64,000 nucleotides of DNA, from the NCBI GenBank assembly GCA_964106915.2, contig OZ066914.1. One strand, 5' to 3'. The translations under genes and the position numbers were made by a program. Positions 1 through 64,000 of this stretch are shown here, piece by piece. The notes under the pieces are model-generated. The model had not been told where the DNA came from, made no database searches, and saw nothing but the letters and a program-made list of their open reading frames with translations. The stretch is from Podarcis gaigeae. Lineage: Eukaryota. Every line of letters starts with the position of its first letter. Positions within the stretch are counted from its first letter, which is position 1.

Positions 1-644
1 AGACCTGGCCTCAGGCAGGCCACTTGCTTTGGAATGTAGAAGAGAGATCTGGCCCTTCACCTGCCATTTGAAAATGGCTCACATAAAACAGCATACACCA
101 ACCATTTGTGTATCCATATTGCTAGAAAGATTAATAGACTACTCGTTTTTCCTGAGAACAGTGCCCAATGACAGATCAGCAGTTAAATTCCATTTATTTG
201 TATGTGTTGTAAACAAGGCCAATGTCAATTTAAATTACACATATTTAAGCACATATATAAACAGCATGATGTAGTAGTTCCCAAAAGGTGGCTTGAGTCC
301 ACCAGTTGGTGTCTTGAACCTTGCAGTTGGTTACAAGCTTGCCATCAATGGCAGATATGGGGTGGGAGCATGCAAAGAGTTTGGAGTGGTTTCTCTCCCC
401 CCCCCTCCCCCCACCTCCTGGTCAAGGATCAGCAAGTTCTGAACAAAAATAAAATCCTGTTAGTGTGTCCTTTTAACAGAATGTTTGGAAACAATTGAAT
501 GAATCTTCTTCCATTCCTGTTCAATGTTACTTTTTCATTGCATGTTGAACTATATTTTTGCGGTTGTGATACACTGTAAATCATCCTGAAATCTGATACA
601 ATGAGCAATATAAATACATTGTAAATTATTTAATTTGAACATAA

Positions 645-857
<213 letters not shown>

Positions 858-1713
858 TAGACAATACACTGCAGTTTCTAGCCAAGTTTGTCAGCTTCAG
901 TAATTATACCAAATAACATAGAAATCACATCTGGTAAATACTATACTCAAGAGTAGCAAACTAGAGTACTGTACTTAACTATTATAATATTTTAAAAATT
1001 TTCAGCTTGTGATATTGAACTTTTAAGGCAGTTCACTCAGCAATGACCTATTGACTAACATTCCAAGATGGTAGGATTCCACCACCATGTGTGAAAGGTG
1101 GACACTTCTTTGCTTACCTTTCATGTTTTATTCGTATTATTTTTAGAATTATTGCACATATATTCTAGAAACAAAGGTAACCCATACCCAGCAAATCCAA
1201 CAAAATTTTCTTTTGAGATCCCAAAAGTACACTATGAAAGCCTGTATTCTCATCCATACACTAAGACTTATAACAGTATGCATATGTAAAACATGTTCTT
1301 ACTAAGTGATCCACAAGTTAGTAAGGTAGACACTTTTCTTCTTATACTTTTCCCTTTGATGATTTTGTCTATGAAGGAAGGGATGGAAATGAGTGGAAAT
1401 TACTGCCACAATACTTGCAAAGCTAATTGAAAACACATCAGTAATTTGCTCACATAGGGTTGTATCCAGCTCCCTGGAGCACATTGATTAAATTTTTCAA
1501 TAGTTGTTCTGATATGGCATCCTGTATTTTAAATTCTCACAACTGAGTCCTTGAGTGTATTTTGAGGGTGCATAGGAGAGGAGAGGGAAGTTTCATTGAG
1601 CAAGCTGCAGTTTGTTGCACAAGTGGGACAGCAGTGAGGGACGACCACATCTTAAAGAAAAGTGGGTGCTTATTGAAAAGTAGTACGTAAGTATCTATCC
1701 CATAAAGCCACTA

Positions 1714-1884
1714 CAGTCGTAATTGTGGCTTCTGATTGGCTGCAGGAAGCTCCTGCAGCCAATCAGAAGCTGTGGAAGCCCCATCGGACGTTCGGGTTCC
1801 AAAAGAACATTCACTTTCGGGTTTGCGGCATTCAGGAGCCAAAATGTCAGAGTTCCAGGGCTTTTGGGATCCAAGGTACGACTG
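1714..1884. mobile_element. non-autonomous Tc1/mariner-type DNA element (internally deleted)
   Basis: TA|CAGTCGTA...TACGACTG|TA termini; internal palindrome gcttctgattggctgcagg-aagct-cctgcagccaatcagaagc. Confidence 0.7.
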
Positions 1885-1909
1885 TATATGTATAACATGG
1901 AAAAACATA

Positions 1910-2248
1910 CAGTGGTGCCTTGCTAGACGAAAAGAATCCGTTCCGCGATTCTCTTCGTCTAGCGGTTTTTTCGTCTTGCAAAGCAAGCCCATTGACAGCT
2001 TAGCGGATTAGCGCTACAGCTGTCTAGCGGCTTCTAGCGATCAGCTGTTAAGCGGCTTATCAGCGGAACAGCTGATAAGCGGCTTAGCGGCTTAGGGAAA
2101 GGGCGGAAAAAGCGGGAAAAACCCGCGGGGGGACGCAAGATTTTTTCGTCTTGCGAAGCAACCCCATAGGGAAATTCGTTTTGCGAAGCGCCTCCAAAAC
2201 GGAAAACCCTTTCGTCTAGCGGGTTTTCCGTCTAGCGGGGCACCACTG
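1910..2248. mobile_element. non-autonomous Tc1/mariner-type MITE
   Basis: TA target duplication; TIRs CAGTGGTGCCttGCTAGACG...CGTCTAGCggGGCACCACTG; CpG-rich interior with agcgg/ttagcgg repeats. Confidence 0.8.
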
Positions 2249-2653
2249 TATTTGTTTGGTTCACATGTAATGCTAAGGTGTGATTCAAGCAAAGCACCTG
2301 GCTTGCACGTTCTCTCTCCCTTCTCACAGCTATGCAGTTAGGAGAACTGTTGCTGAGTTTAGCTTTTTTTTAAAAAAAATGGTTTCACATTGCATATGAA
2401 TTGGGGAACCTGGTTTATAACAATGTTTCATTGCTAAATGAGCTAGCTTCAGACTGTGACTTATGAAGGTGGCTCACGTTAACAAATGCTGGTTGTAAGC
2501 CATGGTGCCTGGCTTATATGCAAACTAAAAGCTCAAGCCTTCCCAGCTGTTTGGGAGTGGGTAAATCACACACATCTGTTAAGTGCTAAATCATGTTTCT
2601 TTTTGTAGGCTGCTTGCCCCACTTGCTAAGCTTAGATTGCACTGTTAGGCTGA

Positions 2654-2821
<168 letters not shown>

Positions 2822-3397
2822 TGAATTGTATAATATGTATGCCAAGTAAGCATAGGGTATTGGCTCTCAGGACTCTGTTTGGGCTGTACCGCTTCCGTAG
2901 CCATGTCCCTCACCAGCCCTTCTTCACACCATCCATTCGTCTACTTATGTGGCTGGAGTGTGTCCTTGAATTCTGATAATGCCTCTTGCTTGCCTGAAGG
3001 ACACTACTAGTACATTGGCAGGTTCCATAAGTTGCCATGACAAGTGTACCGCTGCCATCTGGCAAGTATGACAGACAGACCTGCCTTCCCTCTCAGTGAT
3101 CCCAATAAGGGATCATTGCCTTATTGGCTCTTGCCAAGAAATCAATTACCTAGTTTCAGAAAGCCCATTTGCCATTGGGCAATAATGATTTGAGCACTAG
3201 TAGCATGGTGCTTCTCTTGCAAAAGCTGTCTTAATTATGTTCTTGTTCAGATCCGGGTAAGAGATTTAAAGATAGGGTTACCAACTCTTACAGTGTCACA
3301 ACCTGCACTGCCAATAGTTCAGCATCTGATTTCAGATCTTCATATTTTAAAATGCAGGATGTCTTGTTCAAACGTTTTATCATCTCTTCCTTTGCAG

Positions 3398-3528
3398 GGT
3401 TATGGTGTTTCCTTGGCGGCTTCCACATCCAACGCTACAAAATCAATAAAAGAGAGTAGCAATGCTGCCATTATAAAACGGTTTAACCATCACAGTGCCA
3501 TGGTCCTTGCAGCTGGGCTCAGAAAACA
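3398..3528 (+). CDS. GTF2H1: GTF2H1 coding exon
   Basis: tttgcag|...|gtaagt; [43 protein letters not shown]. Confidence 0.93.
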
Positions 3529-3990
3529 GTAAGTTTCAGCTAAGAACAGATCTTCAACTAGACTGAAAATCAACCAAGTCTATACTGTCAAATAGCCTAG
3601 CTCTATTTGTGTTGATGTTTAATAATTGAAATCAAAATGGAACAGTCAAACCATGCCCTTTGTAGGTCTGCTCAGATTGGCTCTGACGTTGGGACTCTCT
3701 CAGGCAGTTTTTATTAACTTACTTTTTGGGTGCATGTATTGTCCATCGAACCAAAAGTCCCAGGATGGGCACATCACTAAAACTGTCTTCTATCAAAGGA
3801 AGTGTACATGGGGCTAGAGACTGCTGCCCAAAGGAAACTGTCTTCTCCTTACCCCTGACACAGTGCATTTGCATAAATGCATTTTGCTTGTGCATAGAGA
3901 TGAGGGATTGAATCCTGACCATTGTACAGATCTATCTAAACTTGAGTAGTTTGAGAGAACACAGTATAATGCCTAATTCTTGCTTTTCAG

Positions 3991-4078
3991 AGACACACAG
4001 AATGACCACTACAATGAGGCCAGCAGTATGGATGGAAATTCCAGAGATTCAGATTTCTTTCAGCCACCGGTAAAAAAG
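3991..4078 (+). CDS. GTF2H1: GTF2H1 coding exon
   Basis: ttttcag|...|gtaagg; [29 protein letters not shown]; phase fits neighbours. Confidence 0.9.
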
Positions 4079-4193
4079 GTAAGGCTTCCTTTGTGATTCT
4101 AAAAGAATACCAATTTTCTCCCTTATGGGACTATGCCAAGTTCTGCTTCTTGTGTCTAGTTCTACAGTACCATGACTATGCCTTGTCTTACAG

Positions 4194-4282
4194 GTAAAGC
4201 TGCAAGAGTCCATTGAATATGAAGATTTAGAAAACAACAACAGCGTTAGAACTATTGCACTAAACCTAAAGAAATCAGATAG
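4194..4282 (+). CDS. GTF2H1: GTF2H1 coding exon
   Basis: cttacag|...|gtatga; [29 protein letters not shown]. Confidence 0.93.
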
Positions 4283-4790
4283 GTATGATTTGCAGGCCAA
4301 ATAAAGTAGTTTGGTTCTTTTGGTTCAATACAAAAAATCATTGACCCTGTTCTCCTCTTTTCTGTACATCATGCTTTCAACGAGAAAGAAGCATGCTTAT
4401 ATATACATTACCTTCAATTATGTTTTTTATAAAAAGAAATAAATTAGAATCTTGCCCTCGGGCTTACAGTTTAACAGACAACAGCAGAAAAAGGGGAAGG
4501 AAGGGCTGGCAAATCTGAAGATACCCCAGAACACACTGAGAAACATGAAAATAATTCCAAATATTACATTCTGCTTTTGCAAGAGCTTTATATAAGCAGA
4601 AGTGAAATAGTAGCTGTAAAATGTTACCACACAGCTCTGCACAAACTCTTGTATATGCTCTTGTACATGCATTTGCAAAATACTTACCGCTGTTTTCTTT
4701 CCACTTAACAGTTATTGTTGAATCTAGCACTTAGGCCTAAATCCAACATAGAGAAGCATTTTTTCACACATCGATTTCAGTGGGCTTAAG

Positions 4791-4927
4791 CAGTGTTTCC
4801 CAAGCTTTGGTCTCCAACTGTTTTTCATCTGCAACTCCCACCATCCCTTGCTAGCAGGACCTGTGGTCAGGGATGATGGGAATTGTAGTCCAAAAACAGT
4901 TGGAGACCCAAGTTTTGGGAAATACGG
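4791..4927. mobile_element. ~137 bp hAT-type MITE
   Basis: CAGTGTTTCCCAA... TIR and palindromic core (actacaa/ttgtagt, catccc/gggatg) shared with the copies at 13.9, 16.4, 17.9 and 37.7 kb. Confidence 0.75.
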
Positions 4928-5314
4928 GGGTTTAACAAAGTCCAAGTCTCTGTTGATTTTAGGCTATAATCTTTTTCACTTGTTAAGATAATTAGGTGGA
5001 TTAGAAGTGGTTGCAATATTTTATTGGCCCATGTGTTCCTCACTTCACCACTTTTCTGGCTGTTGTTTTTGTTTTGTATTTTCTGAAAAATTGACTTCAT
5101 TGGTTATCCAGCTTAATCAGACACAATCCCTTGGGTTCCCTTGCAGTGGAAGATTTCATTTTCTGGAAAATCAATATGCATTTTAAGAAAACAATTTTTT
5201 CATTTCGAGCAGAACAAAAGGTGCTACAAAGGTACCTACAGAGTGGGGTTGAACACTGAGAAATTGGATTGTTGTTCCCAGATTTTTAATTATAATTTCT
5301 CCTTTGGTCAACAG

Positions 5315-5432
5315 GTATTATCATGGTCCAACACCAATTCAATCACAGCAATATGCAACTAGCCAAGATATTATTAATTCTTTGTATAGTATTAGAGAAG
5401 AAATGGACACTTATGTACCCAAACTAACTCAG
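5315..5432 (+). CDS. GTF2H1: GTF2H1 coding exon
   Basis: tcaacag|...|gtagga; [39 protein letters not shown]. Confidence 0.93.
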
Positions 5433-6526
5433 GTAGGATATGCATGTTGCTTTATTAAATAAAACATTCAACCCGAAGTATGGCTGTACTTAGTTACAGT
5501 CTGGCATGGAACCCTGTTAAGCTATCAGTTTTTGCAAGTGGTTCTTCCATGTGAATGCTTCCCAACCACCAATAGTTCTTGCATGTTTACTACAGCCCTC
5601 CACTGTAAGTCTACAGAGTTGTAACATGTAAGGTATTAAATCACTTCTAGGATAAACTCAGGACTCTGTTGGAGAGGATTAAACATGGGACATCCACAGA
5701 AAATATATATGGGTGGATTCAACTTGGTTGTTTCATGCATGGAACAAGGTTTGCTTGTGAAATGGGACTTTGCCCCCACCCCATACACTTCCTAAATCGA
5801 CTCTGGAGGGTTGGCGGCAAAGTCCCATCGCATGAGTGGCTTTGTTCTCCATGCACATACCCCACTTACCACTATCTGAATTCCACTCTCTGATCAGAAG
5901 GCGTTTGGAGTACACTTAGTATTGTTTCATTCACTCAAATAATCAATACTGTATTGGGATATATGAAGAAGACAGTCTTTTGAGTTTAAAGGAACTAGGC
6001 CATTTTGATACATGATTGCATAACCTAACTGCCTTAGCACATTAACTGCTCAGTTATGAAATAGCATAGTGCTTTGCTCGTTCATTCATTTGCTATATTT
6101 TTTGAGCTCTCCGCCTGCACACCTTGCAGTTGAGCAGCAGGAAGTGAAAACGTGCCTCTTCTTGTACGGCACTTTCAGACATTAGATGTGAACAGATTGT
6201 TCTTGCTGTTGGTTTGGTGTTTTTTCTCCCTTATTCTGACAGCCAGCTTGATTTTTCTTCTTCTGCTATTAGGCTAAACTATGTACTGTACTGTAAAGCA
6301 CTTTAAGAATGGTTATGGCTGAGTTATATAAATATAATAAATATCCACTTGGGGTATTACAAGAATTGTCATTCTTAATATAACACCAAATAATAATTGT
6401 ACTTTAGAACAAAATTAATATGGCATATAACTATATGGTTAAGCCCATATGACTCAAGCAATATCCATAGGTTTTGAGGAGTTCTTTTATTATGGTGTCT
6501 GACCTTTATTTTGCCTCTTTTTCAAG

Positions 6527-6617
6527 GTTATCTCAAGTGGTGCTGCAAATAGTACGATCGCAGCTCTGTCACCTGGAGGAGCACTTATGCAGGGTGGAAC
6601 ACAGCAAGCCATAAATC
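6527..6617 (+). CDS. GTF2H1: GTF2H1 coding exon
   Basis: tttcaag|...|gtaagt; [30 protein letters not shown]. Confidence 0.93.
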
Positions 6618-6984
6618 GTAAGTATTTTCTGTTTTCGTCACTCATGCCTTAGCAAATGTGTGAAATGCTCATGTAAGCATTATAGGACAATTCTTTTAGC
6701 TAAGGTGAAGAGATTGAAAATATCTGACTAGTTGTACAACCTTGGCTGTGGCAAGAGTTCTTTTTCCACCCAACTCAGGCAAGTTGAATAGTTTTCAGTG
6801 AGGGACAGTGAACCGGCCCCCTGCTATAAAAATTTGCTGACCTCTGGCCTAGTCCTTAACTGTGTGGGATCCTCTAATGATGCGAATATCAAAAACACAA
6901 TTTTCTGCCCACTGCCAACTATCACAGTTTGTGAGACGAAGTGGTGGTATAAATGTGACTTGCCTTCATTGTTTTTGACTGCAG

Positions 6985-7100
6985 AGATGGTGCCAAATGA
7001 TGTTCAGGCTGAGCTGAAACACTTGTATGTGGCACTAGGAGAGCTGTTACGACATTTTTGGTCCTGCTTTCCGGTTAACACACCATTCCTAGAAGAGAAG
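6985..7100 (+). CDS. GTF2H1: GTF2H1 coding exon
   Basis: actgcag|...|gtagga; [38 protein letters not shown]. Confidence 0.95.
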
Positions 7101-7982
7101 GTAGGAAGGATCTGTAGTAGGACTTGGCTTATCCTTATCATTATTGATAGACAGCAGTCTGTTCTGTAATGAAATGTGCATGCTGAGATCTGTTGATATG
7201 AAAGCTTTCTATAATGAATGGCCTGCTGCATGCAACAATTCTGTCCCAGATGAACAGCAGTGTGTGGAATGTCAGCCTGAAGAAAGTTCGCTATTGGAGC
7301 AAATGTAGTACCAGCTGATCTTGCTACCTAATCCAGTGGTTTTTTCAAATAATTTCGAAAGAGGTGATTTTTGTCTTCAGGGACTTTAAAAGAAGCTTTG
7401 AAAAATAATAAGTGCAGGAACGAAAGTTTTGCACTGCATATGTGTTCTGTATTTTAATCAGGCATACTATAGAAAGTTTAAAGTATAACAACTTTAAAGA
7501 AACTTCCACATGCTAAAACAAGTGTGTAGTCTGCTTTCCCATTCAATGGGAAAAGAAGTTTTAGGGTTCTATTTAAATATGTCTCTGCTAACACACGGTT
7601 TTTTGATCCAGTGGAAGATGCTATAAATGGAAAGTGTGAGGTGGAAGTAATTTTCACAGATATTTCCCCCCTTCCATCTGTCTGACCCACACGTGACCTC
7701 CCCCCATCTGTTTCAGAGTTGGGGGCCCTTTTTTGGAATAGTGTAGTGTGTAGCATAGGGAGCTGCAAAAGAAAAAGGGACATTTGTGGGGGTTAAACCC
7801 CCCCCCCATTTCCCCACTTGCAGAATGCTCCAGTGGATTAGAGTTATTTCAGCAGCGGAGCACAATTGGCTACAAGCATTAGGGTGAAATCCAACAGTGG
7901 AAATCTACCAGTGGAACGGATAAGTTTGAAAAAGCAAAATAGCTTCCTTTAAATGTTTGTTCTCTGATATTTTCTCTTTCAG

Positions 7983-8075
7983 GTTGTGAAAATGAGGAGT
8001 AATCTGGAAAGATTTCAAGTTACTAAACTGTGTCCATTCCAAGACAAAATTCGAAGACAGTATTTAAGCATAAAT
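7983..8075 (+). CDS. GTF2H1: GTF2H1 coding exon
   Basis: ctttcag|...|gtaaga; [31 protein letters not shown]. Confidence 0.94.
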
Positions 8076-8892
8076 GTAAGAGGGAAAAGCAACCTACGAA
8101 TATGAAATAATAAGGGTAGCATAATGCATTGTTCATATAAATTGCTGATTGCTAGAAAAAATGGCAAAATTGATTTGCCTTATATGAAACAGGTACCATT
8201 AGCTTCAGAAATAAGGAAGCTTTCAGTTTTTTCTAGAGTGGGCAGTGAACACCGGGAAAGTATTTCCTGTAACCCAGCCCCCTTCCTTCTTAAATGTCAA
8301 CTTTGAAAATGACCACTATGCCCACCTGTTCCTCCCATGTCGTAAAATGGACAGCATCTCAATCAACTTTTTAACAGCAGGGACATCACATTAACTGAAG
8401 GTACCTTGTGGTCACTATCCTGCTTCAAAGCTTTATCATGATCATGACTCAAGTGCCCAAACACTTATTTTCCTATGGGTGGTCTTACTGAATCCATTGC
8501 CACAACCTGTATAAGATAAGGCTAAAGGTGATTTTTTTTTTTGTGAGTTGTTTAAACTTCCCTTCAAGTTGCTAGCTATATATTGCCAGTATGTACTGTA
8601 GTGCAATAGAGGACCAGTAAAAAAAAAGTTCTGACTCATTAAATTAGGTCTTCTCGTTTACCATCACTGATCTGTGTGTGATTCTGCTTTTTTTTGCACT
8701 CAGAGAAGATGAATACTTGGTGTTCTATACAACTCAGTTCTCCTCAGAGTAGACTCAATCAAAATTAACAGTCCAGACTTAAGTCACTTTCATTAACTTC
8801 ATTGGGTCCACTCTTAATAGGACTAACATTGAATGTAGCCCTTGGCTTAGTAATATTTTTGTACTAATTTTTGCAAACCTTGTTTTTTTCAG

Positions 8893-8979
8893 CTGATAAA
8901 TCACATAGAAGAAATGCTGCAAACAGCCTACAATAAATTCCACACATGGCAGTCTCGGCGTATGTTGAAGAAAACGTGA
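8893..8979 (+). CDS. GTF2H1: GTF2H1 last coding exon
   Basis: ttttcag|CTG...; [31 protein letters not shown] at 8977-8979. Confidence 0.94.
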
Positions 8980-9288
8980 AGACCCAGTGATGCCAGATTT
9001 TTTGAGTGGGAAGCATTTGCAATAGCTGTAGGAATGCAGCTACCCAGTGGGGTATATCTTACAGACAATGCTGGAAAGTCAGCATCATACGGACTCCTGA
9101 AAACGATGCTAACTGAACTTGCACACTTTCTGGAAAGAAACAAGAGGTCAAACTTGAAAACTAGGAAGTTAAAAGGAACCAAACCAGAAGAGCTAAGTGG
9201 CAAATATCTCTATCTATAAATGTAAAGACACTGTTTACTGCAGTTACTCAGGAACTGCTTTTGATTTTCATAAAGAGCTGCTTTCAGA

Positions 9289-9509
9289 AATAAAAACTTT
9301 AAAAAGGGTGTATTAATAAAATCCAAGATTGTTTGTCTAGTTTTTTAAAAGTGTATGATACAGGGTAGAACCTAAACAGTTATTTCTTCACTGTATCCTG
9401 GCATTATATTGAATTCTGTTTGTATTTCTAGAAACAGGTTTAACATTTTAAATATTATTGAGAGACTTTTTAGCCTCAAATTCCTAAGCAGCTTAGATGC
9501 TAAAATAAA
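9289..9509 (+). terminator. candidate GTF2H1 polyadenylation signals
   Basis: AATAAA at ~9289, ~9315 and ~9504 downstream of the stop; which one is used is unknown. Confidence 0.45.
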
Positions 9510-12084
9510 CAAGTTTGGTTTTTTTTGCCATGTTTTGCTACAAATCAACAGCTAATGCACTGATGAAGTTTGGTGTTTAAAGGAGGTACCTTTGGCAGAA
9601 AGAGTGCAAAGTTTTATGCAGGATTTTTACCAGCCATCGTTTACATGTTTTCTTTTTACTGCTAGAGTGTGCTGCTGCAGTTTTTTAAAGTCTGACTTTT
9701 GTTTGGAGGTGAAACAAAATCATTTTTAAAGTGAGTTTAAGAAGCTTACAGAAGTAATAACTTTTTATACTATTGAGGGGAAAAACAATCTTACATGTGC
9801 TTTTTTCAGTTCTCTCCTGATGACTGTTAGCGCTGTATCTGGCGACTAGATAATCATTGAAGAGTGAAAATACGATATCTTTAGCTATATGTGGAATCTG
9901 TTCCATGTTATGGTCCAAATAGGAAGCATTTCACTCTTACCTAAGATGTACCTGCCATGTATTAAATACTTGACTTATAAAAACAAAGTAAACTTGTTTT
10001 ATATAGTCCATGGAGTCAGACTCCTTATATTTTGTTGTCTTAATGTCTTCCTCATTAGAAGTCTATTCTAGGACCAAGCAAATGGCTTTGATTATGTGTG
10101 TGATGAGATCTATTGAGATATTTTAGAAACTAGTGGTTTATGACCCCATAAACCATTATTTTTTAGTGGCGACTGTTGGAATTCATTGGTAAGTTAGAAA
10201 CTTTGTCCTATTTTCAGAACTGTTCATGCCCAGAAAGAATTATTAGTATTACTGATTTACAGTGTATTGGCATGAAGGATCGCTTCCCACCTTGAGCCAT
10301 GTCTATGAACTAGCAGTTTGAGAGCCACAAGGATTTCTCCTCATGCAAGAGTATGTGCTTCTTTACATGCTCACACAGTGTTCTCCAGTGAATTGATATT
10401 CTGCAACAACCCAAACTTGATAAGCAGACCACTGTATCTATACTGAAATACTATGAAGTAGATGTAAGGCATTATCCTTAAACTTGCCACTGCTTGCCTT
10501 TTCAGAGGGGCTGCATGTTATGTGTTGCAAAATGATTCTGCTTCTAAACGAAAAGGAGCTTTCTCTTTGATTGGACGCGGCGAAATGTGAAAAGCTGGAA
10601 TTAATCATGAATAATAAAAGCTGCTGCTGCTGTGGTAATGTCAACTTACTGAAACATGGCTCTGGTAATACGTCACTGGGTCTTTTGGGTGAGCCCCTCA
10701 AGCAAGCGTAATTCTGATGACCTTGTCGGCAGTGTACCAATGACACATACATATCTTCAAGTACCATCTGTGCAACAAAGAGCGTACTACAGGCGGCAGG
10801 CTGAAACAGCTTTTTGCATTGAGAAATGCTTCGGTCAGGCTCAAGTGCAGGATTCATGTGCACACATTCCACTTGATCCTGTTGCTGTGAAGGCATGAAG
10901 GTATACATTTGCACTGATACTTCTGAGCAATAATTAGCTGATACAAACCATAAAGGTGGGCTTCATCAAAACTTATTCAGGCAGATAACCAGATTGACGG
11001 TCATTTAACAAAATATTTTTTCTGTCTTCTCTTCCTGGAATTTTAAAATTTCCATAGTTATGTCGGGCTTTGGGATAAAAAAGTCTGTAATTGCAGAAAT
11101 ATCCCCAAATAGAGAATTTAAACACCGTGAATGGTTTTTTCAATTCTTTGACTTGAGAAGTACCATGAGACTCTCCTACCAGAAGATGGCAATAGCACTA
11201 TCATGCCTACATCATGCCTACTTTCCTTACATAGCTCTTTTGTGCTCCTGCTGTTTGACCTTTGTTGATTCCAGTACTACTTAAGCATGGTCCGAAACAG
11301 ATGAGTGGCATTAACTGTGAATTGATGTTTTGCTAACCATGCAGTTATTGGAATCTGAAGATAGAACTTGTCTTGAATGGAAACTCATGCAACTTGTATC
11401 ACTGGCATTGATCCAAAATTGTAGAATAAATCTGAATTCTGTAGTCAAGTGGTTTTTCTATGCTTTAGGGTGTCTATCTTGTGACTTCTCTCAAATCAAG
11501 AGGAAATATCAACTCAAGAATCTGATAATCATGCTTGTGTAACTGAGTATTTTAAAGGTTCTTTTGTTTTTGACACGCTGAACTGTAATTCATTTCAACA
11601 TTTTACTTGCAAATATTCTAGGCTGCTGCGGCTGTCCTTCAGTTGAAAGGAAAATATCCTTTCTATCTTTTAAATGGGAGCCTCAGCTGTGTGAGCTACT
11701 GCTGCTCAGGCATTGCATGTAGGGTAATGGCACACATGCACATCAATGCTCACCCAACCACACAGTCTGCACATTCAGCAAGAGGTCTAGGAGATCAAAG
11801 AAGAGCAGAGTGTACAGCTGCAGGAGGCTCTGGTTAGGCACACAAATAACATTTTCAGTGATGAATATAATGAAACAATTGAACAAATCTTTTGTTAAAA
11901 AAATCATTTACATTTTTACTTGCAAAAAATAGAATACCATACATTTTAATCAAATAATTTTTGAAAAGAAATGCAAAAGTGTGCATGCAGCTCATAATGT
12001 CATTAAAATGTGGTGGTTATGTATTTCCTAAATATAAGGAGTTCCATAAGTGTATTTTTTCCTGGGCTTCATTAATCTAATCCA

Positions 12085-12280
12085 GAGCCAGAGTGTGGGG
12101 TAGTGGTTAGAGCCCTGGAATAGGACATGGAAGACCAGCATTCAAATCCCCACTTGGCCATAGAACTCAGTGGATGACCTCAAGCCGGTAACTGCCTCTC
12201 AACATAACCTACCTTGCAGGCTTGCGGGGACTGAGTGAAGAGAAAGATAACCATGTTATACCACCTTGTGCTCCTTGGAT
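12085..12280 (+). mobile_element. old tRNA-derived SINE (MIR/Squam-like)
   Basis: A-box-like gtagtggttagag and B-box-like attcaaatcccc followed by a degenerate SINE body. Confidence 0.55.
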
Positions 12281-12600
12281 GTAGTCAATCTGCCCCAGAG
12301 GGTTGGTGGAACCCTCAGGTTTGGGGAGGGGAAGTTGCATTGCACATAATGAAACCTTGCCCCAATTTTCTAGTTTTGTAACTCCGGAGTTAAATTCTTC
12401 CTCCACTTGCAAGCTGATTGTGTGTTGTCCATTCTACCACTGCCATTGTACTATAGGGCTTAGGCTAGGAGTTACTGCCCAACTTCATCACATCCTATGC
12501 TTGTTATTTGGCAAAAAACAAATTAACGAGATCAGTGGCAAAGAGAAATTGCCTCTTTCCATGTTATGCAGTACCTGTGGTTCAGTATATATCTCTAGTA

Positions 12601-12929
12601 AAAGGTAAAGGGACCCCTGGTCCAGTTGTGACTGACTCAGGTTGCGGCACTCATCTTGTTTTATTGGCCAAGGGAGCCAGGGCCATGTGGCCAGCATGAC
12701 TAAGCGGCTTCTGGCGAAGCAAAGCAGCGCACAGAAATGTTGTTTACCTTCCCACCTATTTATCTACTTGCACTTTGATGTGCTTTCAAATTGCTAGGTT
12801 GGCAGGAGAAGAGACCGAGCAACGGGAGCTCACCCCATCGCAGGGATTCGAACCGCGGGGATTTGAACCGCCGACCTTCTGATCGGCAAGTCCTAGGCTC
12901 TGTGGTTTAACTCACAGTGCCACCCGTAC
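12601..12929 (-). mobile_element. Sauria SINE
   Basis: Reverse complement of the 20705 copy with (ACCTTT)n tail; internal deletions and a short duplication of the B-box region (gggattcgaaccgc/gggatttgaaccgc). Confidence 0.85.
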
Positions 12930-13900
12930 CTCTAGAATGGGTGCTGTAATGGGGATCTACATTCCATGAGAAAAGGCCTAGTTTTATGCAGGACCGGACT
13001 GGCCTTGACATGTACTGGATTATCCTCTGGGGCAGGAAGTTTGTTCCTACTGATGTTAATTAGGCAATAAGAGAAATGCTGTGGGCCTTAAAAGGTGGAG
13101 AATGTCTTACTGTGTCTGCATAATCAGCCACATACTTGTGCCCAACCCCATCCTAGGTGGCAAATGGCCCATTAAGAGAGATTAGTGGTCTTATGTCAAT
13201 GTCAGCCCCTTAAATTGCCTAACAATACCTGAATTTTTGAGGCTTTGTTCATCCTGGTTCCCTGTTTCATTCTTAACTAAAGTGGAAAAAAGGAATTAGA
13301 TGGTGACATTGCTAGCATTGGCACACACCAATTCTGGTCTCAGTGGGGCTCTGTTGCCTTTTGTTTTTCTGGGCTCTTGGTTGGTAAACTGGCCTCAAAA
13401 TCCAAGGAGAAAACAACCCTTTTGCAAACTGGATTTTTATGGCTAGGAAGCCCAATGAATCATGCAAGAGAGATGACAATTTTACTTTTGACTTCTACCC
13501 AGCCCCAAACTTCCATATAAAACTATTCAGTAAGCCTGTTAATCTGCTCCCTTTTCTTTCTCAGCCGCTCTGCACTCAGGCTGCTTCTGCAGTAGCTCCA
13601 GGAGTCTTAATGGTGTTTTTCATTTCAGAGCAGTCTGGGTAATTCTGTAGCACAATTTGCTCCCTTGATGATTTCCTGGCCATTAATGTTATTACCAGGT
13701 CCTCGCTCTGGCAGAGAGACCACTTCACCTTAAGCAAACATTGTTAACAAGCCATTTACTCTGAGTCAGATACAATGAGGCAATTGAAACAAAGCAACAG
13801 TGTGTCTGAGCTGAACTGTACAACCTTTCAACCTTCTGCTTAGTGAGTATACATTTTGCCACTGAGCTGCTACAAGCACTCTCCCTAATACAGTACTGTA

Positions 13901-14036
13901 CAGGCATCCCCAAGCTTGGCCCTCCAGATGTTTTGGGACTACAATTCCCATCATCCCTGACCACTGGTCCTGTTAGCTAGGGATGATGGGAGTTGTAGTC
14001 CCAAAACATATAGAGGGTCGAGTTTGGGGATGCCTG
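13901..14036. mobile_element. hAT-type MITE
   Basis: TIRs CAGGCATCCCCAA...TTGGGGATGCCTG with the shared palindromic core. Confidence 0.8.
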
Positions 14037-14149
14037 CCCTAATATATTCTTCGTTTGCCTCTGGCTTAAGCATCATGCTCAATGCAGCAGAAATAGTACA
14101 TTCTGAGATTGCTGAAGCAATGAGCACCTTTAGATTCTCTACCTCGTCA

Positions 14150-14225
14150 CAGAGAATTGTAGAATTTGTAGAGCTGGAAGGGACCAAAAGGGTCATCTAG
14201 TCCAGACCCCTGCATTGCAGGAATA
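14150..14225 (-). mobile_element. CR1 LINE 3' end fragment
   Basis: agaattgtagaatttgtagagctggaagggacc...catctagtcc is typical of the reverse complement of a CR1 3' tail. Confidence 0.55.
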
Positions 14226-16425
14226 TTTGCCCAGCATGGGTTAGTAGAGTCTCATGCTCTTACTAACTGAGCTATCCCAGCTATCATAAAAAAGAGCAAT
14301 GGCAGATTGAGCAGTTATAACAGTCGCCTTTGAAGAGTTTGACTAGTTAATCTGAAATCTGATGAAGCGGGCTCTGTGCCTTACCCAAAGCTGGATATAA
14401 CATCCTGGTTATCTACCTGGGTGAACACATCTGCCACATCCAGCAAAACACTGCCTTTGCCATCTGTGGCTGTCATCTAAGGCAACCATCCTGGTCTCTT
14501 CTGTCTCCCCTCACTCCTTTAGATGCTTAGTTAATGGGTGCTGCTTAATTCCTATATGAAATGCAATAAAGGAAAGTTGAAAGTTGCTAGCTGGACTATA
14601 CTGGAGAAATGTAAAATACATATTACTTCTTTAAACATTAATCTGAGTTAGCACAGGCGGTGGGAAGCTTCTCCTAAACTAGGCTGCCTGGTTCCCATGC
14701 CAATGTCCGAGTCTTAGTTCTCATAGAGATGGTAATCCTGTGTTCCCTAGGCTGTGCATGACTGAATGAGCCTCCATGCAAAAAGAAATTGAAATAACAT
14801 CCTGAAGGCTATGCTAGAATCTTTCTCTCTGGCATCATTTAATAAAGTTGGCAGCAGCTAGATGTCCACTTGGACCGTTGACTGTAATAGTAATTAGTTC
14901 TCTCTCTCCCCACCCCCAAGTCTTTGTTACTTTTAATCAAAGATGAAATGTGGGCTTGTTACACGTAGAACCATTAGTAAAGTCACTGGCCCTACCAAAA
15001 TTGCTCATTAGCAACAATTAATATTTTGTTTATAAGCAGCCAGCCCTAGAAGGGAGCAATATGAGCATTTCCCTAATTGAAGAAGTTACACTGCAGAACA
15101 GTTTAAGATGATTTTTAAGATTTTGCTGACAATGGGGGTATGGTGATGTTCTGGGTAAGGCCAGTTTTCCTGCTCCCTCTTTGTGTTCAGTGTACGCAGG
15201 GAGGGAAACATTGAAAAGGATAAATGAGTTAGGGAACTTGTTTCCACACCCCATCACTTGCAGATCCTAAAATGCCTGCATTGTTCTGACAGGTCCGTAA
15301 TTTAACTTAGTCAGTCTGAGAGGTATGTTGGAAAAGTTTGTACCTATGCGTCAAAGAGAGAATTTCACTCTGAGCTTGCAAACTGGCCTTTGGCAAGAAG
15401 TCCTAAACAATTTAAGTAGATAATTGGATTAAAATGCCATCAAACAAGTGCAGTCGTTGGAACCTGTTACATGAGTTACTTTCCTAGTAAAGTTACACAT
15501 CACACAGTTGCAAAGCTAGCCATTTCTAGATCTGCACATGTAAATTTCCCTTTCTCCTGTGAGAACTGGGGAGCTGGAGGAAGCCTTATAGGCCATCTAT
15601 CTTGTTGCAGTATATCTAGAGATCAAGGGAGGGAGGGAGATTCATTCTGGTTCGGACCTTTTTCTGGGATAAAGGAGTCAGACATTATTTCTATTTGACC
15701 AGCATGTTAAATCTATTGCTATACTTTGTCAAGATCATGACTTAGTACAAACCCATCTATGCTAGAGTACTTTCAATATTATAATAACCCTGTTAGTTCT
15801 TCCCTGGATTTTATTTTCTGGCATGAAATGTTTTTTGCTATGAACATTTGGTTTTAAGATATATTTAAAAAAACGAAACACCTGACTGTCAAGGCTGTAA
15901 GAGGTTCACTTTGCTGGCAGGACACTGAAAATAAGTTTCTAAATAATGCATGTGTTTCAACTGCATCAGTGATGTAACTATATTTGCCATGCAGTACAAA
16001 AACAAGCCAGGCTCATGTGCTCTGCTCTGCAGCCACAGCCAGAAAGTGCTCTCAACTCTGAATGAACCAGTACAGGTACCTGGAGGCAAGGCAAAAGCAA
16101 ACAACAATTGTGTCAGGCTGTAGTCCCATGCACACTTATTTGGAGGTAAATCTCACTGAACTCAGCTTGTCTTTATTCTGAGTAAACATACACACAACTG
16201 AACTGCATGACCCACAACCAAAGCAGCAGGCAAATATTTATTCAGAACTCTGGGGCAGTGTTTTAAAAAAAACAAAATAACTTAATTTCCAGGGCCTAGT
16301 CTTCAGAGAGACACTGCCTCCAACACTCTGGCTAGCAGTCACTGATAGCCCTATCATCCAATATTTTATCTCATCCTCTTGGAAAGCTATCCAGATTGGT
16401 GGCCATCACTTTCCTTTGTCTATCT

Positions 16426-16561
16426 CAATGTTTCCCAAACTTGGGTCCCCAGCTGTTTTTGAACTACAATTCCCATCATCCCTGACCACTGGTCCTGCTA
16501 GCTAGGGATGATGGGAGTTGTAGTCCAAAAACAGTTGGGGACCCAAGTTTGGGAAACACAG
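16426..16561. mobile_element. hAT-type MITE
   Basis: TIRs tgtttcccaaacttggg...cccaagtttgggaaaca. Confidence 0.8.
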
Positions 16562-16840
16562 GCCGAATCTTCCTACATTCAGCATCAATGGATGGCTTTG
16601 GATTCTAGTATTTTGAGAGGAAGGAAAACTTCTTGTCCACCTTCCTCACATTATGATAAATTTATACTGGAGTTTCTAAAAGGAAGCTTTTCATTATTTG
16701 GTCTGGAAGCGAACACTATTTTTACACAAATTTAGCAGTTTCTCCGCCTTCATTTTGCCCTAACTTTCCGGCTTCTGCCAACATAGTGCTCCTTTTGTGA
16801 AATTGAGTACACGTAATATTGTTAGCCAAGAGGAATAAAG

Positions 16841-16963
16841 GGTAAGGTAAAGGTAAAGAACCCCTGGATGGTTAAGTCCAGTCAAAGGCAACTATGGGGT
16901 GTGGTCTCATCTTGCGTTTCAGGCCAGGGGAGCTGGCGTTTGTCCACAGACAGCTTTCTGGGT
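16841..16963 (-). mobile_element. Sauria SINE 3' fragment
   Basis: aaggtaaaggtaaag tail followed by a truncated SINE body. Confidence 0.65.
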
Positions 16964-17933
16964 GCTCCCTTGCCCTGAAAATGCTGAAAAGCAAATTTAG
17001 CAAAATGAAATGTTTTTTTTTTAAACCTGCCCCTTACAATTGTTAATTTTATGTGTATACTGGCTAGATTCTGTTGCTAAGACCTCTAAATTCCTATCAC
17101 AATGCATAATATATCTTGTCTGTCTGTGTCTGTTTGTTTGTTTCACTCTGAATAAGGGATGTGTCCCAAATCGTAACTCGTATCTAGTTCATGTCAATAC
17201 TGAAGCAGAGATGGCAGCATGACAAACAGAAATGCGATTGCTCCCAGGGACTTGGATGTTAGCAGCAACCTTGAATAACCTGCATGCAGATTTTCAGTTC
17301 CAACGAGATTCTGGACGCATCCTAAGCATTAAAGGCTCTGTGCCAGAATCCAGCCAACAACCGTAATAACCTTACCATATAATTCTCTTTCACTGAAGAA
17401 GCAGCAAAGCAGATGGACAGATTCACTGGATAGGGTGGGGGAGGTAATTATGCAAAGCTGTTTGCAATAATATTAAAACATCCTCTTCTCTCTTTTTTAA
17501 AAGAAGTAGGTTTTTGTGCCATTTATTGCTAAGCCCTCAGAAACGCAGAAGTAAATCCCATTGTTCAAATATATGTGTACAGGACTGCAACGTTATTGCT
17601 CCGGCAGAGTAAGTAGCCACAAAAGACCCTCCATGTAAGTTAAAACGCCAGAGCTTTTTATACTGGGGGCAGAGAAAGAGCCTTACATGACCTTCCAAAA
17701 ATCTATTTTAGGAAACTCATATATGCCCAATATCCCTTACAGAGGTTACAAGCCAGATGAAATGTCCTCAAGCAAGCTTATTGAGAATGCTGCTGAAAAG
17801 TATTTTTCAAAGTAGGAGAAATGGTTGAAAGGAGATGAAGAAACAGAAAAGGGGCGTGCAGCAGTTGCGTTCCCCACCTCTCTCACACACACTGCCAGTC
17901 TGTCTGAGTATGAATGGAACAAAGCCTCTAGTG

Positions 17934-18070
17934 AAAGGCTTCCTCAAACTTGGCCCTCCATATGTGTTTGGCCTACAACTTCCATGATCCCTAGCTAGCA
18001 GGACCAGTGGTCAGGGATGATGGGAATTGTAGTCTCAAAACATCTGGTGGGCCAAGGTTGAGGAAGCCTG
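17934..18070. mobile_element. hAT-type MITE with 8 bp TSD
   Basis: TIRs aggcttcctcaa...ttgaggaagcct; flanked by ctctagtg at 17926-17933 and 18071-18078. Confidence 0.85.
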
Positions 18071-19503
18071 CTCTAGTGTTATGGTGCTGAGGCTCAGGTG
18101 GGGTAGCCTGTCTGGCTAAGGAGAATATAGACCTGTTATTGTGATAAGTTCCATCCTTCTAGCGGTAAAGTTAAGGCCTATGTCATCCTGAAGCAAAATC
18201 AGATAGTAGAAGCTTTCCCCACACCCTCTGCACTCTGCAAGAAGTCCACCATTTAAAAATATCCGTACCAGGAAAAAGTACAAACTAATCTGGAGTGCAA
18301 ACAGTAGAGTAGGTGCAATAAGATGCAATAAAGATCAGCAGATCAGCACACAGACTAGTAGATTCCAATAGGTGTAGGGCATCCACTGATCACGCTGAGA
18401 TCACAACTTAACATACATTTATGCCTGCAATTAGTACCAACTGCACAGCAAATGAGATAGTTTTCAACAGGGACATTCAATAAACCTATTGGCCCCAGAG
18501 GATAAAAAAAATTAAATATGTAAAATCTGCTTTACCAGTGTCTGCTTGTGTAATAATATGCTTCTAAAATTATTATTTAAAGGGTTCTTTTTAATTATAG
18601 CTCTACCAGCAGTTCTCAATCTACCCACCCTGCTCACCATTAAATTCATGTGTGTTTTTTTAACATAGGTGGAAATATGTAATTTTTATTCCAATAAGTA
18701 ATGCTGTCAGATACTGTTACTATTTTTTCCTTCAATAGCCTAGTCTACTGTCTGTAAATATTCAAACCAAAGTGATATTTAACCATTAATAAACTTTATA
18801 ACTTTCTCCTATAGATTTCACTTCATGTTGTATACTAGAATTATGCATGTGTAGGAATTATATTTTATATCATTCAAAGTATCTTTTGGGAGTGGAGTCT
18901 AGACTGTAAATCACTGCAGCAATTGGTGATGTTAGCAAAACTCAACCTGCTGATGATATTCATCCCATATGATAAGTGATCAGATGTTACATAATAGGGT
19001 TCTTTTCCCCATTGTTTACATTTTGTTCTCCATGTCTGCAAGTTGAAGGGGTGTTCTGTTTGTGATATCCTTAAGCACATGGATTGAGGAGTTAGTGCCA
19101 ACCATCCAACTCAGCGAAATGTCCCTCTAGATAAACATATTATTAGGATCCAGCTGCATGCATTTATGTTAACTTGACAGCCCAATCCTGAGCATGTTTA
19201 TTTGAAAGTAAATTTGTTCAGTAGGGATTACTTGCCAATAAGTGTCTTGTCTACAGGATGGCAACTTGGGAGTCAAATGACATATTTTTTTTTAGGTATG
19301 CTCAATGCTGGTTGCCCCTTTTATTTTACTTTTTTATTTTTTAAATGCATTTTTATTAAAGATTTCTTGGTTTACAAAAGTATGTCTCTTTTTCAAGTTA
19401 CATTTTCTGCAGATCAGTTTCATTTGTTGTGAGACATTAGCGTTACATTAAGCAAAAAAAGGGGGGAAGAGGTGGAGTAGCAATGCTTCTATTCTCCTTA
19501 GCG

Positions 19504-19664
19504 CAGGGGTACCCAAACGTTTTTCAAAGAGGGCCAGATTTTATGAAGTGAACATGTGTGAGAGCTGACCAAAGTTGTTAAGTTCTTTTTTACAATTTTA
19601 CCCCATGGCATATACTACCATGGGGGCTGGATTAGGCCCCCCAAATGGACTTTGGACATGCCTG
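19504..19664. mobile_element. short hAT-like element
   Basis: CAGG...CCTG ends; near-perfect 8 bp TSD ccttagcg/ccttagtg. Confidence 0.6.
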
Positions 19665-19947
19665 CCTTAGTGTACGTGTGGGGTTTTGGGTCAGCATCAT
19701 TACTCATTTTATTTTGTGGCCTAAAGTAGCTGATCAGCAGCTGTTGCTGGGGAGGAGAGATGATCAGACAGTGCATTGTAACCTGCCCTGCAGCAGCTGA
19801 GGCTGGAAAAGGGAGAAGAGACCCAGGACTACTAGTAAGCCTTCCTGGAAACATTCTCCACAGCATCATTGCTCTGTAATCTGCTGCTTAGCATGGAGAC
19901 AGTGAACAGAGAACAGGAGAAAAAGTACAGTAAGTAGTCATTTATTT

Positions 19948-19948
<1 letters not shown>

Positions 19949-20001
<53 letters not shown>
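19949..20001. repeat. (CT)n(CA)n microsatellite
   Basis: direct reading. Confidence 0.9.
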
Positions 20002-20704
20002 CATTTTATCTCTGGGTGATAAAGAGCTGGTAATGGAGAAACAGATAATTATTCAGTATTTCTCTCTGGGTGGGGGACTGGGGCCAAATGAGCTCTAGTT
20101 CTCTGTGCCATATTACTCAGGCATAGGTGGTGGATTACTCCTCTAATGGACAGTGACTACAGCTTAGTAGCAGAGCACCACAGTCAGGAGGTTTCAGAAT
20201 CAATCCCCAGCAGGCCTGGAAAAGCCTGTGATCTGAAAGTTGCTGATCAGTCTTTAACACTGGGCTAGGGACAAAAAACCACAACTGTCTTATATGATTG
20301 GCAACAGCTCTCCAAGGTTCCAGGCAGGGGTTGTTCCCAGCCCTACCTGGAGATGCTCAGAACTGAACCTAGGACCTTTTGCCTGCAAAACAGATGCTTT
20401 GCTGCCCAGCCAGGATACTGATGGCTAGAGAGGCTAATCTTCTGACTCAGTCTGTGAGCTGCCTACAGTCACTGGCTACCTGCTTCCTTGCTTGGCTCTG
20501 CTGGGCCTCCTCCTCCCTCTGTACTCTCTGCATGAACAGGAAGTGCCTGCAGAGGGAGAGGGCATCTCAGAAATGAGCAGCGCAACCATCACTTGCTCAA
20601 AACTTTCTGCAGAGCGGAAGGTGAGCAATCATGCAGAGGGAGGCAGCTGCCTTCTCCCCATTCTCTCTCTATAGGAAGATTGGGAGCCTCCACCACTGTG
20701 CCAA

Positions 20705-21061
20705 GGGACGTAGGTGGCGCTGTGGGTTAAACCACAGAGCCTAGGACTTGCTGATCAGAAGGTCGGCGGTTCGAATCCCCGAGACGGGGTGAGCTCCCGT
20801 TGCTCGGTCCCTGCTCCTGCCAACCTAGCAGTTTGAAAGCACATCAAAGTGCAAGTAGATAAATAGGTACTGCTCCAGCGGGAAGGTAAATGGCGTTTCT
20901 GTGTGCTGCTCTGGTTCGCCAGAAGCAGCTTAGTCATGCTGGCCACATGACCCGGAAGCTGTACGCCGGCTCCCTCGGCCAGTAAAGCGAGATGAGCGCC
21001 GCAACCCCAGAGTCGGTCACGACTGGACCTAATGGTCAGGGGTCTCTTTACCTTTACCTCT
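20705..21061 (+). mobile_element. full-length Sauria SINE
   Basis: GGGACG.GGTGGCGCTGTGGGTTAAAC head, B-box GTTCGAATCC, ACCTTT tail; TSD accactgtgccaa at 20692-20704 and 21062-21074. Confidence 0.92.
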
Positions 21062-21399
21062 ACCACTGTGCCAACAGAGGACCAACTTAGACCAGGAAGT
21101 GACAGGACGAGGGCAACTGCTCCTTCTATGCTCTTTGCTTCCTATTTGCTGCACTGCCCAGAGAGAGGAAGAAAGTGACGGTAGGCAGAGGCCATTGCTC
21201 GCGTTTTCTCTGTGTGCAGCACCACCACCAGCCCGGTCCTCCCCACTGAGGCGACCAGAGGAAGAAACAAAATTGCTTTGCTGCTGGTTTGCCTCTCCAC
21301 ACCAGCAATGCTAGTCGACCGGCTGCTTTTCCTACAAAAACTAACAAGTGGCATCCATGTTTTGAGTTGACCCCAGTGACTCCGCAACACTGGTTCTCA

Positions 21400-23230
21400 G
21401 GCCTTGTGCCGCAGGGCATCGGACTGATGGTTTTGCAGGCCCCTTCAGAGTGCGCTCTCGCAGCCTTCCTGAGATCTGGGTGCCCTCCAGCCTGTTTGGG
21501 GCTGCCACCCGCATCCGCTCCGGCCACCACGTCGCCGGGTTTTTCCTTCCTCCGTCGGATCTCTGACCGGGAGGAAGCGAGTAGGGACGCCATGTGCTTC
21601 GATCCCCAGGGAGCCTAACTCTTCGCGCCTGTGCGCTGCGGAGTGACTGCGCCGGCCTGAGTCAGAACCGCCCCGCCGCCGCCGAAGCCCGGCTCCCCTC
21701 GACGTGTGGGCCGGCACGTCCCGCGGTGGCCAACCCCGCCAGACAAGCGGCGGCGACCGCCCCCTCCGACGTCACGCGCGGGATTCCTACTTAAGCGCCC
21801 GCCGCCTCCCCCCGCCTCGCGGTACTGCAGCGGCAATCGGAGGGCCGGTCATTGCGCGCACGCTTTGCTAGACTTACCCAGGTAAGGAAGCGTTCGTGGG
21901 AACTAGGCGGGCTGGGCGAGGCGTGCAAAGAGCCCCGCGCCACCTTTTCCCACTTGCACCCTCGGGGTAAAGCAAGCCGTCCAAAGAGGACTTTCCCCTG
22001 CTGGATGGGTAGAAGGAGATCTTCCCAAGCGGATCCAAGAGACGGGGCGTTTGGCGCGCAAGGAAGGAGAGGCAGAGTCGGTAGGAGGGCAACCCTCTAG
22101 GTCGGGGTAAGGCAACTCCGGACGTTGTGGGACCACATCTCCCAGCATCCCAGGCTGTTGGCCACGCCAGCTTGGGCTGATGCGAGAGTTGTGCGTCTGG
22201 AGGGCACCACGTTGGCTACCCGTGAGAAGGTGTGAGAGGAGGAAATAGGAATCTCTCTCCGCTTCCCCCGTGTGCCCCCTGAAATGGTTTTGTAAGAAGT
22301 GTCCGGGGTGGGGAGAGAAGCAGGCTGTTGTGGTCCTTTTTTTGGCCCACTGGTCATTATGTAACGTGAGGGGTGGAGGGAGGCGGCTGCAGAAAGGGAT
22401 GCTCTGTACAGGTCAGAGAGTCTACTTTGGAGCGGAAAACGCCGACCCCTGGACCCTCAATAAATTCGAGCTGTTTTAGGTATGGTATTTTTTAATGGAT
22501 TTCCAATGCCCCGAGGCTTTGGGTGTGTTGGGGTGGAGAGATGACTGTGCTGGAGTTACTTTGCGAGGACCTGTGGACGCGTCGTATTTCCTTGCCGCCT
22601 CCGCCCTTGGTTCTGCAATATCCGCTACAGAGAGGAGGGAAAACGTGGTTTCCGAAAACCGCTGGGTCATCGCACTGCCGGGAGGAAATTAAAAAAGGGA
22701 GGGAGATGTCCGGGGAAGGTTGAGGTTTGGGGCCACTGGAACTTCTAGGTCGCTAGTCCATGGTGAGGTTTGCAGCTCAAGCGCAGCCGAGTTATTGCTC
22801 AGCCTGTTGCACCTTCTTAGCTCCTTTATTTCGTCCCGGGAGCGGGACTAGCACCGCCCTATCAACCCCCAGGCGAAGATCGCGGTGGTATTCTGTCTCT
22901 GACTCGCGTAGTTCTCGTGCCTTTGAGCCGGGATTCCTCCTTCCTTTTATCCCTGGCAACTAAATCAACCTGATTGCATTCGGCTCGCACGGAGGAGGAG
23001 GAAGTGTGGACAGTTCTCTCTATTCCCCGCCTGCATCGCCCCCTGCCCGACCATTTAATATCTTGCACCGGGAAAACTGGTCAGCACTGGATTCGGTGCC
23101 TCACACGGCCCGCTTCCCGGAAATTTAATTGGGAGGGGTATAAAGCGGTAGTTCATCTCGGCAGTAGCTGGATCGCGCTCGCAGTCGGTGATCCCCTTAG
23201 GAATATAGTGCCGCTTATGTAGGGGTGGGA
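21400..23230 (+). promoter_or_regulatory. LDHA CpG island and promoter
   Basis: CpG/GC-rich; AP-1 TGAGTCA 21658-21664; inverted HRE pair GACGTG-N8-CACGTC 21701-21720; CRE-like CGACGTCA 21767-21774; TATA-like CTTAAG ~21790; donor of non-coding exon 1 ccag|gtaagg at 21881. Confidence 0.85.
21820..21881 (+). other. LDHA: LDHA non-coding first exon (start approximate)
   Basis: ~30 nt downstream of the TATA-like CTTAA and ending at a strong donor CAG|GTAAGG; vertebrate LDHA has an untranslated exon 1. Confidence 0.6.
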
Positions 23231-24243
23231 GGAAGGTAGATCTGGATCTGCTGATCTCTGATGGATCTGCGTTAGATCACCGAGGGTTTCAGGCTGCCCT
23301 AACAAGACTGCTTCTCTCCACTTAAAACAGCTTAGGGTTTTTTTGTCGGGGGGGGGGCGTGCTAAGCAGGAGAAGACTCCTGAGTTCAAGTACTGTGAGT
23401 TCAGTTTTGGTTCAGAGAACCAAATTCTAGACACCTTATTTTTTTAAATTATAACTTGTTCGTGCATGGGCTTTGGCTGATTATATTTTGGTATTTTGTG
23501 TGTGTTTTAAGTATATCCGCTAAGCCTGAAATCTGTCTACCTCCCAAGGCTTAATACGCTTCCTGGTTAATAGTATTGCTACCTAGTTTAAGGGATGCCG
23601 GAAGAATCCCAGAGAAGATAACTTGTGTTAGTGAATCACTTCACTCTTCAGTGAGAATAGGTGGAGCCAGGCATTGATTTGTGAGGAGAATGCCCTTTCC
23701 CACAATTTGTTGTGACTTCCCATATTCTTGCAGATTTATTAGGGGTAATTCTTAGGACTACAGGAATGCAAACTATAGGGCCCAAACTACATATGCTCAA
23801 GTGGGCCACATGCATAGTGGAATGCAGTTTTTGCCAGATCTTCAGCTGGGAGCTTAGGGGAGCAAGCATAGTTGTGCCTCCTTGCAATGGAAATAGGTTA
23901 AAATGAGATGCAAGCTCAGCCAATTAGCTTCATTAGGGAGCTGAGATCTGAGCCCTGGTCAAAGCCCAGCACTCTTGGCTGCACAACAAGGCTGATCCTG
24001 TACATGGCTATGACTGTGTGCAGTTAGTTCCAGGCAGGGAGCTGGCAGAAGAACTTAATGTCTACAGACCCAGCAGTTGGGGCTAAATTAGGCTTGAATG
24101 TGGAGTGGCTCAGTTCACACAGGAAGTTGATGTAGTTGCTCCAGCACACAAACCAAATGGCTTGTAACACAAGTGTGCATTTACCACACTGTTACTGAAA
24201 ATGCATTTGGCAGCATTGTGGTGATGGCACCAAGTTGTGAATT

Positions 24244-24247
<4 letters not shown>

Positions 24248-24304
<57 letters not shown>
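24248..24304. repeat. (CT)n(CA)n microsatellite
   Basis: direct reading. Confidence 0.9.
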
Positions 24305-24306
<2 letters not shown>

Positions 24307-26435
24307 CGTATGTGGACGCACATGGTTCAGTGTAAGAGTTTGATTTTGTGAATTGGACTCAAGGCCTCATCTCACCTTTAAAGGCAGTATCATACCACTT
24401 CAAACAGTCATGGCTTATCTCAAATAACTCAGGGAACTAGTTTATTAAAGCTGCTGTGAGTTGTTTGGAGACCCCTATTCTCACACAGCCACAACTCCCA
24501 GAGTGAAGGGAACTCTCAGAACTCAAACTATGGTTCCTATGATTCTTTGGGGGAAGCCATGATTGCTTAAAGAGGTATGATACTTCTTTAAATGACTCCA
24601 GAAGTGTGCCACTGGTACCAAGTTCTAATAATATTCTGCTCTTTGTCCTGTGTTTGGTCACAGGAACATGATTTACCAGATTTCCCCTTCCTTCTTCCAA
24701 CATCTTGAATTTTGTAAATCTAGGTGCATGTTAACCCCCCATGGCTTTCCTAGCATCACATATGCAGATTCCCTTTGACTTCAGCTTCTTCATCAGATAC
24801 CACCCACAGGCCAGAGCCCTTTCATGTCAGAATGTGCCCTTGTGACCTTGGCCCCTACAGGGCAGTGGAATTAGGTTTCCATTTTGCTTGTTGAATTAGA
24901 CATGCAAAAAATAGTAATCCTGTTTTGTTACACTCTGCATGACACATTTCTGCCTATAGAGATGTGTCTTTCAATTTCAGGAAAGGTATCTGATGCTGCA
25001 AAATTGCTGATCAGATGAAAAAAATTACAATTTAATTGGAACAATGTGGAGCTTAATGTACGTACTGCATATGAATCTTGCTTGTGCCTCACTCTGAACT
25101 GCACTGTTGTTAATTCACACTATTATTGGTAACTAATAAGCAGCTGTTTTCAGTCTATGGGGAAGTTGCTAGATCATTCACTTGGCTACTGCTTCAGAAG
25201 TTGTGGTTTTGTTTTGTTGCAAAACTCGCTCATTGTCACAAATGTCTCCAAATACTTACTGATCACCAAACTGGAGTGCTGATGGTCACGGTGGAGAGAG
25301 AGTGCTTGCCTTGATTTGCTCTTTAACCACCAAGTGAACAGCTGCATATAGTAGCAACAAAAAGACCTACAGTAACTCTGATTCAATATATTCAGTAGGG
25401 ACACTCAGTATTTCCACATTTGCAGTAGCATCATTTCTGCAAAGAGCATAACTGAGCAGAGTGCTGCATATCAGATGACCCTTAAGTGATGCACCCAGGA
25501 GAGATCAGACTTTTTGGTTTCCCCCCCTTGCAGGTGTTCTACATGGGGCAGCTTTGAATGCAGGAATTGTCATAATTTTGGACTACAGGTGTATGGCTGA
25601 CTATCCCATGAGCTTTGGAAGCCCATCTTTTAATGACTGGTTCTGAGATGTGTCATCCTAGCACCTTGCTGTCAGTGATCCAGAATCTACATTCCACATT
25701 CTTCTCTCGCCAATATATCCCTTCAATGTGTCCTCCCTCCTCAGTCCTGTTGAGCATCCTTCCTTCTCTTCACCAGCCTTCTCCCACCAAGCAGATGTGC
25801 CTTTGTGCCACTACATTACACACTTGCTTGCGCCATACTCCCTCCCCCAGGTTGGTTCACCAACTTTAAATTGAGATGGCAATGGCTTGTTGCTGATTTT
25901 GATTCAGAACTGCCTGACACTCGTAATTCCAAAGTTTAACATCATGAAATGCCCCTTCATTCCAGCAACACTGACCACTAATCTGCTATATTGACCCCTT
26001 TATTTTCACTTTTGTGCTCTTGCATTGGCAGGCATGCACCCCCACCCCTTGTTGGTACTACCCAAGCTTTTTATTTTCCTGACTTGCTACTAGCTTCTAG
26101 CTCTGGACTCTGGCCCAACATGATATCCAGAATCAACCTTTGTCCTCCTGGGGATTTTCACCTGCCATGCTGCCAGTTTTCAGTCCAAGTCTCATTGTCT
26201 CTTGTCACCTACACCATTTCCAGAGCTGTTGTGGCCACAACATCAGAGTATGGCATAATATTTTATGGTTTTTATATATTGCCTAATATTTTATGGTTTT
26301 TATATGCTGTTCTCTCCCAAGACAGCTTTTAACATTAAACTAAACAAAACAAAACATGCATATTTAAGAAATAAAATAAAAACTTTAAGACAAGCATATA
26401 GAACCAAGAGCAAAGTGTTTGACTACTTCCGAGTG

Positions 26436-26475
26436 AGTTAGTCAGTCAGTCAGTCAGTCAGTCAGTCAGTCAGTC
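26436..26475. repeat. (AGTC)n tetranucleotide repeat
   Basis: direct reading. Confidence 0.85.
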
Positions 26476-27012
26476 GCATCTTTTAGTTCTCAATCACACC
26501 CTGGGTAGACTTTGTGCCTGAAAGCATACTGATCAAACAGACAAGATGTTTTGTTGCACAATGCACTGAACTTGCAAGATCCTTTGATAAGATATGTGGT
26601 TTTGTGTTGCCTGTGTACATTAGCATTCCGCTTCTTGAAAACCTCTGTCTCTCACCTGCAATGACCCTGCCAAATTTTCTAATGTCTATTTGGGGGGGAA
26701 ATGATACATATGTGCCAACAGTGGGTTGGATCCACACTAAAATTAGTTGATTGAACTTGGATCCCATGTAAATCAATGGGCAATTTACTCATGACTTTGT
26801 TCCCATTGTGAAAAAGAAGAATCTGCTAAAATTCAAATACTGCAATAACAATTCAAGCAAAATCAAGGTTCTTGCAAATTTGCAGAGTAAACTCTGTGGT
26901 GATGGGATCCATATTTGAAATGGACTGTGTTAACTTATAATCACAGCACAATTCAACAAGTGATGAAAATGAGTTGATTGTATTCTTATGTTTCCTCCCA
27001 CAGAGCTACAAG

Positions 27013-27138
27013 ATGTCTCTCAAGGAAAAGCTGATTGAAAATGTTCACAAAGAGGAACACCCTCATGCCCACAACAAGATCACCGTGGTTGGGGTTGGTG
27101 CAGTTGGCATGGCTTGTGCCATAAGCATTTTGATGAAG
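27013..27138 (+). CDS. LDHA: LDHA coding exon 1
   Basis: [42 protein letters not shown]|gtaggt; acceptor at 27003. Confidence 0.95.
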
Positions 27139-27604
27139 GTAGGTAAAATCTGTGTTTCGTGGGGCAAGATCTGTAGCCTTGCCTTTTCGTTTAGCAATAT
27201 TTTTAGCTGTTTATTTGCATTGCTGTGTTTTGAGGTTTTTCGTTGTTGTTCTTAACTGAATTTAATGTGTCACTTCATGCTACTTTGTAAGAAAGGTGAT
27301 GAACAAATACAATAATGCTAAATTTGTGTATTGCTATGTCTTTCTGTAAAAATAAAATGTTCTATAAAGCACATGTAGAGGCGTTTCCATAGACAGTCAA
27401 GTATGTTTCAATAAACCCAGTTTGTGAATACAAATCCTAACAGTGCAGCCTATGCATGCCTATTCAGAAATAAGTCCATTGGCTTCAATGGGACATACTC
27501 CAAGATCAGTGTATATAAGATTGCACTGCACACCTCAGATCTGTGCAAAATATCAACATAAGTTTACTGTAACCATGCGCTGAATTAATTTTGACCCTCC
27601 AGAC

Positions 27605-27907
27605 CAGGGGTCGGCAATGTGCAGCCCACGAAGACCATTTTACCGGCCCACAAGCTACCCCTGAACCAAGCCTCCCACTTGGTTAATCCCCCGTGTGCTG
27701 TGCTAAACTGTGGGGACTTGCACCTGAAATTGCGCCTGTGCACATGCAGACACTGGAAATTGCATCTGCGTGTGCCCAGACGCCGGAAATCGCTTGTGCG
27801 CAGGTGCAATTTTCGGCGTCTGGGCATGCGCAGATGCGATTTCCAGTGCCGTGCTGCGCCATTCCAGCCCATGGACGATCTCTGGGAGTAAACCTTGCCG
27901 ACCCCTG
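27605..27907. mobile_element. non-autonomous hAT element
   Basis: Perfect TIRs CAGGGGTCGGCAA...TTGCCGACCCCTG; 8 bp TSD ctccagac at 27597-27604 and 27908-27915; internal tandem and inverted gcgcatgcgcagacgccggaaat units. Confidence 0.88.
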
Positions 27908-28110
27908 CTCCAGACCAAACAGGAGCTCTATACAAGTTCCCTAGTTTTGCTGGGGACTGTTTATTTTTATTATTATCAAGGCCTTGGCAGGGCCTGTGGA
28001 CTGCAATTTGTCTTGGTGTATGTCTGCTTGTGCAGGCCTTCCCAGCACCACAAAATTCAGGTCTCTAAAAAAGCCAGTGGGTTGATCTATCTGTTCTTGG
28101 CTTTTTGTAG

Positions 28111-28230
<120 letters not shown>

Positions 28231-30627
28231 TAGTATTTCCCTGTCCTCTATGTACAGGCCATCTATTTCAGATGCTACATAGCAAGGCAACATCCAGTAG
28301 TTTCTCTGAGAGGGAAGCCTCTGTGCCTCTGGAAGTAGAGGTAACTTCCCTTGCCTTAGGCAAGACCAAAGTTGTGGAATGTCAATCTTTAAAGAGCTTT
28401 CACTATGGCAATGATGACTTGAAGGTAGCTGGTTTAACCAGCAGCTGACCTGCACAGAATTATACAGACCGCATTGGAGAGTTGGTGTTGTGGATAAAGG
28501 GTGTTTTGTGTGGTTTAAGTTGCATTACTTTGAAAAGCAGCATGGTTTGATAAAGTTAGCAATGAACATCAAACTTACGATACCACAAGGATAGAAAAGG
28601 CTATTTATATTAACTAGGAATTTGGTCATCACTGTTTCCTTCTGCTGGCTGAGGTGGCCTGCTCTTCTGTCCATTTCCCTCCCTACAAATGCTCACCCTT
28701 AGACAGGTCTGCTTGGCAGAACTTACAACAAATATAAGGGAAGCCTGTTTTGGCTTCTTTAGGTGCAGCAAATACTATCAATAGGGGAGTGTTGAGAGAA
28801 TGGATTATGGGTGCAGGCCTAAGATTCCTGGGAGGATGTCTTGGGGCCATAGAATAGGCAAGATCTACCCATTTGACACCAGAGATTCAGACCCTCAACA
28901 TTTGAGAGGTGTAGGTAGTTTTGGAGCATGCATCCTCACTGCTGCAAGTTTCTCCTAAGCCTAGCCCAACTGATATCAGAGCTATAATGTTGGTCGGGCC
29001 CCAGAGGAGGCCCCTGGAAGCAGCTAGGCTGCAGAATTCTCCCGGCCCTGCAAAGTGGGCAAAATTTTAGTCACACTCTTGAGCACTCTGTTACTTCCAG
29101 TGTGAGTGAAAACATTAAAACAGACACATTTAAAGCCAAAAAAGGAACATGAGCCTGGTAGGGCTTTGGATAAAGTGCCTTCAGTATAGCACTGTAAATG
29201 AATTTACCCTGGGTTTATTATATTTTTGGGTTTGAACATATCAATGTTATCTGAGACAAGCAACAAATGAATCTTGACAAATACGCTGATAACTAAAACA
29301 AAAACAAAAAAACCACACACAGAAGCAATAACAACTGGGTGTCTCCTTTTTGTTGAGTCCTCACTCCTGGTCCAAAACGAAGTATTGCAAGATTCCAAGC
29401 CAGTTCTTGCATGCTGTGGCCATTCTGCCATTGCTTCCAGTAGTATGTGGGGTTGTTAGGCTCAGCCAGGCTGGAATTGCTCAGATGTTGTTTGTATGAT
29501 AAATGAATAGCCTGATTCCTCTGGTAGTGCTTGCTTGGGGTCAAGAAGGCTTCTAAAGGATGGCAGGGAACCTGAGAACTCTGGTGTAGGGTCTCTTGTC
29601 ACACTGATGGTGGCATCTAGGACAGCATCTCTCGGATCAGGCCAGGAAGAGATGAGAGGTCTAGATAAGGGCATGTGAATTGACTTCCCTTAGTCTTTTT
29701 GCACTCCTTTAAAAAGTCGTCATCTAGAGATGATGCCTGAACAAAAACCCCTGGGAACAGGCTTTTCAGCCTTGGGAAGGTCTATGACAGAGCAAGCTGA
29801 ACAACTGGCCATAGTGTAAGAGACCAGATACCAAATAAATTGAATCCTTGTCAATCAAAAGCACAAAGCAGAGGAGCTACAGTGTAGAGAAGTGTATTGT
29901 TGCTTTTGCTAAAACTGCTGCTCTAAAACTGGCAGACAAGAGCTCTTCTTTGCTTCCTTTCCTGACCACAGTCCTTTGATAAAACTTTAAATAGCACTTA
30001 ATGGCTCGGCAAAGGGCACTTTCTCCCTGCTCCCAATGGTCAAATTGGAGAGCTTAGTCATGGTTTCCCCTTCCATTCTCTTTTCAGAGCAATACCATCT
30101 GAAAACAGTAGCTCCAGAAGGGGCCTGGGCTTTGCAGGAAAGTGGCTTGATTTTTTGTCTTAAGTTTCTAAACAGGGTCTAATTGAAATCAAAATTACAT
30201 ACATATAAAACATTTAATCCTTTTTAAGGGAGAAGTAGCAGTAGAATTATGATAGCAATAAGGGGTGTCTGAAGTCATAGCAGCTGCCCTTACATCCAGA
30301 TGAATAAAGGTGATTTAGTGCAAGCAGATATTTTACTGTTAGTTTCCAAAACACTCTAAAAACAAGTTTCCAGCTCCGAAGCTAACACCTGGAAGAACAC
30401 AGCCCGTTTCTTAGAGACGAATCATTAGGACTTCAGGTTCTCTGAGGCACAAATTCCCTTTATTCAGCTCATAATCTGCCAGTGACCAGCCCTCAAAGGT
30501 GTCTTTCTGCTCTTGTGGGCCCAATTATTCCCCTCTTCCAGTTATGCTTTGTGCATTCAATTTGTCTGGAATTGTAAAATGCATCGTGAAATGTATCTTG
30601 AACAAACAAATGTGTTTATTTTTGCAG

Positions 30628-30801
30628 ACTATGCTGTGACTGCACACTCCAAGCTGGTCATCATCACTGCTGGAGCCCGCCAGCAAGAAGGCGAGTCTCG
30701 CCTTAACTTGGTTCAGCGCAATGTGAACATCTTCAAATTCATCATTCCCAGCATTGTCAAGTACAGCCCTGACTGCAAGCTGCTTGTTGTTTCAAATCCA
30801 G
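30628..30801 (+). CDS. LDHA: LDHA coding exon 3
   Basis: [57 protein letters not shown]. Confidence 0.96.
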
Positions 30802-32395
30802 GTTGGTTGTGTCCTGCTCTTAACTGCTTATGGACCATAATTCATCCTCCAGTCCTTTGAAAGGAGAAATTGCTTGCTTCCAAGAAGGAAATCAAGGAAT
30901 CCTGAAAGCATTCGAAAAGGAAAATATCTTTTCCACCAGGACATCATGGTTTAACACTTAAGTTTAGATTCTGAAGTGGGACCTGCAACGAAATATCGTC
31001 CCATGGAGTGTTCCTGCTCAGGGTTCCATTCAGCCATGCCCTTTCCCAGAATACTCCATTCTCTTACCTTTTTCCATGTCCCCACCCTATCTACTCAGCA
31101 GCCAATCATCATTCCATGCCCACTGATGGCGCTGTGTTTCATTGGGCTGTTACAGGTCACACCCTCCCTTTTCTAAAGATTTCATGGACTTCTGGGTTCC
31201 ATAAACTTGCTCATGGTGCTGTTTTGGCTATATAAGGATCTTCATTTGAAGAATGATTTTGCTTTCTAGTATCTACGATGATTGGAACTATGGTGGTGAC
31301 AATCGTGGCTAGGGTCTGTTAAGAGATCACATCATTCCACTGTCTCATGGGAAATACATCAGTACCTCCATGTTTGATTGTTAGGGTGCAGTCTACAGGA
31401 AACGCCTAACTTTTCCACATGTAAAATGAGGTGCTTTGCCTAGTACCTAGCTAGTAGCTCATTTACACCATATTACTCTCTGTGCCAACACACTTGCACA
31501 CTCTTCTCTGATCTATTTACACAGTGGCTGCATTCAGATGCCCTGGTAAATCATGGTGGATGGACCATAGCTCAGTGTTGAAGTGTGTGTTCCTAACATA
31601 GGAAAGTTGAAGGTTCAAACCCTGACATCTCCAGATAGAACCAAGAAAGATTCCTTGGCAATGCCAAGCTGGATGGACCATGGCCCCAACTCTGTAAGGC
31701 AGCTCTTTAATTCATATGAGCCCTGGGGTCATGTTCCCACACCCAGCCCTTGTGGCTATGAGGTTGGAAGCTTTCCTTTTGATGGGTTCAGAAGAACAAA
31801 TAAACTGTAGTTAATAAGGAAGTGAAGGCTTCCCAACTTATCCTCGGGGCTGGAGAAGATGGGAAGAGGTGCAAGCCCAAGGCTCTCCTAGTCTTGCTTT
31901 GACCCCAATAAGCCATAGCTTACCATGATGTCTGGATGCAGAAGTTCAGGAGGTTAAACTAGAAACTTTGGCAAAAGGAAAGAGCTTTGGTTGCTCTGCT
32001 GGGTAAGAGCTTGGGGAGGTGTTGGGATACTTGTAAGATGCTATGTCCTGCTTCAGTCCTGCCTGCATGCCCTGAGTCCTCTGTAAGACACAGATAATTC
32101 TGGAATGGTGCTGTTAACTCACAGGGGACATCTACTAGGAAAGTCAGAACCATAGTACAAATCACTCTTGCCTGAGCACCTGATATTAAAATGAGAGGAT
32201 TGTAAAGAAGCACCTCAATATTCCCTCTGCCCTTCAACTGCTGCCTGGAGCCAGGATGGTTTCATCATTAAGGTAGCCTTGTGTAGAATAGGAGATTAAA
32301 TTAAACAGCCTCTCTTTGTGGAGAAGGATTGCCAGTGTTCTCTAAGCTTGTCTGTCTTCAATGGTGCATATGGCAATCACTTTCTAACCAAGTGA

Positions 32396-32707
<312 letters not shown>

Positions 32708-32755
32708 TGAAAAGGAGAGTAATAGAGCATTTCCCAGATCTACCTCTTGGAACGC

Positions 32756-32960
32756 AGAATCGTAGTTAGAAGGAACCTTTGAGTTAATTTAGGCTAGTCC
32801 CCTGCTTAATGCTGGATCCTCCAATGCAGGGTGCATGTACAGCATCCCTGATAAAGAACCATCCATTATCTACTTAAATGCCTGCAATGAAGGAGAGTCC
32901 ATCGCCTCCGGAGGCAGTGTTCCATTGCTGAGGAATTATTATCATTAGGAAGCATCTCCT
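32756..32960 (-). mobile_element. degenerate CR1 LINE 3' fragment
   Basis: agaatcgtagttagaaggaacc...gaaggagagtccatcgcctcc...ttccattgctg resembles the reverse complement of a CR1 3' end. Confidence 0.5.
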
Positions 32961-34181
32961 AACCCTGGGTTAGGTAACATAGTGTTCTCCGGACGTTGCT
33001 GAACTCTTATGACTCACCATGATGGGCTGATGGGGAGTTGGAATCCAACAAATGACAGCTTTTGGGAAATTTGAAGACTGCTATAGAATTGTTGACCACA
33101 TCAGACTTAGGTGCTGGGCAAACCCACAGAGAGGTTTCCATACTCTTCCCTCTGTATGGAAGTTAGGAATATAATCTAGCTGTCCCTACTGCATGAAGTA
33201 ATACTAGATGGTCTATATTTGACTTGAGCAGTTCTGTTGCAAAAGGTCAGCTTTGTAATCCAAGTAGGCCAAACCCTACCAGGCTAAATTCTACCCTTTA
33301 CTCCTAACTGGGGAGTTCACAGTAAATCCTTTTCATGTCAGAGACCCTTGCATGCTGGTGTTCAGTAAAGCAGGTACAAGTTATTTGTCTTGGCCCCTCT
33401 GTCATCCTATATTTGGGAGTTGTGTGATCTCATACAGCTCTGTACCAATACTGCCACTAGAATTCTGCTTTGGTGCATAAACTCAGATTCTACACCACTA
33501 CTCCTCTATCCCATCTCACAGCAGTGAATATAAACACAATCCCCTCTCCCCTCCCGAGTGCACTGTTCTGGGGTTTCTCTCCCTCTCTGACACCCCAAGC
33601 TAATTGGTGGTGGTGGGGAGGTAGAGGGGAAAGCCACAGTGTGCTAACACAAGTCCTTGCACAAGCTTCCATTAGCAGGATTCATTACTTGAATCTGGCC
33701 CTCAGCTGTGTACTTTGCTGCTTGCTTGCCTTAGGTGAGCAGCTGCTGCCGCCACACTCATCCTTGAATGACAGATTATATGCAGTATATGGTTGCCAAG
33801 CCCTGTGTGTGTGGTCACAGCACTTTTGCAGTCTTTCTTCTGCCCCAAGGGCTATGGACCATTTTAGGAAGATGTGTGTGCATAGCCTCAGCAGGATGAA
33901 AACCCACCCTTTTTCCTGGGTTTATGAGTTAAAAGGATCAGGTCAGTGGCTAATCCAACATGGATGAACAGAAGGATCCATCTCTACTGCCTGTTAGCCA
34001 AAGTTTAAGGGGAAGGTATGTGTGCGTAGCAAGATTCTGAGTAATTATAAAACTGTACTTGGTACATCATGCTGCATTAACTGCCCAGCTCAGATCTGTG
34101 CGAAACACTTGTGAATCTTAGTTTCTGTGAAGTTGGAAAACATTCTAGATTGCTCAGAAAAATCTTCTGCATTTTATTCAG

Positions 34182-34299
34182 TGCCTGTCTGGAGTGGCGT
34201 GAATGTTGCTGGCGTCTCTTTGAAAACTTTGCATCCAGACATGGGGTCTGATAGTGACAAGGAGAACTGGAAGGAAGTCCACAAGCACGTGGTAGAAAG
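34182..34299 (+). CDS. LDHA: LDHA coding exon 5
   Basis: [38 protein letters not shown]. Confidence 0.95.
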
Positions 34300-35312
34300 G
34301 TAATCTTTATCTCGTCTCTGTGTGAGACAGGAAATGGGGTTCCACTGAGCTTCCAGAAATTGCCTGTGTCTCATTTTCAAGGATGCCACAGCCTACATTG
34401 CTTCAACGAGGTCCCCTGATCCTTAATAGAGCATTTTTGCCTCATGACATGCACTTAACTTTGGACCAAACCCCTTCATTTTCCCACAATATAATCTCCA
34501 GTTATCTAGTTTTTAAGAAATATTGATTTAGAGTGCTGTTTATAGTGCCAGATTACTGAAGAGTGCTTTTCCAGTATTGGAAACCACTGTTCCAGCAGTT
34601 AATTTCCCTTTGTTGATAGACACTATATAGCAATCACTATATTCTGCACTGTGGAATTTGAATGTGTTTTGAAAGTGAAAGAAAGTAAATTGTGCATACA
34701 TTTCACATTCCTGAAGGACTGATCCATTTACAAACTGCCCTGGTTCATGTAACATGCTAGGTAATAGTTAATGTTAATGTTTAACTATCATGAAATGTGA
34801 ATTAGCAGCTTGTTAGTGTAGGCGTTCAAAAATCCAGATTGCTTCTCCCTCATTCTTGCTTGTGCTACATGCAACAACCACAAGCTGCGGCTTGTTGTGC
34901 CATATAATCTGAACCCTGGTTTGCATATTTCCAAACAAACCATTGTCTAACTTTGCTTAGACAATGTGACAAGCCAAGGCTGATAGCTTCTCCCCCTGCC
35001 CCCATCCCCAAATGGTGTGGCCAGGAAGGGAGAAGGAACAAAGCAAGGACTTTGAGATTGCTGCTCATTTGTATTTAATGTTTAAATATTAACTATGGCT
35101 TGAAAAAAATGTGCAAGCAAAGCCACTCCATGCAGGCACCAACATCTTTACAGGGGAAGGCTAGTAGCTTGCTTGTAAAAATAATAAATTAATTGATCTA
35201 ATGCCTGTAACAGATGCCGTTTGGAGATAGAGGATAAGTAGCCTCAGATGGACTTCACCTGAAGTATAGATTGACAGCTATGATGTTGCTGAATAGACAT
35301 GATTCTTTTTAA

Positions 35313-35546
<234 letters not shown>

Positions 35547-35728
35547 TAGTCAAGCTAACAGAGGCAGTAGCTGCCAAAGTAAATGAGTTTGCTTTAAATA
35601 AGGAACAGATCTCCCTGTGTAAGGATGGCGCTTTCTCCCCCTTCCCACTAATGGGGAAAGTGTTTATTACATGCAAATCAAAACATTATTTAATTGGCTT
35701 AAGTCTTTCTTTTTACTGTTCTTTCTAG

Positions 35729-35893
35729 GGCATGCATGGAATTAAAGATGACGTCTTCCTTAGTGTTCCTTGTGTCCTGGGCTACTCAGGAATTACCGAC
35801 GTGGTGAAAATGACCCTGAAGAGCGAAGAGGAAGACAAGTTGAGGAAGAGTGCAGATACACTCTGGGGGATCCAGAAGGAACTTCAGTTTTAA
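35729..35893 (+). CDS. LDHA: LDHA last coding exon
   Basis: [57 protein letters not shown] at 35891-35893. Confidence 0.96.
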
Positions 35894-36502
35894 GCCTGAT
35901 GTCCTATCACTTCACCGCTTAACTAGTGTTTAATGGGTCTTAGTGGATTGTCTTGTTGCACTTTTCAGATAGATCAACTCCCTTTATGATGTGTGTCAAC
36001 TACCAACACAATGCAGAGCTAAATTTGCAAATGAAATGCCTATTTTATCCAGTAGGAAACTTGCAGCTCCTGTTTACCACAACCCCGGTCTGTGGCCAGA
36101 ACTGGAAGAACCTAGTCTCTTGTTAAGTGGTGTAAAAGTAGATCCAGCATGCTCTGAAACAACACTGCCAAATGGAAGCTTCCTGCCTTTCCTCAGCTAA
36201 ACTTTAGTCACTCAGAAGAGAAGAGCTCAATTGGTCTTCCAAAAGCTGTAGAAAACCAAAGAATATTTTGTGATCAAAAAGGATTGGCAGATTCACTGAC
36301 CAATATTCTCTGCTTAACAGAAGACTTAAATCTCCAGTATTGAGCAGTTCTAAATGTCCTTTTTCCTTAGTCTTTGTGCATACTTTTCAAGAGAACCATG
36401 TGTACTCTAGAGGAGTGTCTTAAATGTTATGTAAAAAAACCTCTGTATGCAACAATTACAACTGATGCAATTGTCTAACCGTAGTACCAGCCCAAGCAAC
36501 AA

Positions 36503-36508
36503 AATAAA
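36503..36508 (+). terminator. LDHA polyadenylation signal (candidate)
   Basis: AATAAA ~610 nt after the stop codon. Confidence 0.6.
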
Positions 36509-36607
36509 CAGTTAACTGCTACTTCTCCGTGTCTATATGGTTGGCCGTAAACATGACTAATCTTCAACCTCCAGGTTTTGTACAGCAGTTAATAGACACA
36601 TGCACCC

Positions 36608-37136
36608 TTTATTGCCATGTAAGCCAGGGTGAGCAGAGAATAGATCTGTGTTATTTAAAGTAAATCAACAAGGATTAATGACTCCCTCCCGCTCCCAAAT
36701 ACAGCTAAAATGAAAGTCAGAGGGTGCAGGTTAACCAACAGTACATTATTGTAATTAATTCCATAATGGTCCCCAAGACTAAATTTGATCAAATGGACAA
36801 TGTGCCCTATAACTGACTAAACTAGCAAGGTTATTGTGAATGGGGGGGGGGGGCTGGTAACTGATCTGCAATTCTAAGCATACATAGTCCCCCTGAACAA
36901 AATGGGCCTTATTTCTTCTGTGTAAGTATGCAGAGGATGAGACTAGAAAACAAACACACATTTTATCCCAACCTGCTACTAACTTCTACGCTTTTATTAT
37001 AAATTAATCTTGAAAGTACACGTATGAAGTTTCCAGCTACATTCTACATTAGACAAACTTGAGACTACAGCAGTGGCATTCGTTACACAAATGTCTGTAG
37101 CACCCCCAAAAAAGTGTTAACACAACAAATTTTATT
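36608..37136 (-). terminator. candidate TSG101 polyadenylation signals
   Basis: AATAAA on the minus strand (tttatt on plus) at 37131-37136, 36993-36998 and 36608-36613. Confidence 0.5.
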
Positions 37137-37352
37137 TAGCCATCAGCCCACAAATGCAAAAGGTTTACAGAGAATAGAAAGTGCATTAATAAAGCTAGTC
37201 CTTAAAAGAAAAAAAGAAAATATATTATCCATTCAAAATATTTTACAAGTTGAATGATGTAATAACTTATTCTGGCCACTTACTGATTAAAAGGAAAAAA
37301 ATAAATGAGGATATGACCACTTGGACTACACCACTCTTCCCTAAGCCATGGG

Positions 37353-37442
37353 TCAGTAGAGATCACTGAGTCCTGCCGTTTTTCTTGCTTTCTGCATGAG
37401 TGCCCGCAGCTGAAACTGCTTGCGAGACAAGAGGCGGACGTG
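37353..37442 (-). CDS. TSG101: TSG101 exon 10 CDS
   Basis: HVRLLSRKQFQLRALMQKARKTAGLSDLY*. Confidence 0.96.
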   Translation of the reverse strand, partial: HVRLLSRKQFQLRALMQKARKTAGLSDLY

Positions 37443-37709
37443 CTGAAAAGAAAAAACAGGCCAGGGTAAATCATCTGAGCATGATCCGACAGAAGTTATA
37501 ACATTTTAATTTGATCAACTTCAATGAGACATCTTTGTAATAAATGAATATTTAGGTCCAGATTTTGAATTTAAACTTGAAAAGTAAGATACCATTTTGA
37601 TTGGCATTTTCTCTTAAGACTGTATGTCCCAATAATTTCAATGGTGTAAATTTTGACATTTTTAGATTCTTATAAAATAACTTTGTGTAATGGTGCATGT
37701 AACATATAC

Positions 37710-37843
37710 CAGTGTTTCTCAAACTTAGGTCCCCAGCTGTTGTTGGACTACAACTCCCATAATCCCTGATAACTGGTACTGCTAGCTAGGGATGATGGGA
37801 ATTGTAGTCCAACAACAGCTGAAGACCAAAGCTTCAGAAACCG
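37710..37843. mobile_element. hAT-type MITE
   Basis: cagtgtttctcaaactt end plus the shared palindromic core. Confidence 0.7.
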
Positions 37844-38310
37844 TTTTCTAGGCACGTGCAGTCACCCACACAATAACCTGAATCAGCCAAAATGGGAAAA
37901 GGTAAAGAGGGCATTTGGTTGGCCATACAGCTACAAGCACATCCTCAAGACCCAAAAGCTGAAACTGATCCCACAAAACCTGACCAGACAGTGCATTGAA
38001 TGCCTCACTCAGACCTGTTACAACAAGAATATATACACAGTGGTCCAACTCATCATGGGAAGACAAGTTATTCTGTTCTACAGGCTTATATCTTCCTGGC
38101 TGTCCAGTGTGTAAGGTTCTAAACTACAGTTTTGATGATGTGTGAGAGAGATAACAGCACTCTGGTACCATCCAATGCACTTGAAAAACCCTCCCCTCTT
38201 CCCTACATTTGAAGAGGCATTAGAGATAAGAACTAGGAACACAACTATTGGTTTCAGTGGACCAGAAAAACTGTACATGAACGTACCTTTGAATATTTAC
38301 TCAAACCTAC

Positions 38311-38550
38311 CTTTAGAAAGATATCAAGATCAATAACTCCACGTCTCAATGCTTCACCCAGGTAAAAGATGGTATCTTCAATGGCATTTTCCTCAGCATA
38401 CAAGTTCAGAATTTGTTTGTAAAGTGGCGCTGTAGGAACAATAACTTCGTCTATGTCATTATTTTCTGACTGACTCTCCATTTTTTCCAAGGCAGAACTC
38501 AGCTCTTCATCTTTCTTTTTCAGGAGGTCAATGTTCTTGTCAACTTCAGC
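38311..38550 (-). CDS. TSG101: TSG101 exon 9
   Basis: AEVDKNIDLLKKKDEELSSALEKMESQSENNDIDEVIVPTAPLYKQILNLYAEENAIEDTIFYLGEALRRGVIDLDIFLK; 240 nt. Confidence 0.96.
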
Positions 38551-39439
38551 CTAAAATAAAAAAAAAATTATAGGTTTGTTTCAAGATGCTGTGATACCTA
38601 TGTAATCAACACCCTAAATTCCCTTTTAAAGTCCATGGAAGGGAGTCCCAGGTACCACAGGAAAGAGGTTTCCCTCCTGCCCTCAAACACCTCCCATTGC
38701 ATGTGAAGAAATTACCCCCCCCCCCCACTGCTCTGAGGGCAATAATGGCAAAAGAGGTTTCAGCCTGGGGAACTTGGGACCCACTGAATCCCAAACTCTC
38801 CTGTTCCCATAACATACCTCTGGAATGGGGGGGGGGGGGGAGTACATGGTCCTGAAGCTGATGTACTCAGCTGAGTGGGCAAAGGACAGGGTAGTTGCAA
38901 AAGGAAAAAACCCAGGATGGGTGCTACAACACCACCTTTTGCCCTGCCAGCGTAAGGCCGGCAGGACTTTGGGTGTGGCAGTTTCTTTGCCTCAGTAGGA
39001 TTGCTCCGTAAGACTTTTAAGAGTATTTATGTATGGGAACAGCATTTAACTGCTTATTTAGATGTTCTCAAAATTTCACCATTACTGTGCTATTGACCTT
39101 GTAAATAACCATAGACACAGGACAAATAATTGCAATTTCTCTGCAGTTTTAAGACCACTATCCTCACCTGCAAATAATGAATCAGTGGTGAGGAATAGAT
39201 GCCTAGAAAGAAAAGGGCTACATTTTCCATTTCCTATAACTGCCTTACCTACCACACAATGGATGCCAAGAGCTACAGGCAACAGAAACTACTGCAAGGA
39301 AGGAAATGTTCCAGCTGCTTTGAGCAACGAAAAAGGCTTTGTTGTTTGAAAAGACATGGGAAGTCATGAGCCCAATGCTTTTAATTGCTTAAAAGGGAAA
39401 AAAAAACAAGGTATATGGCAAGCCTTTTCGTTTGCTTAC

Positions 39440-39642
39440 CACTTCCTGGTCTAGGCGAGTTACCATCTCTTCAAGCTTTTGGTGACCTTTTTTCAAGTCT
39501 TCCTCTGTGCGCTTCAAGGCATTGAGCTCTGCCTGGGCACGGTCCATTTCTTCTTTCATTCTCCATCTCAACTTATCACTGACTGCTGAAATAAGCGAAG
39601 CTCGAATGGTATCTTCGCTAATGGTGCCATCTCTGCTGGGAC
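39440..39642 (-). CDS. TSG101: TSG101 exon 8
   Basis: PSRDGTISEDTIRASLISAVSDKLRWRMKEEMDRAQAELNALKRTEEDLKKGHQKLEEMVTRLDQEV; 203 nt. Confidence 0.96.
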
Positions 39643-42600
39643 CTGTACAATAAGATTCAGTCACAGAATCAACCCCTTCTACTTCTGAGGAGATTTGTAG
39701 GTCATGACAATCTGTTTGGCAAAGGTATTTGAGGCTAAAAAAACTAGAGTATGTTAAAACAGATTAATTTTCAGACATAACATTCCGAAAGGTGTACCCA
39801 TGAACTTCTAAGTTGCTTAATAATCTATTGTACTTTCCCAACTTAAGGAGGTTCTGCCCATCTTCTCACAGAGTGCAACTGTGAACTTGAACCAGCAAAT
39901 ATTTTAAAAGCAACCATAGAGCTTTCAAGTGTTAGCTAACTAACACATTAGCTAACTATCACAATGAAAAAACATCGTCCTTGAACACAGGTTTAGCTCT
40001 CAGCCACTCAAACTTTACTTTAGATACACCCCCAAATTCAAAATGTTTTAATGAAAACACAGAATGCTTCTGTCAGATTACTAGCTCTGGTTATTGCTTG
40101 AGGAGCACTGAGTTGAGCTACAAACAATGAAACACTAGTTTATTTTTTATACAAATATTTCTTTTGCTTTTGCATCAACCATCATATAAAATATCTACAG
40201 TCATTTTTTATCACCAAGTTCACATGAAACCCCAAATGTTTGCCATGCACAAGATGGTCTTTTTCACTTGTCTCCTCACAGACAACACTGTCTGAAGAAT
40301 TTCCTTACATTGAGGACTTGAAATTTTATAAAACTGAATGCCCTGTCTTGATCACTACCATTACTAATCTACAAATATATTTTAAGAAAGTATTCAATAA
40401 ACTGTGTAGGTTCCAAACATCACAATTATATCAAACCTAGCAAGAATTAGCAACAGCACTCTAGTATAAAAATTGTATTTTACCTTAACACACCAACTCA
40501 AAGAGCCCCACAGGCTTCATATGCAGCTTGAATTTGCCACCATCCATGTGTTCTCTTAACATTAAAACTCTTCTTCTTACAGTCTCTTTCACAATTATCA
40601 GTCCATTCTTTTTGCTTTTGAGGTGTTTCCACTGCCCCAAATAGCACTTAGTATGTAGAAAGTATGGTATGGGTCCATCCCAGCAGTTTCCTGACCAGCC
40701 CACCTGCAGCAATTTTGTCCACTCAGCAAAAGTAAGCAAAGTACGGGAAACGTCTGTTCATGCTGTCCTTTCTGAATCCGCTCTGTCTTGCTGCTGCTTC
40801 ATTCACACTGGGGGATCTTCACGCCAAAACAACTTTATGGAATCACAGTCTCTGATTGGAGTTTCCGACTGCAGACTTGGGATTTCACTTTATGAGGATA
40901 CGTTGTTAATTCATTCTTCCTGCTTTCATTTTCTTTTCGTTAAATGGATATAAGCTTCTTATCTTCAGAAAAAAATTAATGACGGATGAGTATCACAATT
41001 TCATTTCTTCAATGCTTTTAAAGTCCAATTACCAATTTCAGTGAACACCAGATTATTTTCATTTGCTCTCATTTCCATTCTTGTCTTGGGTTCATGTCCA
41101 ACAAAGTTCAAAGTCTGACGCTAATGTCCGTTATGTTGATCATTGCTCCCTAAAGTCTTTCTGCTCTTCTCTTGAGTATGGATAGGCGTGGTATCATACA
41201 TAAGGAACACTGAAAACTGGTGTCAGATGAATAAACCCTTCTGCATAACAAATGTTGAGCATTTAAACCAAAAATTATTTGAACACAAAACATTATTACA
41301 GCTCAGAGTTCTGCACATTGCTGATTCTAAACATTTGCGTACCACCTGAGTTCCCCCCATGAAGCTTTTATCCCCAAAACAAAACAAAAACACCTCTCCA
41401 AACATTGGCATTATTAATTTTATATTATATTAAAAGTATAATAATACAGATTTTAATAAGACATTCTTATGGGACAAGGGGCCCCAAAACATCCTGGAAA
41501 ATCTCCACATACCAACACCTCCAAAAATGCTTCCCACCTTTACAAAATTACTGGTATTTAACTTTTAACAGTTTCAACTTGAATTATATGCATATTTCTG
41601 AAGAATGAACAGGCATACAGACAATTACGCTGATACATGCTGCTAGATGCATACAATTTGTAAGGCGAGCCCAAATAAAGATATCAAAACTCATGTTAAC
41701 AAATTCCCGCAGGTTCCAAAATGTCAGCTAAGAAATAAGCAAAGGCCAGAGCCAACATCCTTAGAACAAACTGTTGTTGTGTTGCTTTTAAAACAAGCCA
41801 TATTCTCATTAAATATAAAAACATAGCTTGTTGTTAAAACATTTATTCAAATACTTGTGCAACAAGAAACCAAGCATAATTCAAGCTAAAACAGAAATGG
41901 AAGCCAGGATATTGTTTGATATTCTTTTAGCTTTAGAGGGGCACCATGGAATGTGTTGTGTCATCAAGTGCTGTCCCTACTACTGAAAAGACCCAAGGCA
42001 AAACAGTATGTAGTAGACGTTCTATAATATAATCTGAGATGATTTGAGTGAACTGCAAACATTCAGACGTTTTAACTAGACAAACATAGGAGTGTAACTT
42101 AAGTGATCTAAGCAAATATGTTTATGTACATCAAAAGATGTAACCCTCTAATCCCTCTCAACTGATTTAAGAATTCATCAAAGTTTGCCTTTAAAAGATT
42201 AAGACCAGACTAGCTATGTGGCAGGACAAATGAAAACAAGTATTCTGGCAGACTTAAGGTAGGTTTGCAGTGATGTCAGCATGTGATTGTCTGCATTGCC
42301 AAATTCCAAGGAAGCCTGGTAGATTGGGCAGATGAAAATGTGTAGAGCCCATTTCCATAACACAGTGATAATAAATGCTTTTGACAGGTGATTTGTATTA
42401 TTTGGGAGCTATACATCACCAAGTGCCTGAAGACTACTTTTCATATTTTGCCCCCTTATCCATCAAGTAAAAACACTTACACTTGCTCCCAATAATAATA
42501 GCAAGGGCTACTTTTGGTTGAATTTGAAGTACCATGCCAAATCACTAAAGAGGTTCTCTTAAGTGTCTTTCATTCACCCTGTGTTGCATATTCCTGTACC

Positions 42601-45600
42601 TGAAGACAGCTGCACGCAAGAGTTTACTGCAGAAATTGGTCCTAAATTGCAACATGTTGCATCGTTTTCTTCTGAATGATCTAGATAACAGTTTCAAAAA
42701 AATTAATGAAGGTTCTGTTCTGAAACTATCCATTTCTGTGTTTTCCGTACCAAGTTTAATCTTCTTCTACTACTGTCTAGACTTGTCCTGTTTAAAACGA
42801 ATTATTCAGAGTAAGAAAATCATGAAGGCAGTTTCAAAAAGTAACTTAACCTTATTTTGCTAATCCCCTGCTTCAGAAAGTGTATTAAAATTGGGCAAGA
42901 GCCAAAAAAAAACAAAAACAAAACAAAACAAAACAAAACCTGAACAAAACAAACAAATCACTTGGCTCAACTGAGTAAGTTACTCATTCAGAAGTAGACC
43001 CATTTAAGTGGATTTAAGCCCACTTATTTCAGTGGGTCTACTCAATGCTAATTTAGGATTATCAGCCTATATGGTCATCCAGAAAATGATCTTGAAAAAG
43101 CCAGCAAAACAAAATCCTATTCAAGTGCTAGACCCATTTTTCCATCTCTCTCTGCCCCAGGTTTCTTTCCACCAGAAGCATATATCATATAAATATATCT
43201 TAGAACCAGTTACAACTTTTTGGTCAAAGCTGTTTATTTATGAAGCTTTTGTCTAGAGCTTAAATAAAGTCAGAGAAATAAGTCTGCATGTACAAATATA
43301 TGGTTTTAGATGTACAGAGAATAAGACAGGCTACCACCATATACCAATTCATACCAGGAGCACTTGATTTGAAGAGCACCTTCAAGAACATGAACCCTTA
43401 ACATTTTCAATCACTTCCATAATTAGCCACCCTTAGAGAAGAGTTACTGGCATGCAGCCATACGTCGAAGGGAAAACTCAGACATTTAACCTTTGCTATA
43501 CAGAGTCTAGTTTCAGAGCTGACCTTATGGTACTGACCTTACAGTACTGCAGACTAGCAGTTGACTCAGACAGAAAAGAAACAGCCAAATATCAACTTGG
43601 CAATGGAAGAAACTGATGTTTAATTTAATTTAATAATGATGACTATATATCACCATCACCAGGACAATGTGAAATGTAGCATAAACAAAGTAATAATGGT
43701 GTATTCCTCAATTATTAACTAGAAAAGAATTTTAATTATCTTTTCAGTTGACCTTTCAGGAGGGGTATGATGTCAAACAAAATATTAACACTGAAAGATG
43801 GAAGTGCAAGATTAAACAGACTAAATTGCTTTAGCTGTATCAGAACTGCCAGAGTAGACAGTCCATTTAAAAGGATACATACATTGTGAAAGTCCATCAG
43901 CTGGGGGCCCTATAATCAGTTTGAAAATACTGCCTTACTCGGCCTCTGTTTAGTTGAACTTCAGGTAAGACATTTCTTCAGATAAGGTAGTAACCTCCAC
44001 CTCCACCCCACAAATTAAGTACCTTAAGATTAACACCGCCATAAACCCTTAATATGCAGCTTATATTCTTGAGCAAAAAATGCATTCTCTGAGAATAAAA
44101 ATTGAAAGGAAAGATATCATTGATATCAGCCTGGGGTCAATCTTTACTGAACCTTTTACCAGGCAATGCCAGGAATTTTACCTGACACATCTTCAGCAGG
44201 CAAAATATCTGCTCATTGAGCTATGGTCTCTTCTTTCTCAGACCCTGCTTCTAGTGGCACAACATCCAAGGTTGGAGAGCCCTCCATAATGGCCCCCATG
44301 AGCTGCAAGGAATTTCCAGCAGAAGGAAATTCCACCTCTTGCCCAGTGGAAGTGGTTTTCACTTGTGCATTGGGATCCTGCTCCATGATAACATAAGTGA
44401 GCTCTGAACACCTGAATGTTAATAAATCTACGGAAAGAAATCTTAGAAGAATGAACCCTGATATCCATCTCTACTAGTCTTTTTAGGGTATTCCATTCTA
44501 ATTATATAACTGCTACTTACCCCCCAAAGCTTAATTAAGTCTGCAAATCAAAGAGACCCTGTGGAAGATGTTGCTCTGCTCACTGCTATATTCCAGTTCC
44601 CCAAGAAACTGGAGTATTCCAACAAGAACAAAGATTTCTGAAAGGCCACCTTGTTCATACAGATGTGCGAGCAAGGGAGCCGCTGTGAGCTAACATGAAA
44701 ATATAAAAGCAAACTTAATATTTGTTGCTCATTCATAAACATGCAACATACTTGAAATACTTAATACCAACCATAAGTAAACCATATATAGTACTCAACA
44801 GCAGTGATAACTGAATTTTAACAGCCCCAACAAAATGAATACCATGGATCCAAAAAGCAACACTGTTTTGCCTGAAAGCTTTCCCTTGCATTCTCCCAAA
44901 AAACCACCCTCGAGAGTAGAGGGAACCTCAAGAACAGTATGGGATGGGTGGTGAGGAAATGCAGTTGAACGGGGAGATCGGTAAGCTGCCTTGTGCAAGT
45001 AGAAGTCCTTTCAACTTATGTAAGACAAAGTCTGGATCCAAAGCTTTACTTTTATCTCATGCTGATAATGGTCACCAATTACTGGTAGCAACAGCTCTTG
45101 AAAGTTTTGCTTTAATAAAATTATGAGTAGTAGTAGCTTACTTAAACACACTATTTTTATACAACCTAAATATAGCTGAGGAAAGTATCACCATTTCTGG
45201 GATGTTTGACTGAATCAAGAAGTGTTTCAAAAAGTACAATTAGCAACCCAAAGTACATCTTTCCTCAATCGTCTTTATAAAAATAATTCACATCATTCAG
45301 TACTAAGTGTTCACTAACAAAGAATGTAAGGACTAAGAAATAAATACTAGTATTTTATTGTTAGAACACAAATCTCCAAGTTATACAAATTAGATGGATC
45401 AAACAGCATTGCCCAACATCAAAAAGGTAGAAAAGATAGGCCCAGATCCATACTGGAACTTAACGTCCCTACTACAAGCAAGTATTCAAAATGAAGGCTA
45501 TAGTCAGTTGTAAGCACCAGTAAGCGCCTGCCATGTCCTTAAGGGAATGAGCTGGATTGCACTATAAACATGTAGAATTCTGCTCCTGTCCCTCCCAAAG

Positions 45601-47337
45601 GCTATATAGTTCTCCCCCAATCTAGTGGGAAATTTCCAGAGTGGTATGCAAAGAGAGGTTATGTAAAAAAATATAAATGTAATCCAAGCATTCATCTTAA
45701 ACTGCAGTAAAGTTCAATTCTAGTCTGCTACATTCTATTCCTGTTGCCCTTGCATTCCAGAATCACATTTGTGCTACATTTTAGCTTCCAACATCAACCT
45801 ACAAGATTGATATCATTATTTGGAAGTACTGACCATTTAAAACCACAATACCAACAAATCCAGAATTCGTCTGGATATTGACCTGATTTCAGAGAAGCTG
45901 GGAAGGTGAAGTAAGCCACTGAAGTTAAGCTCTCTCTTGTTTGTGAAAGGCACATTACATCATAAAAGCAATTTACATAAAATGTGCTACCAAAACACTG
46001 AAGGATATTGTCTCATGTGGCTTCAATCACAACCAACTCTCCTTAAGAATAATCAAGTTCACGGCAGGGTTCTTTTAAAATAAAAAAAGCATATGCTTCC
46101 CTGTAATTTGTTTCCTAGTAAATACTAACGGTGATTGTGAAAAATGGTCGTTCTATTAGATTATATTTTAAAAGCAAATTCTGATGCAGATGATCTGCCT
46201 TTTTTCCAGGAAAGTTGACACAGTAATGCCAAAGCAAAACATGGCAAAACTGCCATACAGTCACTTTCAGACAGTTCAACAAGCTTCAAGGTAACCAGAA
46301 TATGTACCTTCACACAGTTTTAACAAGTGCCATAATAGCTCTGAGCAGTCATGATCTTTTGCAATGAATGTCTTGCAGAGTAACATTTAAAACTTTCAGC
46401 GTCTAAAACTTATATAGGATTTTGGATGTGACATTCCTGGTTGAATAAGCCATGAAGGAGTATCTGGTGCAAGTATCTTGTGTTTATGCTGGTTTTAGTA
46501 CTTTGAGCCCAGGCTCTTTAACTCAGTTTCCCATTATGTCTGAAATTGGGAGCACTGGTTTAATGTTGATTTACTAACCAGCATCTGAAATCTGATTTGC
46601 AAACTTGTATTAAACCTCAATTCCCCATTTCAGAGGAAAGTGTGACTTAAAAGCAGCTTGGGCTGAACCTGGCACACATGGGGAGGCAGGAATAAGCTTG
46701 ATGCTTATTCTTGCTTAATGAACTATGGTTTATTAAGAACTTTACCTCTGAGCCTGCCATATGTTAATAAACACTCATGAAGCATAAGTGATTAACATAT
46801 AACTAGAGTAACATGTGAGTCCATGTATAATGAAGCCCTAATGCTTCAGTTTGTTTTCCTGCTCTAGTCAGACTCACCTTTTCCAAAGTTACATATTTTT
46901 TATGATGTTTTTTTCTGATCTACCCACATAAAATAGCTTTGTAAGCTATTACTGCACCCATATTTTAGGTAGCTATCACCTCATGCTATTCACTGAGCAT
47001 TTTTCGGATGGGAATATCAATCAGGGAAACTAAACTGCTTGGCAGTGTCTCTAAGCACACTGTAGAAGCAAACTGAATTCAGTGGGGTGGGGAAGTAAAC
47101 AGAATTAAAAAAAAAAAACAGTTAAATATATCGGCAAATGTCTTACTGCAGTGGTTGCAGAACAATGCCACTAGCAATTACATTACTAAATTAATACCCA
47201 CCACCATATTAACAGTGCAATTCCACTGCCTGAAAATTCAAATTACCACCGTTCACAACCTTCTAATAATCTCTGTCTGGAGAGACCTTCCATACTTGCT
47301 TAAACTGAAATCTATTATTCCTTCTCCAAAGAAAAAG

Positions 47338-47915
47338 TTAGATCAAAGTCTCCAAAACACTTAATAAATCCAGGTTGAAGACATCTGTGCCACTTTCAGA
47401 CAAGAGAACACCATCTAGATGGAACAATCCTGGAGACTCTGGGACAAGTGAATCGTGTTTGATTATAATCCCTCCAATACGTTCCATAAAACTGCAGATT
47501 TCCCGATTTACTCTCTTCCTGCTTTTCTCCATAAATTCATGGGACATATCTTGGTTCCATGCTTTGCGGGGTACAATATTAGACCAGACAAGGATGCTGT
47601 TCTTGAATGTTATCTTAATATGTATTATATCTTTCTTCATTTGTCTTATGATATCATAATCTGCGTATGTCCCAAGGTCATTTCCTCCTAGATGGATCAC
47701 CAATATATCAGGATCTGTTAGGCGCCGCCGTGTGTGCAATAGGCTGGGTATCAACTGATCCCACGTCATGCCACTCTTTCCTAGCCAATGTAGTTTGGCA
47801 TCCTCCAGTCGAATGCCCAACTGTGGGCCAAAGCTTCTTTCAAGTGCTCTTTTTTCTGCCCAGAAAACGTAAGAATGACCACATATCCATACCTGTTTCT
47901 GCTTTCTTCTGCCAT
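47338..47915 (-). CDS. SGNH/GDSL-hydrolase-like coding exon in TSG101 intron 7; putative alternative terminal exon of TSG101, possibly retrotransposon (Ngaro)-derived
   Basis: Uninterrupted ~192-codon frame with SGNH blocks in order: I VWICGHSY, II WLGKSG, III PDILVIHLGGNDLG, V DGVLLS. Acceptor tgtttgttctcttaatagcag| is in phase 1, matching TSG101 exon 7. TAA at 47338-47340. Confidence 0.75.
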
Positions 47916-49986
47916 CTGCTATTAAGAGAACAAACATACATTAATGCTTCATAAATTTTGTGGCCCAAGCACCTCCTGAAAACTTTTTTCAGTGTTGTCT
48001 GAATTATTCCATGTAAAAATCAAAACATGAGACACCTCTATCTTAAAATACATGGCATAATAATCCATAAAGTCAACTCTTTATTTGAAGATTGGTGTGT
48101 AAAGTTTACAGGTAAAAATGCCTGCATTCAAGTTATAAGATCAATGGAAAGGAATGCATGCTCATGTACCCTTTTGATCAATCTTACAAGAGCAAGTGAA
48201 AATATCTTTTCTAAATAAAGTTGCTAACAATCCATTTAGATCTTGATAAAGTATATTGGTTTGATAGATGTGCTCTACTCAGAATGAAGTTCTTCCAGAT
48301 TTTTTTCCAAAATTAACAGAAGGTCAGGAGCAGAAGTCCATACCTTTCAAGCAGACCAAAAAGAGAAAGCTTCGACTGTTAAGAAAGCCCAGGGAGCAGA
48401 GTTATACTTCTCTATTAAATCTTATGTAGAAATTTATGTAACCATTTCCACGCTTTGCCTGACAGGATTATTTTTTGTTGCCACATGACACCTCCATTTC
48501 TAAAAATTCATTTTCTGAACAAAACGCTAGAAAGCTTGCACTAGGGATAGATTTTCTATTACTGCCCTGAAAGAATAGTAATTTGATCTCTTCTAAACAA
48601 TGTAGACCTCCAGTATTAAACTACAGAAAATTATCAGTTTTACATTTCCCCTGCAATTTTCAACTTGTTTTTGTTTATGAAGTCTTTTCCTGACATGCAA
48701 TCCAGTCAATTTTATAATTGTAAAAATGGTTTTATTGTTTTTAGAGTTTGCATCTTTTGTATTTGATCTTATTGTACATAGCTTCAATAGCATATGGCTC
48801 TGAAGCAGTCCATAGACCTGTAAAATAACAATAACGATAATAGTAATAGCTCAACAAAAGTGATGATAATTTTTGGAGTTCAAATATATTCTATGTGACA
48901 TTGGACAAGAAAATAGTGGATGATGATGTGGCCAGGGATCTTGCAGTCTTTGTGCTAAATAATAATGTGCGTTCTAAATTATACTCTTTGAGGGTTTCAA
49001 GTTTTTGCTTATCACTAGAGGCAACAATACGTTCAGATTCTTAGGACTTCTCTCCTGAACAGGTCTTTTAGTTCTGGGCTAAGCAGTAAAACAGGTGAGC
49101 AAGCATTTCAGCACCCAAGAATTACACTGAATGTGAAACAGAAGAAAGCTGTTGATTGGCACCTTTAGCTTACAGATCAACAAACTTCACAAGATGAAGA
49201 TCTGGTGATGGTAGCTGGGCTACTTCATGAACGGCACTTCTACACTTGGATCACACACAAAAAGAGTGGGGAAAAATTGCAGTTTGGGAGTGTACTGTTA
49301 AACATGATGGGAGTCAAGGATAGCTTGGTTCGCTTCCAGTTAAGCACGGAACTCAACTGTATTTTCAGTGCTGACTCGACAACAATCAAGGCTTCTTCAC
49401 ATCATCCTTAGGTACTGTTCTCCATCCTTGGCTGACATAGCAAAAGGCTTGTAAATAGACTGTAGTACTGCATCTTGGCTGCAGTTACTCCACCCTGGCT
49501 ACAGGCCTCTTCATTCTTGTGCCCAAATGATGCTGCTGTTCAAGTTCCTGGTACATTCAGTGGTGTGATCAAATGAAACCCACCCCTTTCTCATCATTGA
49601 AAAGTTCATGACTACAAGATCATTCCCCCAGTTAATAAGAACATAATAAATATGTAGGCTTAAAAAAAAAGAGGCTTCGCGCTTTAATTTATCTTGGACC
49701 TGCAAACATAATATTTTCAAACACATGTGAACTTCATTACATAAAACAGTTCAATAAAAAAGAAGATTGTTGAACAGTGAAAAGAGTTAATGATTGTTCC
49801 ATCAATCAAACAATGGAGAAAAAAATGAACATCTAGCATGGTTAAAGTGTAATGTAACTGATGTTTTTGCCACGAGGCACCTAATGCCCATCTCAGAAAT
49901 AGGTGTATTTGGATTTGCTTTATGCTGTATATTTAGAATGAGCAATCTCATTACATTCGGAAAAAGACACTTTCAAAGCTACTCAC

Positions 49987-50084
49987 CCACAGTAGTTACA
50001 GGAGGCTGAGAAGGGTAGTGTTGTGTGCTAGTTGTTGGTGGAAATGATCCGCTAGGGGGAGGGTAAGGATAGCTTGGGTAACCA
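49987..50084 (-). CDS. TSG101: TSG101 exon 7
   Basis: GYPSYPYPPPSGSFPPTTSTQHYPSQPPVTTV+G|gtgagt; 98 nt, phase-1 donor. Confidence 0.92.
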
Positions 50085-52196
50085 CTTGAAAGGGGAGGGG
50101 GAGAAAGACACAGTGTTATGCATTCTTTAGTTAATATTTCCATTCATAAGCAATTTTTTTTAACGTTTAAACAATTTATAATAGACAAACAGAATTTAAA
50201 AAAGAGCCACTGATGCAGATATAAACGGTCAGAGTAATATTCAAGACCATGAGAAATTTGTTGTCATCCATAGATTTCAGAGGTATCAATGTTTTAATCA
50301 ATGTTATTCAGATATGTATAAATAAATTTCAAGTTCCCTGATCAAAGTTTCTTCACATTTGTGGATTAAAGCTGAAGACAGGTAGAGGCACTCAGTCTAA
50401 TTATTCATGGTTCATTCTGTTAGCAGTTAACAGGTTTGTACTTTGTTGCATTATTTTCATTTGAAAAGGTCTATGTTGCCTTGGTGGTTTCATTTACAGA
50501 GGGGAGACTGAGCAGGCTTCTCCAACTGCCAGAGCATGTACACATTTTAGAGTTTCTGCATGCTACGTTACTTTCCTGAAAAGTTAGTGCCCTCTATTTC
50601 CACTCAGTTGGTGTCATGCACTCCTTTTTCAGAATCAGTTATATAATGCATATAGCGATGGCAGAACTAATAAGTCATCAACAGTAGGAAACTAGAGACA
50701 ATAATACCACAGGATATGAAAAAGGGAGATACAATACAGTACATGTGGGATTTCTACACTCAGAACTGTGTCTACCGTGAACAAGCCTTACTGTTTAATT
50801 CATTGTACTAACACTAGCCAACAACTAAAGGGAGAAAATGAGCCGATGTGTAGAAATAAAGCAGTCCTCAGTCCTCTTCTGTCTCCATACATTAAAAGAA
50901 CATGTGCAAAAGGTAGCAGTGTATTATATCAAGGTTGGTGTTAGACTTTAGTAGACTCTCAGACTGGGCCTCTCTCAGTTCCCCTGCCCAACAATGTGTC
51001 TTCCCTTGGGCACTCTGCCCACCAATTCTGCTGCCACCAGTCATTTCTCACTCCCTCCGGTTGTGCTTATCCAGCAGATGGCAGCGGTGTTTTTGATGGA
51101 AAACAGGCTACTACTCAGCTCCGATCTTCAGCAGCAGATGGCTGCCATCTCAGAGACCCCAAATGAAATGCCCATTTGTGAGCACTGCATTTTGGGAGTC
51201 CTGAGATGGTGGCCACCCACCACGGACTGGAGTTTGAGTGGTAGTTTGGCTCCCATATGAAAATGGCACCTGCTGATGGAGGGTAGTGATTGGTGCATTG
51301 GACAGAGATCCCAACGGTGGTGGAAATGCCAGGCAGGGTGTCAATGGGGGTGATAGCAAGACTGGCATCAGCTCCAATGGGGCGCTGCCAGAACACATGG
51401 GCTGCAGCAGTTGCTCCAGTACGTTGGGTTCTAATCCTGGGTCTGTTTTGGAGTTGCTCCACCACCACCCCCCCACACTGTCTATTGCTGGCTCCACCCT
51501 CAGACTTATACGTATTGGGCAGAAAGTCTGAAGGGGAAACTTACACACGTTCAGCAGAAGGTACACAGGCTCCTCCATGTAACTAGGAGTCCTGTGGATG
51601 TGTGGATGCAAATTTTGTGGAGGAGCCTGTGTGCATGAAGCTGAACTTACATACATTCTCCCAACAGATCTTCTGCCCAGTGCACAAAGGTCTGGGGTAT
51701 GAGCTGGAGGGAACAGAGACATCAGAGACAGAAAAAAAACATGAATAGCTGTGCACCCCCCTGCATGTGTTCTTTTAACATGGGATGCCTAGGTTTTTTA
51801 TATATAAAAGTCCTCTCATAAGGAGAGGATGCAGCCAAATAATGTTAAGAATGCAGGAAGCAAGCTGAAAAGTTTTATAAAAAGGCAAGAACGTAAGTCA
51901 TTTTAGAAGTATAGGTTTACAATGACACCAATTTTGCTCATTATACACTTAATCATTTCTTTACTCAAATGAAGGGGCCTTAAATGCAACCAGGGTTTTT
52001 GAGGACTGTATTTAAATAACAACATATAAAAGACCCTGACAACACCTAGACAAAACTGAACTCAAGATGAATGGAATACAAATCTAATGCTTTTAAAGTC
52101 CATCACTCTCAACTTCAGAAATGGGCACAACATCACATTGTTCAATACTGCCAGTGTAGTCTATTGGATCAGCAGATTCAGCAAACTATAGCTTAC

Positions 52197-52263
52197 CTTG
52201 GGTTAGGTGGTGGTCCAGGAGGGAAATGAGGCATTCCACTTGGCATTCCTGGCATATAGGAAG
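52197..52263 (-). CDS. TSG101: TSG101 exon 6
   Basis: SYMPGMPSGMPHFPPGPPPNP; 67 nt, AG/GT bounded. Confidence 0.92.
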
Positions 52264-54692
52264 CTGTGCACAACAACAATGTCAAACATTTTAACAATAT
52301 AGGATAGTGTTGTTCAATTATATAAAATTATCTTTACAAATAAGTAGTTAAAAATTAATTGGGTTGCCTCTACTCAAGGTAGATCCACCAAATGAATGGA
52401 AATAATGAACTTAGGTCTATTTCTTTCAATGGGTTGAGTAGAACTTAGTTGAATATATCGCACTAGGTTAGATCCAGACTTCCTGTGAGCAGAAACCTTC
52501 TGGGGGGAAAGGAAGATGCAATGTTTCCCTATTCCTTCCTGATATTTCTAACCCCTGAAAGTTGTTCTGGAGGACAAGGGGAGAGGGGCATTCTATGGAA
52601 GACCATGGAAGTTGGTGCTGAGACAAGAGGCAACAATCACTTCCCCAAGTCTCCACTGAACCTCAGTCCACTTTTGGAACAGAAGCAACTGTTTTATTAA
52701 TAGAATGACAACTATTGATGCAGCCCATTTGTAATTTCTACAGTTGTAAAAGTTATTTTTTAATAGCCCAATTGAAGAAAATGCAGAAGGAAAGAAAAGA
52801 AAAAAGAAGTCTTCTTGACCCCTGCCCCACCTTCAGAATAAGCAAACAGCAGCCCAGGAAACCATTCCTGTTCCTAGTCTTCCCTGTTGTGCTTGCACTT
52901 ATTATGCATTTCAGTTACTTTACTCTTGCTGCATAAGCCAATTCAGGGTGTTCAATTATCCCAATTTTTCCTTACACATATTCAAATCCATAGGTGGAAT
53001 TCAACATCACATTATTTCAATTGTTCCCTTGGTGCAAGTGTTTTTGCTTGCTTGGCAGAAGAATCTCCCCTCTTCTCCTCCTGCAGTCTGGGGATTTTTC
53101 CTCCCAAAGTGGATAGTGTGGGGAGACCCCGCCGTGCTACTGGGAGTCCTTCCACTGGCTCCTGCTAGTACAATTGTTTAGTACTTTAATTGAATCCAAT
53201 CCTATATAACCAGGGAGTCCTTACAAACAAGTCATTATTAAAATGAAGCAATTAATCTAATAATAAAGATTACAATGTTCATACTAAGAGCTGGATCTAT
53301 AGAGTTGGTTCCAAAATTGTGAGGGGAAAGGTCCACTTGCCCCTTCCTCCCCGCTGCAGCTCACTACACCCCTTCCAAAAAATCACTTGAAATTTGGGGA
53401 GTTTCTGCAGTGGTCCAAGATGGGACATGAGGAAGAAATCAATTAGATGTGATGTGTGCTTTGCATTCATTAAGTATAAGTAACACACCCCACACTCCAA
53501 TTTAAGACAACTGAGACTGCACTTTGGGGCTTTCTCCATTATGTTATATCTCTCACTGCACCAACTCTACATGCAGTGCAATGAAGAGTTCTGGAGAATC
53601 TGAAAACTTGCTCACTATTAATATTACATTTCCAAGGGTCCTAATGAAGCTATTTCCCAACTGTGGTTTTGCACACCTCCACCCCCACTGAAGACCAGGA
53701 CAGCTACCTATGATTTTTAAAGTGATGGTGTCAAAGCATTAGTGTTACTTTCAAGCTGGCAATATATAGCTTTACTAGTTCTGAAGTCGAACTCCTGGCT
53801 ATTCTATATTTGGCTGACACCTACTGGCAGAGATGATATTCTCTGGTGGTAAAAAGTACTGTACAATGAGAAGGCTTTTTGCAATGCTAAAATGGCAGAA
53901 AAGAAAGTAAATTTAACTTTCCTCGAGTGTTCAGCATTGGTACGTCTAACAATGACAGGTTTTTGTTCTATAAAACGAATTTCCCTACAATAATACCTGT
54001 TTTCAAACTGGTAAAAGTATACATTTCAAATAAATGCCCTACACATCTTGTAAAATAGCACAGTAAATTCTTGCAAAATAATTAACAGTTGTAGGAACAT
54101 GTTTTTCTCAGAAGTTGAGAGCAATGGAACATAAAAGATACCAAAGTGAGTTTTTAATTTGATTTGCAATTAAAAGAAAAATAGTATAAAGGATGCCAAT
54201 ATAACTCTGCCAGCATTATAAAATAAATAAGTTTCAAAAACAATGTCATAAGAAGATAAAGGTACTGATAATGGCAAAATATTAGCATGAATAATGTTTG
54301 AAAATAGATCAAGGATCAAATGAATTGTAGCAATGTTGTTGAGTTTGTAGTGTGGGTGCTAAAAAACAACATCTTTCATGGAAATTTATTTATAATCAAA
54401 ACAGTTATTAGGCAGCATGTTCAAAATATCTAGCCTAATTCTCTACATTTAAATAAACCAAACTCTGAGCTGCTGGTAGCTGAAAAAGATTACACAGAAT
54501 GAATACTGGCTATACAACTTGTGCTCTGGAGTGGGCAATTGGCAGCAGGGATACTTTATGTTTAAACCAACAACATAACTACATATTTAGAAACCAATAC
54601 TACGATAACTAGATCCTTTCAACAATACACCATGCCATTATTCTACTTGTTTTCATTGCAATTTGCAAGTATATGGGGTACAAGGTACTTAC

Positions 54693-54819
54693 AGTTTGGT
54701 GGTCCTGTTGCCTGGTAAGGTGGGTAGGCTGCTGAAATGGTAGGCCGAGAGAAGACTGGAGGTTCTTCTCCAAACACCACAATCATCACTTGAATCAAGC
54801 CAATCAAATCTGATTGTGG
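54693..54819 (-). CDS. TSG101: TSG101 exon 5
   Basis: PQSDLIGLIQVMIVVFGEEPPVFSRPTISAAYPPYQATGPPN; 127 nt. Confidence 0.95.
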
Positions 54820-55315
54820 CTAAGGGGAAAGCATATAAAAATCTCTTTGCTTTTTTAATCCCACAAAGATTAACAATGACAATGCATCCATCAACTTGTC
54901 AGTTATAGGCGGTCATTTGGTTACTCTCTCTGGTGCTTTTGGTCAAGTATATTCCAATTCAGGTGCAATCACTAACTGATAAAAATTAAAAGTGTAGCAT
55001 ATCACTAAGAAAGTACTAATGAGAATATCAACCCTAACCCCATATTAATTATCAGCAGCAATCAGACATTTTATGGCAGGCCACATTTCAATTGCAGATC
55101 TCATGAATGAAGATCAAATATGACAAAAGCAGTAACACAATTAGTACTATGTAAGAGTGCTAAGATTTTACTCAATAGAGACCCCAGTTTCCCAGTGTCA
55201 CATCTTTCTGCTATAACAAATGACCAAAGGAGAAAGAAGAATATTAAACAAAACTGCTACTTAAATGGCGAAATAATTTAGGGCTAATAGTTAAGAATTT
55301 TATAATTGTACTTAC

Positions 55316-55479
55316 ATGTTTCCATTCATGTAGATATGGAAGGTATATCTTGCCATTTGCATCCACGTGCTTCCCAGTTTTAATTGTCATTGAACTAGTT
55401 GGCTTAACAAAACAGATTGGTGGATTGTATGGATATGTATCCAACAGCCACAGACATATTGGGATATTGTATGTGTTAC
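55316..55479 (-). CDS. TSG101: TSG101 exon 4
   Basis: [54 protein letters not shown]; 164 nt. Confidence 0.96.
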
Positions 55480-55904
55480 CTGAAGAAGTTATTTTAAAAA
55501 AAAGATGAATGCATTATTTTCTCCTTCTGACAATATATTTTAATGCTGTGAAATAGGAATGATTACAAATGCTGTCCTTGTAGTGATGGAAGGCCTTCTA
55601 ACCTCCACTAACAGAAGCAGGCTGCCCTCCAGTCCACTGTTCTGGAAGTCTCCTTGAGCCCCTCTCCCAGGGTACATGCAGGGAAGGGGAAATTCCATTG
55701 CACACATTGTGCTAATGAAAAAACTTTGTTGGACACTGCACAAAGAATAGGAAAATCTCCTGTATGTGGCAACACAAGACAGTTGTACAAAGGTCCAAAA
55801 CTAAGAACAAAGCATTCAGAACAAGTTAGTGACCAAGCTGATCAAAGTAAATGATGTAAGCTTTCAAGTAATGTACTGGCAATCTACCCAAGACAAATAC
55901 ATAC

Positions 55905-55970
55905 CTTTGTAATTTACAGGAATGGTTCCTGTGAGGCTCATCAGTTCTCTTGATGAACCATCATTAAAAA
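55905..55970 (-). CDS. TSG101: TSG101 exon 3
   Basis: FNDGSSRELMSLTGTIPVNYK; 66 nt. Confidence 0.94.
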
Positions 55971-56708
55971 CTGAAAAGCAAAAAAAAAGTGTTATGCAAC
56001 CTGCTCATTTTATAGTCAGATAACAAAAGCTGCGTGCATGCTTGACAAAATAGATATATAATCTCAGAGACTACTTTTCTTCAAACACTTCTCTATATAC
56101 AAACAAGCATCTTCTAGGAAAATGAACTAATAACACCACACAATAAGAAATGGTGAGCAAATTATTGTGTGACACAGGCACACCTGCTCCATACAATCCT
56201 CCGTACATTTCTAGCATCTATGAAAAATAAAGCTATTATCTATGAAAAATTGCTATTGTAGTTGTCAGCTTTCAAAGCAAAGCCTAAAAATGAGCAATAC
56301 TATTTCCAAGTCAAGTAGGGGATGGCTGTGGTACTCCAGACGTTGCTGGACTACAATCCCATCACCCCTGATCATTGGCTTTGGAAGAAAAGGTTCCCCT
56401 ATTACCATTTTGCCAAAAATCATGTCTCAAATAATTAGCACAGTACAGGGGTGACTAACCTTTGGTCCTCCATATCTTGCTTAACTCAAATATTCTCTGA
56501 CTATTGGGTTTGCTAGCAAAGGCTGACTGCAGTCTAACAAGATCTGGAGAATACCAGGTTAGCTACCCTGGTCTAATAAGTTATCTTATTTCTTCTTTGT
56601 CATAAAATTTCTTACACAAAATACAGTATGATATACTGAAAGGAAACTGACATAGGCTAGCTAACAAAAATACTGCACAAAAAAGAAAAACATAACATAA
56701 AAACTCAC

Positions 56709-56793
56709 CATATCCATCCATTACAGGCTTGAGGTCTTTGTACTGGGTAATAACACTGACAGTTTCCTGAACAGTCAAGTCTCTGTACTTGTA
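56709..56793 (-). CDS. TSG101: TSG101 exon 2
   Basis: YKYRDLTVQETVSVITQYKDLKPVMDGY; 85 nt. Confidence 0.95.
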
Positions 56794-57624
56794 CTAGGGG
56801 GAAATAGATTTTTGAAAATCTTAAAGATCCATGAAAGACAACTTCCACTGAAAACATTTAGACTTCCTTCAACACAACTATAGTGACTAGAGAACAAGAT
56901 CTGCACAGTCTTCCACAGCAGGTAAGATACTATAACTACTTTTTTATATAGAACCACTTTGCTGAATTACTGCCAGATATTATAGAGTAAACTTGACCTG
57001 CCAGAATCAATTAAAAGTGGTATGTCATGATGCAAAGTGAATCAAACTCAATTCTACAATTAGGATGCTGAAGTGAAATGAGACTGTCCACAATCCAACA
57101 TGTTCTTTGTCTTGTGGTAAGCTGACGCAGTTCTACAAACAAAATGAATACACTTATGAATTAATGTAGACCACTGAACAGATTTTTAAAATTGTTGATG
57201 GCAATGAAATAAGTAGAGGATTGTGTCTCTATGACAAAGGCACATATTTAGTCCAACATCTCTGCAAAAACCATCTTTCTCTACCTCAGACATCCACACA
57301 CAGCGCCAACTGATCCAGAGCACTCTCATGCCCCACTCTTATCTCTGTAACCTCCCACTCTCCACTGGACAGCAAGAAAACTGATTCCTTCAAGCTCCTC
57401 TTTCAAGTCCACTATCAACTCTGCTCACCTACTTGAGCAATCCCAGTTCACAACTCCCTGTTCTTAAGGTCTCCTTGTATGGGAAATGCATCCAGAAGAC
57501 AAAAATGTGTCAATGAGTTAGTGATCTGTTCCTTCCCCCTCCCTTGCTCTTGTTAAGTTTTTTGATGGTGTGAGACCAGTCTTTAATGGCCTGAGAAAGT
57601 TGGGAGGAGGTGAAGCCCCACATA

Positions 57625-57862
57625 AAGGTAAAGGGACCCCTGCCCATTACGTCCAGTTGTGACTGACTCTGGGGTTGTGGCACTCATCTCGCTTTATTTG
57701 ACCGAGGGAGCCGGCGTACAGCTTCTGGGTCATGTGGCCAGCATGACTAAGCCACTTCTGGCGAACCAGAGCAGCGCACAGAAATGCCATTTACCTTCCC
57801 GTCGGAGCGGTGCTTTTTATCTACTTGAACTTTGACATGCTTTCGAACTGCTAGGTTGGCAA
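57625..57862 (-). mobile_element. 5'-truncated Sauria SINE
   Basis: Homologous to the 20705 copy; TSD ccccacata at 57616-57624 and 57863-57871. Confidence 0.87.
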
Positions 57863-59311
57863 CCCCACATACAGCTGCCTTAATCAGTTAGAAGGACAGT
57901 GCTGGGAACCTTCTTTGACATTGGACATTGTTTTGAGAAGGTGAAGCACTGGGAGGGGGTGGCTAATGGATGATCTGCACATAGCCAGTCTGGCAAACCA
58001 CACCTGCTACCTATGGTTTGGGCAGAATTTCTTTGAAGCTCCTGCACAGACTGATTGGCTGCAGGGCTGTACAAAGTGAGGCTATCTGGGGGAGTTGCTT
58101 TGCCACTTCTTGAGGGCTTCCAAGTGGCAGATTGAAGTGCTTGTTTGGTATGTATACATTGCTTGCTGTTTGAGAATAAAATCTGTAATCTTCTCATTCA
58201 CTTGTGTTTTTTGTATTGCTTCTGAATCTCATTTTAAAAGAACCACCTTGCCTTTGGTTTTAAGACCAACAGCAGTCAACTTCTGTGGCCTCACTGCTCA
58301 GAAAGCAGTACAAGAGTTTGCACTGCTGCCGCCACCTGCCTTTATGCATTGTAATACAGATTTACTCTGATCTGCTAACATGGCCAAGTAAAATCAGCTG
58401 TGCAGAGCCAGCTAGCAATGTACTAGTGACTTTGTACCTTTAAGGCAGTCACCAACATTCACGTCCAATTAATTACCAATATATTTGTTTATCTGAAGAC
58501 AATGAGAGTTATGCAGCCACGAAAAAAGGGAATAATGCAAGAATTAATATTTTAAGAATTATGAATAGTATCCATGTTCTACACCACACTAGCTCAACAT
58601 TTAGAATGCACTTGAACAAGTTCAAATATTCAATCCTATGGTTTACCACTAATTTGATAAAACCAGTCTTAAAAAGGGAGGAATTCAGTGTCACACTAGC
58701 ACAAACATTCCATCAGTGCAAGCATTTCTACAGAACAATCTCCCCTCCCCCCCAGTTCTGGGGGTTCTCCTGATCCCCCAGCAAGATAGGAGAGAAAATC
58801 CCATTGCACTAGTGGAAGCCCTTGTGGTAGCACCCACTTAGTTGAATCTGGCCCAAAATAGCATAGTGCTAGCTAAGAAGCAAAGATGATATGCAAATTT
58901 CTACTCATAATCTTTAACAACAAAAAGCTGACAAAATACTGCCCCCACCCTGTTAGAAATGTATGTTAAAGGTTAAAATCACAGGTGTCTAATCAGGCAA
59001 TGATGCATTCTTACATTCTACTTCCTCCTCTTCATTCAACTTGTTACAAAGTAATAAGGTGGTTTTGCAACTTACTTGCCAATTAAGTATAGAATGGATC
59101 AGAAAATGACTCAGGGGAGAATATGCACATTAAACCTGCTGACTACTTAAATTAGCTTCATCCAACTAAAGGATCAGCTGGATGAGTAAGACTGCTGTCC
59201 TACACACATTTACTTGGGAGTAAGTCCCACTGAACTCAACTGAACATGAGATGTAAGGCTGCAAATTTAAGCACGCTTACAGCTCAATTCCTATATGTTT
59301 ACTCAGAATCA

Positions 59312-59545
59312 AAACCAGGCAGATAGCCTTCTAAGTGGTGGTGCCCGCCCTGTGGAACGCCCTCCCATCAGATGTCAAGGAAATAAACAACTATCTGATT
59401 GTTAGAAGACATCTGAAGACAGCCCTGTGTAGGGAAGCTTTTAATGTCTGATGTTTTACTCTGTTTAATATTCTGTTGGGAGCCGCCCAGAGCGCCCAGT
59501 CAGATGGGCGGGGTATAAATAGCAAATAATAATAATAATAATAAT
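59312..59545 (+). mobile_element. L2-type LINE 3' end
   Basis: Encodes an ORF2 C-terminal-like PALWNALPSDVKEINNYLIVRRHLKTAL, then a 3' UTR and (AAT)n tail. Confidence 0.7.
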
Positions 59546-60266
59546 TACTACTACTGAATTCAATGAAGCTTACTCACATATAAGAATCAAGATTAAATTA
59601 AAATTAAATGGCACTCACTATTTAGGTTATTCTTTAAGTACTATGCATTAATAATTATTAAAGAAGGAATAAGAGTTTGTGTTTTCAATAAACTTAATTC
59701 CACTGTAGCACAGCAAATAAAAATACAGTAGAAACAGCTTCATTTATTAACAATTTAACAACAAACCTACACTGAACTTTGCAATTCAACTGAACTTTGG
59801 TTTGATACTGATACCAGTTTGGCATTCTCATCCAGGTTTTATCATGAATCTAGTCACCTTTCATCAATGTTCAGAGCCTTTATGTTCTACTGATTTCAGC
59901 AGAAGAATAAAGAACATTAAAAACCTTCTCCAAATGAAATTCCCAGCACAAAAATGTTGCTTATACAAGGAATTAGTGAAATAAGCTGCTGGGTGGCATC
60001 CTTTTCTTTGTAATTGACAGACCAGTATTCCTATAACCTGGTAAATTTAACCCTATAGTAAATTTCTTACTTTTTAGTGTTTTAAAATTAAATGTTTTAA
60101 CACTAAGTACCTTACAGTAATTAAAGCTCCCAAGTAAACTGTACCCAGCTGCTGTTAACAGATGCCACACTAGGTCAACTTGTGTTAATTCATAATTTGG
60201 GCCCAAAGTACCTTTATACTCAACCTTGATCACTGAGATTCTTTGATGGTAACTAACCAACTCCTT

Positions 60267-60630
60267 GGGGACGCAGGTGGCGCTGTGGGTTAAAGCCTCT
60301 GCGCCTAGGACTTGCCGATCGAAAGGTCGGCGGTTCGAATCCCTGCGGCGGGGTGCGCTCCCGCTGCTCGGTCCCAGCGCCTGCCAACCTAGCAGTTCAA
60401 AAGCACCTCCGGGTGCAAGTAGATAAATAGGGACCGCTTACCAGCGGGAAGGTAAACGGCGTTTCCGTGTGCGGCTTTGGCTCGCCAGAGCAGCGATGTC
60501 ACGCTGGCCACGTGACCCGGAAGTGTCTCCGGACAGCACTGGCCCCCGGCCTCTTAAGTGAGATGGGCGCACAACCCCAGAGTCTGTCAAGACTGGCCCG
60601 TACGGGCAGGGGTACCTTTACCTTTACCTT
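60267..60630 (+). mobile_element. full-length CpG-rich Sauria SINE in TSG101 intron 1
   Basis: Head, B-box and (ACCTTT)3 tail; TSD taaccaactcctt at 60254-60266 and 60631-60643. Confidence 0.93.
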
Positions 60631-60989
60631 TAACCAACTCCTTAACCAACCTGAATGATCTCTGCTCACTTGCTGAGTTACATACATATTTTTAAAATGT
60701 AGTAGTAGTAGTAATAATAACAACACCACAATCAAACTTGTGTTTATTTAGACTTTAAAAACTCCTAAAGAACTTGCTTACTAGTTTCCATGATTCCTTT
60801 AGCGACTAAAAGCTTAGTCGTACCCATGTTCCTCATTTCAGAACGGAATTTAGCTTTAAATAGGCCACAAAGGGCAGCAAATGACTCCGGAAACCCACAA
60901 AAACAAAGCACCCAATTGAAAACTTGGGAGAGATCGCAACACGCCCATTATTTTCCTGTAATAACTAGGGAGGCCTCAAAGAGTTAGCA

Positions 60990-61680
60990 AAAGGCGTTGG
61001 GCGCTAAGGGTGATCCCTTTTTGGACTGGACAGACCAGGGACTATTTCGGCTCGCTCTTTCCCTTTGCGGACTCCCAGGAGGATCATTCTCGCGACCCAC
61101 GAAATTAGAGACCCTTCCCATTCCTGCTGCCAGAAAGCCGGCCTCGTTTATTCGTGTCTGGCTAGGATATTTTTGTGGGGTTTTTTCCCCCCTCTGGCAG
61201 CAGGAAGAAGAGAAAGATAATGACTCAGGAGGAAGTTTCGCTCGGGAAGCGGCGTGAGGTGAGGGGAGAGGGGCGGCCTGGAGGCCCCGCCGGGTGGGCG
61301 AGCGCGGAGGAATCCCCGAGGCTGTTCCCCCGGCAGAAGCCCGCTGGGAGGGGCTCCCCGGCCGGCCTCGCCGTTACCTTGCCAAGCATCTTCTTCAGCT
61401 GGCTCTCCGACACGGCCATGGCGGCAGCGGCGGCGGCAGCGGGCCCTGCCGGCCGCCGGTGGTCGTCGTTCCGCGCCCCTCCTGCCGCTCCTCCGACTCC
61501 CCGCGCGAACGAGGAAACCTGCCCCGGCCTCCCTTCCGGTGCTTCCTTTCCACCCGTTTCCGTTCGGCGGCGCGGCGTGACCTCACTTCCGGCGACCAGG
61601 TGCCGCATGCGCGCGAGCGTAGACTGCGGTCACTGACGGGCCCATAGAGATAGCAACGTGGAGAGGCGCCGCCTGGTTTT
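60990..61680 (-). promoter_or_regulatory. TSG101 CpG-island promoter
   Basis: GC/CpG-rich around exon 1; ETS/GABP CCGGAAG motifs (~61532-61540, 61584-61592); NRF1-like GCATGCGC 61605-61612; no TATA evident. Confidence 0.8.
61378..61419 (-). CDS. TSG101: TSG101 exon 1 CDS
   Basis: GCCGCCATGG Kozak; MAVSESQLKKMLGK|gtaac. Confidence 0.95.
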
Positions 61681-61904
61681 TCTTTATTCCCATATGGAAT
61701 CTCAGTTCTATAAAAGCACTGAAAGTGAATGTAACATAAAATGTAACTATTCGGTTGAGCGCTGGGTTGGGATGGCGTGGGGGGGGGAAAAATTTAATTA
61801 GACTTCCACCTTTTTCTTGTTTTTCTACACAACTGGGAGCGTTTTGTCTATATAGTTTGTTTTGTGCAGAGAGAAAAGGAAGTACTGAATTTTTCTGTGT
61901 ATAA

Positions 61905-62260
61905 AAGGTAAAGGTAAAGGTACCCCTGCCCGTACGGGCCAGTCTTGACAGACTCTGGGGTTGTGCGCCAATCTCACTCAAGAGGCCAGGGGCCAGCGCT
62001 GTCCGGAGACACTTCCGGGTTTCTCGTGGCCAGCGTGACATCGCTGCTCTGGCGAGCCAGAGCCGCACACGGAAACGCCGTTTACCTTCCCGCCAGTAAG
62101 CGGTCCCTATTTATCTACTTGCACCCGGAGGTGCTTTCGAACTGCTAGGTTGGCAGGCGCTGGGACCGAGCAGCGGGAGCGCACCCCGCCGCAGGGATTC
62201 GAACCGCCGACCTTTCGATCGGCAAGTCCTAGGCGCTGAGGCTTTAACCCACAGCGCCAC
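61905..62260 (-). mobile_element. CpG-rich Sauria SINE upstream of TSG101
   Basis: Near-identical inverted partner of 60267-60630; TSD ctgtgtataa at 61895-61904 and 62261-62270. Confidence 0.93.
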
Positions 62261-62738
62261 CTGTGTATAACACGCCCTCTATTTTGGGGGCTCAAAATTA
62301 AGAAAATACCCGTTTATAAGACGATCACAATTTTAAAACATTAATTTCAAGTAAAAAATCCTCGTCTTATGCACGGAAAAGTATGGTAAGTCCTCTGTAC
62401 CGGAAATGATAGTGGCTGATTGTAACATCTGCTCCATTCAATAAAACATTGGGACCACTGACTGCTATATGGAAAGGAGGGTAGTTCATTGGGAGAGCAA
62501 ATGTTTTGCATGCAAAAGGTCCCAAGCCAATCCCCAGCACCTCTATGTAAGGCTGGGAAAGACCTCTGCAGGGTTGCTGCCAGTCACCATAGACCAGGGG
62601 TCAGGATCGCTTGCCCCTCCAGATGTTGCTGAACACGAGACCAATGGTGGGTCTGATAGTCAATGTGTTTTTTACACATGCTGTACACGGAAGTGAGGGG
62701 CAGATGGGGCTTGTCGACTTGGGAAGGTAGCCCGTCTA

Positions 62739-63202
62739 CCAATTTCTTCCAAGAAATTTAAGGACTATTTTAATAAATATTACAAGATTAAAGAATCTTC
62801 TTCTTCTGAAGAAGTGTGCATGCACACGAAAGCTCATACCAAGAACTGACTTAGTTGGTCTTTAAGGTGCTACTGGAAGGAATTTTTTTTGTTAAGATTA
62901 AAGAATGTTAGATTGACATGGACTTAAAAATATTGGTTTTCAGAGACATTAGAGTAAGAAAAGGAATGGAATTAGTAAAAAAACTTTTGGGAAATAAGGG
63001 AATGGAGTTGCTGATGGGATAATGAAACTAGAATACAAAACGGTGAGGTATGAGGAAGTCGGGGAAATAAGGCTGAGAAAATAAGTTTTGAAATTATACT
63101 TGTTGTTTTTTGTTTGTGTTTGTTTTTATTGTAGTTGTTTTGTACTTGTATGTTCTTATTGGAAAATTTAATAAATATAATATTTATTTATTTTTTAAAA
63201 AA
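62739..63202 (+). mobile_element. L1-like LINE 3' fragment carrying a nested short insertion
   Basis: Ends in AATAAA and an A-rich tail; 18 bp TSD gggaaggtagcccgtcta at 62721-62738 and 63203-63220; family assignment tentative. Confidence 0.65.
62797..62893. mobile_element. short retroposed fragment (Penelope-like end)
   Basis: ctgaagaagtgtgcatgcacacgaaagctcatacc...aaggtgctactgg, flanked by 13 bp TSD aagattaaagaat at 62784-62796 and 62894-62906. Confidence 0.6.
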
Positions 63203-64000
63203 GGGAAGGTAGCCCGTCTAGGAGAAGAAAAACTCTGGTCCTAAGCCTCCGCTGCCTTGCAAGATATTTTCAGGAAAAGAAAAGGCTAAGGAGTAAACCC
63301 TACACAAATCTGGAGTGGAGTCCCTAAGACAGTTGGATGGCTCCTTGTATGCCTCCTCCTGGCAACTCCTGCAGCTAAGCTGTTGCCAAATGTATTGCTC
63401 CGCTTTCATTCGCAAGCTGAGAGGAGGGTCTTGTCATCTGGGCAGCCCAGGACCTCCATACACACTGCCAGGCTTGCATCCCGGGGAGGTCACTTTGGTG
63501 CTGCAAATGCAGCAGTTCAGCTTCACCCACAGAGGTCCACTTCATTGTCTCTCGAGACAGATGGATGCCAACAACATATCCCATCAACCCCAGACTGCAA
63601 GGCTAATAGTCAAGGAAGATGGGTACTGTAGTCCAACAATACCTGGAGGGCCAAAGGTTCACCCTCCCTTGGTGTAGACAACACTTCAACTTTGATGGAC
63701 CAAGGGTTTGAGACAGACAAAATGAAATCTTCACACAGCACATAGCAACACTCTGGATTTCACTCCTACAAAATGTATAGATTGGAGACAAAACTAAATG
63801 GTACCCAGGAATCTTGGCTACAGTCACTGAAATTGTCAGTGTTATTTTAAAAAGCCTACGTACAATGGAAAGGATTGTGTATAGATGGAACAGATTAATG
63901 CATAAAATATAGAGAGGTTATTTAATGGTTTGAAGGATTTGAATGTGCATGCATTCTGTAAACTACTTTATTCTGAAGTGGTGTACAATAGGGTCAAACA

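Follow-up and report, generated by a model that had tools for sequence, protein, structure and literature searches.

Intron 7 of TSG101 in the lizard Podarcis gaigeae holds an open reading frame of the SGNH-hydrolase type, raising the question of whether this frame is a transposon fragment in passing or the last exon of a second TSG101 isoform. TSG101 is an essential membrane-budding gene, heavily studied as a trafficking gene and viral-budding host factor, mainly in human and mouse. We analyzed a window of 64,000 nucleotides (contig OZ066914.1) in which all features described here lie on the minus strand. By sequence analysis, the coding part of exon 1, with its ATG at 61419, spans 61378-61419, and exons 2, 3, and 4 (56709-56793, 55905-55970, and 55316-55479) encode the UEV domain. 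Exon 5 (54693-54819) carries the end of the UEV and the start of both the proline-rich region and the GPPxxxY motif, which we take to be CEP55-binding; exon 6 (52197-52263) lies in the proline-rich region. Exon 7 (49987-50084, 98 nt) is common to both isoforms and ends in phase 1 at CTGTGG/gtgagt, read as GTG G/gtgagt. The canonical exons 8 to 10 (37351-39642, exon 8 starting at 39642) encode the coiled coil, PTAP motif, and steadiness box, as these are named in PMC4884989, and are skipped by the fusion isoform.

The intronic frame is free of stops for 200 codons (47940-47338). Acceptor-like signals occupy 47916-47944: a branch-point-like TTAAT (47944-47940), a pyrimidine tract, and a tandem acceptor with TAG at 47921-47919 and CAG at 47918-47916. 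Joining exon 7 to the CAG reads in frame as ...PVTTV-D-GRRK..., and joining it to the TAG reads as ...PVTTV-A-D-GRRK..., one Ala longer. The coding part of this alternative last exon (47338-47915, 578 nt) specifies a 192-amino-acid domain with a predicted SGNH fold. Upstream of block I the sole in-frame ATG of the open frame, at 47937, falls within the pyrimidine tract; an in-frame ATG at 47952 is closed off by a stop, and the first ATG within the exon (47915) lies in another frame. The first AATAAA past the stop codon, a candidate polyadenylation signal, is at 46729-46734. The putative 3' UTR also contains a perfect consensus donor, AAG/GTGAGT (46872-46880), the single match in the window, where about 0.012 would be expected in a 604-nt UTR. 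This post hoc observation could reflect a poison-cassette donor or a U1 site.

Exons 1 to 7 and the intronic frame (649 + 578 coding nt) together encode a protein of 408 amino acids, 404 of which agree with the database entry P0002. UEV and GDSL are the sole domains that Pfam detects in P0002; the coiled coil and steadiness box (the Vps23 core) are encoded by exons 8 to 10 and are absent from the fusion. The original prediction had put forward this 408-residue product, both in-frame joins through the tandem acceptor, the positions of the ATGs, and the downstream AATAAA, and each was recovered on re-checking the sequence. The predicted architecture, UEV, proline-rich region, and SGNH domain without coiled coil or steadiness box, is likewise the one annotated across amniotes in both acceptor forms.

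That annotation is already in the databases, as machine-annotated "TSG101 isoform X1/X2". The RefSeq, GenBank, and UniRef models (among them XP_028588832, XP_023593445, XP_072475760, and XP_038620735) are the same protein, 406 to 411 amino acids long, in both acceptor forms. They bear the TSG101 name, for the most part without an SGNH label (Pfam PF13472 is shown for 3 of 23 fusion matches), and leave the domain's origin, catalytic loss, and range unstated. A search with the longer protein returned 36 matches, 23 of them fusion records. The UEV-side and block V motifs were present together in 83 of 90 records examined; 58 of these fusion records have the extra Ala, 22 lack it, and three were not parsed. 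The fusion occurs in more than 50 named species of squamates, turtles, crocodilians, echidna, marsupials, manatees, and tenrec, and cluster members with the fusion come from the same groups, lizards and snakes both among them. No bird, boreoeutherian, amphibian, or fish example was among the database protein records found. The annotations of lizards, snakes, turtles, marsupials, and echidna include both the plus-Ala and the minus-Ala form; as ab initio prediction would not be expected to list both, transcript support is likely. The evidence for expression consists of such database models. In some records, P0041 and P0225 from two turtle annotations, the exon is annotated as a separate gene. 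The claim that the isoform was undescribed thus holds for the literature searched, with subscription journals and supplements outside its scope, and not for the databases. The TSG101 passages of PMC8393842 mention no such isoform, and a supplement table of domesticated genes could list it.

The domain of the lizard is 70-78% identical to those of three mammals, two turtles, and a crocodile, and orthologues overall range from 70 to 98%. Under neutral simulation the frame stayed open in 5 of 1000 runs at 0.3 substitutions per site and in 0 of 1000 at 1.0. Across 42 distinct sequences, 80 of 192 positions are invariant. At the protein level, the identity of the domain far exceeds the neutral expectation and indicates strong constraint. 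As DNA the exon is single-copy, with 46600-48100 matching itself alone (one match in 1.5 Gb), and the next-best protein match to the domain in the genome is 36% identical. A metagenome scan yielded no orthologous DNA, its three matching loci being 28-32% identical. The original prediction had named a missing or frameshifted frame in related species and many near-identical copies as findings that would speak against it; neither turned up, as relatives keep an open frame and the genome holds no near-identical copy of the exon. A recent transposon fragment is ruled out by the single copy together with the conservation. Judged at the protein level, this is a single orthologous locus under purifying selection, and in a tree its end branches are about 0.03-0.19 long versus about 0.4-1.2 for most free relatives. 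We regard it as highly probable that the fusion is a functional, conserved isoform.

The domain matches Pfam Lipase_GDSL_2 at E 2.4e-4, under the curated cut-off, and its AlphaFold model (pLDDT 96.2) has the SGNH alpha/beta/alpha fold. The model aligns with 4rw0 in VIA-align (Z 19.2, rmsd 2.5 A over 172 residues), and Foldseek gives a TM of about 0.7 to GDSL lipases and PAF-AH. A sequence search of solved structures gave no significant match (best E 0.068), and the ESM Atlas returned generic SGNH clusters and a TSG101 cluster, with a functional name absent. The "intact hydrolase" first proposed stands in its fold and in its ordered Ser, Gly, and Asn blocks, with Ser15 (block I), Gly49 (block II), and Asn79 (block III) kept in 42 of 42 distinct sequences, and is wrong catalytically. 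Block V reads D-G-V-L, not D-G-x-H, and the catalytic His is replaced by Leu171. Leu occupies this position in all 83 fusion records, and in 30 of 30 TSG101-type domains, whereas 116 of 135 other relatives have His. In 11 of 42 distinct sequences Asn replaces the acidic Asp. Asn likewise stands at the acid position in 20 of the 83 records, and the change to Asn affects several lineages (Anolis, Pogona, Sphaerodactylus, Podarcis muralis, crocodilians, and afrotherians). Block V is defined, in a passage of PMC10792757, as D-x-x-H with the acid three residues ahead of the His; the domain lacks this mark of an active enzyme and, with good probability, would not carry out normal catalysis. A clade-specific His166 is invariant in 42 of 42 sequences where relatives mostly have Arg; it could in principle act as a relocated base. 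Conserved Lys and Arg number 16 versus 10 Asp and Glu, with a median pI of 9.4, and the median net charge is +5 versus +12 for 11 lizard loci and +8 for 135 other relatives.

Those lizard relatives point to the source of the domain. The genome encodes at least 149 related ORFs, with relatives of the domain at 27-36% identity, among them the fourth ORF of Ngaro retrotransposons (gag-RT-YR-SGNH with split direct repeats). RT, a recombinase-like ORF, and SGNH follow in that order at four of six loci fetched. One locus has split direct repeats arranged A1...B1-A2-B2, the Ngaro layout given in the description of these elements in 10.1101/2021.08.05.455354. Compared with ORF 4 of a lizard element bearing split direct repeats, the domain shows 31% identity (E 5e-35). 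The YR of locus L014 scores E 2e-5, under the Pfam cut-off. A tree of the domain and its relatives gave one clade (100/100). A fast tree had suggested an independent origin from the fish gene; this was withdrawn, as one clade is compatible with the AU test (p 0.52). Teleosts have cold-shock-domain proteins to which a related domain is joined. In intron 7 there is no other long gag-, RT-, or YR-type frame, and no split direct repeats were seen in a repeat search for tandem repeats; by its sequence, the exon is not a live Ngaro-like element. The transposon origin first suggested is supported and can be named: very probably the domain derives from a Ngaro-like YR retrotransposon, a candidate donor at the level of family.

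We favor, with moderate confidence, the reading that a Ngaro domain was co-opted as a 3' exon trap before the amniotes diverged, yielding a UEV, proline-rich, pseudo-SGNH adaptor that acts outside ESCRT-I and may bind lipid or acyl groups. Before mammals and reptiles parted, about 320 million years ago, a Ngaro-like (tyrosine-recombinase) retrotransposon would have deposited an accessory SGNH ORF in intron 7 of TSG101, and the ORF would have been captured as an alternative last exon via the phase-1 tandem acceptor. We infer splicing from exon 7 and polyadenylation near 46.7 kb, by which the transcript would evade nonsense-mediated decay. The fusion protein would retain the UEV, which binds ubiquitin and P(S/T)AP motifs, and the proline-rich region; lacking the coiled coil and steadiness box, it should be unable to join ESCRT-I. 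With the nucleophile and oxyanion-hole residues retained, the base gone, and the acid drifting, the pseudo-enzyme would most likely bind, not cleave, an anionic phospholipid or acyl group. Acting independently of ESCRT-I, the adaptor may thus recruit its UEV to membranes or acylated targets and there capture ubiquitinated or PTAP cargo. Lipid or acyl binding is a tentative candidate for the job of the domain. Parts of PMC3905857 report that the ZfL2-1 esterase binds anionic lipids and liposomes even with active-site mutations. Its fold matches that of our domain (Foldseek E 5e-7) at 16% identity, with an rmsd of 19 A owing to the ZfL2-1 domain swap; it is a distant relative, which counts against the lipid analogy. 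A further point against charge-driven binding to membranes is that the Ngaro relatives are more basic than the domain.

A close precedent for such a capture is CSB-PGBD3, in which, according to PMC2268245, a domesticated intronic transposon ORF serves as an alternative 3' terminal exon and a conserved host-transposon fusion is made beside the full-length protein. TSG101 likewise has a same-strand transposon ORF in an intron, in frame with the upstream host exon and provided with an acceptor and polyadenylation signal. CSB-PGBD3, as described there, differs in carrying a whole piggyBac transposase and in being nuclear, restricted to primates, and at least 43 My old; the TSG101 fusion has a catalytically disabled accessory domain of a YR retrotransposon, is amniote-wide, and sits on a trafficking adaptor. 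The Ngaro SGNH ORF, whose function is unproven according to the portion of 10.1101/2021.08.05.455354 dealing with it, is of the same domain family. The TSG101 exon, in contrast, is single-copy and slowly evolving and has lost the His, with RT, YR, and repeats not seen around it. The ZfL2-1 ORF1p esterase (PMC3905857 in part; PDB 4c1b) is also a basic, retroelement-borne SGNH fold and gives a precedent for membrane binding independent of the active site; it is, however, an active enzyme of a non-LTR element and not a host fusion. Two truncated forms, the TSG-5' fragment and the TSG delta154-1054 variant, resemble the fusion as TSG101 without its ESCRT-I core, competing for PTAP ligands or Tal. 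They differ in being artificial or tumour-associated; no domain has been added to them, and they are not known to be conserved.

The alternative that survives best keeps the same isoform and has the domain bind RNA or a protein partner, as an Oskar-OSK-like or PAF-AH-like module linking an RNP or scaffold to proteins that are ubiquitinated or carry PTAP; we consider this unlikely. Oskar OSK (PDB 5a4a), described in parts of PMC5785220 and PMC10792757 as an RNA-binding SGNH fold without catalytic residues, is similarly a catalytically dead C-terminal binding module of an adaptor, and it aligns with our model at Z 16.9 (rmsd 2.6 A over 160 residues). The conserved basic residues (R3, R4, K5, K7, K22, R23, R27, R63, R64, R117, and K118) and the teleost cold-shock-domain fusions also suit this alternative. 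However, OSK ranked 22nd among the structure matches, amid many ordinary esterases, and its likeness to the TSG101 domain is known from the fold. It has lost the Ser too and acts in insect germ plasm, whereas the Ser, Gly, and Asn kept in TSG101 suggest a retained pocket. PMC3905857 reports no binding of oligo-(A) RNA by the ZfL2-1 esterase.

Less probable still is a defence decoy, a natural inhibitor like TSG-5' that would either sit on PTAP late domains or target Ngaro particles by SGNH-SGNH contact. Birds and boreoeutherians may have lost Ngaro-type elements, and no records of the fusion were found from these groups. The lizard genome holds the many related ORFs noted above. N-terminal TSG101 fragments block the Gag-TSG101 interaction (PMC3766686, in part), and a passage of PMC2268245 has the CSB-PGBD3 authors speculating on anti-transposon defence. 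Truncation alone would nevertheless suffice for a decoy, which needs no folded domain with 80 of 192 invariant positions; these imply a fixed host partner or ligand and make an adaptor likelier. The short end branches are also unlike those of a typical arms-race protein, and identity to current lizard elements is just 27-36%. That the domain is still an enzyme, its base supplied by His166 or a partner subunit, is improbable: Ser15, Gly49, Asn79, and His166 are invariant and chimeric two-chain active sites occur in the SGNH fold (a section of PMC10792757), but Leu stands in for the canonical base throughout, and several lineages have Asn as the acid. We give little credence to a role in regulating full-length TSG101, whether the UEV soaks up the ligase Tal/LRSAM1 or the exon diverts transcripts by early polyadenylation or as a poison cassette via donor 46878; the perfect donor lies 460 nt past the stop, but neither role requires a conserved 192-residue fold. 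Least credible is a separate nested gene (199 amino acids if started at ATG 47937, or else using a first exon of its own) with the fusion models as annotation artefacts, for although Logan-derived proteins P0037-P0040 and P0262 start MFVLLIADGRRK and the two turtle annotations give the exon its own locus, the crocodilian frame P0042 has Cys at that Met, so the conserved letters suit a pyrimidine tract better than a start, and the exon 7 phase matches in all groups, NCBI annotates both tandem-acceptor forms, and UniRef entries hold fusion models too.

If the adaptor reading is correct, this is a very old exon-trap domestication from the retrotransposon order DIRS/Ngaro, for which no host fusion was described in the literature searched. 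It would also offer a handle on the function of the Ngaro SGNH ORF, as the host appears to have kept the fold and pocket and dropped catalysis. A wider proposal, which we hold as possible with slightly more doubt than belief, is that a single gene gave early amniotes two TSG101 proteins. One would be the ESCRT-I subunit; the other, a UEV adaptor guided by a pseudo-esterase of retrotransposon descent, would define an unrecognised sorting or defence route independent of ESCRT-I. Reptiles, monotremes, marsupials, and afrotherians would still have this second protein, and two losses, one in birds and the other in the boreoeutherian forebears of human and mouse, would explain why it was overlooked. 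Records of the exon from human and mouse are absent from those found, and a constrained second isoform implies a function that those models cannot show. On the same proposal, Ngaro SGNH domains were perhaps captured several times independently (a lizard-tuatara gene and the teleost cold-shock-domain gene), making them recurrent donors of binding modules.

UEVLD, a UEV-LDH fusion adjoining TSG101 in the genome, similarly combines a UEV with an enzyme-like C-terminal domain. The parallel to it drawn in the original prediction is an analogy, as UEVLD is a duplicated gene in its own right whose LDH domain comes from the host, neither an alternative exon nor transposon-derived; CSB-PGBD3 is the closer precedent. 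UEVLD appears in the 808-amino-acid alligator UEVLD-TSG101-SGNH model P0021, which we do not take as a real isoform; like the UEV-SGNH-coiled-coil models P0216 and P0235, it looks like a read-through or ab initio join with a truncated domain.

TSG101 lies on the minus strand of the window, and its 10 exons were placed by translation. Intron 7 spans 49986-39643 (minus), and the putative splice signals of an alternative last exon lie about 2.07 kb into it. They comprise a TTAAT at 47944-47940 (minus), a pyrimidine tract, and a tandem TAG/CAG acceptor. A stop-free frame follows directly, ends with a TAA at 47340-47338 (minus), and has an AATAAA after it at 46734 (minus). The original prediction had placed the TTAAT, acceptor, frame, and AATAAA, and each of its coordinates was confirmed. 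It had also joined exon 7 in frame to an SGNH exon. With its phase-1 end, exon 7 joins in frame to either the TAG or the CAG acceptor; exons 1-7 (649 nt) and the alternative exon (578 nt) together give 408 aa. This predicted product is identical to a Podarcis raffonei database protein (P0002) at 404 of 408 positions. The in-frame TSG101-SGNH arrangement is real, and a nested gene is a less likely account of the frame.

The exon 7 acceptor itself is AAG (50085-50087, minus), not CAG or TAG. A perfect consensus donor occurs just once in the window, at 46872-46880 (minus); it lies some 140 nt upstream of the AATAAA, within the putative 3' UTR, and might permit a poison-cassette form or damped polyadenylation. 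Exons at about 26900-33000 (plus), presumably of LDH, are tail to tail with TSG101, and an exon further left at about 6800-7200 (plus) is one we take to be GTF2H1-like, the neighbourhood expected for TSG101.

The 192-aa frame was searched for longer relatives, giving 36 proteins. TSG101 fusions account for 23 of them, with domain identities of 70-98%, and most bear the name 'TSG101 isoform X1/X2'; a partial one lacks the UEV, and another is a read-through model of 808 aa. The members of nine fusion clusters (for one cluster, 15 of its 18) place the fusion in more than 50 named species. Squamates contribute 29 of these, turtles 16, marsupials 6, and crocodilians 3; the others are the echidna, a tenrec, and two manatees. 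Searching with the manatee domain as query gave 30 matches and no additional placental cluster. Across searches of predicted proteins and the cluster listings, no TSG101 fusion was found in a bird, boreoeutherian, amphibian, or fish. Because the searches covered predicted proteins, we infer rather than observe loss of the exon in birds and boreoeutherians. The TSG101-side and block V motifs were both present in 83 of 90 records examined. An extra Ala is found in 58 of the 83 and is missing from 22, with three not parsed; lizards, snakes, turtles, marsupials, and the echidna each have both forms. Given how annotation pipelines work, these paired acceptor forms probably reflect transcript evidence behind the models.

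At the protein level the fusion domain is conserved. Compared with the P0002 domain, those of two other lacertids are 92-93% identical; six other squamates are at 77-82%, two turtles and a crocodile at 74-78%, and wallaby, echidna, and manatee at 70-76%. For the rest of the fusion, identity is 88-100% (UEV) and 75-100% (proline-rich region). In neutral simulations excluding indels (1000 runs per divergence), 5 runs kept an open frame at 0.3 substitutions per site; none did at 1.0, where identity fell to 20%. Across 42 distinct sequences 80 of the 192 positions are invariant, with conservation highest in the N-terminal half and the final 32 residues. The original prediction would have been undermined by a frame absent or shifted in relatives, or by many near-identical copies. 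The domain recurs in the species listed, and DNA 46600-48100 matched only itself in the 1.5-Gb genome in a search that skips very common words. A metagenome scan yielded no orthologous DNA for the exon.

The domain very probably derives from a Ngaro-like retrotransposon, in keeping with the transposon origin first proposed. With 150 of 1190 candidates scored, the lizard genome yields at least 149 further matches, 27-36% identical to the domain. Six were fetched with flanks, and in four (L014, L016, L017, L018) a reverse transcriptase frame, a recombinase-like frame, and an SGNH frame occur in order; L015 is a partial copy amid other repeats, and L013 is a different case. Pfam searches of two fetched loci found RVT_1 above and phage-integrase families below cut-off. 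In the element L024 (G000:C2:97133351-97141561), the 5' repeat is copied near the 3' end and flanked by two copies of a second repeat, as in the A1...B1-A2-B2 layout that, with a fourth SGNH ORF, defines Ngaro-like elements (10.1101/2021.08.05.455354). These split direct repeats are 100% identical, therefore the family inserted recently in the lizard genome. The alternative exon is 31% identical to the L024 fourth ORF (E 5e-35). Ngaro SGNH ORFs were described for amphibians (10.1101/2021.08.05.455354); here they are abundant in a squamate genome. The TSG101 domains form one clade (FastTree support 1.0 among 203 domains; IQ-TREE 100/100 among a chosen 50 of these), whose stem is long (0.57) and whose inner branches are short. 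The top-scoring outsider with a single domain belongs to a caecilian family with many copies (P0062). Deep relations are not separated, and the AU test does not reject an origin shared with a teleost cold-shock-domain fusion (p-AU 0.52).

The predicted structure is confident (pLDDT 96.2, pTM 0.92). Its matches among SGNH hydrolases include 4rw0 (Z 19.2) and PAF-AH (Z 18.7). The hydrolase had been called intact. Ser15, Gly49, and Asn79 are indeed invariant. In block V, however, Leu171 replaces the His in all 42 distinct sequences, and the acid is Asn in 11. Most relatives have His in the same column: 116 of 135 unclassified ones, 23 of 27 of fish type, and 7 of the 11 lizard loci. Since Leu is in all TSG101 domains compared and His in most relatives, the change occurred on the stem and was then fixed. 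The domain thus appears to be a pseudo-enzyme, with the caveat of an invariant, clade-specific His166; residual catalysis is less likely.

ESCRT-I assembles via the TSG101 C-terminal half, and CEP55 is bound by a GPPxxxY motif, which all five sequences checked contain. Ending in a terminal exon, the transcript would escape NMD, and its product would recognise cargo without joining ESCRT-I. TSG101 comprises UEV, proline-rich, coiled-coil, and steadiness-box parts (PMC4884989). We tentatively favour, at somewhat under even confidence, binding of an anionic lipid or acyl group by the domain, because the domain retains the pocket residues, 16 of its basic residues are conserved, and liposome binding by a retroelement esterase survives active-site mutations (PMC3905857). 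Against this reading, the Ngaro relatives are more basic than the domain. The main rival, by analogy with Oskar, is that it binds RNA or protein; the model matches Oskar OSK with Z 16.9. N-terminal TSG101 fragments block the Gag-TSG101 interaction (PMC3766686). A defence decoy is less likely, as is a poison exon or a sink for Tal, which binds chiefly via its PTAP motif (PMC4884989).

The capture mechanism is already known: CSB-PGBD3 likewise uses a domesticated transposon as an alternative 3' terminal exon (PMC2268245). The fusion sequences are also public. The original prediction knew of no description; the isoform sits in databases as TSG101 models. Recognition of the isoform, its Ngaro origin, the catalytic loss, and the species range were not found described in the literature searched (mostly without subscription journals, and without supplements). 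The TSG101 passages of an ESCRT-splicing review do not mention the isoform (PMC8393842).

Two further cases suggest that the Ngaro domain was captured repeatedly. A second lizard exon (G000:C2:37621072-37621620; L013:4552-5163, minus) has a phase-1 acceptor and, upstream at about L013:8450-8800, a CpG-rich first exon with a phase-1 donor. Its blocks read GNS and DVNDL, the catalytic His is lost, and it shares 60% identity with tuatara A0A8D0GUF0 (P0152), a level at which it is single; it is apparently domesticated. Teleost si:dkeyp-121d4.3 proteins (P0024-P0030 and relatives; 1400-2000 aa) combine cold-shock domains with a related C-terminal SGNH domain, its triad mostly intact, in one clade (100/100), and are probably another domestication. 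Five diverged SGNH frames lie within about 80 kb at G000:C19:78466139-78543579 (L004, L011, and three further matches), and the two read lack the catalytic His. The five may be exons of a multi-domain gene resembling P0055-P0063, proteins with 2-7 tandem degenerate SGNH domains each. A frog TRIM-like RING/B-box protein (P0036, 692 aa) and a host-like Elgaria protein (P0032, 1429 aa) have annotated C-terminal SGNH domains related to the TSG101 exon's, and may be further captures or annotation joins.
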